From the NCBI GenBank assembly GCA_051294905.1, contig CM119373.1, forward strand, positions 3,474,001 to 3,534,000: a stretch of DNA of 60,000 bases, in the 5' to 3' direction. Source of the stretch: Botryllus schlosseri. Taxonomy: Eukaryota. Shown here piece by piece: positions 1-60,000 of this stretch (the stretch's first letter is position 1; every line of letters begins with the position of its first letter). Below the pieces are notes generated by a model that saw nothing but the letters and a program-made list of their open reading frames with translations, did not search any database and was not told where the DNA came from. Both the position numbers and the translations under genes were made by a program.

Positions 1-1241
1 CATTATGTTTATTACGACTTACTATGGGCAGTTGAGCAATCTGAGCATATTCTAGCTCCTCTGCGACGTTTTCGTTCATATGTAGCAACATAATGCTGGG
101 TGATGTTTAGAACTATCACAATTTAACAACCGCGGGTGCAAGGTACAGGTACAGGTAAATGTTATTTCGCGAATACACAGTATCATTAATCTTCTGCAAC
201 GTCCTCTCGATATTTGTCGTCTTGCGTGACTTGTATCTGGACTCTGAAGTCGTGCGTTGCCATTGGTCATCACTTACATCGGTTTACTGAAATTCCTAGC
301 GTTACAGCAGCAGCACAGGAATGACTGAAGATTAAAATATATCAGCATAGTGTCCTACTGTAGTACGCTATATAATATCAGTCTCTACTCACGGGTTAGG
401 GCTTCCGACACGACAAAAAGGGTTCAAGATGAATAATTGAATATATACGCATCTCTGTTAAAGAACTAGTTCGTAATTGATCGCCATATTAATCGTATAG
501 TCCTTGTGAATGTGCAATTGTGCATTGTGCATTGTAGTACAATACACGATTGTTCGTATGCAACAATCTTTCCAATTCTGTACTAGTTGCTTAACGATTA
601 ACCCTGGCGATTGTCAGCCGAAAGTACTCGTATTTTTATCAAAATGAATATAATGTTCAATTGTATATTGTGCATAGCGCAAGTTCAACTTGCAAGAAAA
701 TAACTATGCGTCTTTTCAGAATTTTAGACCGTATGTAGCGTACGTCTGCGTTCACAACGCTGAACTGCAGTAAATCTACTGTCAGCTCTCGTATGCTATA
801 ACGGTGAAGACTGTAATAGCTTTCAGCGACTAAAGCATTTAACGGGTGAGCGACATGGTGTGGAAACTATTTATTACTAGCACTCCTATAAATTATAAAT
901 GAGTGCGTTTGAAGGGGTTGCGGAGATGTGACGAAATGATTATATTATTACTGCCGGTATATGCCTAAAGTCTACGCTTGATCAATGCTCTCTGGCGATA
1001 CTTGACAATTACTACGCTTTGGTCATACTCATACTGATTTGCGTGGGTTGTATACTGAGTGTAATCAAGTTCAATCAGCGGCATGTGAAGCAAATCACCA
1101 GGATTTCACCCTTTCCATGTCTGGAGGAGTGGGTGTCGAGCATCGAGTCGCTTTTCTACCAACATCCATCGATTATAAATTGAACTTTGCGAGAAGCCAA
1201 ACAGTTAATGAGAGAAATATCATTGAATTAGCCGTCTAGCA

Positions 1242-1721
1242 GAGTGTTTCTCAACCGGGGGTCCGCGAAACCTCCAAATTTGCAAAATGGTTAACAACCG
1301 TATCCATATTTTTTAATTAGAGAGATCACATGGCAGTTTCGCTTCATGCCTGCTTAAACTTCGGGACTCACATTAACAGAATGCTGGCCGTCTGAGAAGA
1401 AATGTTCTACTGAGCAAACTTTTTCAGCAAACTTTTTCAGGATGAGCTGCTAGATAGAAATGACGAGACGTTTAATGTTCTGTTTTTCTCATTTTTTGCC
1501 ATATATATCTTACCCAAAGGTGTTGTCTGAAGACATACGCGTAATTATTACATTCTCCAACACCTTTCTTTATGAAAATAGATTTTCCGCACTTGATCAC
1601 TAGCCTATACATCTAATATTTGCATGATGGTTGCACGATAATTGAGCTAAATTTGAGCCAAAACTTCGGGTTCCGTGACGGTCCAAAGGGGTTCGTGGGG
1701 ACAAAAAGGTTGAGAACCATT
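1242..1721. mobile_element. Non-autonomous hAT (Buster/Charlie-like) element
   Basis: Ends (g)AGTGTTTCTCAACC ... GGTTGAGAACCATTG. Degenerate 8-bp flanks gtctagca/atctagtc. Related copy starts near 29335. Confidence 0.65.
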
Positions 1722-1852
1722 GATCTAGTCATTTCACCCCCTGTCTCTCAAAATCGCTTGAGTAAGGGTCAGTATCGTTCATTTAGGAAACACTGATCAA
1801 ACTATTGATGCAGTTGTGCGTAAAGCGCATATTACCCTGATCAGCGTATAAG

Positions 1853-2210
1853 CAGACTTGGACAACTAGATAATTATAGCTGTCCAATAATACTAATTAG
1901 AGCGAACTACCGGTCATCAAATTCTAATCTAATTTCAGAAATGTTTGTTGGCTCTAATTTCAATTCTGATCAAATTTGTGAAATGTTTCTATGGTCTAAT
2001 CATAATTATAATTCAATTCCTGGTTTTCCTGAAACGCTAGATGAGAACTGCCTAGTGTGGGCCGAGCCAAGCTTGCTGTACACTGTACGTACAGCGTATA
2101 GACATTTGTCACTCTCATGCTTCGCGAATTCAGTTATTCTAATTCTAATCCAATTAAAAAAAATGTGCAGCTTTAATTCTATTTCTAATCTGATTTGGTA
2201 AAGCTGAAAA
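1853..2210. repeat. Dispersed AATTAG/CTAATT-rich repeat family (unclassified)
   Basis: Reverse-complement similarity to ~20865-21215, ~23540-24145 and ~52460-52850. Shared blocks include gcagacttggacaact, gacaaatgtctg and aaacatttcacaaat. Confidence 0.6.
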
Positions 2211-2477
2211 CTTTTTAATTGCGACCAAGTGGTGTCGTAGAAAAGCCTATAAAAGCGGGCCGTGCTACAAGTCGGCAGTTACGGAATGATAATTAAGAAT
2301 GTCGCTCTGGTGATAATCACCGTTTTAGTCGAAAAACATCATGGATATTACAAACAACAGCAACCCGTCCCTTATGTATTCAGCTTTGGCGACATGTTTC
2401 AATGTTAAACTGCTTGGTATAACTGTGGCGAATTCTACAGGTACAGTAGCGAAACACGCACTATAGCACAACACTAG

Positions 2478-2573
2478 ATGGACGATTTCGGCGTCAAAGA
2501 GATTGCAATCAACGTGGTCGTAATCATGGGACTGCTGGTGCTGATATACGTCGCTTTCAATGTGCTGGAATGA
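2478..2573 (+). CDS. Putative 31-aa single-pass membrane micropeptide (sarcolipin/phospholamban/regulin-like)
   Basis: Translates to MDDFGVKEIAINVVVIMGLLVLIYVAFNVLE*. In-frame TAG immediately precedes the ATG. Acceptor-like aattctacag ends at 2440. Third codon positions are mostly G/C in an AT-rich background. Hydrophobic stretch of about 19 residues. Confidence 0.55.
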   Translation: MDDFGVKEIAINVVVIMGLLVLIYVAFNVLE

Positions 2574-3328
2574 ACCAATCGAACTACACACCTTAAAGCT
2601 TGATATCCAAACGCATCATCTTTACCACTCGCAGTATTTTTGTGTCGACGCGTGTAATAACAATTTCCATGTACCGCTTTCAAGAAAAAGCTACAATGAC
2701 AAGTTTCGTGGTGTGCCACCTGATAGTCTGCGCACTTGCGGGGTGAATTATACGCAAATATATATATATTTTCTGAACCGCCGGTGGCGCTATGGTTTAA
2801 CGTTGTAGAATATGTGAGTCGAATAGGTAAATGTGAGGTTGCGCTGTATTCTAACGCTACGTTCATGCTTTGAGTCTCTGTCACGGGTCTAGAGTGCTGA
2901 GGGTGCATAAAACAAGGCATCTGAACGGTTCCAGATTAACAACAGCGTGATATCTACTCACAGGTACAATGGGGCCTGTCTGACACATAGGCTTACACGG
3001 CTATATCCAACTACAGGAGTGAAATATCACTCTTGCTGAAGAACAGTTGTATCATCTCATCTGGCGACAATTTTGGTTGCTTGAGTATTGTGAGACGCGA
3101 CAATGAGCGTTGCATATACTATAATAGATATAAATATATTATTATATAGTAATACACTGTCAGTTGACTTGGCAGTTGGCATACAACTGATACAATCTTG
3201 TTTCCTTCGATTACCCGATTTGTGACGCTGACGAGAATCTATATCATCACCTAGCGGTAGTCGAAAAACGTACGTAGTGTATGTTAAGTAATATTATTAT
3301 GTTTCCTTATTCGCAGTAACACTGGTAA

Positions 3329-5347
3329 ATGACAGGGTATGACAGGGTATGGCAGGGAGCAATAGTGTATAAACTCCATAGTCTTGGTATTCGCGGTAGT
3401 TCGTTACGTTGGTTGAACTCCTTCCTTAAACATCGGTCATTTCAAGTTAGAATTTTAGATCAGCTGTCTGATACTTTCCATACGACAAATGGCACACCAC
3501 AAGGAAGTATTTTAAGCCCAGTTTTGTTTGCAATCATGATGAATGACTTACCCGTAGAAGCCACTTGTCATATCAACCTATACGCAGACGATATATGTAT
3601 TTACGATTCAAACTTGAATGCGTTGGACCTCCAGCAAAATATACAGCACTCCTTGAAGAAGGTTGCTAATTGGTGTAAAAAGTGGGGATTGAAAATAAAC
3701 TTGAGCAAATCGGCTGCCATGCTATTCACGAGAAGGCGCAAGCCCGCAAATTTTGAGCTATCTCTCGATGGGTCGCGGATCCCGTTCGAAAGAGAATTCC
3801 GGTATCTGGGCATCACGTTTGATTCTAGACTTACCTACCGGCAACACTCCCGTCAAGTAGCTGAAAAATGTAGTAAGCGCCTGAATATCCTACGGTGTCT
3901 GCGAGGCACATCCTGGGGTGCGTCTACGTCATGCATGATATTACTTTATAGGGCCATTATTCGCTCCATAATGGAATATGGACTCGAGGCATATTTTATA
4001 GCACCGAAGTATGTCAGTCAAACCATACAGAAGATACAAAACTCTGCTCTAAGGCTCTGTAGTGGGGCAATGATTAGCACCCCAACGATCGCGCTACAGA
4101 CTTTTTGTAACGAATTACCGATACATCTTCGGCACCTGCAAGCATGCGCCGCATACCGGTGCACAATATTGTGCCAACCTAGACACCATTGCTTATCGGT
4201 AACACAACACTCCTGGCACGAAATTTTTCCAGACTCGGAAAATTTCAAGACATTCAATATGATATCTAATATAGACCCGCTCAGAAACATAAAACTCACC
4301 CGAATTGAACCCGCTTCTGTACCCCCATGGATTCCTTTGGAAATTTCAGTAGACCTAAGTCTTGGCTCGAAGACCTTGAACATCGAACACCCCGATGCAA
4401 TCAGAATTGAGTGCGAGGAGTATATGTCTACCCACTACAATCATCATTTGGCTATATATACTGACGGTTCAAAAACTGACCAGGGATGCGGTGCCAGCTA
4501 CTACATCCCAACACTTGGTGTCTCTTTCAATCTTTCCTTGAGTAGTTTAAAAAGTGTGTACTCTGCGGAGCTTATCGCCATCAAGGAAAGCCTGTTGTGG
4601 GCATGCAGTAACTGTCCATCAAACTCAGATATTGCTATTTTTACAGACAGTCAAAGTGCGACCAAAGCCATCGAACAAAGACTCAACGAAGGCAACATGG
4701 TTATCGATGACATCATTCAGTGTATTTCTCGTCTCTCGTCAAGCGGCAGCCGCACAACAATTATATGGATCCCGGCTCACAAAGGAATAGTAAACAACGA
4801 AGTGGCGGATAGGCTTGCTAAAGCTGCAGCGAACATTGTTAACAATGGAATGGAAGTGATTTCGCTGACGCTTAGCGAATGCAAATCCATGATATCAGAC
4901 TTCTGTCGCACAAAATGGAAAAAGGAGATACGGGATCGGGAAACGAGCTCCAGATATGTTCGCCTGGTGAATTCGGTCGGTGCAACCTCCCAGCTACACG
5001 AACTGACTCAGCGTGAAAACTCTATCCTTATTCGGCTTCAAACAGGTCACTGTCGACTAAATGCACACCTGCACCGAATTGGCCAGCATGACAGTGGTCT
5101 CTGTGAACGATGCCACGTGCCCGAAACGTTAGAACACTTCATATTTACATGCACGCGTTACCGAGCACAAAGAGGTTACCTACTCGGTAGGTGTAATCTA
5201 CAACAACTTCCAACGGACCTTCACGTACTACTGAACAATCCTATAATGGTACATCCATTAATAGATTATGTGATTTTGACCGGAAGGGGATATAACCCCC
5301 AAGCAACCCTCCCATTCAGGCCTGGCGCACAAAGCCCTAGTTGCTGA
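3329..5347 (+). CDS. Truncated non-LTR reverse transcriptase with RNase H
   Basis: RT motifs GTPQGSILSP and YADD. RNase H motifs YTDGSK, SAEL, TDSQ and WIPAHKGIVNNEVAD. Zinc knuckle CERCHVPETLEHFIFTC. The ATG is created by the TSD/element junction. Confidence 0.88.
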   Translation: MTGYDRVWQGAIVYKLHSLGIRGSSLRWLNSFLKHRSFQVRILDQLSDTFHTTNGTPQGSILSPVLFAIMMNDLPVEATCHINLYADDICIYDSNLNALDLQQNIQHSLKKVANWCKKWGLKINLSKSAAMLFTRRRKPANFELSLDGSRIPFEREFRYLGITFDSRLTYRQHSRQVAEKCSKRLNILRCLRGTSWGASTSCMILLYRAIIRSIMEYGLEAYFIAPKYVSQTIQKIQNSALRLCSGAMISTPTIALQTFCNELPIHLRHLQACAAYRCTILCQPRHHCLSVTQHSWHEIFPDSENFKTFNMISNIDPLRNIKLTRIEPASVPPWIPLEISVDLSLGSKTLNIEHPDAIRIECEEYMSTHYNHHLAIYTDGSKTDQGCGASYYIPTLGVSFNLSLSSLKSVYSAELIAIKESLLWACSNCPSNSDIAIFTDSQSATKAIEQRLNEGNMVIDDIIQCISRLSSSGSRTTIIWIPAHKGIVNNEVADRLAKAAANIVNNGMEVISLTLSECKSMISDFCRTKWKKEIRDRETSSRYVRLVNSVGATSQLHELTQRENSILIRLQTGHCRLNAHLHRIGQHDSGLCERCHVPETLEHFIFTCTRYRAQRGYLLGRCNLQQLPTDLHVLLNNPIMVHPLIDYVILTGRGYNPQATLPFRPGAQSPSC

Positions 5348-5379
5348 GCGCCATGATACCCCATACCTACCCACCCACC
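3331..5379 (+). mobile_element. 5'-truncated I-group LINE (RT + RNase H + CCHC knuckle)
   Basis: TSD cactggtaaat at 3320-3330 and 5380-5390. Short (CCCA)n-type 3' tail. Uninterrupted ORF inside. Confidence 0.9.
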
Positions 5380-6006
5380 CACTGGTAAATACACACATAA
5401 TCCGGGGAGCAGCCTGCCTGCAGAGGAAAATGGCGAGATTGGAGTGAATTTTTAATATTCCCGTAGTACAGTCAAGTTTTTATTCCTATGCAATATATGA
5501 AGAGGTCAGATTAAGGAATTGCGGTAGATCATCGCTCTTCAACCGGGTGTATCGTACACCCTGGCGTGTGCCAAAATACTAAAAAGGGTTTAACACTCAG
5601 ATGGGGTGTACCAGATCCGAATTAAAATAGACCGATGACTATAGCCATCAAATACACAGGCAAGTTTATGCTTCAAAACATGTTCACCGGGTGTGTAATA
5701 TCGTGCAATATGTTCATGTTCATATAGGCCAGGGCCGGCCAACCCGTGGCCCGCGGGCCACATGTGGCCCGCGAGAAGGTTTTGAGTGGCCCGCGAGGTC
5801 ATTTCCGAAATTTCTAATATCATCAAAAATGGATTGCACAGATTGTGAACTTGCAAGGCCAACCGGAAATTTGATTAGTCTGGCCGCAACACTTGAGATG
5901 TGATGACTAAAATATCGGTTCCGACGCATTGACAGTTCCATTAGCCATTCACATATTGGTATATCTTCAGAATAACGCGAAACAATAACTTCATATTGTT
6001 AATTTA

Positions 6007-6046
6007 TTCGCTAAAAGCTTTTCGACTAACTCTCATCAGTAGCGAA
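6007..6046 (-). ncRNA. Minimal type I hammerhead ribozyme (inverted pLTR copy)
   Basis: Reverse complement reads TTCGCTA-CTGATGA-GAGTTAGTC-GAA-AAGCTT-T-TAGCGAA. Confidence 0.85.
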
Positions 6047-7512
6047 CGTTAGTGATGGGGTGAATCAAATTCGAAATGTAAGAACTATTTTGTCTGTATG
6101 ACGTAATAATAACAAAAACAAACAACTAGTAGACGGGCTAGATACGGTAGTAACGGTACAAAACAAACGTTACGAGTACATATTCGGTTATAAATAACCG
6201 AAAACACAACACATAACATTAATGAAATATTCCAAGAGTGTAGAGGCGTTCCTTCTGGCGACAGAGAATCGGCTTTCGTAGCTTTATGATCGTAGATTCC
6301 AGGACCTTTAAATGAAAAAGAGAACGGCCACGAGCAAGTATAGAAAATTGACTGTCGTTGTAATGATCAGCACAATCTGGATGGGATAAGAGATGCTGTC
6401 CAATAGCCGAATTACAAGCAGTAACTTGATCATAATCACGCAGTGTGTCAACAGACTGCGATGAAGGAGTTGGAGAAACATTATTTATTCTAATTTGCCG
6501 TGGGACATGCTGGCGAATTCTTTGCTGCAAGCGCTGAGACGTGCGACCTACATACCGACTGTCACATCGGCACGTGTATTCATATATTATATTGCTTTGA
6601 TTTGTCGCAGGTAGCACATCCTTTTGTGTTGCAGGCATCAGAGATTTCGTCGTGAAGATTATCTGAGGTTCTACTTGTGAAAAACAATGGCTCACTGACG
6701 ATTTAATTTGTTTTTCAAACCTGTTGGACACTTTCCCAATCCAAGGAAGATGCAAATAAACAGGACATTTTCTAGGTCCGAACGGTTTAACGGTCCTGTT
6801 TATTTGCATCTTCCTTGGATTGGGAAAGTGTCCAACAGGTTTGAAAAACAAATTAAATCGTCAGTGAGCCATTGTTTTTCACAAGTAGAACCTCAGATAA
6901 TCTTCACGACGAAATCTCTGATGCCTGCAACACAAAAGGATGTGCTACCTGCGACAAATCAAAGCAATATAATATATGAATACACGTGCCGATGTGACAG
7001 TCGGTATGTAGGTCGCACGTCTCAGCGCTTGCAGCAAAGAATTCGCCAGCATGTCCCACGGCAAATTAGAATAAATAATGTTTCTCCAACTCCTTCATCG
7101 CAGTCTGTTGACACACTGCGTGATTATGATCAAGTTACTGCTTGTAATTCGGCTATTGGACAGCATCTCTTATCCCATCCAGATTGTGCTGATCATTACA
7201 ACGACAGTCAATTTTCTATACTTGCTCGTGGCCGTTCTCTTTTTCATTTAAAGGTCCTGGAATCTACGATCATAAAGCTACGAAAGCCGATTCTCTGTCG
7301 CCAGAAGGAACGCCTCTACACTCTTGGAATATTTCATTAATGTTATGTGTTGTGTTTTCGGTTATTTATAACCGAATATGTACTCGTAACGTTTGTTTTG
7401 TACCGTTACTACCGTATCTAGCCCGTCTACTAGTTGTTTGTTTTTGTTATTATTACGTCATACAGACAAAATAGTTCTTACATTTCGAATTTGATTCACC
7501 CCATCACTAACG

Positions 7513-7552
7513 TTCGCTACTGATGAGAGTTAGTCGAAAAGCTTTTAGCGAA
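7513..7552 (+). ncRNA. Minimal type I hammerhead ribozyme
   Basis: Stem I TTCGCTA/TAGCGAA, core CTGATGA, 2-bp stem II, GAAA, palindromic AAGCTT in place of stem III. Followed by AATAAA and the ORF ATG. Confidence 0.87.
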
Positions 7553-7564
7553 TAAATTAACAAT

Positions 7565-10117
7565 ATGAAGTTATTGTTTCGCGTTATTCTGAAGTTCTGT
7601 ACCACAAATCACTTGTTCAAATACTTTCGCAAAAGGTACAGTGACCAACAATTGGAGATCCTTAATAAGTTGGTCAGAACTCGGGGGAAAATTCGAAATC
7701 TGCGGTATCATGTAGCCTTTCTTAAGGCTTGTATAAAGAAAAGAGTTGTACCAAAGTTTCTGAAGACGAGGATAGAGAAATCGCGTGCTCGCATCAACTC
7801 CAGGATTGAGAGTGCATTTTTACATGATGAGATCGAGAACAGCATAAAAGAGATGAGTACCGTAACGCAACGTTGTGCCAAGCTTAAGCAGCAGGCAGTG
7901 CAGTTTTTATCTTATTTTGACCTGATACGGTTTTGTCGTTATATGGCCAAAATTGATGCACGTAAAGAGGATGAGAAGGTACGGCAGAATGAGCGTAACA
8001 TCAGCTTGCTTCTCAAGACACGATACGGTACCAAGGCAGTTGCTGGTAGTAAGGTTATTACCAACTTATCGGACTATGAGCTGAGTGGCACAGAAGAGTT
8101 GGTACTATCTCTTGGTCTTGATTTTTCTGTGCCACCGACAGAAATCAAGCGTGAGGAAGTCTTTGCTGAATTTGAGGTATTACTTGGACAATTGTCACAT
8201 CATCACCAGAAATTTGATGATGAAAGCAGAGCAAAGGAACACAGTGAGAAAATTGTGGCCCTTAAAGCCAAACTAAGTAGCTTAGCGCATGGTTTTTGTG
8301 GAACTCCAATCGACAGAAGTGATTTCACGATGACGTCCGATTGCTACAGGAGCATCAGATCCCTGAAATCCAATAAGTCAATTCACATAACCAAACCTGA
8401 TAAAGGATCTGGTGTAGTCATTTTGAATAAGTGTGACTACATTTCTAAAATGGATTTAATTCTCGGCGACAAGTCTAAATTTGAAATCCTTGGCCCTGCG
8501 TGTGACAATGACAACACCTCCAAGATAGAAGCTCGTATTCAGCGTCTACTATTGACCCTCAAGAAGGCGGGAAAAATCTCTTCTGCTGAATACGACGATA
8601 TCAGACCCACTGGCTCCATTCGACCACGTATGTATGGTCTTCCGAAGACCCATAAATCGAATGTACCCTTACGTCCGATACTATCGATGGTTGGATCAGC
8701 GTATCACAAAGTCGCGAAGTGGATTGCGAGATATCTTGAGCCGGTGAGTTTGCTCTATGGTGGTAACTGCATTCGTGACTCGTTCACATTTGCTGATACC
8801 ATTCGTAATGTTGATCTCGATGAGTCCGAAATCTCTATGTGTTCGTTTGATATATCTAGTTTATTCACGAACGTGCCAGTTCAAGAGACTATAGAGATTT
8901 GTGCCAATGAACTCTATGGTGGTGTCCTTCCATCTCCTCCATTCTCAAGGTCTTCTTTTGTTAAATTAATGCGATTGATCACTTGTGATGTCGAATTTAG
9001 TTTCAATAACACCATATATACACAAATCGACGGTGTTGCAATGGGATCGCCGCTTGGTCCCATTCTGGCTAACATTTTTGTGGGGTATTACGAAAAACGG
9101 TTATTCGAAGATATTGATCGACCATTAATGTATCAAAGATATGTTGATGACACCTTCGCCATATTTGAAAATGAATCCCAGTGTGATTTGTTTCTGAGCA
9201 AATTGAATGGTCTTCACCCATCACTGAAATTCACCATGGAAAAAGAGGTTAATAATTCATTAGCATTCCTTGATGTTTTAGTGGAAAAGACGGGTGCTAA
9301 TTTTGTTACATCAGTTTACCGTAAGCCTACATTCAGTGGGCAATACATTTCGTGGGATTCTTTCTGTCCAGTAAAACGTAAAGTAAATTTGATAAGAACT
9401 CTGGTACACAGGGCTCTGATGATATGTAGTAAAGTCAAACTTGATTCTGAATTGGAGAACATTCGGTCAATCTTTCAGTCAAATGGTTATCCTGATCATA
9501 TCATTAAAATGACCATAGATCGTAAACTCAAAGATTTCAGAAAAGTTAAACCGTTCGGACCTAGAAAATGTCCTGTTTATTTGCATCTTCCTTGGATTGG
9601 GAAAGTGTCCAACAGGTTTGAAAAACAAATTAAATCGTCAGTGAGCCATTGTTTTTCACAAGTAGAACCTCAGATAATCTTCACGACGAAATCTCTGATG
9701 CCTGCAACACAAAAGGATGTGCTACCTGCGACAAATCAAAGCAATATAATATATGAATACACGTGCCGATGTGACAGTCGGTATGTAGGTCGCACGTCTC
9801 AGCGCTTGCAGCAAAGAATTCGCCAGCATGTCCCACGGCAAATTAGAATAAATAATGTTTCTCCAACTCCTTCATCGCAGTCTGTTGACACACTGCGTGA
9901 TTATGATCAAGTTACTGCTTGTAATTCGGCTATTGGACAGCATCTCTTATCCCATCCAGATTGTGCTGATCATTACAACGACAGTCAATTTTCTATACTT
10001 GCTCGTGGCCGTTCTCTTTTTCATTTAAAGGTCCTGGAATCTACGATCATAAAGCTACGAAAGCCGATTCTCTGTCGCCAGAAGGAACGCCTCTACACTC
10101 TTGGAATATTTCATTAA
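7565..10117 (+). CDS. Penelope-like RT + GIY-YIG endonuclease, 850 aa (copy 1)
   Basis: RT motifs KPDKGSGVVIL, YGLPKTHK, LRPI, SFDISSLFTNVP, GVAMGSPLGP and RYVDD. GIY-YIG region IIYEYTCRCDSRYVGRTSQRLQQRIRQH. Confidence 0.96.
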   Translation: MKLLFRVILKFCTTNHLFKYFRKRYSDQQLEILNKLVRTRGKIRNLRYHVAFLKACIKKRVVPKFLKTRIEKSRARINSRIESAFLHDEIENSIKEMSTVTQRCAKLKQQAVQFLSYFDLIRFCRYMAKIDARKEDEKVRQNERNISLLLKTRYGTKAVAGSKVITNLSDYELSGTEELVLSLGLDFSVPPTEIKREEVFAEFEVLLGQLSHHHQKFDDESRAKEHSEKIVALKAKLSSLAHGFCGTPIDRSDFTMTSDCYRSIRSLKSNKSIHITKPDKGSGVVILNKCDYISKMDLILGDKSKFEILGPACDNDNTSKIEARIQRLLLTLKKAGKISSAEYDDIRPTGSIRPRMYGLPKTHKSNVPLRPILSMVGSAYHKVAKWIARYLEPVSLLYGGNCIRDSFTFADTIRNVDLDESEISMCSFDISSLFTNVPVQETIEICANELYGGVLPSPPFSRSSFVKLMRLITCDVEFSFNNTIYTQIDGVAMGSPLGPILANIFVGYYEKRLFEDIDRPLMYQRYVDDTFAIFENESQCDLFLSKLNGLHPSLKFTMEKEVNNSLAFLDVLVEKTGANFVTSVYRKPTFSGQYISWDSFCPVKRKVNLIRTLVHRALMICSKVKLDSELENIRSIFQSNGYPDHIIKMTIDRKLKDFRKVKPFGPRKCPVYLHLPWIGKVSNRFEKQIKSSVSHCFSQVEPQIIFTTKSLMPATQKDVLPATNQSNIIYEYTCRCDSRYVGRTSQRLQQRIRQHVPRQIRINNVSPTPSSQSVDTLRDYDQVTACNSAIGQHLLSHPDCADHYNDSQFSILARGRSLFHLKVLESTIIKLRKPILCRQKERLYTLGIFH

Positions 10118-10289
10118 TGTTATGTGTTGTGTTTTCGGTTATTTATAACCGAATATGTACTCGTAACGTTTGTTTTGTACCGTTACTACCGTATCTAGCC
10201 CGTCTACTAGTTGTTTGTTTTTGTTATTATTACGTCATACAGACAAAATAGTTCTTACATTTCGAATTTGATTCACCCCATCACTAACG

Positions 10290-10329
10290 TTCGCTACTGT
10301 TGAGAGTTAGTCGAAAAGCTTTTAGCGAA
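10290..10329 (+). ncRNA. Minimal hammerhead ribozyme with core substitution (CTGTTGA)
   Basis: Same as the other copies except A>T at 10300, conserved core position A6. Confidence 0.8.
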
Positions 10330-10341
10330 TAAATTAACAAT

Positions 10342-12894
10342 ATGAAGTTATTGTTTCGCGTTATTCTGAAGTTCTGTACCACAAATCACTTGTTCAAATA
10401 CTTTCGCAAAAGGTACAGTGACCAACAATTGGAGATCCTTAATAAGTTGGTCAGAACTCGGGGGAAAATTCGAAATCTGCGGTATCATGTAGCCTTTCTT
10501 AAGGCTTGTATAAAGAAAAGAGTTGTACCAAAGTTTCTGAAGACGAGGATAGAGAAATCGCGTGCTCGCATCAACTCCAGGATTGAGAGTGCATTTTTAC
10601 ATGATGAGATCGAGAACAGCATAAAAGAGATGAGTACCGTAACGCAACGTTGTGCCAAGCTTAAGCAGCAGGCAGTGCAGTTTTTATCTTATTTTGACCT
10701 GATACGGTTTTGTCGTTATATGGCCAAAATTGATGCACGTAAAGAGGATGAGAAGGTACGGCAGAATGAGCGTAACATCAGCTTGCTTCTCAAGACACGA
10801 TACGGTACCAAGGCAGTTGCTGGTAGTAAGGTTATTACCAACTTATCGGACTATGAGCTGAGTGGCACAGAAGAGTTGGTACTATCTCTTGGTCTTGATT
10901 TTTCTGTGCCACCGACAGAAATCAAGCGTGAGGAAGTCTTTGCTGAATTTGAGGTATTACTTGGACAATTGTCACATCATCACCAGAAATTTGATGATGA
11001 AAGCAGAGCAAAGGAACACAGTGAGAAAATTGTGGCCCTTAAAGCCAAACTAAGTAGCTTAGCGCATGGTTTTTGTGGAACTCCAATCGACAGAAGTGAT
11101 TTCACGATGACGTCCGATTGCTACAGGAGCATCAGATCCCTGAAATCCAATAAGTCAATTCACATAACCAAACCTGATAAAGGATCTGGTGTAGTCATTT
11201 TGAATAAGTGTGACTACATTTCTAAAATGGATTTAATTCTCGGCGACAAGTCTAAATTTGAAATCCTTGGCCCTGCGTGTGACAATGACAACACCTCCAA
11301 GATAGAAGCTCGTATTCAGCGTCTACTATTGACCCTCAAGAAGGCGGGAAAAATCTCTTCTGCTGAATACGACGATATCAGACCCACTGGCTCCATTCGA
11401 CCACGTATGTATGGTCTTCCGAAGACCCATAAATCGAATGTACCCTTACGTCCGATACTATCGATGGTTGGATCAGCGTATCACAAAGTCGCGAAGTGGA
11501 TTGCGAGATATCTTGAGCCGGTGAGTTTGCTCTATGGTGGTAACTGCATTCGTGACTCGTTCACATTTGCTGATACCATTCGTAATGTTGATCTCGATGA
11601 GTCCGAAATCTCTATGTGTTCGTTTGATATATCTAGTTTATTCACGAACGTGCCAGTTCAAGAGACTATAGAGATTTGTGCCAATGAACTCTATGGTGGT
11701 GTCCTTCCATCTCCTCCATTCTCAAGGTCTTCTTTTGTTAAATTAATGCGATTGATCACTTGTGATGTCGAATTTAGTTTCAATAACACCATATATACAC
11801 AAATCGACGGTGTTGCAATGGGATCGCCGCTTGGTCCCATTCTGGCTAACATTTTTGTGGGGTATTACGAAAAACGGTTATTCGAAGATATTGATCGACC
11901 ATTAATGTATCAAAGATATGTTGATGACACCTTCGCCATATTTGAAAATGAATCCCAGTGTGATTTGTTTCTGAGCAAATTGAATGGTCTTCACCCATCA
12001 CTGAAATTCACCATGGAAAAAGAGGTTAATAATTCATTAGCATTCCTTGATGTTTTAGTGGAAAAGACGGGTGCTAATTTTGTTACATCAGTTTACCGTA
12101 AGCCTACATTCAGTGGGCAATACATTTCGTGGGATTCTTTCTGTCCAGTAAAACGTAAAGTAAATTTGATAAGAACTCTGGTACACAGGGCTCTGATGAT
12201 ATGTAGTAAAGTCAAACTTGATTCTGAATTGGAGAACATTCGGTCAATCTTTCAGTCAAATGGTTATCCTGATCATATCATTAAAATGACCATAGATCGT
12301 AAACTCAAAGATTTCAGAAAAGTTAAACCGTTCGGACCTAGAAAATGTCCTGTTTATTTGCATCTTCCTTGGATTGGGAAAGTGTCCAACAGGTTTGAAA
12401 AACAAATTAAATCGTCAGTGAGCCATTGTTTTTCACAAGTAGAACCTCAGATAATCTTCACGACGAAATCTCTGATGCCTGCAACACAAAAGGATGTGCT
12501 ACCTGCGACAAATCAAAGCAATATAATATATGAATACACGTGCCGATGTGACAGTCGGTATGTAGGTCGCACGTCTCAGCGCTTGCAGCAAAGAATTCGC
12601 CAGCATGTCCCACGGCAAATTAGAATAAATAATGTTTCTCCAACTCCTTCATCGCAGTCTGTTGACACACTGCGTGATTATGATCAAGTTACTGCTTGTA
12701 ATTCGGCTATTGGACAGCATCTCTTATCCCATCCAGATTGTGCTGATCATTACAACGACAGTCAATTTTCTATACTTGCTCGTGGCCGTTCTCTTTTTCA
12801 TTTAAAGGTCCTGGAATCTACGATCATAAAGCTACGAAAGCCGATTCTCTGTCGCCAGAAGGAACGCCTCTACACTCTTGGAATATTTCATTAA
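10342..12894 (+). CDS. Penelope-like RT + GIY-YIG endonuclease, 850 aa (copy 2)
   Basis: Translation identical to copy 1, offset by 2777 bp. Confidence 0.96.
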   Translation: MKLLFRVILKFCTTNHLFKYFRKRYSDQQLEILNKLVRTRGKIRNLRYHVAFLKACIKKRVVPKFLKTRIEKSRARINSRIESAFLHDEIENSIKEMSTVTQRCAKLKQQAVQFLSYFDLIRFCRYMAKIDARKEDEKVRQNERNISLLLKTRYGTKAVAGSKVITNLSDYELSGTEELVLSLGLDFSVPPTEIKREEVFAEFEVLLGQLSHHHQKFDDESRAKEHSEKIVALKAKLSSLAHGFCGTPIDRSDFTMTSDCYRSIRSLKSNKSIHITKPDKGSGVVILNKCDYISKMDLILGDKSKFEILGPACDNDNTSKIEARIQRLLLTLKKAGKISSAEYDDIRPTGSIRPRMYGLPKTHKSNVPLRPILSMVGSAYHKVAKWIARYLEPVSLLYGGNCIRDSFTFADTIRNVDLDESEISMCSFDISSLFTNVPVQETIEICANELYGGVLPSPPFSRSSFVKLMRLITCDVEFSFNNTIYTQIDGVAMGSPLGPILANIFVGYYEKRLFEDIDRPLMYQRYVDDTFAIFENESQCDLFLSKLNGLHPSLKFTMEKEVNNSLAFLDVLVEKTGANFVTSVYRKPTFSGQYISWDSFCPVKRKVNLIRTLVHRALMICSKVKLDSELENIRSIFQSNGYPDHIIKMTIDRKLKDFRKVKPFGPRKCPVYLHLPWIGKVSNRFEKQIKSSVSHCFSQVEPQIIFTTKSLMPATQKDVLPATNQSNIIYEYTCRCDSRYVGRTSQRLQQRIRQHVPRQIRINNVSPTPSSQSVDTLRDYDQVTACNSAIGQHLLSHPDCADHYNDSQFSILARGRSLFHLKVLESTIIKLRKPILCRQKERLYTLGIFH

Positions 12895-13066
12895 TGTTAT
12901 GTGTTGTGTTTTCGGTTATTTATAACCGAATATGTACTCGTAACGTTTGTTTTGTACCGTTACTACCGTATCTAGCCCGTCTACTAGTTGTTTGTTTTTG
13001 TTATTATTACGTCATACAGACAAAATAGTTCTTACATTTCGAATTTGATTCACCCCATCACTAACG

Positions 13067-13106
13067 TTCGCTACTGATGAGAGTTAGTCGAAAAGCTTTT
13101 AGCGAA
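13067..13106 (+). ncRNA. Minimal type I hammerhead ribozyme (terminal pLTR)
   Basis: Intact CTGATGA...GAAA core, about 60 nt upstream of the element's 3' end. Confidence 0.87.
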
Positions 13107-14220
13107 TAAATTAACAATATGAAGTTATTGTTTCGCGTTATTCTGAAGTTCTGTACCACAAATCACTTGGTATATCTTCGTACACTACAATGAAGCAGAA
13201 TAATTTGCGGTAGATTTATCAAAGGTAAAAATTTTGGCGCAACATGTTGTCACTCGATTTCTTGTTTTTATTATTGTTGCCCTTTTGTGAAAATGGAAGA
13301 ACACCTAATGTATCAGATTGAGTCCAACTATATTCGCGATTACGAGACAAAGTGTCGTTCAACATATGCGACATTGCGTTTGCGCTCGCAGTAAGACCGT
13401 CGAAAATGAAACCTAGGCACGAAATGATTGACGCATGTTGGTCGCAACTTTCGATATCGATATGTCTAAACGCCGAATAGACCAGTCCTCGCTAAATTAG
13501 CCCAGCGATATACAACAGGCCCCGCAATATAGTCAAATGACAATATTATTGACTTATGAACTTCAAAAAATTTTCGCGCTTAGCGCGGCTAGTGGCCCGC
13601 GCAATACTTCGTCAATCGAATGTGGACCGTTGGCTTAAAAGGTTGGCCAGCCCTGATATAGGCTGTACTACGGGTTAGAGATATGTACGGGTTATGGAAT
13701 TAAAATATATTAAAGGATCGTTTAAGGCAGTGGTTCTTAACCTTTTTCACCTCGCGGACCGGTAAAATTTCAAAAAAATGTCTGGCGGACCGGTGAATTT
13801 TGAAAATTGAAATGAAGCCAGAATGCCACCGTTTTTTGCAATTATGTGGTGCTAGAGAGTGACATTTAGAGGGTTTTGATCGTGATTGATTATCTTCATG
13901 ATGGCATCCATGTGATTTTATGATGGTAAGTCTGTAGAGTCGAGGTAAAATTGCCTTATCCAGATGAACGTGCTACTGCCGAGAGTCGTTTACAGTATTT
14001 CGCACCGAAGGCCGTGGGTTTAACCGACCTCGCCAACTCGAACCAAGCACCTTGTAGTGCTACCTTGCTCATTGCCCACTGCCACCAGACGCATAGGCTA
14101 TTCAGGCAACTACGAATACAATGCTTCCGCAAGAAAACACCTTGCAGCAAACTATACCGGCCATCCGCAAATCCGGGCCGCAAAAGCACTTCGCTAGCCC
14201 GCCCCCAATGACGTTGATCT

Positions 14221-15283
14221 TCATCATCATCATTGGTTTATTAGCAATTTTATCAGTTCAATACACCACAAAAAATGCGATACAATGAATAGACAGGAAG
14301 ATGTCGAAGCGACTTGGATTTGTCAATGGAATCGGACACCCACCTTGGCCTAGGCGTAGTAAAGAGGAGGCATGCACACTGAATGAAAGTAAAGAATACA
14401 GTATAGAAAAAGAAAGCGACAAGAAATAGGGCGGCATGTCATGGGAAGCGAGATCGATAGGTCAGTCGTGGTCCGGTAATCTTGAGGATGGACTGTATTT
14501 ATTTAGTAGTAATTGCTTGTATTTCGACTTGAATGTGGACATGCTCGTCGACTGTCGGATGGCCGGCGGGATACTGTTCCACACATCAGGTCCGGCATAT
14601 TTGATGGAGCGATGATCTTTTCGGTCGATCATATGATATTTGGACGACGTGGACGCGCGTGTGTTGTACTTGTGCGCTTTTGATTCAGAGGTAAAGAAGT
14701 CATTGAAATATTCGGGGCAACGACCGCAGTGAAACTGATACATAAACTTGGCGATTTCTAGTTTCCGCATATCTTCTATGTTTAGGACGCCGAATCTCTT
14801 CAGCGGCGACTTATTGGATGGGCAGCCAGGCCCCTTTGGGGCCCTAGCTATGATTCGGAGCACTTTATGCTGTAGTTTCTGCAGTGGCTTGAGTGCAGTT
14901 TTACTGGCAGCCCCCCAACAGAGGATGCCATAATGTAACTTCGATTGGATTAAGGATTTAAAGAGTATCAGGAGAACTCATGCTGGCATGAAGCGCCCAA
15001 GGCTGTAGAACAGGCCGCACTTCGGTGATAATTTAGTTTCTAGGGACTGAATATGACTCTTCCAGGACATGTTCGAGTCCAGTAAAACTCCGAGATATTT
15101 GGCATTATCTGTGTTGGAAACGGGCTGACCAGCGATATTAACGGTTAGGTTATTTTTTGAATTGACTGTCAGCAATTGCGATTTCGAGGCGTTTATGCAA
15201 AGGTTGTTCTGGGCCGTCCACTCATGGACTTTGGGCATTTGGTCACCAGTCAGGGCATCCAGCTCTGCCGTCTTGTGCCCCAC
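14221..15283 (-). mobile_element. 5'-truncated, frameshifted L2/Crack/CR1-group LINE
   Basis: RT C-terminal remnants (LCINASKSQLL, AKYLGVLLDSNMSWKSHI, YAGPDVWNSIP), a 3' UTR and an (ATG)n tail. Confidence 0.85.
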
Positions 15284-15770
15284 AGGGCGATAATCCCGAC
15301 TTCCGGGGCTTCGCCCCCAGACCCTACACCTACAGTTAGGTGGATGTTTTCACCTGTACCTACTTGTGAGCACATTCATTCTACTCAGTGTAAGCAGAGA
15401 GTTTATCCAGCTTAATCGCGCCAATAGCGAAAATCATTGATACTTCATGACTGAATCGGTTTTCTCGCTGCCGAATTTTTGGCACACCTTTCGGACTATT
15501 CGGAGTCCCATGTTAGCCTAAACTTCATTATGGGTTTCGTGGCATGGTAATGGCTGACGCCGAAATGCCTATTTCTATACACCGTGCGTATTTCTCGGAG
15601 AAGGGCACCTAATATAAGCAAGACATTCAGTGATACTAAATCGCGCAAAGGGCGAAAAGAAATTGAAAAATGTTGGAAAAAGTTTCAGAAAAATGCACTA
15701 TGATTTATATTCATCTGGAAAATAATTTTGCGCTCTTTTCAATCGGCCCCTCTCCAATTGGGTTTGGGTG

Positions 15771-16053
15771 TATAGCGTGCTCTGTCGTGGGCGCGCGTTC
15801 TTCTTGGTCCGCGGCTCGGTATGTCAAAGTAGACAAGTCAACATTGCTCTTTTAATAAAACAACTAAAACATGACGATGCTCGTCCGACGGAGACTAAAA
15901 GACGACTGCCTCGCACGGTGACTAAAAGCGACTGCCGAAGACGGTGACTAAAAGCGACTGGGTAGAAAGAGTGCAACACAACAAGACGTAGCAGTAACAT
16001 AATCAGTCATCAGCGAGGGTAATTATAGGTTAATCATGGAGCGGTACGCTACA
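15771..16053 (-). mobile_element. Solo LTR (Gypsy-like 4-bp TSD)
   Basis: Imperfect inverted termini TATAGCGTGC ... GTACGCTACA. TSD ggtg at 15767-15770 and 16054-16057. Internal repeats of acggtgactaaaagcgactg. ATTAAA on the minus strand near the end. Confidence 0.6.
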
Positions 16054-17738
16054 GGTGCCCCAGTTACGGTCCTGCATAAAATGAATGAATCGAAAACGGG
16101 TGATCGCGCAGACTGCGCTGTTTAGCGGCGAGTCAGCTCGTATCTGCTCTGTACTTCTCGCTCACATGTCGTCAAATGACATATCTTGAACTTTAAGTCA
16201 AATTGAACATGTTTCCAGTCCTAGTGTTACCTCATGAAGTTCTGAATTATTTTAAAATTTGATGTTTTATTTATTTTATCAATGGACGAGCCTTCAATAT
16301 TGCATCTTGAAATTAAGGTATAAAATTGTAATATACCTGGCGGACCGGCCGGAATGTCGTCGCGGACCGGCACCGGTCCGCGGACCGGCGGTTGAGAACC
16401 ACTGGTTTAAGGAACAGGCGTTTTCGAACAGAGCCCCATCATGTGTGATCGTGAATAGGCTAATACACATGTTCCAAAAACGTAATGTGCGCCTTTAGCC
16501 TACTTTGCGATCGGGGCCCACTAACATGTTGACTGAGTAATAATCAGCTGAGGTCTGCTGAGTCGCTAGCAAGCATCCAATAGTATTTCATTAGGGTATC
16601 GTTAAACTGTATTTTTCCGCTCCACAGATGAGTATTAAATCGAGGTGGCTATTAGATTTCAATAAAGAATATTAAAATTGTTAAAAAGCAACAATTCAAG
16701 TAATAGTTATCGTCAAAACGATATAAGGAGTGTGAAGTCTAAAATTAGGACATCCAAAGTGGGATCATCAAGAGATAACAGTCAGCACTGGAGAAAATGT
16801 CCCGAGCCAACAACAAATATCACTATATAGTGAAGCAAACAAAATAGTTCCATTCCATTGGTAGTAAATACGATACCATGTGTATCAGTAAAGAGAACAA
16901 CACGATTATTTACCAAGTGCTTCACAATAAACTTAATTGGCTCGGTGTTATTGACTTGCTAATATTTGCGAAAGGAAAGATACCGGGTGAGTGATATCGT
17001 CTCATGATACCTAGCCTACGCCCGATAGCCTGCGTAGGCCTCCTGTTATATATTACAGAACATATTTGCTGCGACAATATTGGTGCAGTACGAGTACACT
17101 GCTTCTCACAACTTCGGATATATCAGAACGCAATGAAGTAGGAACATGTCATTGATTTTCAGGACTGATTTGTTACATCCGTCGATGAACCTGTTGGCCA
17201 TATTACGCCGTAATTACAGTTATACTGTCAAGGAGCAGTGTTTACCTTTACAAAAGGCAGTTAAACTGCTGCATGTCCTTGCTATAACAGTAAATTTACA
17301 GTCATTTTAAACTGTGCACTTTCCCGACAAACGCGTCAAGTCTTTTCAACTTTTAACTGCAAGATCATGCAGGATATCTGGTAGTATACAATAAAGGTTT
17401 GTCTATAGATAACTAACTTAGGTAGGATATTTATAGGTTGTCATTTCATTCGTGGCAATGACAATCCTCAATGCACGATTTTCTTTTTTTCCAAGTAGAA
17501 ACATCAAGTTCAAGGCACAGGCTCCCGGCACCAGTACCAGTTCGTCGTCAGTGACTTTAGTCAGCTTTGTCGTTGTTAATATGACATTACATCGATCATT
17601 TTATGCGACGTCAATATTCGTTTTTATGATTCTCCAGCTGCGGACTTTTAGCAGGAGCCACTTTTCGTTTTAGGCATTTGTAAGCCTTTACTTAGTGCCA
17701 CATGATATTTACGAACCACTGCGCGGGCCACCTAAATA

Positions 17739-18686
17739 CAGGGTTACCATATTTTGGAAATGTGAAGAGAGGACACTTTTTCAAACTTTTCCGACTTACA
17801 ATTCTGGAGCAAAATCCGGTAAAAATGATAAATTTTCCCCGATTTTGTGGTTGGTTGACTAAAAAATAAGGTCACCACTTAGTCTCGACTCTCCCCAAAA
17901 CAAGCTTTTTTACCATGCTCTTCCGTTGGTTGACCAAAAAAAAAGGTAAACTTTCCGGCTCAGCTCCCGAAATAGCCACCGGAGCGTTACTTCAGTGCTG
18001 ATTTACAGTATCTCACTCGAATTTTACCCTATATTTAAACAAAATTCTCAAAAAAGACCACATTTGCGCGTCCTCCGAGGACACTTCCAAAAAAGTCAAA
18101 AATACCGCTGTATACCGCTGGGCTCATTTGTCAAGGACGGGATTATTCGGGGCCTGGACATATCAATATCGAAGATTTCGGCGAACATGCGTCTCATTTT
18201 GTGCCAACGTTTCATCGCTGACGATCCTTCTGCGAGTGTAGACGCGAAGTCGCATGTTGTACGACACGTTCTCTCCTAATTGCTAATTATAGCTAGACTC
18301 AATACTGTAAATAGAGCGTATTTCAAATTTTCAGGAGGGGTTACCAATGTATTAAAAGCAAGTATAATCGAGTGATAATAAATCGCGCGAAGGGCTAAGA
18401 AAAATATCAAGTCAAATAAATCTGCCGCGAAATATTCTACTTCATGGTCATATACGAAGATCTACGAAAAATGCGGCTGGCCCCTGGCTACGCCAATGCG
18501 TCGGAACTGATATTTTAGTCATCGGCATCACGCATTTCGCGGTCAGGCTGATGAAATATTTGGTTGGCCTTGCAAGTTTACAATAAATGATCTGGGAGAA
18601 GTATTTTTTGATATTAGAAGTAATTTCGATAATTACCTCGCGGGCCACTCAAAGCTTTCTCGCGGGCCACGGGTCGGCCGCTCCTG
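17739..18686. mobile_element. Composite hAT MITE remnants
   Basis: Left part resembles 21283-21709 (GGTTACCATA, GAGGACA motifs). Right part resembles 46040-46582. Confidence 0.55.
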
Positions 18687-18883
18687 ATTTACTGGGTCTT
18701 AACCTGCGATCCATGGAGCACTAAGGTTTCGCGGGCCAGTCTCAGTGGTTCCCTGGAGGCAGACACTCAGCTAATACACATGATTGGTGACGATACGTTG
18801 GTCTTGACCATGATTAGTTGCAGATCCTATCAGGAGTCGACTGTTGTGGTGATACGTCGTGTCCAGTAGCATACTCAGAGGGG

Positions 18884-19810
18884 CAGGGTTGTAACCAAGT
18901 CACAAAGGCTGCGAGTCACAAGTCAATCTCACTTTTATAGTTTTGACTCGAGTCAAGTCGAGTCATTTTGAATTCATCTCCGAGTCAAGTCCGAGTCCAA
19001 GTCATCGAGACGAGGGTCGAGTCCGAGTCATAGTATTATGACTCGAGTCCGAGTCCAAGTCTTTATGTTGACTGCACAGTGCACAGTTTCCAGTCAAAAT
19101 TTTGTTAAATCCAATTTTTATAACTCTGTTTGGTAATATCGAATGGCTTGCATCGAAAATATACTAATTTTCCTCACTTTTGACAGTTTCTGGTTGCATT
19201 TTCAAGTACCAGTACCAATAGACAATGAAATGTCGGTCTTGGCCGCCTCAGTCTCAAGTCATATGACTTGGTTCGAGTCATGCGCAATGACTCGAGTCAA
19301 TCAATCAATCAATCAATCAGGTTTTTTAATATTTTCATCGTTTCAAAACATCACAAGACTGCGATACAATGAAAAGATAGGAAGGTGTCGAAACAACTTG
19401 GAGTAGCCATTAAGATCAGACACCCGCCTTAGCCTAGGCGAAGTAAATAAGAGGCATGCACACTGAATGAAAGCATTGCAGAGAATATAAGACGCAAGCG
19501 ACAAAATGGGGTGGCATGTGGCGGAGGGCGAGGTCGATGTTAGGTCGTGGTCCGGTAATTCTGAAGACTGGCTAGTATTGATTTAGAAGAAATTGCTTGT
19601 ATTTCGACTTGAATGCGGACATGCTCGACGACTGTCGGATAGCCGGCGAGATGCTGTTCCACAATTGGGGTCCGGCATACTTGATAGAGCAATGCGTTTT
19701 CCAAGTCGAGACAATGCACAGATTGACTCGAGTCAAGTCGAGTCACCAGAAAATCGTGACTCGAGTCTGACTCGAGTCGAGTCATGACTCGATGAGTCAT
19801 TACAACCCTG
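18884..19810. mobile_element. hAT-type MITE with GACTCGAGTC repeats, interrupted by a LINE 3' fragment
   Basis: TIRs CAGGGTTGTAA / TTACAACCCTG. TSD cagagggg/cagaggag. Homologous to 27714-28298. Confidence 0.85.
19297..19700 (-). mobile_element. 3' fragment of the LINE family at 14221-15283
   Basis: Shared 3' UTR (gacacccgccttagcctaggcg, gtcgtggtccggtaat) and a (TTGA)n tail. Absent from the sister MITE at 27714. Confidence 0.8.
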
Positions 19811-21282
19811 CAGAGGAGGTTGGGGTTCAAAATCGGTACCCAGTCCTTCCGAAATGCCAATTCAATCTCTGCTATTCATAAGGTGATTTGCATCACGCTG
19901 TTACGTGTTCGACCGAACAATACGATGACACTTTACAAGGTGAAGTTTCGCATTTCTGAACTTGGGAACAGGAAAAGTCAGAATGATTTGCATCAAGTAT
20001 TCGGTATTAATAATGTTTTGGTTTTGTATGAAAATTATATATATTGGTATTTTATTTCTTTTGACACTCTGTTAATGTACACTGTACAGTTCATTTCGTG
20101 CACCGGTAATCTATAGATTTGTAGTTAGATGTGCAGTTGGATGCGTATTTTGGTACATTTTTGTGACCCAGCGAAGGCCTGCATATTAGCGTAAGTGTTC
20201 CCCACGTTACCGAGGCTTGTAAAAACCACCCTTATAGATAAACGTACCACACATAGGTAGGAATTCTGTAGTCGACCTCGAGCTCGCAGCCCATTGCTCG
20301 CGGTCACCACGTATTTCTTCAGCTTGATCTGAGAAACGGACCAAATTGACGAAAGTTGAAGCGAAGCGGCCGTGTGCGAATTCGGCTTGAGTCATTCATT
20401 GACTGTCAATGGTGCGTTGTTGACACGCAGATTATCCCATGAGACGCAACTTTAATGTTTACTGAGCAGTATAGTATACATTTCGTATATATATAGTAGT
20501 AGCAGTTTTTTGGTGATCGCGCACTGATGTGACTCTAAAATTTATGTGGTTATTACCAGCTGGTATAGATCGGTTTCAAGGTTGCTCTGGTTATTTATGT
20601 AAGTTTCTGGGAACGCTGGTCACATTCTAAATATTGTGGAAGCATAATTCGATGTAAGCAACTTCTAGTGAAATGTTGCACGGAGGCTATAGGCTGTGCC
20701 GAGCTCATATGTGCAGATGAGAAATATCGTTTTATCAGCGTGTAGGATACATTTTTTAACTGCAAAAGGTCACTTCAGTTCTTGAGAAAGAATACTGTTA
20801 ACCAACAACGATTCGACTGATTGTTGACTATTTGTGCTTTTGGTGTTATAGGCAGGGAAGTCTAGAAAATTTTCGGCATTTGTAAATGAGATCAGAATTA
20901 GAATTAAAGCTACACAGGGTTTTCCAAATAAGATTAGAATTGTCATCACTGAATTCGCAATACCTTGAAATTTTAATCGAATTCAGTCTGTATCAAACCA
21001 GCGTTCATTCTCAAAAGCACTAGAATGGCAAATGTCTGTAAGCAAGCTTGGCTCGTTTCGCGCTATACAGCTCTACTGTAGCATTTTCATGTAAAGTAGA
21101 AATTGGATCATGATTAAAATTACAGTGAAGCAACATTTCACAAATTATATGAAAATTAGATTTCCGGCATTTAGCTCTCATTGTACAACTGGAATTATTT
21201 AGTTGTCCAAGTCTGCCTCTGACTGGCTCGATATTTGTGCTAGTATCCTAAATTCTAGTTATTTGAAATTTCGAATATAGCC

Positions 21283-21709
21283 TAGGCTTACCATATTTTT
21301 GAAATCTAAAAAGAGGACACTTTTTCAGAAATTTGAGACTTGCAAAACCGGAGAAGAATTCTCAGAAACCGGTGAATTTTTCCCACTTTGTGATCGGTTG
21401 ACTAAAAAAAGGTCATCTTTCCGCTCAGAGCTCAAAATACCGTTTTTCTCTCCACATTGCTAGGTGGATGACTAAAAAAAAGGTCAACTTTTCGCTCAGA
21501 GCTAAAATCACCGTTTTTCACTCCGAAATATCCGCTGGAGCGTCACTTCTGTGCTAATTTACGGCATATCACTCGCAATTTGCTGTAAATCTGACCTAAA
21601 TTTTCAAAAAAGAGGACAAAGTCTCAAAAAAAGGCGTCCTCCGAGGACAATTTCAAAAAAGTAAAAAAAGAGGACAAATCCCCTTAAAAGAGGACGCATG
21701 GTAACCCTA
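21283..21709. mobile_element. hAT (Tip100-like) MITE
   Basis: TIRs TAGGCTTACCAT / ATGGTAACCCTA. Perfect TSD atatagcc. Subterminal GAGGACA repeats. Confidence 0.85.
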
Positions 21710-21933
21710 ATATAGCCCCTGATGAACTCAACCATTTGTGCCTTCGGCTATTGCACACAAATAATATTTATTGAATTAAGAAATGCATACTGGAGGTAAT
21801 GAGAATATAATACCAGTCAGAGTCATTATGATAGCAGTTATTGGGCCGTCTAATCTGTTTTTATCTGTGATATCGCTGCTGATGGCATTATAACCATATT
21901 GTAAACGTAAGTAGACATCACAATCCAGTACAT

Positions 21934-22957
21934 CAGTGGTTCCCAACCTGTGGTACGCGTACCACTAATGGTACGCGAAGGTCTTCCAGATGGTACGCGA
22001 GTAGATTCTGTTTTTTTTTCTGCCGAAGGGAGTTATTAGTTCACGTGGGGTTGATTTTGAATTTTTTGAAGTTTATTGACTAGTGGTGAAAAAACGATCC
22101 CTTGCATCCCATCGGCCGTGGCTGATAATGCCTAGTTTAATGGAATTTGTTATTACTAGGGCGATTGTTTTGACATGCCGAAATGAGTCAAAATTTTATC
22201 GAAATTGAATACACTCATTAGGTGTAACAAAAATTATAAAGCATGAAAGCACGTACCAATGAATAGCAACACTAACAAGAAAAAAAAATTTATGTCCAAC
22301 TTGGCATTGGCTTTGAGCTACATACATAAGTTGATCACAATGGAGAATCGTTTTTTGGGCAAATAGTTATCTAGTTGGGATACTTTGCCTCCGGAACTTG
22401 ATCCAAAATTCAAGTAAGTCTTCACTTTTAAATAACTGCTTATGCTTGAGCTCGATATCTGACTGCATGTCCAGCAACTCAAGTTGAAAATTACTACGGG
22501 CGGTGGTCCCATTATATGCAACATGATTTGAAAACATTTACATCATGGGCAAGAAAGCATTCATTCCGTCAATGCGGCGGTTGAACTCATCAATAAAGAT
22601 TCTGATAAGCCTGTTGTATGCATCAAATGATCCTTTAAGTTTGATGGTCACATACCGTTGGAAAATGTGTTGTAACACCACCTGCACTTAAGTCTGGTGG
22701 TGAGCTGACTTAAAATTGAGAGCCAATACGAACGCATTTGAGGGTGAGTATTTTGGCATGAGAACGAAATCGTTGCTGAGTAGAGAATCGCTTCTCGACA
22801 GCAGAGGAATTGGTTCTCCCTTAATTATAAACTCCAGACTCCAAGCCAAGCAAGGGTAATTTTTTAACATGAATTTAACTTTTTTGTTATAAATTTATTT
22901 TTTAATATGTTTGTGGGATTTTCAAACGTCAATGGGATCCGCGGTTGGGAATCACTG
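21934..22957 (-). pseudogene. Decayed hAT (Buster/Charlie-like) element with transposase C-terminal remnant
   Basis: TIRs CAGTGGTTCCCAACC / GGTTGGGAATCACTG. Minus strand ~22310-22500 reads FQLELLDMQSDIELKHKQLFKSEDLLEFW, then PEAKYPN and STYVC across frameshifts (hAT dimerization region). TSD not conserved. Confidence 0.7.
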
Positions 22958-23620
22958 CTTTAGAGTATAGTCTGTTCCACTGGGTTCTACTAGTCTCTTG
23001 TATAATTACTCAATCATAGCGATAACTTTGCCTTGATCCTTACAATTACGCTTCCAGAATGCAAGCAATATCGTACGTATTTGCACCGTGTTCTGGCGGC
23101 GAATCGGCATTACATGGTTGTTGCGTCCTGCAATTTTACAGATTCGTAATTTCAGGGCATATTCAAGGTACAGAACTTCAATATACAATTGCATAGTACA
23201 TTCATGTTGAATTAAACCCGATTAGTTTAGGCTCTAGGTTCAAATCATACTGCGGTATATTAATAAATTTCAGGGCAAGAGATATCAGATGTTTAATGAC
23301 TGTGATTCGATGACAGCATACTCGTCAATCGATGATGCTATTTTACACTTTAAAACCATCTTACGCTGTGTAATTGTGAGTTCGACGGTATCGATGGTAT
23401 TGATTGCTAATTCAACCCGTTATACGGTGTTGCTTAATCCGTAACCACTGTCTTTGGACGACAGTTGCGCGGGACTTTATCTTTGCTGGTGGCCAACTGC
23501 ATACAGGGTGTGAGCGACTAATCAGAGTTGGACTAGAACATTTTCAGCTTTTCCAAATTACATTATAATTATATAATTCTTTGAACCGATAGCAGGCGAT
23601 ATAGAAAATATTGAGATCTT

Positions 23621-23800
23621 GGTTGCTTTCACACCTTATTTAGCGTCCACTTGCAACGTAATAATTTTATTTATCACACGAGCTTTCGGAGCTCCGCTCC
23701 TTCGTCAGGTGTTAAAGTGAAACTTTGAGCTCCGAAACCTCGTGTGATAAATAAAATTATTACGTTGCAAGTGGACGCTAAATAAGGTGCGAAAGCAACC
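23621..23800. mobile_element. Miniature palindromic Penelope pLTR remnant (second family)
   Basis: 74-bp inverted arms (23621-23694 / 23727-23800), each carrying the 3' half of a hammerhead plus AATAAA. Confidence 0.75.
23676..23712 (-). ncRNA. Minimal type I hammerhead ribozyme
   Basis: Minus strand reads ACAC-CTGACGA-A-GGAGC(GGA)GCTCC-GAA-AGCT-C-GTGT, followed by AATAAA. Confidence 0.82.
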
Positions 23801-26788
23801 CCGATATTAATATAATAATTATAGCTACACAGTTTTCTCAAATTTGACTAGAATTAGAATTATAGCTAAACAGTTTTTTTCGAATTAGCTTAGAGTCAGT
23901 GAATTCGCGACAATTTGTAAATTAAATCACGTTCAGTTTGTATCAAATACGAGCCATTGTCATAAGCGTGAGAATGACAAATGTCTGCACAGCAAGATGC
24001 TCGTTTCGCACTATACTGTTCTCTAGCATTTCGTGGAAAACCGTAAATTAAATTAAAATGAGATTTGAATTAAGAGTAAAGAAACATTTCACAAATTATA
24101 GTAGATTACCGATTGGTCGCTCTAGTTGGTCTAATTTAGACAACTGCGACTGATACTTGTTTGTAAGCATGAGTTCGAGTGACAAAGCGTACTTAGCGCG
24201 TGAATATAGGCCCTAATCACCGACGTTTCGCATCGGTGAGACGATGACGTAATGGCAGGCAGTTCATTTGTGTACGATGTGTAACGATCATGTCGTTGCA
24301 TTTTCGCCTTAAACCTCCAAACGGCTACAAATCAAAATAAGTCTTATCCAAATTAAACGTGTTGATGAGTTGCTTACTATACGCCAGGTAGGACGATTCA
24401 GAATATTCGTACTTCGACATAGCTGCTATGGAGCGAACTTGACTCGCAACAAATTGTATTGCTATCATTTTCGAAACATCAGTCAAAATCAAAACAAAAT
24501 GTGTAATCCTACTTAATCTACCAGCTCATTATCTATAATAATAATAATAATTAATGAGTGTAAAATTGACGATATGAGCGGAAAAAGGTACATCGTCTAC
24601 TCATGCGCCAAAGGTTAGCAAAGAAGAATGTTTCAGATAGCTTTGTTTGAATGGTGTCCGAAACAGCTATACCTTTACGGATCTAATAAACGTTTCGTCA
24701 ACGATTTACTGCAGCGTATATAGAATAGCGCTATATATAACCCAATCTAATTCTGCGGCCTACATTCCGCGCATGGCAGAAGCATTGCAAGATCAAAAGA
24801 ACTGAAGAAGCATCTAGAGCTGTTCGAGATACCGGCTGATGTAAGGGCATATGCGTGTAGTCTTAAGTATCTCTCGTCCGTTCGCTATCTATCTAACTAA
24901 CTTCGAAAATGATATTATGCTCACTACGTCATTGACGTTTACGGATAGCGGAGATGGGCGTGCCAGCGCAAGTCGATTCGTGCATTTTATTAGCTGCGGA
25001 TGTCAGTTAAAGGATGCCGATTTAGTTAATAGTTGTAAGTCAGCCCGAGTCACGAGTGGATGTTAAATAATAAGTATGCGAGTCAAGTATGCATTGAGTT
25101 TTAGAACCTTATGTCGAAACACTGAAGCAAAATCTACTAAGATCTGTATTCAGCCGGATATTGGTAGTCTGCATCTACTACGTTTATTTTGACATTGTAG
25201 CATTCTGAATATGTTTCGACAGATAGAGCAACGTTTGTGAATTTTCCTTAACGTTACATATACCAGAAGCATGATTTTTCCAATGCCCTATGATAAGCAG
25301 TCTGGTTATAGTACCCATGCTGATTAGATTTTCATCGATCTTGAACAGAAACTATTAAATCTATCGCAGAGAAACCATGACATTTTTTGATCGCAGCAAT
25401 CGTCACCGAAACAATATTGTTTTTGCGTATCTACGTCCTTACGCAGTCCTTTGAAGTGGGTTACTCATCGCGTGCAATGTGAGTCAATAGGGCGAGAATA
25501 TATGAAGTCATCTCATCGCGCCTGTGCGCTAAGCGCAGACTCTATTCGAGCGAGTCGTATTTACTCGTAAATCGCAGTGCAGTGACAGCGGCATTACAGT
25601 GTCAAACAGTCTTCTAAATCAAACATGAATGTGCTGATTTCGCTCTGGTGGCGGGGTCAGGTATGCAGTAATGAGACTGGAGAGTTCAATTGAGGTAATA
25701 TTGTACTGGTTAATTTTGTCGAGTATTTTAATCAGTGTCAGTGTGTATTCATGCCCCAGTGCCACATAATATCGGTTGGTTTACAATGAACCAGTCTCGA
25801 TTCTTTTTGAATAGGAATCCAAAGATCAGCCGCCATACATACATAAGCTCCTTTGCGTATTAAACGCGTTAGCAAACTTGAAAACGAACTGAACCGAAGT
25901 TTTAATGTGGATCTGGATATTCAAGTATGCTAGAAACCACAAGACGTTAGGAGTAGTATCTATAAACAAAATTTACCGGATATGAACGAATAGAGTGAAT
26001 ATTATACCAGTAAGGTAGCTTTAGTATCCTGGAACAGGAAAGGATGATACATTGATATAGAATACTAGTCATGTAGCCTATGATAACCGACGCAGACTAT
26101 CCTTATTGGCGCATATATTATATTCTCGCTGTCCGCAGTTAAAGAGAGAGAGCGTAAAACCGTGGAATGAGGAATTTCGTGCTAAAATGACGAAGAACAG
26201 ATCGTACCGCATAAAGCACGATGGCGTAACATGTAACCATTCTAACGCAGCGTAGTCAGTGTAGGAGCTTGACATCTGAGCAGATAGAGCGGTCGGTAGT
26301 AATACTATGCTCAATTTCAGCCATATTATTAGTCACTGTCCCTAACGGCGGTTATAAATCTATCTCAAAAGCACGATTTTAGCATATTGACGAGTGTTAT
26401 TCGGTGTTACATTAGAAACCAGCAACGCGATATCATCTCAAAGCGCCGCAAGACTTCGATAAAATAAAAAGATAGGAAGTTGTCGAAACGACATGGAGTA
26501 GTCTTTGAAATCATACACCCACCTGGGCGGCTGGGCCAAGGCGACGTAAAGAAGAGGCATGTATTGTAGACACTGAACAGTAGGTGGGAATAAATAAGGG
26601 ATAACATAAATCGACTAGTGATGAAAACGAATGACGCATGTGTCGATATTTACAACTATTCATCTTGATTTTGCGTGGAATGCTTGTAGAGATTTGATTT
26701 CCTATTTCTGTAACGTTGATCCAACTCCATTTTTTTGCAACAGTTCTTCCTCGTTCATTAGTATCCTAGTTCAACCCGAAATAGCAAT

Positions 26789-26986
26789 ATGACCTGGAAG
26801 CAAGGACTGTGCGGCTGTTTCGGAAACTGCAGCTTGAGCATGATTGCATGCTGCGTGGCGCCTCTGTCGATCGGCAAAAACGCAGAAGCGGTCGGTGAGG
26901 CACACCCTGTGTTGTGGGCGATTTCAGTTGCGGGCGCGCCTTGCATTGCCGGAGCATTATTGCGTGGACTAATCCGGAAAAAGAAG
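26789..26986 (+). CDS. PLAC8/cornifelin-family Cys-rich protein, coding exon 1
   Basis: MTWKQGLCGCFGNCSLSMIACC...LRGLIRKKK. Donor AAG|GTAATT at 26986/26987. Upstream acceptor ttttttgcaacag ends at 26743. Confidence 0.9.
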
Positions 26987-27713
26987 GTAATTACCTTTCG
27001 AAGGGCTGCATGTTTCACGATTTTCAATGGAATCTCAGGAATGTGCACCAACGAAAAGCATACGTCGTGGTATGCAATGGCGGAAGTCCTTAAGGCGTAT
27101 ACACAGTTCTCGATGTCAAATGATGCGCATAAGATCAAAAACGAGTGCAGTAGACGACGCCATAAGGATGATGAAATCGATCACTGACGATTTGTCACTT
27201 ATGATTACGCTAATTATGTCAATCGGCAGTGTTGGCCGTGCTACCGGTACTATGTTTGTGGCCAATCTATAGGAGATGCAATATATATCCTTGGGGATTC
27301 GAATGGACTAAGACAAAGCATGTTACCTTCATGATGTCGAATGTGGGTCAGATGCACGGTTGTAAAAACCCATTGTGCGTGTCGCCCGAGTCGCACCCAT
27401 TCCTGTGTGATTAGCAAAGCGCGGGAGAGTTGAGTTGTCGTTTCATACAGCCGCAGCAGACCGTGGCGGTAAACAATGAAGCCGCGAATCTGTCGGAATG
27501 CAGAGCGAGTCGCGCTCACAGCGATTTCGCAAAAATCTAATTTGCTGCTACGCTCTTATTGAGAAATACTCATAAATTGTAGACCGGTTCGTCTGGCGGA
27601 GGCTTTGGCTTCGCCCTGAATACAGCTATATATAGACCTACCATATTTTCAGAACCCCGAAATAGGACATTTTTGTAAGCAAGTAAAATGAAAGTAGAAC
27701 TGTTAGTTTGAGT

Positions 27714-28298
27714 CAGGGTTGTAACCAAGTCACAAGGCTCCGAGTCACAAGTCAATCTCACTTTTATATTTTTGACTCGAGTCAAGTCGAGTCATTTTCA
27801 ATTTCCACCGAGTCAAGTCCGAGTCCAAGTCAGCGAACAGAGGATCGAGTCCGAGTTATGGTATTATGACTCTAGTCCGAGTCCAAGTTATTGTGTTGAC
27901 TGCTCAGTTTCTAGTTAAAGTCTTCCTAAACCCACTTTTTTTAACTCTGTTTGGTGATATTGAATGGTTCGCATTTATAATATATCAATTTTCCTCACTT
28001 TTAGCAGTTTCTGGTCGCATTTTCAAGCACCAGTACCAACAAACGAAATCCCAGTAGTGTGTTGGCTTCGAAATTACAATGAAATGTCGGACTTGGCCGT
28101 CTGAATCTCGAGTCAATGACTTGCTTCGAGTCATGCGCAATGACTCGAGTCCAAGTCGAGTCAATACACAGATTGACTCGAGTCGAGTCGAGTCATTTCC
28201 GTATTTTGAGAAAATGACTCGAGTCGAGTCGAGTCATCCGAAAATCGTGACTCGAGTCTGATTCGAGTCGAGTCATGACTCGAGTCATTACAACCCTG
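27714..28298. mobile_element. hAT-type MITE with GACTCGAGTC repeats
   Basis: TIRs CAGGGTTGTAA / TTACAACCCTG. Perfect TSD gtttgagt. Confidence 0.9.
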
Positions 28299-29074
28299 GT
28301 TTGAGTTTGATGAAGTTTTACATTTCCTTGGTAGTTACAGGCAGCAGTTTCCAAAACAACAAACCGAATTCATTTTTCATATTCAGCCCATGTATTTGTA
28401 TAACGTAATCTGCGGTTCCCTTAACTTTTGCCATTAAGGAATGATCAATCTAATCTGGAAAAGCGGAGCTATTTTTATAATTGATCGCAATTCTACTTGA
28501 AAAAAGTGTCTGCATTGTCTGAAATGCCCAATCCAACTTGTGGCGTAAACTTTTCAACTCGCACGCAGTGTAAATATGGAATGTTGTCGAATATCGTAGC
28601 ACACAATGCCAACATCTCACGCGATAAACCAACCGGTACGGAATTACGCAATGAATCATTTCTCACAAAGTATCGCCTGGGTTTGCCGGTTCTGCGCATA
28701 ATCATGCATATAGTCGACACCGTAACTGCGCTGGTGGAAAATTCTTCTCAAAAGGTTAAACCGATGATGGCATTGTAATTGCGCACGCTTCACGTGCTGA
28801 CAATGAAGCATTCCACACTGACGACCGCTCGGTTTTAATGCCAGTGGCGATCGTGGAATTTGTTGGGTTGTGAACGGAGTGGAATTGTTTGAATTGTAAA
28901 TGCTGTTAACCTACCAAATTTGACAATAAAAGTGTTATGGCGCGATAAATCCGATATTTTCTGCTGAAGAAGTGATTTCGGAAAACATATTCGAGTTGGA
29001 TGCCACTCAGGACACTCTAACACGTATAATGGGTGGTCGCCAATATCCGCTGAGCTATCACATCGCCACCAAGT

Positions 29075-29325
29075 GACGAGATAGCGTAGTGGTATAATCC
29101 ACATATACAACACCCATGGGTCGTGGGTTTGAGTCCGAGTCCGACCGAGGTCGACTCCAGAATACCTACCTAAGTGCTGGAGGTCTATCTGGGCTCCTCT
29201 CGCCACCTCATCCGCGTAAGCGGTGTCTTACAAAAGCCAAGAAGTGGGCCGTGCTACAAGTCGGCAGTTACAGAATAAAAAAAAACGAATATCGGCCTGC
29301 ATTAATATCAGTAGTAAATAAGTAG
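29075..29325 (+). mobile_element. tRNA-derived SINE
   Basis: A box TAGCGTAGTGG (29082-29092) and B-box-like GGGTTTGAGTCC (~29125). Body/tail (gccgtgctacaagtcggcag) recurs at ~2230-2340, ~30000-30080 (rc) and ~55370-55490. A body fragment lies at ~20210-20290 (rc). Confidence 0.65.
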
Positions 29326-30137
29326 GCCCTAGGTCAGTGGTTCTCAACCAGGGGTCCGCGAAACTTATAAATTCGCAAAATTATTGATAACCTAATTTAT
29401 TTGTATTTTTTAATTAGGGAAAGCACGGGACAGTTTCGCTTCATAATTGCTAAAACTTCATGACTTACATCATTAGAATGGTCGTCTGACGTAAAATAAT
29501 CTTAGTGTGCAAACTAAAAACTCATTTTAATTGCCAAATTGTCAACGACCTACTGATACAAACATATTGCTGTTTGGAGACGTTTTGTTGGGGTCGTTTA
29601 AAATATAAATTTCTGAATTTTATTCCTAATCTGTCCCAATGAAGGGATTGAAACCGCGCCTCGAAATCCAATTTCTCCTGTGATGTGCACATCTACTATT
29701 CCGGAATAACTTCAAGATGAGATACTAGATAAAAATGATTAGGCTTGACGTTATATTTTATTTCAAAGCTATGTTCTCAGTTTTGATGCCATATATGTTG
29801 CGATAACACCAAAGGGTGTCGTCGGAAGCGTTACGCGTTAATATTACATTCGCCAGCACCTATCCTTGTGGAGATATTTTCGTTTATCCAAATCCGTTCT
29901 GAAGCCAGCCTTACATCTTGAAATCCGAATCATAATTTTAATATCAAAGCATTTAATATGCTCATGTTTGTTCGTGGTGTTTTTTTCAACTACAATGGTC
30001 ATTTAAACCAGGACGATATTATTTATTACGACTCCTTATCTGCCGACTTGTAGCACGTCCAACTTGTAGTCTTTATAATACATCTCCGAGAGAACTGTGT
30101 CATATATGGACGTATTAAAACGACCCTTTGATTTCAG

Positions 30138-30293
30138 GGAATCGACGGAAGCTTCTTTGTGGACGTTCTCCTTTGGATGTGCTGTTCTCCGTGCGCCCTG
30201 TGCCAGGAAACCATCGAAACCGGCACCATGGATTACTTACAACAGCCCGAACTCCAGACGATTGAGAGAGATGTCCACCAGACAACAGGATAA
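30138..30293 (+). CDS. PLAC8/cornifelin-family protein, coding exon 2
   Basis: Acceptor ttgatttcag, phase 0. Reads GIDGSFFVDVLLWMCCSPCALCQETIE...TG* with the PLAC8 CCxxCALCQE motif. 117 aa total. Confidence 0.9.
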   Translation, partial: GIDGSFFVDVLLWMCCSPCALCQETIETGTMDYLQQPELQTIERDVHQTTG

Positions 30294-30588
30294 GCAAACA
30301 TTTCCGACTGTAACACCCCGAACACTCTCGCTCAGTAACATCAACCAATTCCGGTCAACGAGTATTTGCTTGATTACTTTTTCAATTACCTTTTCGCGGA
30401 CTACTATAATAGTGGACTAGTGGCGTTGAACTTAAAAAATTGCCTGCGCTGTAGTGCTCTTTACCTTGTGACGAGAACGACAAAGCCATTTGAGATATCT
30501 TAAATTACTGGTCGTTATCGGGCGTCGCAATGCTGGGAGGCGTGGATGTTCACTGCACTGATTTCATGTCTGTACTATATTGATCAAG

Positions 30589-30594
30589 AATAAA
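30589..30594 (+). promoter_or_regulatory. Probable polyadenylation signal of the PLAC8-like gene
   Basis: AATAAA about 300 nt after the stop, followed by a GT-rich tract. Confidence 0.55.
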
Positions 30595-30719
30595 CGTATT
30601 TTTAACACCGCCTCATCAGTGTGCCGGTGTGCTGTGCCCGCTGTTGCTGTTAGTTAGCTGGTTACTGCATCTGCATATGTATTTCCCTGGAGACACGACG
30701 AAAAATCTCGAGGTATTAG

Positions 30720-30979
30720 TAGGGCAAGTTTTTGTTGCAGTTAAATCCGTGGAAAGTTGCATTTATTTTTGACAAAAGTTGCAGCAAAAAGTTGCATTTT
30801 TTTCACAAAAGTTGCCCTAAAAGACCACATTTTGCTCGATTGACTGCAAAAAGGTCAACTTTCCGGCTCAGCTCCCGAAATACCCGTAAGAGCGTTACTT
30901 CAGTGCTGCTAGACGGTATTTCAGTCGAATTTGGTCGTGTATTTCTCCAAAATCGAAAAAGTTGCAAAAACGTGCCCTA
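30720..30979. mobile_element. MITE (TAGGGCAAGTTTTTG termini)
   Basis: TSD ggtattag/gttattag. Related copy at 46956-47483. Confidence 0.75.
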
Positions 30980-31406
30980 GTTATTAGTCATTCTTGCGGG
31001 TTCACATGCAGGACATGAGCTGTCCGGTAAAATGATGACAGACTTGGAAGGTGGATTGGAATTGGAAAGTGATGCTGGAAGTGACGCTGGAAACGGCGGA
31101 AGGCTTTTCAACTCGAAATAGCAAACTAGAGCCCTCCAACCAGACTTGTGCAAACTACCAATCTGGTTAGTTGACAGTCAACTAACTATTGATTTTTTGA
31201 GTAGTTCTAGTTCTGGGCTGCGTATTTCGGAAAGTGAACATGTGGCAGCCCACCCATAAGGGGTGTATTTCTTATAATTGTTTATTGTTATTGTGGTAGT
31301 GACTAGTGTTGTTGTTGCTGGGGCCACCAAGTGTCAGGTTCCGACTAGGTAGAATAGACACTTGGTGGACACATGAAAGCATGCTTCCATAGTGTGGACA
31401 GTGGAC

Positions 31407-32841
31407 CAGTGATGACCGGACTGTGATATTTGTCGGTCCGAGTCCGATCCTGAAAATTTTCAAGTCAGTCCTACTCCATCCTGATCCAAAAATAGTTTCA
31501 AAATTTACAGTCCAACTCCATCCTGATCCAAAAATATTTTCAAAATATAAAGTCCCAATCTATAACTGAAAAAACAGAAGAACATGTTACAGAGAATAAT
31601 TAGGCTCTCTGAAATATAACTTCGGTCTGTGACAAGATGTATAATTCCAATGTTTGCCTACACGAAACTACAGTGGGCCTACATGACACAGCAACTTTCA
31701 TTTCACATTTCAGCAACACGAATGTAAATAACTAGACTAGCAAAATGGCTATCAATACCTTAATCACCACATCACGAGCAATGAGCATGTACTGTACATG
31801 TTTTTTTTATAAATTTGACTGGCTAGTTGATAAAATTGTTAGGTCGGTTTTAACAAACGCTGCACATCAAATTCGATTCGATTCCAGCCTGTAGGAGCGA
31901 AGTTATTGTATACACATGTTTTTCAAATTATACTGGCTGCCCGTTCCTATCAAGTTTTGTGAGAAAATGGTGCATTACAACTTTGACTCAATTCCAACCA
32001 ACATCTACTGTGGGAAATTCTTTCATCAATAATTATGGAGCTGCAACACTACTCTGAAGAGCTTCTTGAAGGTACAGAACTGGAATATACAATAGACTAG
32101 TATATTAATATTGAAATGAACCCGAATATTTTCGGCTGACACTCGTCAGGGGTAATCGTCAGCAACTAGTAGAGAATTGGAAAGATCATTGTATATCAAT
32201 CAATCGTATCACAAAATATGACAGCCGAAAATATGTCATCCGAAAATATCCGGGTTCATTCCAATACGAACATACTATTCAACACTATTTTTCTAACTAA
32301 AAATTTTCCACTTCAATGAATTCACCTACACCGGTTGGAATTCAACCAGTAGCATCTTTAGCCAGTAACTTTGAAAAAATAAGTAATTTCTATATCCAAC
32401 CCTAATGTACCTACTACCTATACAAGACAAATAACTAATATATTCACTTTCAGGGGTCAATACACAACAAACTTGCCATAGTAGTTTGTTCCACATCCAT
32501 GATCACATAAAATATTCTAGACGAAAGAACCAGCCAAATCACAATATCTTGGTGAGAACATACTACTGCGCCGAACATTACCGATCAACTTGAATCAACG
32601 CCAATTGGCAACACTGGGAACAATTCTTCTCTCCATCCGCCCGCACTGAGCTATATATCCTACAAATAAACCCACACTTCTGGTTGCGAAATCAGCGTGC
32701 CCGAGTCCGGATTTTGGCATGCTCAAAGTCCAAGTCCAACCTTATTTTTCAAAATCACAATCCGGTCCGATCCTGATCCAACGAAAATAACCCATAATCC
32801 TGATCCTGTCCAATCCAAGTCCAATCCAATGCTCATCTCTG
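31407..32841. mobile_element. hAT-type non-autonomous element nested in a P-like MITE
   Basis: Termini CAGTGATGA / TCATCTCTG. Perfect TSD cagtggac. ATCC/GTCC subterminal repeats. Interrupts a CATAGTG...CACTATG element spanning ~31388-33182. Confidence 0.8.
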
Positions 32842-35800
32842 CAGTGGACACAGGCAAATGTCACGGCTCAGTGAAATTGGTCAACGTCACACTTGTCATT
32901 TGGTCAAAGGCAAGTTGACGGTAATTTTTGACCGACTTGCCGAGCATTTAATTTGATAAAACGGGTATTAATCGTAAAGCTACCGCGGTTCTGATTGCGA
33001 AAATACAAATTTTTTTCTGCTCGTGGTCCTGAAACCCCCTAAAATCAGTCTCGAATGCTGCATTGTAACGGAGTTTGGTATTGTGACAGATTGATACCCT
33101 TTGACCAAATGGAAAGTGTGACGTAGTCCAATTTCACTGAGCCGTGAGATTTGCTTGGGTCCACACCATATAGCACACTATGATACTTCCTTTTTGTCCA
33201 AGCTGGGTGCTGTGAGGAGTGTGAGGACGTATAGAAAAGCTCTCTGAAAACGGTCGTTGAATCTCTTTACATTTACAATATCAGATGGTCTTCCACAAGT
33301 ATACTCATTATTGTTCTATTTCTAGTTGCGCTTGTCGTCGGTTGGAGTGAAACATGTTACCGATGTTATATTTTGTGATGTTCTTGCAGACGCTGCTAGC
33401 TCAGAGTCATCAAGGCGCGTAGCCGGCGGGTGGGTTATGAAGTCGAAACCCTTCCCTTTTCCAACCAGAATCTCCGTATTTTTAAAATGCCGAATATAGC
33501 TCCAATATTTCTTGCTTCGGAATTGAATCCAGTTCTAGTTGGGTTTTAGTCAGTTAATTGCGGTAGTTAGTTCTAGTTGCGAGTTTTGACAAAAGAGTAG
33601 TTCTAGCTCTAGTTGCGCATTTTCAACATCCAGCAGTGTTTACAAGTCTGCTTCCTACAAAACATTCACACCGGAGATGTATTCAACATATTGGGCTTCA
33701 CCTAAAGGCCTCATTAACAGCGTGTTTGCAATGGCTAACTTGTATCTCAAACTAGCTCAATTAATGGACCACGTTCGAAATGTCAATGAATCATGCTTAT
33801 CAGTCCAGGCAAATGCGTACAATTACTTATGTGTACATATATATAAGGTCGCATTACGGACGTAACCGCAACATATCTATAGATAAGAGAATCTTGGGGG
33901 TTGTAGATCGCCCTGCGCCCTCTTGCGGTTTATACACTTATAACATATACTATCTCTTTATGGTACAAAGCCCATATCTGTATATCACGTGACTTATCAC
34001 TTATGTCTTTCTTCTCGTCACTACGTGACTTTTCACTTATAAGCCCGTGTGTTGCAATTATATATAGACCATTCCGCCATATCCTGCTGTATATTCCATC
34101 CATTGGATCAATATATGTAACTGAGGCAATACTGTCGTCGGCTCGACGCCTTCTCCTTGAGGCGTCAGGCGTCAAGCGTTCGTCTGCTACTGCACGTTGA
34201 GTATACCTACCTAGCCACAACGTGGAACTCATGATTCAACTCTAGCAGGTGACCAACTGACCATGCAACAGCACGCCTGCTGCAAGGTACAGAATTCCAG
34301 TATACAATATATTAATATAGTCATATTGAATTCTCTGCTAGTTGCTGACAATTATCGCTGACAAGTGTCAGCCGAAAAGATTCGGTTTCATTTCAATATG
34401 AACACATTATTCAAGCAAACAAATAGATATTTGATGCATTCGAGTGAATATGCTCGTACCACTTGGATCCGATTCAAAATGCAATTGTTGCACTCTAAAA
34501 CATGATTAACAATACGAATATCAGGATTACCAAAATTATAATATATCAGCGAAATATACAGACACAACTCACAAAACGACGGACGAGCGCATGAAATTGA
34601 AAGAATAACGAGACAGGCCGTTCCACAAAATCAACTATTATAAGTCTATGAATTATGCTTACCATTGCAGGCGATGCGCATTATGACTTGTGTATAATGT
34701 ATATGCATATAGATAAGTTCGCATTACGGACACCTCATTAACTAAGATAAAGATATAATTATAATCGATGGAAGTGAGAGAATAAAAAGACAATCCTCTC
34801 AAAAATCTAGGTATACAAAGGTATATAATTATAGAACTTATTGGTTGATATTTGATTGAGTAAAGCACCTCTTTGCATATCGACATATGGGTGTGACTGT
34901 GAACCAACTGAGTCAGTAAGAATAGGTAAAGAAATAAATACGGAACATAGCAGATACATGTGCAGTTTGTGCACTGTGCAGTGTGCAGGGTTGTGTTGGA
35001 GTATAACACTCAAAACACAGCTGTTTTGAACAGGGCTTAAGTTAAGAACACGTTTTCTATTGCTTATTCTTAGTTATGATGGCATGACCAGTTGACCACG
35101 TATATATGAAAAACAACGTGTACCGCTCAATTATCATATTTGGTTCATTTGTATGCATGCGCACTAGGGTTGCTCAAAAAATAAAATGTTTTTCCAAATG
35201 TTATTGGCTATAGGTTAACACTGTTAGGTTGGGTAAAAAACGCTGCACGCATAATATGGACCGACCCCAATTAGGGTTGCATTTAAAAAAAATTGATATA
35301 AAACAAACACGATTAAAACAAGGCCCTTGCTCAAAGCATGTTTTCATTGTTTTTGTGTTTTTAAGCCATAACGTCACGATCATTCACTTGTAACGTCATA
35401 GTCGATTGACATTGGCAATTAAAAATATAGGGTAACTATAACTCCTTTGACGAAATAGCTGTACTATTGCTGTTGAACCGACTATTTTGAGGGTTCAACC
35501 ATCCCATATCGATATACGAGCGCTATGTCGGGTGGTAATTGTCCGTAGACTCATACAACGTGTATGTTGGAAAGTATTTACACAATAAAGGCGTAATTTT
35601 ACAGCTTGAATTTTTTTTAAAAGGCCTTTGTTTAAAACACCGTTTGTTTTAAACAAAGTGTTTTAAAACACCGTTTGTTTTGAATGAAACCCTAGCTATA
35701 CATGGTCTTTCGAAAAAAGCGGTTATGTTATATTTACACGGGTTTGTAAAAAAGCAATTGATGTTTTTGCCTCATTAATGCCGTTGAATAAAACATGGTT

Positions 35801-35935
35801 CAAAACAAATTTTAAGTATGTGTGTTTTGAAGGACCATTTGTTTAAAACACAGCCCTAAATGTGGCTGATGCGTACATAAATTTCTGTATTGCCACTATC
35901 AAAACCACCGTACATCAATCTGTGCGAAACAGCAG

Positions 35936-36074
35936 CTACTCCAACGGAATATTGACTGGGCATGTTTTCGTTTCACAGTTGCGCATAAAGTTTAGTAACT
36001 CATTCGATGGTTTTCCGATGTCTACAGTCACACTGGTGTAAAGCAACAAGAGTTCTTTGGAAATGACCTGGTAC
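35936..36074 (-). CDS. Beta-1,4-galactosyltransferase-family (GT7) gene, last coding exon (5)
   Basis: Acceptor tttcatttcag. Reads (K)YQVISKELLLLYTSVTVDIGKP...PLE*, matching the B4GALT C-terminal LYTxxTVDIG. Confidence 0.88.
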
Positions 36075-36138
36075 CTGAAATGAAATGGCATATGGTTGGT
36101 TTATAAATGGAGAAGAGTCCAATCATTATAGGCGTTAC

Positions 36139-36289
36139 TTGACGCTGTTGTAACCGTCCTTAGTCCGTCTCTTGTGGGCATTTCGTAACGCGTAAAATCT
36201 TGCTGGGTTTGGAGGGTTGCCAACGTCTCGTTTGTGCTTTATCATGCTGTAAGAGCACTTGCGTCCGTATGGATTCACAACGGAGTAAT
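36139..36289 (-). CDS. GT7 gene, coding exon 4
   Basis: Acceptor ttttttaacag, donor AA|GTAACG. Reads YSMIKHKRDVGNPPNPARF...DGYNSV, including the metal-binding MxxH loop. Confidence 0.9.
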
Positions 36290-36458
36290 CTGTTAAAAAA
36301 TTGCACCGCTGAAAATTGGGCATGAAGACCAGTGCTTTAAAACGACTGCAATAACATCAATATTGTGTCTTGGTTCATTTTATTACGCAGCCTGGATGAT
36401 CGATCTCGAGCAAACAAACAGTCGAGGCAAAATCATTTATCTCAGTAGTTCTGTGCAT

Positions 36459-37125
36459 CAGGGCTCTTCAAAAATGACTTTTTTCTCAAATCGTACTGAC
36501 TACTTGATAAAATTGTTAGGTTACCCAATTTAAGCCTACACACCGAATTTGGTTCAATTCCAACCAGTAGCCGCATTGCTACGGGAGAAGAAAGTTTCTA
36601 TTTATTATATAAAAATAAATACCAAAAAAATTAGAAAATCTTCTGTTCACCCCATGAAAGTGTTAGGTTGTCTATAGAAACGATGTTCACCAAATTTGGT
36701 TCAATTCCAAACAGTGAAAGCGGAGTTATTGCCGTCGAAAAATTTGGATTTGAATAGAATAGTATAGTATTTAAGGTGGGTACCACTATAATAAATAATT
36801 AAAGAATTGGTCACCGTAAATACTATTTTATTCAAATCCAAATTTTTCGACGGCAATAACTCCGCTGCCACTGGTTGAAATTGAACCAAATTTGGTGAAC
36901 ATCGTTTCTATAGACAACCTAACACTTTCATGGGGTGAACAGAAAATTTTTGAAATTTTTTGTTATTTATTTTTATATAATAAATAGAAACTTTCTTCTC
37001 CTGTAGCAATGCGGCTACTGGTTGGAATTGAACCAAATTTGGTGTGTAGGCTTAAATTAAGTACCTAACAATTTTATCAAGTAGCCAGTACGATTTGAGA
37101 AAAAAGTCATTTTTGAAGGGCCCTA
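36459..37125. mobile_element. Foldback element (~310-bp inverted arms)
   Basis: (C/T)AGGGC(T/C)CTTCAAAAATGAC termini. Arms are complementary nearly to the centre at ~36790. No clear TSD. Confidence 0.85.
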
Positions 37126-37489
37126 TTCTACACCTTGACACCAGCGCCACCAGGCTGCGATTTGGATTTCGAAAGAGAGAGTCCGACCGAAATACATAAA
37201 GAGAGAGAGAGAGAGAGAGTCTTTATTTTCATCGAACCAAAATACATAGCAAACGGCAGTGATGGTGGTACAGAAAATATGCGTGCACAGTATTCGGTAT
37301 TAGATAGGAATGATCGATAAGACCGTGAAGGTCATCTAGTCTGATCACACCAGCATCAAACAGGTACACTTGACTCTGAACAGTCTGGCTGTGAAGAAAT
37401 GTTTAGTTAAAGGAAAATAGAAAAAAAAATTAACTAATGGTGGCAAATGATCAATGAAGCAATGTCTGGGCGAGGTAGGGCAACAGTGT

Positions 37490-40403
37490 TAGTGTAACGA
37501 CAAGAGGTGATCAAGTAGGGCTTTTTTGAATCTATTATAAGGCAATTCACGGATATGTGGTGGTAATGCATTCTAGATGATAGGTCCCGAGTAGTCGATA
37601 GATCTCTTAGTTAGGTTGCTATTGGGTGGGGGTAAGTAGATGTTTCCTTTAGACGAGGATCTCGTGTAATGGGAATGGACATGTTTAGCAGGTATGAAAA
37701 AGTCATCAAACACAGGAGGCAGACTATTGGAAAAATATTTGTGAACAACTTTTGATACTTCGAAGCGATATAGTTCATCAACTCGCAAAATTCGATGCTT
37801 ACGGTAGTAAGGCGATAAATTGGTACGTAAAGGTACAGATGAGATCAGCCGTATGGCACGGTTTTGCAGGGTTCGAATTCTGCACAAAAATGTTGTGCAT
37901 GCATTTCCCCATACTACTATTCCATATTGCAGATGAGAGTGAAAAAGAGAGAAGTAGATGGTTCGTAGCACTGATCTGGAAACCAAAGATTGGAGACGGG
38001 TCATTATTCCCACACACCGAGCTAGTTTTGATATTGTGCATTCAATATGCTGCTTCCAAGACAATTTGGAATCAATGGTGACGCCGAGATATTTTGCTGA
38101 GTCACATATTGAGATTTGTTTATGATTGATGTTCACAGTGAAATTATGACTGGCATTATTTAAAACGAGCATCTCGGTCTTATCTGCATTCAAACTTAGT
38201 TTGTTTGCTTGGAGCCATCTCGACACTTTTGGGAGCTCCATATTCACAGATGCATGCAAACCATCGACAGTGTTGGAGGTTATGAAGAGGTGAGTATCAT
38301 CAGCAAATAGCGTTGTGCGGAATAAAGATGCATTAACAATGTCGTTAATATAAATGAGGAAAAAAGTCGGTCCAAGGACTGAGCCTTGTGGCACTCCACA
38401 AGTTATATCTCTGGTAGTCGTTCTTAATGACCCCAGTTTAACAAATTGTTTGCGGTTTGCCAGGTAGCTTTCAAGTAGAGTTGCTGCAATACCCCTGATT
38501 CCATAGTGTTCCAGCTTGTATCTTAAGATTCTGTGGTTAACTGTGTCGAAAGCTTTGCGGAGATCGATAAAAATGCTGCAGCCACTTTCTTTTTGCTTGA
38601 TGGTTTTGTAATAGTCCGTGACAATTGATAGTATTGCATGGTTGGTGTTGTGGTTGGATCTGAATCCATGCTGAGTCGGAGACAGTACTGCATTCAATTC
38701 AAAAAAGTTCTTTAGTCGGCGGTCAATCAGTTTCTCAAAAACCGTGGCAAGATTTGGCAAAACAGATATTGGTCGGTAGTTAGAAATTAGCTTTTTACAG
38801 CCTTTCTTAAACACTGGCATTACTCTGGCAGTTTTCAGTGCATCTGGGAAAATGCCTAGACGTATCGACTCATTAAAGAAAATGCATATAACATCACCAA
38901 TAATATTAAAGACTAGCTTCAGAAAGTGAGTTGGGATGAGATCGGGTCCTACTGCTTTGTTACTTTTCATTTCAGATAATATGATCGCAACTACTCCTTT
39001 ACTTGTCGGCTCAAGAAAAATGGATTTCTGAGGGCCAGGACTCAAGTACGAGAGAAAGTCATCGGAGGAGTCTGGTATTGAAGATGCAAGATCCGGACCA
39101 ATGTTGCAAAAATACTGATTGAACTTTTCTGCTACTGCAAGCTGGTCTTTGATGATGCTGCCATTCTCGAGTAGCTCGATGTCATCAGCACTCTTGGGAG
39201 CATTACCTTTAGTTAGGTTGATAATTTCTCCAATGGTTTTCCATGTGTTCTTGGGATCTTTGGAGCACTCTTCAAATTTTTTTTGGAAGTATGCTTTTTG
39301 GCATTTTCTTTCATATGCGTCACTTGGTTTGCATATTTTTTGTACACTTTTTTGCCTTCGATGGTGCCTTGCAGATAGTAGTGCTTATGCATCCAATCCC
39401 TTGTTTTGATCGCAAATAGTATGTCATGACCAATCCAGGGTTTCGATTTCAAGCGCCTTGCATTGGGGTTGACTTTCCTAATTGGGAAAGATGTGTTAAG
39501 GGCTGCCCGCAGTTCCTCAATAAATTCTTCAAAATGGCGGTTGTAGTTGTCAATTGTGAGTGGAGGAATTTTGTAGTTGTTGAAGGTATTGCTGACAATT
39601 TCAATATACTCCTCAATACCGCGTGGGTTTAAGGGCGTTCGAGATTCAAATTCTTTAGCACAATGTGGCAGGGCCAATTTCATGTGGCAGATGATGGGAT
39701 AGTGATCAGTCATACTGTGTTGGAGCACAAAAGGGGACATGTGATATTGATGAGTGTTGCAGTAAAAGTGATCTAGTAGAGTTTTGGATTGATCAGCTAT
39801 TCTTGTGGGTTCAGTAATTATCTGAGCTATTCCATAAGAATCAAGCATTTCACGGTACCATGTGTTAAAGTTGGTGGTCTTCAGCATATCAATATTTATG
39901 TCTCCCATAATAAATATTTGTTCGTTAGCTGCCGTTAGCGTTTCCAGAATATTTGAGAATTCGTCAAGAAAAGTCTCTTGCTTTGTTCCTGGGTGTTTGT
40001 AGATGACTGCCACTGTGAGAGCTTTTTGTGCGTGTACTCTGACAAATATATATTCTACGCCTTCGGTTTCAAATTTTACGTCGGGCATCATGTCATATCT
40101 CAGACCTTCGTTGATGTATAGTCCAACACCTCCAGCGTTCGTTTTAGATGGCGAGTGTAAAAAGTTGAAACCTGTCAGGTTAACATTAGTCGTTGGATGT
40201 TCTTTCAACTTGGTCTCAGAGATTCCGATGATGGTTGGTGAGCAATTGAACATTTTAAACAGGGGGGGAATTTCATCTAGATGAGCTTGGAGGGATCTTG
40301 TGTTCAAGTGTGCAAGTAAAATTCCTTGAGATGATGGGATATCACTACTATTCGTTGAATTGATAGATCTGCAGTTGCTCACGTTGAAAAAGTTTTGAGC
40401 CAT
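37490..40403 (-). pseudogene. LINE ORF2 (APE endonuclease + RT), one frameshift and one nonsense codon
   Basis: APE motifs HLNTRSL, IGISET, GDINID, LDHFY and TDHYP. RT motifs DLRKAFDTV, GVPQGSVLGP and FADD. Frameshift at ~39295. TAG replaces Trp (GPII*NALP) at 37573-37575. Confidence 0.9.
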
Positions 40404-40450
40404 TTTTTAGTGTGGGTTGCGTTTGCAGTGTGAGAGCAGTATAGCAGTTT

Positions 40451-41280
40451 CTATTTGAGTTTATCAAGGTCATCCTTTGACTCAATGTGGATTCTGGGTG
40501 CGCCATCATTCTTTTTCATGTAGATATTTCCATTTGCAGTCCAGAGGTATTTGAAGCTTTTTTTTGTTTCGCAGCTCGCGCTTCAAAGAAAACATCTCTT
40601 CTGTAATTTGTTAAATTTTCGTTTAGGAAGAGTTGTTTCATTCCATCTACACCAAACTCCTTGATATCCCTTTTGGCCTTTTTCACTTTGAGGAATTCTT
40701 TTTTTGGTTGCTCTGAAGAGAATTTGGCTATAACGGGTCCTGTTTTGTCCTTATTTTTGAAGCGCACTCTATAACACTGCACAATCTGTGGCGCAGTAAT
40801 CTCAGCTTTCAAGGCGTTAGCTATTTTCATGATAGTTTCAGGCAGATTTTCTTTTTCGGAGTGGGGAACACCATGAAATTCCAGGTTGTTGTTTCGAGAT
40901 TGCTGCTCCAGGTTGTCGTTGGTGCGTTCTAGGTCAGATATTTTTTTGTTCAGGAATCTCATAGTTGACTCAATTTTTTCGTCTTCCTTGAGCATGGATT
41001 CTTGTGAGGCGAGTTCTAGATTTTTTTTGGTGTCCTCAAATTCTGCATTCATGAATTCCATGCCAGTCTTGCAAGATTCTATCTCTTTTCGCAGTTCTTC
41101 TACGGCAGAACCAGATTTTTTGATATCTTCAGCTGTAGTCTGCAGTTCTGAGATGATGTTGCGCAGTTCCTTGTTTTCTTCCTTCAACACTTTGACTTCA
41201 GCGAGCGTATCTTCCAGTTTTCTGTCCATCTTTTTCAGTCTCAGCAAGATGACATCTTCGTTTGTTCCGGGCTTTGTCAT
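40451..41280 (-). pseudogene. LINE ORF1 (coiled coil + RRM/CTD-like), frameshifted near C-terminus
   Basis: LEQQSRNNNLEFHGVP, GPVIAKF and LFLNENLT. The alternate frame continues FKYLWTANGNIYMKK after an A-run at ~40560. Confidence 0.85.
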
Positions 41281-41334
41281 TTTGTTTCTTGGATGGGTAT
41301 ATAGCCTAGATTATGGCCTAGACTACTTTAAATC

Positions 41335-43865
41335 TTAATACAACCAAATACTCCAATCAGACAAACAGACGGAAATGATGGTCGTAGAGAAAATATGCAT
41401 GCACAGTAGGCCTAGGGTTGTCCAAAATTTGGAAAATCTTAAAAATACCCCGTGATTGTGTCTCATTCCATAGATTATTGATAAAAAATAACAATGAGCC
41501 CAAAAGAAGCTCACGGGAACGCCGTTAAGATTTCGGCCAAAGCGTTTTAAAGTAGCTGCCCAAGAATGGGCGTGCCACCGACCATAGAACGGCGAGAAGA
41601 CTAGTAATCAAATAACCACGGCTCCTGATTGGCTAATTGGCTATGCTTCAATGATCACCACAGCAACAACTTGCTGATTATGTGCTCAAGGAGTCTGCTA
41701 CCGGTGGAGATTCTGAAATCGCGTTGTTGGTAGGTTGGCAGATGATGATTTAAGATTAATTCAGGACATGTTAAGGTACGAAATACATGATGAACAATCA
41801 GCAGCTGCTTCACAAAAACTTCTACAGCATGACTGCTTTATTGGAAGGAAACGGCTGTAGCCTACATGCCGTGTTTTCACCGAGGGAAAGCAAAGGCGCT
41901 TATGCAAGCGGTAAACGAATTCCCCGTTCGGAAAGGATCCATCATCAGTGAACACAAATATAAAGCTTATCAATGACACGATACCGTAATTTGTGTGATC
42001 TTATTAGGCTCAAGCTGTAATATATAGATGACGTTTTAAATGATATTGGAATCGGCTGAATCAGCGGGTTATGCTTGGCACTCCTCAGATGCTTACAGTA
42101 AATTGAATTCACTTGTAAGTGTTGCTAAAGTCCCCAATGATAACGCACACTCGCACAGGCTATGCCCAATGTGGTATGTCAAAGTCCCTATTGATCTCGC
42201 TGAAAATAGGTGTAAAGATAATCACAGACTATACTGCATAGTATCCAGCATAGTTTGGACATGATATCCAGCATTGTGCTTACTTTACACCTCTTTTCTG
42301 CAGCATCATTAAGGACTTTGACAACACTTACATGTGAATTCAATTTGCTGTAAGTATAACTGCCAAGCACAACCGGCTGATTCAGTCAATCCCTAGAGCA
42401 TTCAAAATATCAACTATATACTACAACTTGAGTCCAATAAGCTCACACAAAGTATAGTGTCATGGTCAAGATTTATATTTGTATTCACTGATGATGGATC
42501 CCTTCTGAAACGGGGAATTCGTTCACTACTTGCATAAGCGTCTTTGCTTTCCCTCGATGAAAACACGGCATGTAGGCTACAGCCGTTTCCTTCACAGCAA
42601 AGCAGTCATGCTGTAGAAGTTTATGTGAAGCAGCTGTTGATTGTTCATCATGTATTTCGTACCTTAACATGTCCTGGATTAATCTTAAATCATCATCTGC
42701 CAACCTACCAACAACGCGATTTCAGAATCCCCACCGGTAGCAGACTCCTTGAGCACATAATCAGCAAGTTGTTGCTGTGGTGATCATTGAAGCATAGCCA
42801 ATTAGCCAATCAGGAGCCGTGGTTATTTGATTACTAGTCTTCTCGCCGTTCTATGGTCGGTGGCACGCCCATTCTTGGGCAGCTACTTTAAAACGCTTTG
42901 GCCGAAATCTTAACGGCTTTCCCGTGAGCTTCTTTTGGGCTCATTGTTATTTTTTTATCAATAATCTATGGAATGAGACACAATCACGGGGTATTTTTAA
43001 GATTTTCCAAATTTTGGACAACCCTAATGCACAGTATTCGGCATCAGATAGAAATGGTAGATACGATCGTGAAGGTCAACTATTCTGATGACACCAGCAT
43101 CAACGAGGTAAACTTGTCTCTAGTCTGGCTGTAAAAACGTTAATGGAAAAAGGGAAAATAAAGAAGAAAATTTAAACGACGGTACCACAAGATCAAATGA
43201 TCAATGAAGCCATATTTGGGCGAGGCAGGACAACAGTGTTAATATGACGACACGAAGTAATTAAGTAGGTATTTTTTGAATCTAATATAAAGCAATTCAC
43301 GGATATTTCGTGATAATGCATTCCAGATGATAGGTCCTAAGTAGGCCTAGATTTCTTAGTTAGGTTGCTATTGGGTGGACATAAGTAGATATTTCCTTTT
43401 GAAGAGGCTCTCGTGTAATAGGAGTAAACATTTTAGCAGGTATGAAAAGTCATCCGCCACAGGATTCAAACTATTGGAAAATATTTGTGTATAACTTTTG
43501 ATACTTCGTAGCGATATAGTACGTCAAATCGCAAAATTCAATGCTTATGCTTGCGGTAGTAAGGCGATAATTTGGTGCGTAGGGGTACAGATGAGATCAA
43601 CCGTATCGCACGATTCTGCAGGGTTCGGATTCTGTACAGAAAAGTTTTGCATGCATGGCCATACTACGATTCCATATTGCAGGCGAGAGTGAAAATGTGA
43701 GAAGTAGATAGTTCGCAGTATTGATCTAGAAACCAAAGATTGCAGACGGGTCATTATTCCCACACACCGAGCTAGTTTTGACATTGTGCATTCAATATGC
43801 TGCTTCCAAGACATTTTGGCATCAATAGTGACGCCGAGATATTTTGCCGAGTAACTTATGGAGAT
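41335..43865 (-). mobile_element. Older 5'-truncated copy of the 37200-41330 LINE family, interrupted by the foldback
   Basis: 41335-41406 plus 43027-43865 align with 37230-38115 (SWKQHIECTMSKLARCVGIM). Confidence 0.85.
41413..43026. mobile_element. Large foldback DNA element (~730-bp arms), hATm-like termini
   Basis: TAGGGTTGTCC...GGACAACCCTA. TSD atgcacag at 41399-41406 and 43027-43034, with 6 extra nt (taggcc) on the left. Splits the 3' UTR of an older LINE. Confidence 0.88.
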
Positions 43866-43888
43866 TTTCTCATGAAGGAGGCTGAAAC

Positions 43889-44515
43889 CATAGTGTCCTA
43901 TGTGGTGTCGACACAGGCAAATCTCACGCCTCAGTGAAATTGTATCACGTCACAATTTCCATTTGGTTACAGGCAATTTGACGGTCATTTTTGACCGGCT
44001 TGCCGCGCAATAAATTTGGTAAAACGGGTATCAATCGAAAGCTGACTCTGCACTGATTACGAAAATATAAATTTTTTTCCGCTCGTGTCCCTGGAACTCC
44101 CACAATCAGCCTCGAATTTTTCATTGTTATGGAGATTTACATTGGGACGCAACAATGGTATCTGGCTCTTTTTCCCTTGAGTTACTCTCTCGTTTCGCCA
44201 GACAGCATTGTTACGTCCTGAGCTACTCTCTCGTTTCGCCAGACGGCATTGTTGCGTCCCAATGCCAATCTCCATAACAATGAAGAATTCGAGACTGATT
44301 GTGGGAGTTCCTGGGCCACGAGCGGAACAAAAGTTATATTTCCGTAATCAGTGCAGAGTCAACTTTCGATTGATACCCGTTTTACCAAATTTAATGCTCG
44401 GCAAGCCAGTCAAAAATGACCGTCAGATTGCCTGTAGCCAAATGGAAATTGTGACGTGATACAATTTCATTGAGGCGTGAGATTTGCCTGTGTCGAAACC
44501 ATATAGGACACTATG
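43889..44515. mobile_element. Palindromic MITE with CATAG termini (P-element-like)
   Basis: CATAGTGTCCTAT...ATAGGACACTATG with ~265-bp arms. Imperfect 7-bp flanks ctgaaac/ctaaaac. Central tandem repeat tactctctcgtttcgccagac. Relatives at ~32850-33182 and ~53710-53835. Confidence 0.75.
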
Positions 44516-44790
44516 CTAAAACACTCAGGTGGCGATATGTGGGGCACCGGAGAATAAAGGCATAGTTGTACATCTGACCCCTTAAATGCATCCGGTTATC
44601 CGGAATGATTCCACACTTGAAGAAATGTGGTTTAAAAATAATAAGGAATTAGAACTGAATGGAATTGAATCTCACAAAATCTTCCGCCATTCCGCACATC
44701 TGTTTTGGAATTTTCAAGGAAATTGATACATTTAAAATATGGATTTTGCGCACCAAAATGACCCTAAAGAAGAAATGCCACCCCTTCAAG

Positions 44791-46881
44791 CAGGGCTGTG
44801 GAGTCGGTAAATTTTACCACCGACTCCGGCTCCGACTCCGACTCCACACATTTTCAATATACCGACTCCGACTCCGACTCCGACTCCTGAGTCTTTAAAC
44901 GTACCGACTCCGACTCCGACTCCGACTCCTGGGTCTTTAAACGTACCGACTCCGACTCCCGACTCCGACTCCGACTCCAGCATTATTACCAATTTACCTC
45001 GAAAATTATATGCTACGTTGTCGGTTGAATGACTATCATACAACCATTAAACATATGCAAACATACGATTAACTGTGGCATGCTGACTTGTTTCATTGTG
45101 GCACAGCTCGAATTATCCACTATGCAATTAACAAGAAATAAAGATTTGCTAAATATCCTTCCTTATTCAAGTTTTTATAACATGGACTCTCTAATATCCT
45201 GGAATGTATGAATCATTCAAATATGGCATATATCCAATCCTGTATAATAAAAATGTAGATAAAAAATCCAAATGTAGCTCTTGTGTATGACTCAGTAACT
45301 AATAAAGAAATTGAACTTACTAATTTTGTCATTACACACTATCCTGATTACAAGCACAAACACTCTTACTACTAGTAATAGACATTGGTCATAAATAGAA
45401 TTTAGTCAAGTAGTCAAAGACCATAGCCTATGTCTAGTCTACATGTACTTAATCAAGCATTCAAGGATTGGGACTTGCAGTCTTTCTTAATCATTTGTTC
45501 GACCCAAACAGCTAAGCTACACTACAAATATTTTTAATTTTGTCAAATGGGAAGCATCGTTTGGTCATATTTACATATTTTTACAATTTTACGAAACCAG
45601 CCGATGCATTTTCTCTGTCACAGTATCATGGTATAATTCCAAAAATTGCATCAATTTTGACTGCATCGCGAAAGCGCATCTTGCGATTTTCTTCCCCTCT
45701 GCAACTGAGTTGTAATTTGCAAGTAATGTCTTTTATCTATATCAGGGGTGGGCAACTTTTTCGGCGAGAGGGATACCTGAGATTTACGAATCATTGCGCG
45801 GGCAACGGGGATGTTGATAACCTTCTTTTAGTCGTCGCTAGGAGCGAACCGAATTATGAAACATTGCAAACAAGACTTATATTACTACGCTCTAAAATTG
45901 ATAACATTATGTCATCCAACTGTGCAGTGCGCAATCAGGCCCTGGTCGCGCGAAGCGCGAAATTTTTTTGCAAGATAACGACTGAATTAGGCTATAGCTA
46001 TATCAATAAATATGTCGCAAACATACATTGGGGGTCGCATCTGTATACCACTGGGCTCATTTGGCAAGGACAGGATCATTCGACGTTTGGACATAGCAAA
46101 ATCGACGGTATCAGTGAACATGCCTCTATCATTTTGTGCAAATGTTTTGTCGACGATCTCGCTGCGAGTGCACAAGCGAAGCCGTATCTCCTAATTGCGA
46201 ATATAGTTAGACTCAATTCTGTGAAGAATATGTATTTATAATTTTCAAAAGGGGGCTCAAATACTGAATGCAAGAAATCTAGTGACAATGAATCATGCGA
46301 AGTACCGAGAAAAATTTCAAGTCAAATAAATCTGCTATGAAATATTCTACTTCATGGTCATATACGAAGATCTGGGATAAATGTGGCTGACCCCTGGATA
46401 CGTCAATGCCTCAGAACTGTTGTTTTAGTCATCATCAAATTTCGCGGTCATGCTAACCAAATTTTGGTTGGCCTTGCAATTGTACCTGATGTCATTAATA
46501 ATTTCGAGAATTACCTCGCAGGCCACACCTAACCTTCTCGTGTGCCAAATTTGGCCTGCGTGCTACGGGCTGGCCGCACCTGATCGGTATGGTTGACAAT
46601 AACAGTGATTGGTGGTACATAAAAATTATATTGAAAATTCTTTGAAAGCAAATGTTTTCATAATAGAGAAGTTGGAGTCGGAGTCGGAGTCGAAATCATA
46701 GTCATTCTCACAAACTCCGACTCCGACTCCAGTCAGTATTTTCCCACCGACTCCGACTCCGACTCCGACTCCAGCTATTATAGTTTTCACGACTCCGACT
46801 CCGACTCCGACTCCATCAAGCGAAAATTACCCCGACTCCGACTCCGACTCCACCGACTCCGACTCCGACTCCACAGCCCTG
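44791..46881. mobile_element. hAT-type element with (CCGACT)n subterminal arrays
   Basis: TIRs CAGGGCTGTGGAGTCGG / CCGACTCCACAGCCCTG. Perfect TSD ccttcaag. Nested hAT MITE at 45743-46582. Confidence 0.9.
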
Positions 46882-46955
46882 CCTTCAAGACACGTGGACA
46901 TCCGAAATGAATACAGATTTACGAAATGTGCATTGGTATAACATAGAATTATTAC

Positions 46956-47483
46956 TACGGCAAGTTTTTGCAACTTTTGCAACTTTTTTACAGCTTCCGG
47001 TAGATTCCTAAATACTCGGAAGTTATGTAGAATACTGTTTTAAGCTGTTTGAAGGAATCTTATGGTGCAACTTTCTGCAATTTTTCTCCATTTATTTTCA
47101 TTCAACATTTTCCATTTTTCATGAAACTTTTTGCAAGTTTTTTCATGCAATCAACTTTTTACTGGAAATATTTGGCACTATGTGTAAATGGATCGCTTGA
47201 TTATGTCACTGTCGTTAAAATTTGAGGTCATTTCTGATTTGACGTACATTCAGGCTGGACCGACGAAAATTATATTTTCACTGGGTCACTATTTCAGGTT
47301 ATTGATTTTGTTGAAGACGCTAACACTGAGTTTTAATACAGTGCCTTGGATACGGATCGATTCGAGCATCTCATAACCTAATATTTTCAAGAAAATTGTC
47401 CATAAAAGCAACTTTTTAGAGCAACTTTTGTGAAAAATAAATGCAACTTTCCACGGATTTAACTGCAACAAAAACTTGCACTA
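46956..47483. mobile_element. MITE related to 30720-30979
   Basis: Termini TACGGCAAGTTTTTG / CAAAAACTTGCACTA. TSD attattac/attagtac. GCAACTTTT repeats. Confidence 0.75.
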
Positions 47484-48483
47484 ATTAGTACTAAATCGAA
47501 TAGAATTTGACAAAATATTAGTCCGTGTCTTACACAGGATATATTGGAAATTTCAACGAAAACGACACATCTAAAATATGAAATTTACTTACGAAATCAC
47601 AAACAAAGAAGGAATTCGACATCTTCATTACACGCGGACATACGAGATGATTACAGATTTACGAAATGTGCTTTGCAATGACATAGAATTGTAATTGAAT
47701 CGAATTAAATTTGGCAAAAAATTATACGCTCGTGCCGCACATAGGATATATTAGAATCTTCAACTAAAACGATACATGTAAAATATGACATTTACTAGAG
47801 ATGGTGTGAGCCACAGAACGGTTCAGGTTCGCGGGAACGCGAACGTGAACCTATGACGTCACGTCACACTGTCGATCACAGCCCGACATTTCAGTGAAGT
47901 GATATAATAACGAACAGTGTGCACGATACCTAGCGACATTATGCAACAATTCTGAAGTATACGTGTTGACTTTTTGAAAGCAATTGGAGTAATCAAGATG
48001 TTTTGACATTAGACAACGATGTATTCATATCAATTTCATTAATTGGTTGAATAAGCATCATTACCTACATGTAGGGTATTTCGTTCTTGATGTTGTGTGA
48101 TTGCTGGTCAAGCTCACAGCAGAAAGTGACGGAATATTAATTCATAGAAAGCTGAATATTTCGAGCATACTTTTGTAACAAAGCAACTAAAATTATTGAG
48201 ATTGGCAAGGTATAGGTGCATGTTTTGTTTATGCTGCCAGCGCCATGCATAGAGCGTTCTGAAGTTGAAATGCAACGAATTTCAACCAAATGCTATACTG
48301 TCGTGATAAATTGTAATATATCAAAAGGGTTCACAATGCAGAACCTATACCAAGGTTCGTTTCTGATCGTGAACCTCTAATTTCCTTAGTTATATAATAT
48401 GGGCTGCTTCGTTTGGAGTGCATGCATGTTAAAGAATTATGTAGTTATTTAAGTCTGGTTGGATTCAAACGAAATACACTTAC

Positions 48484-48633
48484 TTGCATTCTTTATTCGT
48501 ATATAAAAATCGTCGTCCTCAGCACCCCAACCCCAGTAGATATTTGAATAACCGTTCGATAGGACATACTGCGTGTGGGTCGCCATAGACACCCCGCCGA
48601 AGCTCATGATGCGGTTGTTGCGCATATCCTTAC
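48484..48633 (-). CDS. GT7 gene, coding exon 3
   Basis: Reads SFGGVS...NGYSNIYWGWGAEDDDFYIRI. Donor A|GTAAGT. Confidence 0.92.
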
Positions 48634-48694
48634 CTTAATTACAGGAAAAAGCGCATAAAATATCGATTTCAGAATTGCCAAGATTCGTATTAAC

Positions 48695-48856
48695 CGTTGA
48701 AAGAGCATTGCACTGAATAGTCGAGCTTTTTGTACCCGAATATATCGATGTACATCGACAAATGTAGGGGATGTTCGGTATCGCAGAGGTACATGCACTG
48801 GTCGTTTTCCAACAGTAGATCCACATCGTGAAACACGAAACAGTCGTACTGTTCGT
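48695..48856 (-). CDS. GT7 gene, coding exon 2
   Basis: Acceptor catttcag. Reads YDCFVFHDVDLLLEND (DxD motif)...PLHLS. Phase 1 at both ends, followed by a 61-nt intron. Confidence 0.9.
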
Positions 48857-49088
48857 CTGAAATGCAAGTTGGTGATGTCGTCTCGGTGAAGGTTTGAATT
48901 TAACTCGAAATGAATCGTTGAAACAAATATTTTAAATGTATGGTTGTTTGGACGGCAGTTCGATTTCTTGTCAGTACGACGAAGCACACTTGTACAACTA
49001 GATAACGCTAGTAGTCAGTTACGCTAATTAGACCGTAAGTTTCTCCCGGGTTAATAAAACTACATTAACGTATTCTTATTATGTTTAC

Positions 49089-49545
49089 CTTTGCTTGCTT
49101 CAGACACTCCCGCGTTCAGTAACTTGCCTCTGTTGAACAACTCCCCGTCTATTTGGTTGATCACGTAGACCCGGTACTCAATTAGCTGCCGCTTCCATAT
49201 CGGGTGCATATGGGAGAGTAATGTGCGCAATTGCGATTCCCTGTTTCGAAGCGGAATGATGATCGCAACCTTATATTCTGATTTACAGTTTGGCGGAGAG
49301 AAGCCACCTCCATGCAATAGTCCGAAACTAGCTTCTGTTATACTTATCGACGAATGCGCAGCTGACAAAGTGGGAATTTTCACTCTTCCCAACAGGTCGT
49401 GTCTGCTGCAACTTGTCTGATTATGATTCCGAGCCACCTGCCACCATCCGGAGCCTTGCGGATACAGAAACAGCGATGATAATACTATGCTCAACGCAGT
49501 TAACACGCACAACATAGCGAATAAAAACACTGCTGTTTTCCACAT
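49089..49545 (-). CDS. GT7 gene, coding exon 1 (type II signal anchor + stem + catalytic N-part)
   Basis: N-terminal TM helix. KVAIIIPLRNR and YVINQ...FNRGKLLNAG motifs. Donor G|GTAAAC. The joined exons give 1059 nt / 352 aa in frame. Confidence 0.93.
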
Positions 49546-50360
49546 GGTTGTGAGGCACCGTTAGGCGGATTTGAGTATAAACTCTCATATACTATACAGG
49601 TTATTGTCACGTGAACGAGTGCATGTGCGCTGAGAAAATATATGAAGATTAGACTATATGGGTAATCCAAGCTAGGTCTGTCACTGATAACAGTCGACAA
49701 TGCGTATCAAGGTTACCATATATTGACATTCGGAAAATAGGTTAATTTTCCCCGTACAATCGTCTGGCTGCTGTCAGAACTATAAAGGATGACGAGTTGC
49801 CAAAAAGAGGACATCCGGAAGCCTTCCGAGGACCTTTTCGATTTCTGGAAAAAGAAGGACAACTCCTTCCGGAGGACGTATTTTTGTGAATCGAATTATG
49901 GGCACTCTTTTGCGCCCACTAGCGGATTTTACAATCGGGTATGGACACGTTGTCTGTCAATATGACGTCACACTAGCAAAGCTTCGCCTGTCGAGTATAT
50001 ACAGGAGTGGAATGAAACATAGGTTTTGAATTGAGCCATCTCTAATGTGAGCTCTGGTGATTGCATGGGTCTGCAACAGATTTCTTCACGGGCCGGACGA
50101 AATCGTCTGGTGGACCTTATCCGGTCCGCCAGTTGTGTGTTTGACAGCCCTGCTATACTGTGAGGTCGGTGAGGTTATCTGGTTGTGTGTTGTAACCAGC
50201 TCCGAAACAACATTTTTCAGCCACCTTTCGCCCAAAAAAGCACTTATCTTGGGCCCATCATGGGGTAATCCATGCAACCTCAAGCGGGCTTACTATAAGC
50301 ATCTGCTTGGTAAAATTTGTGAATGAATTCTGTCAATAATGTTGGTTCTTCCATATAGAC

Positions 50361-51460
50361 CAGGGGTGGGCAAACTACGGCCCGCGGGCCGCATGCGGCC
50401 CGCAACACCGTTCTGTGTGGCCCGCGAGAGTCTTGATAAAATGAGTACTAAAAATCGGATTAATGCAGGGACTTGATTAAACTTTTTCTTAATATACTTC
50501 ACAATGATAATTTTAAGGCAGTGGTTCTCAAACTGGGAGGCGAGAAAGCATCTGAAGGGGCCGCGAAGCTGAGCTCAACTAAAAAAAATTTCGCGCTATA
50601 CGCGATTTACATGCAATTCATATTTAAAATCTCATCCACAGTCGTAACCTCCTATGCCATCAAACTAGCCATTAGGTTTGCTAGCATCCTGTTTGCATTT
50701 TGTGATATGAGGATAAGGTGGGCGCGAAATATTTCACCATCATAAGGGGGGGGGGGGCGTGTTTTAAAAACTTTGAGAACCACTGTTCTAAGATAAATAC
50801 TTCGTACATTCATTCCTGGCGCGACAGCCCGATCTCAAGGCCCACATAGTTTGAAAGGTTTCAACTGCAAAACTTCACAAAAATCCTAAACGAGATTGAC
50901 ATAATTCGGATCACGAGTGTCAATTCAGATTGGCAACTCCAGTTTTAACTATTTCAGTGATGTGCTTAAAAAACGATTCGCGCGCGTCTTAGGTAGATTC
51001 GTCCTCTGTATGCGTATAATTAGGATATTTATATTTTATCTACACGCCGTAGAATCGTGTTTGAAGCTAACATGGTTATGATGCTGTCAGCATTGTGTGT
51101 CCTGGAACTAAACCAAATGTGCAATTAGTAAATCTATGAGCAGATCACTGCTCACAGATTTAAATTTCAATCCTGTTCTAAGAATCGACCACCGACTTTC
51201 ATATCTACTGTTTTGACAAATTGGTTATTAACGTCCAACCGCCAAAGAAACCTCGCATTTGTTCCTGACGCGTGTATGATATCATCAAAGCAATGTTTGG
51301 TTTGTTTTAAATAAGCATTCATGTTATCTCCATGTCCTCACTATATAATCAAATACGAATATTGCGTTTTGGTTTATAATCCCAATTTTATATAGTGCGG
51401 CCCGCGAATGGATTCAGATGTTGAATGCGGCCCGCGAGCTCAAAAGTTTGCCCACCCCTG
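50361..51460. mobile_element. hAT (Buster/Charlie-like) MITE with nested MITE at 50519-50785
   Basis: TIRs CAGGGGTGGGCAAACT / AGTTTGCCCACCCCTG. Perfect TSD atatagac. Confidence 0.9.
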
Positions 51461-53454
51461 ATATAGACGTATAAAATACACCAGTATATTGCACAATACA
51501 CATCCGGTGGTTTCCAACCTGTCATGGCCGCGAGCTCATTTCCAATTTGAAAATGTTCCGCGGTTCAGCTCAAAAAATGATAAGCTGATTAACAGAAAAG
51601 GTCAGCATGCCAGAATTACTGAAGCTGATGACGTCCAAGATCTTCGCGATCTCCAGAACAAAGGCAAACGACTAAACTAAAGCATCCAAACGGCGTTTAC
51701 CGACTCTAGAAATATACCGTTATCTTATAATTGCGATTCCAATTAAACTCCATTTCAGTCAATGATGGTTATTTTTATTTGTTTTCGATTGCAATTTTTG
51801 CGAGGGCGGTGCTGGGTTCCAATATCCATATCTATATGCGTCGGATTAAATAGCGCGTAGCACGAAAATAAACTTACAAATAGCATAAATTGCTTAGAAA
51901 TAATTATATTTATGTCTTGTGTATGAGTTAGCAACTATAATGTAGAGATGTAACGTACTAATTTTCTCATTACACACTATAACAGGGGTGTCAAACTCAA
52001 CTTGGGTCGCGGGCGGGATTCAAGAGTTTTAATCGCTCGCGGGCCGGACCAGTCAAATAATTTCAATGTGTTAGATCAAAATCCATATCGTTGTTTTCAC
52101 TGGAATGCGTAATTACCAACGCTATGCAGAATAGTATTATGCATTGTACCACAGATCATATGGGCTGAGGACTCTTATACGAGCAACACCGTTATTCGCA
52201 ATCAATAGAATTGGAAAAATAGATATTGACCGATTTAATTAGGGCGAAGTCGATGTCAGATCTTGATCCGGTGATATACAGCTATAACTGTAGTATTTAT
52301 TCAATATAAACTGCTTCTAGTTCGACTTGAAGTGCACATGTTCTGCCATGCTCGGTAATTTTCGCAGTCCAATAGCTTCAATATGTTATCGGTGGTTTTT
52401 GAATTTAATAATGACTATTTAATCGACTGCATAAGCTCGATATTTTTGTTATTCTGGTAAGATTTTCAGCTTTTAATTATCTTAGAATTAGAAACACAAT
52501 TTTATCCAGATTAGATTACAATTAGAATTATGAATATACAATTCTTTATAAATTAGATAAGAATCAGAATTACTCAATTGACAAAAACTTGGATATTGAA
52601 TCATGTTCAGTTCTTGTCAAATCATAGTCCATTATCATAAGCATGATATGAGAATGGCAAACGTCGGAACAGCAAGGTTAGTTCGATTCGCACTATACAT
52701 TTCTCCTGTAGTATTTTCAGGAAAACCAGATATTAGATTAGAATTAAGATTAGAGCATATAGAAACATTTCACAAATAACATTATAATGGCAAGTATAGC
52801 AAAGAAACATTTGACAATTCAGATTAGGATAATTACCGGCTTTCAGCTCTTATTATTCTAACCCAATGCTTTTCAGCGATTTTGAGCCCCATTCGCGCTC
52901 TTTCTTTGTAAAAATAGTTTCATCCGCACAGACCAACCAAACACAGGCATTCGTGCGAAACGCGAAGAATTGTTTTGCAAGAAATTCAATAAATACTACA
53001 TGCATATATAACAGACGCTGTGGTGCCATGGGACCCAAAGCTATACCCATTGCGACCAACGTTCCCTCTAATTCTTCACGAGTCCGCGCGCACCAACCCA
53101 CTGCGCGTTCCCTTGGACAACACTGTGTAACGACTAAGAGAAGGTCACCCCTTCTGCTTTTCCGTGCGCAGAGTCCGTGTCAGCACTGCGCGATTGCACA
53201 CGCTTGCATCATATAGGAAACAATGTTTGCGACGCATACTTCAATAACCCATCAAAGGGGGATTTGAGTTATATTAATGTACAAATGTGGGTGTGTATTT
53301 ATGATGATATTAGTGATGGTATTTACTATTATCTTCGCGTCTCGTCCATATCGAACCGTTATTACGAAAATATCATGATTGTTCAGAGAAAGAAAGCAGA
53401 ATGTCCATTTGGCGTCTTATTTTCCCGCGTGTCGCTGATTCAAACGTCCTAATG

Positions 53455-53872
53455 CAGGGGCGGGCAACTTCTCCAGTCGACGGGCCGTATATACGAAAAT
53501 TAAGTACTTGGCGGGTCGGATTGCTGAATCGATACATTATTCGCATATTAATCTACATGGACAATGAATAAATCGTATTTAATGAATACATTTATACGAC
53601 AACAATGTCACTTCAAATCCATTTCTCGCCAATGTCGATTTGGGAACAGCATTGTCGTACAGGCGCGCCACGTTTGCTTCTCTCTGATGAATCAACACAC
53701 AGTGCAATCATAGTAGGCCCATCCTATATGGTGTGGACACAAGCAAATCTCACGGCTCTGTAAAATTGGTCTACGGCAATTTTTGACCGGCTTGCCGAGC
53801 ATTAAATTTGATAAAATTGGTATCAATCGAAAGCTACGATCCGGCCCGCGGGTCGTATGTTGCCCGCCCATG
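53455..53872. mobile_element. hAT MITE
   Basis: Termini CAGGGGCGGGCAAC / GTTGCCCGCCCATG. Perfect TSD tcctaatg. Confidence 0.85.
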
Positions 53873-54144
53873 TCCTAATGCATTGTATACCTGCCACTAC
53901 ATCCGCTTTTGAACCGGACTTTTGATTACGCAATTATTATAGTGCACAATTATTAATTCACTATACGACTGGTGCGAGACTAAGTTATTGTAAAAGCTAC
54001 GATCAGGGCCGTAACAGCACTTCGTCAGCCCCCCAAAACGTTGGTCTTGGGCCCTCCATAGGGTGATAAACGGACTTATGGGGGGCTTCGCCCCCCAGAC
54101 CCCCCTCATCTTATACGTTGTTTACCGCTACTTATCATCTATAT

Positions 54145-55752
54145 CAGGGGTGGGCAACTTCTCCAGTCGGCGGGCCGGATATAGGAAAATTAAATACTTG
54201 GCGGGCCGGATTGCTGAATCGAAACATTATTCGTCCATTTATCCACATACACAAGGAATAAATCGTATTTAATGAATGTATTTTAATAGTGACGAACACA
54301 ATGTGGAATTGAGAACAGCATTGTCATACAGGCACCACCATGTTTTCTTCTCTCTGATCGATCGACACGATTCAATCCCTAATTAAGATTTGAAGGCGTT
54401 CGATAAGTCCGGTACCACAAATTCACCAAGATATCTCTTCATTAGAGTTTAGTACAGGGTTTGCCAACTTTTTGCCATTCAGGGCCGCATTTCGACTACT
54501 CAAGTAGCCTACGGCCGCATTCCAGGCATAGTCATAATGAACTATCTGGACGCCAAATACACATGCTAAAGTGTCCATGTCCTTTTCAGGTGAACTCCGG
54601 ATCTATTTAATCACATAGGCTTACTATACGCACCGACTTCGCGAGTGGTCACTGGTGACTGGTCAATGTGGTCATGTTATGGGCCGTACATAATCGCGCG
54701 AAGCGCGAAAATATTTTCTGATTCACCTATGAATTTCGTCATAAATAATAGTATTTTTCCTATTATTTCTCATCCCATGTCATCAGATTCAACTCTAGAT
54801 TTGATTTTTCGAAAATTAAGCCAAGATATAAATGATGATGCATCTTCGGGTGGGCCAATTATAATTAGTCACTTGGTTGCATCCTGTTATTTCTTGACCT
54901 ACCATCAAGATTGTCCGTAAAGTGAGGAGTACAAGACTCCGAGTTGGTACTTCTATATGAGGCGCATCATTTTCCTATGCTGTTCACGTCTGTACTGTGG
55001 GGCTATGATTGCAAAGGGCGCCACTATATTAAAATCGATAAACGAAGCCACATTGAATCGCGCGCAGCGCGAAGAAATTTTGAAGATTAATTAGGATCTC
55101 TCCAAAAATCGGGACTCTATTTGTAAATTCAAATTGCATGTCGACGGTGCCAACACATACGGTACTAATTGAATTACTTATTCACGGCCGCACAAATTTC
55201 CCTTCTACGGCCGCAGGTTGGCCACCCTGGTCTAGTAGGTGATGAGATATAGCGTGGTTGTTCAACTGTGTGGCCTATTTTATCTCGATATTGAATTCAT
55301 GCGGCCCGTGGCCTCTACGAAGTTTCAAAGTGGCCCGCGACCCGTTTCGAGTTGGCGACCCCTGGCATAAGTGATGTCTTACAAAAGCCTAGAAGTGTGC
55401 CGTGCTACAAGTCGACGATTATGGAATCAAAAATATGAAATATCGGCCTAGTGTAAATGACCATTGTAGTCGACAAACACCATGATTACCACAAATGACA
55501 TTCGGGTTGAGTACATCGTAAATGCCGATAATGCAAGTCTTCTCGCTTCGACTAACTTACGAGTAAGCACCACCCTCGCTCACTGCGCAGTGCGCATACA
55601 TGTGTATAATAACATACAGTCACTAAAATTTTACGTTTCCGCAAGTAGTAGCGAATCTCTGAATACTAGTGCCGCGGGCCACATTATCATGTAAGACAGA
55701 AAACTGTCCGCGGGCCGGATCCGGCCCGCGCGCCGTATGTTGCCTATCCCTG
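54145..55752. mobile_element. hAT MITE with nested MITE (54455-55229) and SINE remnant
   Basis: Perfect TSD atctatat. Same left end as 53455. Nested element has TSD gtttagta/gtctagta. Confidence 0.85.
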
Positions 55753-55799
55753 ATCTATATTGTATGTCTCCGTTTGACGTGTAAGTTTTTCTCGTCTAA

Positions 55800-56265
55800 C
55801 CGCGCGAAGCGCGAATTTTTTTTATAATTCATGATTGAATCGGTCAATATGATCGAGAATTGCATATATATTGCTATCAATTTTCATCCTTTCTCTGCTC
55901 ACGTAATCAGATTTACCGGTAGAGCGGAGTGAGGTGTGTTTGAAAAGTTAGGACCACTCAATAATAATTAAATATCTTCGGACGTATACCTGTTGGCAGG
56001 AACAAAACAGCACTTCGTCAGGCCCCGCAAAAAACTAGGGGCTTGGGCTCCCATAGGGTGATAAACCGACCCTCCCCCCATGACGTTGTTCGCTTTTACC
56101 GCGAAATTAGTTGTACTATTCAGTGAGCACGCGCCAAGCGCGAAAATTGTCAATAACTCATAATAAAATCGGTCAATAAGATCGGGAATTGCATATATAT
56201 TGCCATCAATTTCTTGTCCTCTCTGCTCGTGTTATCAGATTTACCGGTAGAGCTGAGTGAGGTGT
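55800..56265 (+). repeat. Diverged direct repeat (~140-bp blocks ~330 bp apart)
   Basis: aatcggtcaat...gaattgcatatatattgc...atcagatttaccggtagagc.gagtgaggtgt occurs twice. Confidence 0.75.
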
Positions 56266-57203
56266 CTTGGACACTGCAGGGCCCGTAAATAATAGGTTAA
56301 TTTAACATCTTCAGGCGGACGGACCCGTTGGTATGACTCCAATATGATGTTATTTCGTGAACTCCTGTCTGCTATATAAAAAATATAGAATCGCCATAAC
56401 GTAGGTTAAGAAACTAAAAGACGCACACGATTTCAAATTGGTATTTCTTCACTGGCATATAATATTTCCCTGCGGGATGGTATTTTTCTTGTGAGGTTCA
56501 GACTGCTAAGACAGGAACATTCGGCGTCGGTCATTTCGGCGCCTATGAACAATTAAACCTATACGTATCAGTATAAGCGCAGTTCTTTTCGGTCAAGGTT
56601 TTCTCGCTGCGGACCATTCTGGAACATTCCTTGGAGTCGCATGTTACATGGCCCAAAATATATATCTTGGTGCGTCGTGGCGCGGTAATGGCCAACGCCG
56701 ATATGCCCATTTCTATCTTGCGTATTTTTTTCTTGGGTAAAGAGTACTCAATAATCAAAATACTCGATAACTTGATATCGCGCAGAGCGCGAAAAATTTT
56801 TGAAAAAGCTGTATAAATTTTAAAAAAATACTTTATAATTTATGCTAATTCACGAAATAATTCTGGGCCGCCTTCGAGCTCGCCCCCGCCAATTGGGGGG
56901 TTTGGGGTGCGGCAGTTACGGTCCTGGCTACGATTAGTGGTGCGTCGTAAGTCAAACAAGTTGTTACAATTGCAAAGGCTATAGAGAGCCACTGCACTTG
57001 AATTTTCCATTAGATTTATATGAGTTATTCCACGTCCGACAAAGTGACAAACAAGGGTATAGAAATCGGTTTCAAATACGAAAAGTGTTATAAACATCAC
57101 ACCCCACATCATACCAATTCGCAGATTCAGCAATTGTGCCGGTATTCTTCTGCATACTCGACCTCAAATATAATTTTTTGTGTACCCACAACAACATATA
57201 GAC

Positions 57204-57660
57204 CAGTGGCTCCCAACCGGTGGGAAATTGAATAGTTTCTGGTGGGGAATAGACCCATTTGCTACCCATGCTATATACAGGAGAGTCTACATATTTACAG
57301 AGACACATGCGCGATTACTGTCACCAGTTAACTGCTCTGGAATGTACGTATCGAAAATTATATTGCGCACTGTTCACAAAAACTCATTTTAAATTCCGGA
57401 TGATCTATGATGGCGTCACAAACGCATCCAGCACGACCAGAATGGCGTTAAACAAAGTTTTCGCTAAATTTTGAGGTTCATTAGTTGACGTCGCAGTTAT
57501 ATAGGCGATTGTCTTGCGTACACTGGTGTGGTTGTGCGTCTTGTGTATGCTCAAACAAGCAAATAGCGGCTCCGTAATGACAAAAGCTTTGGGTAGTGGG
57601 GAATGAAGGCTCGGAATATATCTGAAGTGGGAATGAAGATAAAAAGGTCGGGAGCCACTG
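57204..57660. mobile_element. hAT MITE
   Basis: Termini CAGTGGCTCCCAACC / GGTCGGGAGCCACTG. TSD atatagac/atgtagac. Confidence 0.82.
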
Positions 57661-58254
57661 ATGTAGACTATCTGTTGTGATATGATCCAAAAATAGCCGA
57701 ATTGTACTGCCAATCGCCACACCAAAATAATTTTATGGATTGATCCGAAAAAGGATGTCATGTCGCAAGCATTCCTGCATCAGCTGGGTTAAGTAAAGTA
57801 TCACCTAGGTACCTAGTATACCTAGGTAAAATATCACCGGATACCACGATTTGTTTAGGCCTTGATCCTACACTACATATATCGGAAATATAAAATTAAA
57901 ATATAATTTGGTTAAGTAATTGTATTTACCACTGGAAATATCAGTGTTCAGTATGTAGTGGTATTCATACTGAAAGTGATAGTAGTATCGTGGAATATTG
58001 CGACTGCTATCTGTACAGCAAAATATTTCCTCACTTCACATAGTATGATTATGAATTTTTACATACCCAATGCTCATGTATAAAATCCAGTATTTAAGAC
58101 TGATACCGGCATGGACCAGAATTCAACCATGCACCATAGGCCTACAACCTTGTTTTCAACGTTAGATAATATTTTGCTCGCTTGAAACACGACTGGCTCT
58201 GAATATCCTGAGCTAAATGACTCCAAATCCTGCACGGTTGGCCCGGGTGGGACT

Positions 58255-59170
58255 AGAAATCGAATCTCGCATTTAGTGTATACGCAGTGTATGTTGTCTT
58301 GTTTTAACATGCCATTCCTTGTCCGGATGTGATGCTGTATCGCACGACAAAGGCCTACCATATCGCGTTATTCATACTTCGGAGGTCGTTTATTGTGAAC
58401 TATTGTTTCATTTTGGTGGCTGAACACTTAACAGTGAACAAGAAGTCACAATCCATTTTCGATCTACAAGAAAAACTCGTTCACAACAATATTGATTATT
58501 ATAATCAACTTCGGTAGGGCTACCCAACACAAGTCAGACCAAGATGAAGCCGGAGCTTAATGGCAATGCAGCGTGCTATTACTTCTACTCATGCCTTGGA
58601 TGCTGGAATGGTTTCAAAGTAAAGAAACTATAGCCTAATCCTAGTTTTAAAAAATAACGACTCAGTAGCCGAACAAAATCGACTCAAATGGTTAAAATCG
58701 ATTCTAGACTTCTACTTTGGTTGTCTCGGTGGTTGATTCCATTTGGAACATGAGTTTAATCGACAGAATAATTCAACACCTCGCAAGTAGGCTACACCAA
58801 TGGCATGTAGCGGACTAGATCAATAGTTTGTACGAGTCTGCTGCCAAACCTGCACCAGGATAACGAATGTATACCAATTCACGTTTCACCCAGTTTTAGG
58901 ACGAGAAATCCAATCTCGCAATAGCATATTGTATATGGAGCTTGTGCTATCGCGTTTTGTATGGCCACTTCTCGCGTCCGGACGTGGTGCTATATGTCGC
59001 ATGACAAAGGCTGTTCTCATCGCGCTATTCATACGTCATAATCGCATATTGTAAACAATTGTTTTTATATTAGTAGCGGAACAACGAATCACATTCCATT
59101 GTCTATTAGTCCATGCGATATGTTACAATAAGGCCTGCTTGTCAACAAATATAACTATTTGATAATAATC
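58255..59170 (+). repeat. Diverged ~250-bp direct repeat pair
   Basis: 58255-58505 resembles 58905-59170 (gaaatc.aatctcgca, gtccgga.gtg.tgct, gacaaaggc, tattcatac). Confidence 0.65.
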
Positions 59171-60000
59171 GCCTAAGGCGGTCGAAAATGTTCCCACCAT
59201 TTAGTACGTCATAATCACATATTTGACCTAAGGGATAACAAATTCTATTAAACTAGGCATTATTAGGCATGGTTGATGGGATGCATGGAATTGTTTTTTC
59301 ACCACCAGTCACAGGAAGAACAACATAATGAAATAACAAGAAACAACAAAAGTCAATTTATGTAATGCGATGTCTGCATTTGTTTATTTTCCACTAGCTG
59401 GTCGATGCGTAGCATACGTTTGCTCACAACGCACCAAAAGTCATGCATGGGCGCAACAAGTCGGTTTCGTTTCTTCGACTTGATAGTCATCAGAAGGGCG
59501 ATTTCTTTTTCCTAAAAAAGAGGGATATTTTGATCCAAAAAATCAAGATTTTGACATTTTTTTACCTTAAAAAGCTAAATTTTGACCAAATTTTGACCTA
59601 ACATATGCAAATTAGGTGTTTTCCCACATAATGTTAGAATCGTACTACTTATATTCACTCTGGTTGGAACTGTCCGTCCTTACGAAGTAGTTTGACCTGA
59701 AAAACCTTTTTCGCCTCAAAAACTGCAAAAGTTTTACATGAAAAAAACTTTATTTTTACGAAATCGGGCCCTATAAAGAATTCCAGTAGTTACATCACGT
59801 ATTATGGTATGTGCCATTATATATACCCTGTGTAAACGCTCGGTTACGGAGCCATAATGACTCCGGACTATCTGGTTGCAAGACCAGTCATGCGTAAGAT
59901 AGCATGCGGGATTGGGAAAAGAGGAAGTAATTGGGTTGGGTTGGGTTGTCTTTGTGTGGAGTTGTTACTGTGTTTGGATTGGATCGGAAGTATTATTGTA

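Follow-up and report, generated by a model that had tools for sequence, protein, structure and literature searches.

Does a 31-codon open reading frame in the genome of the tunicate Botryllus schlosseri encode a micropeptide that regulates the calcium pump SERCA? SERCA-braking micropeptides have been described from arthropods and vertebrates, and the vertebrates' sister group is the tunicates. The frame lies on contig CM119373.1 of assembly GCA_051294905.1, within a stretch of 60,000 nucleotides (positions 3,474,001 to 3,534,000 of the forward strand) that was analysed as a whole and is referred to here as the window; coordinates are those of the window unless a contig is named. A first-pass annotation had proposed, from the sequence alone, that the frame is an unannotated gene for a divergent invertebrate regulin. 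The micropeptide gene is real, backed by splicing, transcription and composition, and weakly by polymorphism. Its features are as follows.

790-845, + strand: non-coding exon 1, supported by 18 X21 reads whose loose ends match 818-845, by the X22 joint and depth, and by an X8 contig piece at 795-846
846-2440, + strand: GT-AG intron of 1,595 nt, with donor GTGAG and acceptor TTCTACAG, skipped by eight X22 reads from six starts
2441-2790, + strand: exon 2, made up of 37 nt of 5′ UTR, the entire coding frame and a 3′ UTR of about 215 nt, supported by RNA depth in X15, X17, X21, X19 and X22
2478-2573, + strand: micropeptide frame of 31 codons, from translation and from hydropathy and GC3s statistics
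2496-2513, + strand: K7-E8-I9-x-x-N12 segment, whose register agrees with that of Arg6-Glu7 and Asn11 in sarcolipin and of Asn34 in phospholamban
2502-2558, + strand: predicted membrane helix core, residues 9-27, with a hydropathy of 2.82 and one predicted helix

The RNA evidence consists of raw reads only. Five of the six raw RNA runs (X15, X17, X19, X21 and X22, from three studies) cover approximately 2441-2790, and no reads were placed from the sixth (X24), which therefore provides no test. Entry of a spliced transcript at 2441 was confirmed by reads joining 845 to 2441. The X22 reads themselves join 846 to 2443, and because allelic differences at 2442-2443 explain this joint, the bounds of the GT-AG intron were set at 846-2440; X1 contigs break at 844 and 2440. 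The acceptor noted at first pass 37 nt upstream of the frame, either for splicing or for trans-splicing, was thus retained as the former: its AG ends at 2440 and is used with the GT donor at 846, in cis and not in trans. Trans-splicing at 2441 is unneeded, since a cis donor is in use, and a leader further upstream may exist. The + strand was assigned from the splice signals; second mates of the single-cell run X15, which in such libraries are sense, also lie on + over the frame.

Both transcript ends are approximate. Reads over exon 1, which holds a two-codon ATG-CTA-TAA at 793-801, reach back to about 790-795, and RNA depth over exon 2, in which no AATAAA occurs, falls to zero near 2790-2840, with nothing past 2840. 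At the frame start, X21 reached a depth of about 40 per 1,497 million letters, compared with about 7 per 1,382 million for X22 from the same study, a difference of about six-fold per base read. No MEF2 or CArG site was found in the 2.4 kb upstream of the first intron, and the intron contains short dispersed repeats. No Rfam family reached its gathering score in 300-3300; a weak CRISPR-repeat match at 1792-1828, under the gathering score, was set aside. An X1 contig of 432 nt, which ends at 392 and extends upstream of 300 with a TATA-like TATATAA nearby at 369, may belong to an additional 5′ exon or a different transcript, or may be DNA.

The frame itself carries several coding signals. Its 31-residue translation is exactly as first reported, and an in-frame TAG directly precedes the start codon, as had also been stated. 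The reported GC3 richness was reproduced, with G or C at 19 of the 29 synonymous third positions (66%; window GC 41%, binomial p 0.006), a higher share than in all 56 other hydrophobic short frames (mean 0.36); because the two single-exon SERCA genes of the same genome have GC3s values of 46% and 57%, the frame is high but only a little beyond what real genes show. A scan of 180 kb gave 929 Met-started frames with lengths of 25-55 aa, and in best 19-residue hydropathy this one ranks above all the others. The frame is single-copy at both the protein and DNA levels in the 495.5-Mb host genome, and the peptide, which ends in the tail N28-E31, contains no Ser, Thr or Cys. AlphaFold predicted one helix spanning residues 3-30 (pLDDT 93.7), as any such peptide would give. 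Among the four in-frame variants listed, three are silent and the other is V25I (p 0.05-0.09 for three of four being silent), and the listed variants amount to one replacement in about 72 sites versus 15 variants in 254 UTR bases (p 0.096); no indels or stops were found in the frame among the listed variants of the five covering RNA runs. The listed polymorphism thus lends weak support to a coding frame.

Resemblance to known regulins was scored with ten landmarks around the key Asn, eight taken from the portions consulted of published papers (PMC8396278; 10.1101/2020.07.19.211243; PMC13707140), the other two being Phe after the Asn and Asn as an alternative to Glu. The key Asn is preceded by a basic residue five places and Glu four places ahead (K7, E8 and N12), so the K-E-x-x-x-N register described at first pass is present; the [KR]ExxxN pattern occurs in 5 of 531 short frames. 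With N12 placed on sarcolipin Asn11, exact matches at K7, E8, N12 and I16 gave 4 of 10, a score equalled by 32-38% of shuffles. Widening to chemical classes added I9, Y24, V25 and F27, giving 8 of 10, which was reached by 204 and 708 of 100,000 shuffles (p 0.002-0.007) and by control hydrophobic frames in 2 of 55 and 0 of 30 cases (2 of 85 in all); because the widening was chosen after seeing the peptide, we read this match as roughly tenfold support. An eight-position relaxed motif (0 of 25,000 shuffles) was not used, as two positions had been dropped after seeing the peptide.

The size and helix of the peptide agree with the sarcolipin, phospholamban and sarcolamban family (about 28-52 aa, one membrane helix), and several finer landmarks are absent. 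Leu three places before the Asn and Phe right after it are replaced by I9 and V13. The annotation had cautioned that the Phe residues that sarcolipin carries around the Asn (the LFxNF motif) are replaced, and this holds, as Ala and Val stand in their places. Trp-Leu-Leu near the luminal end is represented by Y24-V25-A26, which keeps the aromatic only; the luminal RSYQY tail is absent; and a phospholamban-type cytosolic Ser/Thr kinase switch is lacking. According to the part consulted of one study (10.1101/2020.07.19.211243), Trp23 of sarcolipin and Tyr29 of bumble-bee sarcolamban both pack at Pro952 of SERCA, the Trp-Leu-Leu motif is common to sarcolipin and three sarcolambans, and sarcolambans, which have no RSYQY tail either, still inhibit. 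The positions of Trp23 and Tyr29 correspond to Y24 and F27 in the helix core of the peptide, and its residues 22-24 (LIY) recur at the luminal end of fly sarcolamban A as given in the consulted part of PMC9338278.

Set beside individual systems, the peptide shares with sarcolipin (SLN, PF05366) a length of 31 residues, a short polar N-terminus, a single helix, the basic-Glu pair followed at the same spacing by Asn (Arg6, Glu7 and Asn11 versus K7, E8 and N12), and an aromatic residue, Y24, at the Trp23 position. The vertebrate sarcolipin gene has a non-coding first exon and its frame in exon 2, the same layout as here. Unlike sarcolipin, the peptide gives no profile match, has YVA in place of WLL, and possesses neither an RSYQY tail nor a single Ser, Thr or Cys residue. 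Its Ile, Asn, Ile and Leu correspond to Leu31, Asn34, Ile38 and Leu42 of phospholamban (PF04272); it differs in that a cytosolic helix and kinase sites are missing, the Ile40 zipper position is occupied by Gly, its gene is not nested in CEP85 and the profile does not match. Like arthropod sarcolambans (SCLA and SCLB; SLB of the bumble bee, the water flea and the tadpole shrimp), as far as the published descriptions consulted go, it has Lys where the helix starts (Lys9 in the bumble bee), an aromatic residue, F27, at the Tyr29 position and no RSYQY tail (10.1101/2020.07.19.211243), as well as LIY near the luminal end as in SCLA (PMC9338278). In comparison through those descriptions rather than by direct alignment, it differs from the three tested sarcolambans in lacking the conserved Trp-Leu-Leu; the gene is single here. 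Myoregulin, DWORF, endoregulin and another-regulin belong to the same single-helix class of SERCA partners with weak mutual likeness, according to the parts consulted of PMC8396278 and PMC8087094, and lack the Asn that the peptide has. OST4 (PF10215) and FXYD (PF02038) are likewise short single-helix partners of membrane enzymes, and neither profile matches the locus.

Homolog searches did not place the peptide in any family. Its exact sequence is absent from a collection of 15 billion proteins; it matched no Pfam family of any kind, even at E 10; and no relatives were found among PDB sequences, among 1.84 billion representatives or by Foldseek against the PDB. In the Atlas, the best value was 0.83, to bacterial small-protein clusters and at chance level, and recognition was 2218, below the 2300 mark, which says nothing on whether the gene is real. 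Such searches are low-powered because only 31 mostly hydrophobic residues are available. The profile comparison with known regulins, which the annotation had proposed as a check, went against it: PF05366 and PF04272 miss the locus even at E 10, and their genome searches returned four and eight weak places, respectively, none at the locus and none over the cut-off. The similarly short OST4 was found easily, since PF10215 identified the genome's own OST4 on C10 (E 1.2e-13), so a sarcolipin with good conservation would probably not have escaped notice; by the same token, with no other sarcolipin- or phospholamban-like gene over the cut-off, the regulin slot in this genome is open. The peptide is not OST4, which has this separate ortholog and whose profile has no match at the locus, nor FXYD, as PF02038 gave five weak places, none at the locus. 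Alignments among known regulins are themselves poor: in the part consulted of PMC8087094, only about a third of pairs agree with the published ones, and profile failure therefore lowers family membership more than function.

Gene order provided no further link. The vertebrate sarcolipin and phospholamban genes lie beside SLC35F and ELMOD genes or inside CEP85-type genes. In Botryllus, SLC35F is on C2, ELMO/CED12-domain matches are on C9 and C15, CEP85 is on C11 and the peptide is on C3, so the expected synteny was not found; ascidian gene order is reshuffled, which makes this a weak test. CEP85 appears as a single 586-aa open frame (C11:15414032-15415789), apparently leaving no coding intron in which a peptide gene could be nested as it is in vertebrates. 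None of 30 hydrophobic frames in the 80 kb around CEP85 and SLC35F scored above 6 of 10, so that no better candidate for a regulin came from there. As to nesting in a host gene, no exons of a coiled-coil host were conspicuous.

The genome has two single-exon SERCA frames and a spliced SERCA gene on C2 near 33.2 Mb.

C13:7487365-7490364, + strand: SERCA, 999 aa, no intron in the coding frame
C7:9667090-9670098, − strand: SERCA, 1,002 aa, no intron in the coding frame

The C13 SERCA is 89% identical to that of Styela clava, 86% to that of Halocynthia and about 82% to that of Ciona; a tree built from 30 of the 64 aligned SERCAs places it with Styela. The groove was compared at 31 chosen positions, part of them taken from papers. 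The C13 SERCA is identical to primate SERCA1 throughout (31 of 31), including the equivalents of Gly801, Thr805 and Pro952; the C7 SERCA keeps 23 of 31. The C7 protein sits on a long branch paired with a Styela paralog and, despite its 8 groove changes, keeps the calcium-site and phosphorylation residues. The groove is well conserved too in the eight other tunicate SERCAs displayed, so that of the C13 pump permits the peptide but does not single it out. Ciona SERCA is reported in tail muscle and papilla cells in the part consulted of PMC7397655.

By analogy with sarcolipin, we give about even chances to the reading that this spliced, transcribed mini-gene encodes a likely translated, single-helix ER/SR membrane micropeptide that slows SERCA. 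The peptide is too short for co-translational targeting and, by general rules, would thus be inserted after translation with its N-terminus in the cytosol; a very hydrophobic helix with an acidic tail points to the ER rather than mitochondria. The helix would then lie in the M2/M6/M9 groove of SERCA, where N12 may contact the Thr805 equivalent (T804 of the C13 pump) and Y24 and F27 may pack at the Pro952 helix, with a predicted fall in the apparent calcium affinity or turnover of the pump. As Ser and Thr are absent from the peptide, its control would come from abundance instead of a kinase switch. The idea of a divergent regulin thus survives in part: aromatic residues at the Trp23 and Tyr29 positions, a non-coding exon 1 and an intact SERCA groove speak for it, and the profiles, exact landmarks, Trp-Leu-Leu, phosphorylatable residue and vertebrate synteny against it. 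The peptide probably works like a regulin, yet we do not file it as sarcolipin or phospholamban, because the profile, Phe, Trp-Leu-Leu and tail tests failed.

Two other readings account for part of the same evidence. The transcript could be spliced yet non-coding, its short hydrophobic frame being incidental and free of selection, a view that accommodates the lack of a homolog in any search, polymorphism tests not firmly under p 0.05, an upstream two-codon ATG that may precede the frame, and the sub-threshold Atlas recognition (by a mark uninformative on the reality of a gene). We consider it improbable, because the frame ranks first among 929 for hydropathy and among 57 for GC3s, begins 37 nt into a used exon and shows no listed indel or stop in five covering runs, and no Rfam family reaches its gathering score there; the frame is very probably translated. 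A more serious contender, to which we accord somewhat less than an even chance, is a translated single-helix micropeptide that serves another membrane partner (a pump, a channel or an ER complex) or acts alone, its sarcolipin likeness being chance on a shared architecture. Splicing, transcription, variants and composition fit this equally well, the exact landmarks are at chance, the control frames contain equals in class score, and neither the sarcolipin and phospholamban profiles nor synteny gives a positive result; on the other hand, the class-level register match is uncommon among shuffles, and the two obvious small-helix families are excluded, with OST4 having its own gene on C10 and FXYD giving no match.

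Our literature search, which covered listings and abstract beginnings and does not establish absence from print, found no tunicate regulin. A term search in a tunicate muscle review (PMC6589888) gave no occurrence of sarcolipin, phospholamban or SERCA, and the part consulted of PMC10058886 names only sarcolamban as an invertebrate orthologue. If SERCA is indeed the target, a tunicate regulin would fill this gap and would allow a test of whether phospholamban's switch by adrenergic phosphorylation was added in vertebrates; as a natural variant that keeps the Asn without Phe, Trp-Leu-Leu or RSYQY, it would also test what inhibition really needs. If the peptide is not a regulin, its gene is still clearly delimited and expressed, and encodes a micropeptide without known relatives. 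A bolder and rather unlikely version holds that the gene is the tunicate descendant of a single chordate regulin gene behind sarcolipin and phospholamban, minimal, kinase-insensitive and too diverged for the vertebrate profiles, which would act on the C13 SERCA and which the fast-evolving C7 paralog, with its altered groove, may escape.

Transposon pieces surround the peptide gene. A zinc-dehydrogenase gene is located 25-40 kb upstream of it, and a PLAC8-like frame 24 kb downstream. Features of the window downstream of it are as follows.

3329-5347, + strand: LINE-type frame, truncated at its 5′ end, that includes reverse transcriptase and RNase H; the peptide transcript ends about 540 nt before it
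6200-13030: Penelope-like units in tandem, including two 853-aa frames that are identical, plus a partial copy in inverted orientation
26762-27187, + strand: PLAC8-like frame (Pfam E 2.8e-7, below the cut-off)
48458-49560, − strand: glycosyltransferase family 7 (B4GALT-like) gene

Nesting of the peptide gene in the B4GALT-like gene was rejected, since the 7C exon of the latter (48458-48604) is near its first exon. The 7C domain has 43 genome matches listed, which suggests a large expansion, and the second half of the PLAC8-like frame appears to run off the family profile. Upstream of the window, two minisatellite arrays (L003:6890-8383 and L004:6075-7548) are near-identical, lie in opposite orientation and are about 9 kb apart.

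Follow-up and report, generated by a model that had tools for sequence, protein, structure and literature searches.

A core substitution in one hammerhead ribozyme of a tandem Penelope-like insertion in Botryllus schlosseri, a probable passenger of array formation

Here we describe a single Penelope-like element (PLE) insertion at 5965-13169 of the window, the 60,000-nucleotide stretch of Botryllus schlosseri contig CM119373.1 that was analysed, which carries four copies of a hammerhead ribozyme, one of them altered at a single base of its core. The features of the insertion are given below, with signed positions counted from the start of the ribozyme (+1 = 10290 in the altered copy).

5956-5968, forward strand: left copy of the target-site duplication, 13 bp, its last 4 bases overlapping the element end
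5965-6791, reverse strand: inverted 5′-truncated arm, with unit positions 2033-2777, a ribozyme and a short tail to +82
6007-6046, reverse strand: hammerhead of the inverted arm, wild type, A6 at 6036
6793-7512, forward strand: 5′-truncated direct copy forming the upstream pseudo-LTR, unit positions 2058-2777
7513-7552, forward strand: hammerhead 1, wild type, between the partial copy and unit 1, predicted cut after 7545
7523-7555 and 13077-13109, forward strand: wild-type upstream ORFs, in frame with the main ORF, one stop between
7565-10117, forward strand: ORF of unit 1, 850 aa, with DKG motif, reverse transcriptase (RT) and C-terminal GIY-YIG endonuclease
10283-10288, forward strand: strand upstream of stem I, complementary to loop II (10306-10311), putative 6-bp pseudoknot
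10290-10329, forward strand: hammerhead 2, A6U, joining the two full units, predicted cut after 10322
10300, forward strand: A>T, core A6 to U
10300-10332, forward strand: position of the 10-codon upstream ORF, its AUG absent in the hammerhead 2 copy
10342-12894, forward strand: ORF of unit 2, identical to that of unit 1
13067-13106, forward strand: hammerhead 3, wild type, predicted cut after 13099
13107-13169, forward strand: long tail to unit position +103, beyond an intact scissile bond and holding the first part of a third ORF copy
13167-13179, forward strand: right copy of the target-site duplication, its first 3 bases overlapping the element end

The partial direct copy is followed by two full 2777-bp units and then the tail, giving a direct content of 0.26 + 2 units, and the inverted arm is 100% identical to the direct copies. 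The two ends of the insertion lie at +82 and +103, each figure including 3-4 bases common to element and target. High-copy host repeats (5753-5957 and 13170-13900) surround the insertion site, and the empty site is present in other copies of these repeats, where loose ends link the left flank straight to 13167. The 850-residue product matches RVT_1 at residues 367-548 (E 1e-9) and has DKG at 279 and YVDD at 526; its C-terminal 165 residues carry CxCD-x-YVGRT plus a downstream QH and give a weak match to GIY-YIG (PF01541, E 8e-4, 20.1 bits, under the Pfam cut-off of 22.6), and a search against solved structures returned a single weak RT match. Anatomy and domains identify the locus as a single recent insertion of a canonical PLE with an endonuclease. 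The available parts of PMC8557442 and PMC3846280 describe the same anatomy, namely a partial tandem with an inverted copy next to it, a ribozyme within the pseudo-LTR and a tail at one end. With the canonical EN+ PLEs of Penelope/Poseidon type, as far as these sources and PMC11167929 describe them, the element shares a single ORF with RT and C-terminal GIY-YIG, pseudo-LTRs formed by a partial tandem, the adjacent inverted 5′-truncated copy, a target duplication and the pseudo-LTR hammerhead.

Within each ribozyme, stem I pairs +1-7 with +34-40, the core box occupies +8-14 and GAAA +24-27, stem II has 1-2 bp, stem III is a 6-nt palindrome with a 2-nt loop, and the cut is predicted after +33, following UUU. 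The 7 bp of stem I are paired in 10 of 10 distinct rows, yet invariant. Three copies show all the type I features (CUGANGA, GAAA, stems I-III and UH at the cut), whereas the copy at 10290 departs from them at A6; an Rfam search at the gathering score gave no hammerhead match in the window. Bases -7 to -2 are complementary to loop II, with which they likely form a pseudoknot, as judged from base complementarity; one A-U pair has become G-C in five copies of an older subfamily (L144, L145, L146, L151 and L152), a compensatory change that is probably one inherited event. Small dimer-type type I hammerheads have reportedly been described from metazoan PLEs by Lunse et al. in 2016. The type I order, the CUGANGA and GAAA boxes, the G10.1-C11.1 pair and a stem III that is palindromic, very short and dependent on a partner are also found in the dimer-type hammerheads of metazoan PLEs presented in the available part of PMC4209133. 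The present ribozymes differ from these in having a stem II of 1-2 bp rather than 6-8, a loop II able to form a 6-bp pseudoknot, a UUU cleavage triplet and a core AUG that opens a 10-codon ORF in the main frame.

The substitution was first noticed in a reading of the sequence alone, which held that three ribozymes read CTGATGA and the one joining unit 1 to unit 2 reads CTGTTGA, and that this was the only difference spotted by eye between the tandem units. Both statements are borne out by a comparison of the four copies, in which each base of 6793-13169 was set against the bases 2777 and 5554 downstream and the inverted arm against both direct copies: position 10300, which we take to be A6 in standard hammerhead numbering, is the one variant position in 7,204 multi-copy bases. 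The A>T at 10300 is thus real in the assembly. In the wild-type ribozyme A6-U7-G8 forms an AUG that opens the 10-codon upstream ORF, which shares the main frame and stops 9 nt ahead of the main AUG, and A6U converts this AUG to UUG ahead of ORF 2. Were transcription to start near -7, the core AUG would be the first in the leader, so that its loss could raise the translation of ORF 2.

Differences confined to one unit are rare in this family. Across nine multi-unit arrays (eight with at least two complete tandem units, plus the one on C7; segment edges trimmed by 8 bases), we found two single-unit substitutions and one homopolymer indel in 100,571 multi-copy bases. The second of the two substitutions lies in the last unit of the array at C13:6.12M, in the ORF at unit position 1121, which makes a difference restricted to one unit a known kind of event here. 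The conserved core positions account for 0.49% of the array multi-copy bases; the chance that one of only two array substitutions would fall on a core base is thus about 1%, which tells against a purely incidental change, although the core match was picked out after the fact. The sequence-only reading had offered two explanations, a non-cleaving junction that allowed a dimer-length RNA to survive and be reverse-transcribed, or an error of reverse transcription, of the period after insertion or of assembly. The latter agrees with the data, and we regard A6U as probably a passenger that entered a single unit by miscopying or by a later point mutation and did not cause the tandem.

The proposed link between ribozyme failure and tandem formation was addressed by a census of the 495-Mb genome. 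The exact wild-type 42-mer ribozyme motif occurs 203 times, 209 motifs are found when any letter is allowed at 11 core-box positions, and 385 lie within two mismatches of a 35-mer. At most five of the 209 copies deviate at the 11 open positions, two of them being A6U, and these two, both T, are the only non-A bases at A6 in the genome. Other core changes (G5A, U16.1C, G5U and one deletion, with U7C at a variable position) occur in scattered copies. A 28-base ORF-start motif has 37 occurrences at 18 loci, including the window locus, all of which were examined; at least two complete tandem units are present at 8 of the 18, with up to four identical units. The following arrays serve as examples.

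C10:6.49M: four complete units, with 1.6 on the opposite strand, all ribozymes wild type
C11:0.89M: three and two units, all ribozymes wild type
C13:6.12M: two and two units, all ribozymes wild type
C6:30.41M: three units, all ribozymes wild type

The eight arrays contain 14 junctions between two full units, of which 13 are wild type, the sole mutant being that of the window; the junction between a near-full and a full unit at C7 is also wild type. On one strand of the C10 array five wild-type ribozymes stand in a row. The survey therefore does not bear out an enrichment of core mutations at internal junctions (1 of 14), and the idea that a dead junction lets a dimer RNA survive and so generates the tandem is contradicted by 13 wild-type junctions and by arrays of three and four units with intact ribozymes. 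Since the census finds no link between dead ribozymes and tandems in this Penelope-like family, the finding as originally posed becomes an ordinary one. The canonical EN+ PLEs differ in this respect, as far as the available text of the sources named above goes, from a family in which 8 of 18 ORF-start loci hold two to four complete identical units.

Four loci differ little from the window locus and appear to be its haplotype relatives (C12:26.18M by 9 differences, C12:22.21M and C7:5.33M by 4 each, and C6:16.43M by 1), and the other full units show about 26-34 differences. Judged by such differences, the window locus is the tip of a separate, recently active lineage that is rare in the other samples compared. 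At C12:26.18M (L056), four private substitutions separate the arms and the partial copy in 3,960 multi-copy bases, indicating either an older insertion or two templates.

The ends of insertions are informative about what happens at intact ribozymes. From the first 100 listed motif places we took 60 further dispersed loci on contigs C1-C8, requiring an intact motif and counting arm ends with a few bases of target homology. Their 85 arms end at +69 to +82 (44), at +98 to +112 (40) or at +49 (one); all 85 thus end downstream of the cut at +33, and 84 do so 36-79 nt past the scissile bond. Wild-type ribozymes are therefore routinely copied through, as was hammerhead 1 of the window locus, which stands intact between the partial copy and unit 1. 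We also selected loci by their tail alone, obtaining 30 tail-bearing loci from 41 matches (40 of 732 candidates were scored): none of the 30 has its 5′ end at the cut site (+34), 29 have a ribozyme upstream and one starts at +19. At their other ends, 8 of the 85 arms in the intact-motif sample stop between -16 and +12, against none between -32 and -17. Arms stopping at -2 to -15, by an Inr-like TCACT, are found at C6:30409360, C12:22211257, C11:13422092, L101, L112, L073, L109 and L113, and may reflect either the point where transcription starts or a halt of RT. An Inr-like TCACT just upstream of the hammerhead is likewise described for an Adineta element in the available text of PMC3846280.

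In all 36 inverted insertions that carry two tails, a short tail (+69 to +82) is paired with a long one (+98 to +112); 25 of these insertions are among L067-L126 and 11 among the array and ORF-start loci, and this regularity suggests paired priming on one RNA tail. Canonical EN+ PLEs resemble the family in carrying a tail at one end, given as 30-40 bp in the available parts of PMC8557442, PMC3846280 and PMC11167929; the strict pairing found here sharpens the published description that the tail is often present at only one end, and sets the family apart from them.

The expected consequences of A6U depend on how these ribozymes fold. The palindromic stem III with its 2-nt loop leads us to infer a dimer, in which the core and GAAA of one copy would meet the UH and the 3′ stem I strand of the other, so that each core would cut its partner's site. 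A designed dimer in which stems I and III are exchanged has a folding energy of -15.3 kcal/mol, against +0.1 for the monomer with closed stem III and -10.4 for two monomers without stem III together. The minimum-energy folds of monomer and dimer, computed without a pseudoknot, are non-hammerhead rods, which weighs against the passenger reading to the extent that it draws on cross-cutting deduced from topology. Within a limited library, no study was found that uses mutations to test cross-cutting in double hammerheads. If cross-cutting holds, the junction that carries A6U should gain no protection from it: cleavage of the partner's site would suffer, and site 2 would stay open to the wild-type core of copy 1 or 3. 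The prediction of the sequence-only reading, a 5554-nt rather than a 2777-nt product, presupposes monomeric cleavage in cis; with the dimer fold, a 5554-nt product alone would not be expected and 2777-nt pieces could still form.

The same reading had called A6 nearly invariant in active hammerheads. The importance of the position finds support for A6C in the available parts of PMC7151607 and PMC3088659, and our search of a limited library found no measurement for A6U. In one hammerhead at 0.3 mM Mg, A6C lowers the rate roughly 100,000-fold, from 0.3 per minute to 3.6e-6 per minute, according to the accessible text of PMC7151607, and both papers, in the parts available, give a smaller effect at higher Mg. 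A6U probably weakens the catalytic half of ribozyme 2. The A6C of phage Bcep176, to judge from the same excerpts, affects the same core position, with low activity expected in Mg; it differs in kind from the A6U found here, which occurs in 2 of about 209 copies and is not fixed in the family. Metazoan PLE hammerheads are themselves described as cleaving weakly, and only as dimers or trimers, in the available part of PMC4209133. For an in vitro PLE system, the accessible text of PMC11167929 reports that ribozyme mutants left insertion unchanged and that unprocessed RNA was the main substrate. The PLE hammerhead may release monomers and circles, or it may be dispensable, and a connection between failed ribozymes and tandem arrays would have borne on its role.

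The second A6U copy, at C11:13.42M, lies in a 190-bp head-to-head insertion with an 11-bp target duplication. It is a terminal fragment with no inter-unit junction: its 74-base arm carries A6U, its 112-base arm is wild type, and the arms match the window locus at all other 186 bases. The presence of the same substitution in an insertion whose arms otherwise match the reference is a point against regarding A6U as a passenger. It could point instead to a hot spot, where RT would make errors at the sharp turn of the folded core, or to RNA of the window locus, carrying U6, having templated the short arm at C11:13.42M. That both non-A bases at A6 are T, that A6U makes up two of at most five deviating copies among 209, that 8 of 85 arms stop at the ribozyme itself and that the C11 arms are identical to the window locus elsewhere all fit such an explanation, which we nevertheless hold to be unlikely. 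Outside the motif, 9 of 15,223 A site-copies in dispersed copies are A>T (0.059% per A; 320 of 59,505 site-copies carry singleton variants of any kind), and at this rate a second A6T among 208-384 copies has a probability of 0.12-0.20. Also against this explanation, the 112 bases involved contain no variant diagnostic for the window locus, and the other C11 arm is wild type, yet paired priming on one RNA tail suggests the same base in both arms; no other insertion carries U6. We also considered the recurrence against the error rate within arrays, by which it appears significant, and this significance was lost against the dispersed-copy rate. Descent from the window locus or a hot spot is possible, and neither is needed for a second A6U.

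An error of assembly or polishing, the animal having A at 10300, is in our view quite improbable. A single base inside a 2.8-kb tandem repeat is exposed to ambiguous read mapping, and T is known here from the assembly alone. However, the arrays are very clean, with three differences in 100,571 multi-copy bases, polishing derived from the repeat would be expected to push the base towards the majority A, and the same allele is present on another contig.

The notion that a non-cleaving junction spared a dimer-length RNA draws on the sole change having hit a conserved base of the core in the only full/full junction that the locus has, on the slowing of A6C cited above and on a review that proposes uncleaved oligomeric transcripts as the inserted form (PMC6765202, in its available part). 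It is nonetheless very improbable, given the 13 of 14 wild-type junctions, the run of five wild-type ribozymes at C10 and the insertions starting downstream of a wild-type site, both of which would be precluded by cutting strong enough to favour a mutant, the absence from the assembly of a donor array with U6, and a dimer fold that would let a partner core cut the mutant's own site. A search by titles and the openings of abstracts in a limited library found no literature linking core mutations to PLE tandem formation.

The passenger reading leaves the origin of the arrays themselves to be explained. Units within an array are identical, most arrays differ by about 1% from that of the window, and no unit-specific variant is common to different arrays. 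Copying from linear multimers alone could only shorten arrays and would keep the marks of individual units, which suggests that arrays are regenerated from one unit; they look copied from one unit-length template. In the mechanism we propose, the element protein would nick both target strands and prime reverse transcription at two sites that lie some 70-80 and 100-110 nt beyond the first base of the ribozyme, perhaps as a dimer that primes both strands at two tail sites of one RNA. RT would run through intact ribozymes and copy one unit-length sequence more than once, and either arm could run to several units (up to 4.35 + 1.6, and 2.9 + 2.9). Two templates would allow multiple passes: a circle, produced by the active dimeric hammerhead and a host ligase, or a linear RNA with repeated ends, where RT on reaching the 5′ end near -7 would jump back to the 3′ end. 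A circular monomer has been proposed in PMC4209133 and PMC6765202, as far as their available parts go, and the accessible text of PMC7229834 offers a model for such a template in the non-LTR retrozymes, whose monomers are circularised by an RtcB-type ligase. Those elements also share tandem repeats with type I hammerheads, whereas they are non-coding repeats of 170-400 nt and the present element is a 2.8-kb autonomous one for which a circle is hypothetical.

A6U would have arisen in a single unit, either by misincorporation during one pass or by point mutation after insertion; under each candidate route a change restricted to one unit arises during or after copying, so that it follows from array formation rather than causing it. 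Unequal crossing-over at the DNA level after insertion was also considered as a means of expanding arrays, and it would likewise yield identical units, but several units are already present at 8 of the 18 loci, all very young, and two loci are expanded on both arms. That the arrays stem from repeated RT passes over one unit-length template, with the window junction as a natural barcode, is a suggestion we make tentatively. The substitution would then be a one-pass error marking one junction, of which the short C11 arm could be the first descendant, and a unit 1 monomer, with its dead core and without the upstream AUG, would trace which junction is cut, ligated, translated and copied, nearly the opposite of a dead junction causing the tandem. 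The value of the family lies in its youth, its long identical arrays on both arms, its strict tail pairing and its one marked junction.

Reads from four of 24 listed runs were aligned on 10394-13900. Two contig sets represent mostly other haplotypes, with T at 11530 in 99-100% of the depth where the window has C; the tandem junction itself is present in both. The 3′ end of the element has RNA coverage, and 91% of the reads of one RNA run continue into unlike sequence. No pile-up of RNA ends was listed at the cut site, at low depth and with about 6 and 3 in 100 of the two RNA runs covered. Some transcripts end ahead of the downstream hammerhead: a poly(A) loose end is seen near 12941 (unit position about -126), upstream of the ribozyme, in 11 reads of run X24.

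Elsewhere in the window, the forward strand carries an RT and RNase H frame of a non-LTR retrotransposon at 3329-5347. On the reverse strand, 37573-41310 is a LINE-like element with a coiled-coil ORF1 followed by endonuclease and RT in two overlapping frames, and 49060-49560 is an exon-like frame that matches the N-terminal region of glycosyltransferase family 7. At 36460-37124, 41413-43026 and 43889-44515 there are long inverted-repeat elements that resemble MITEs or foldback elements.
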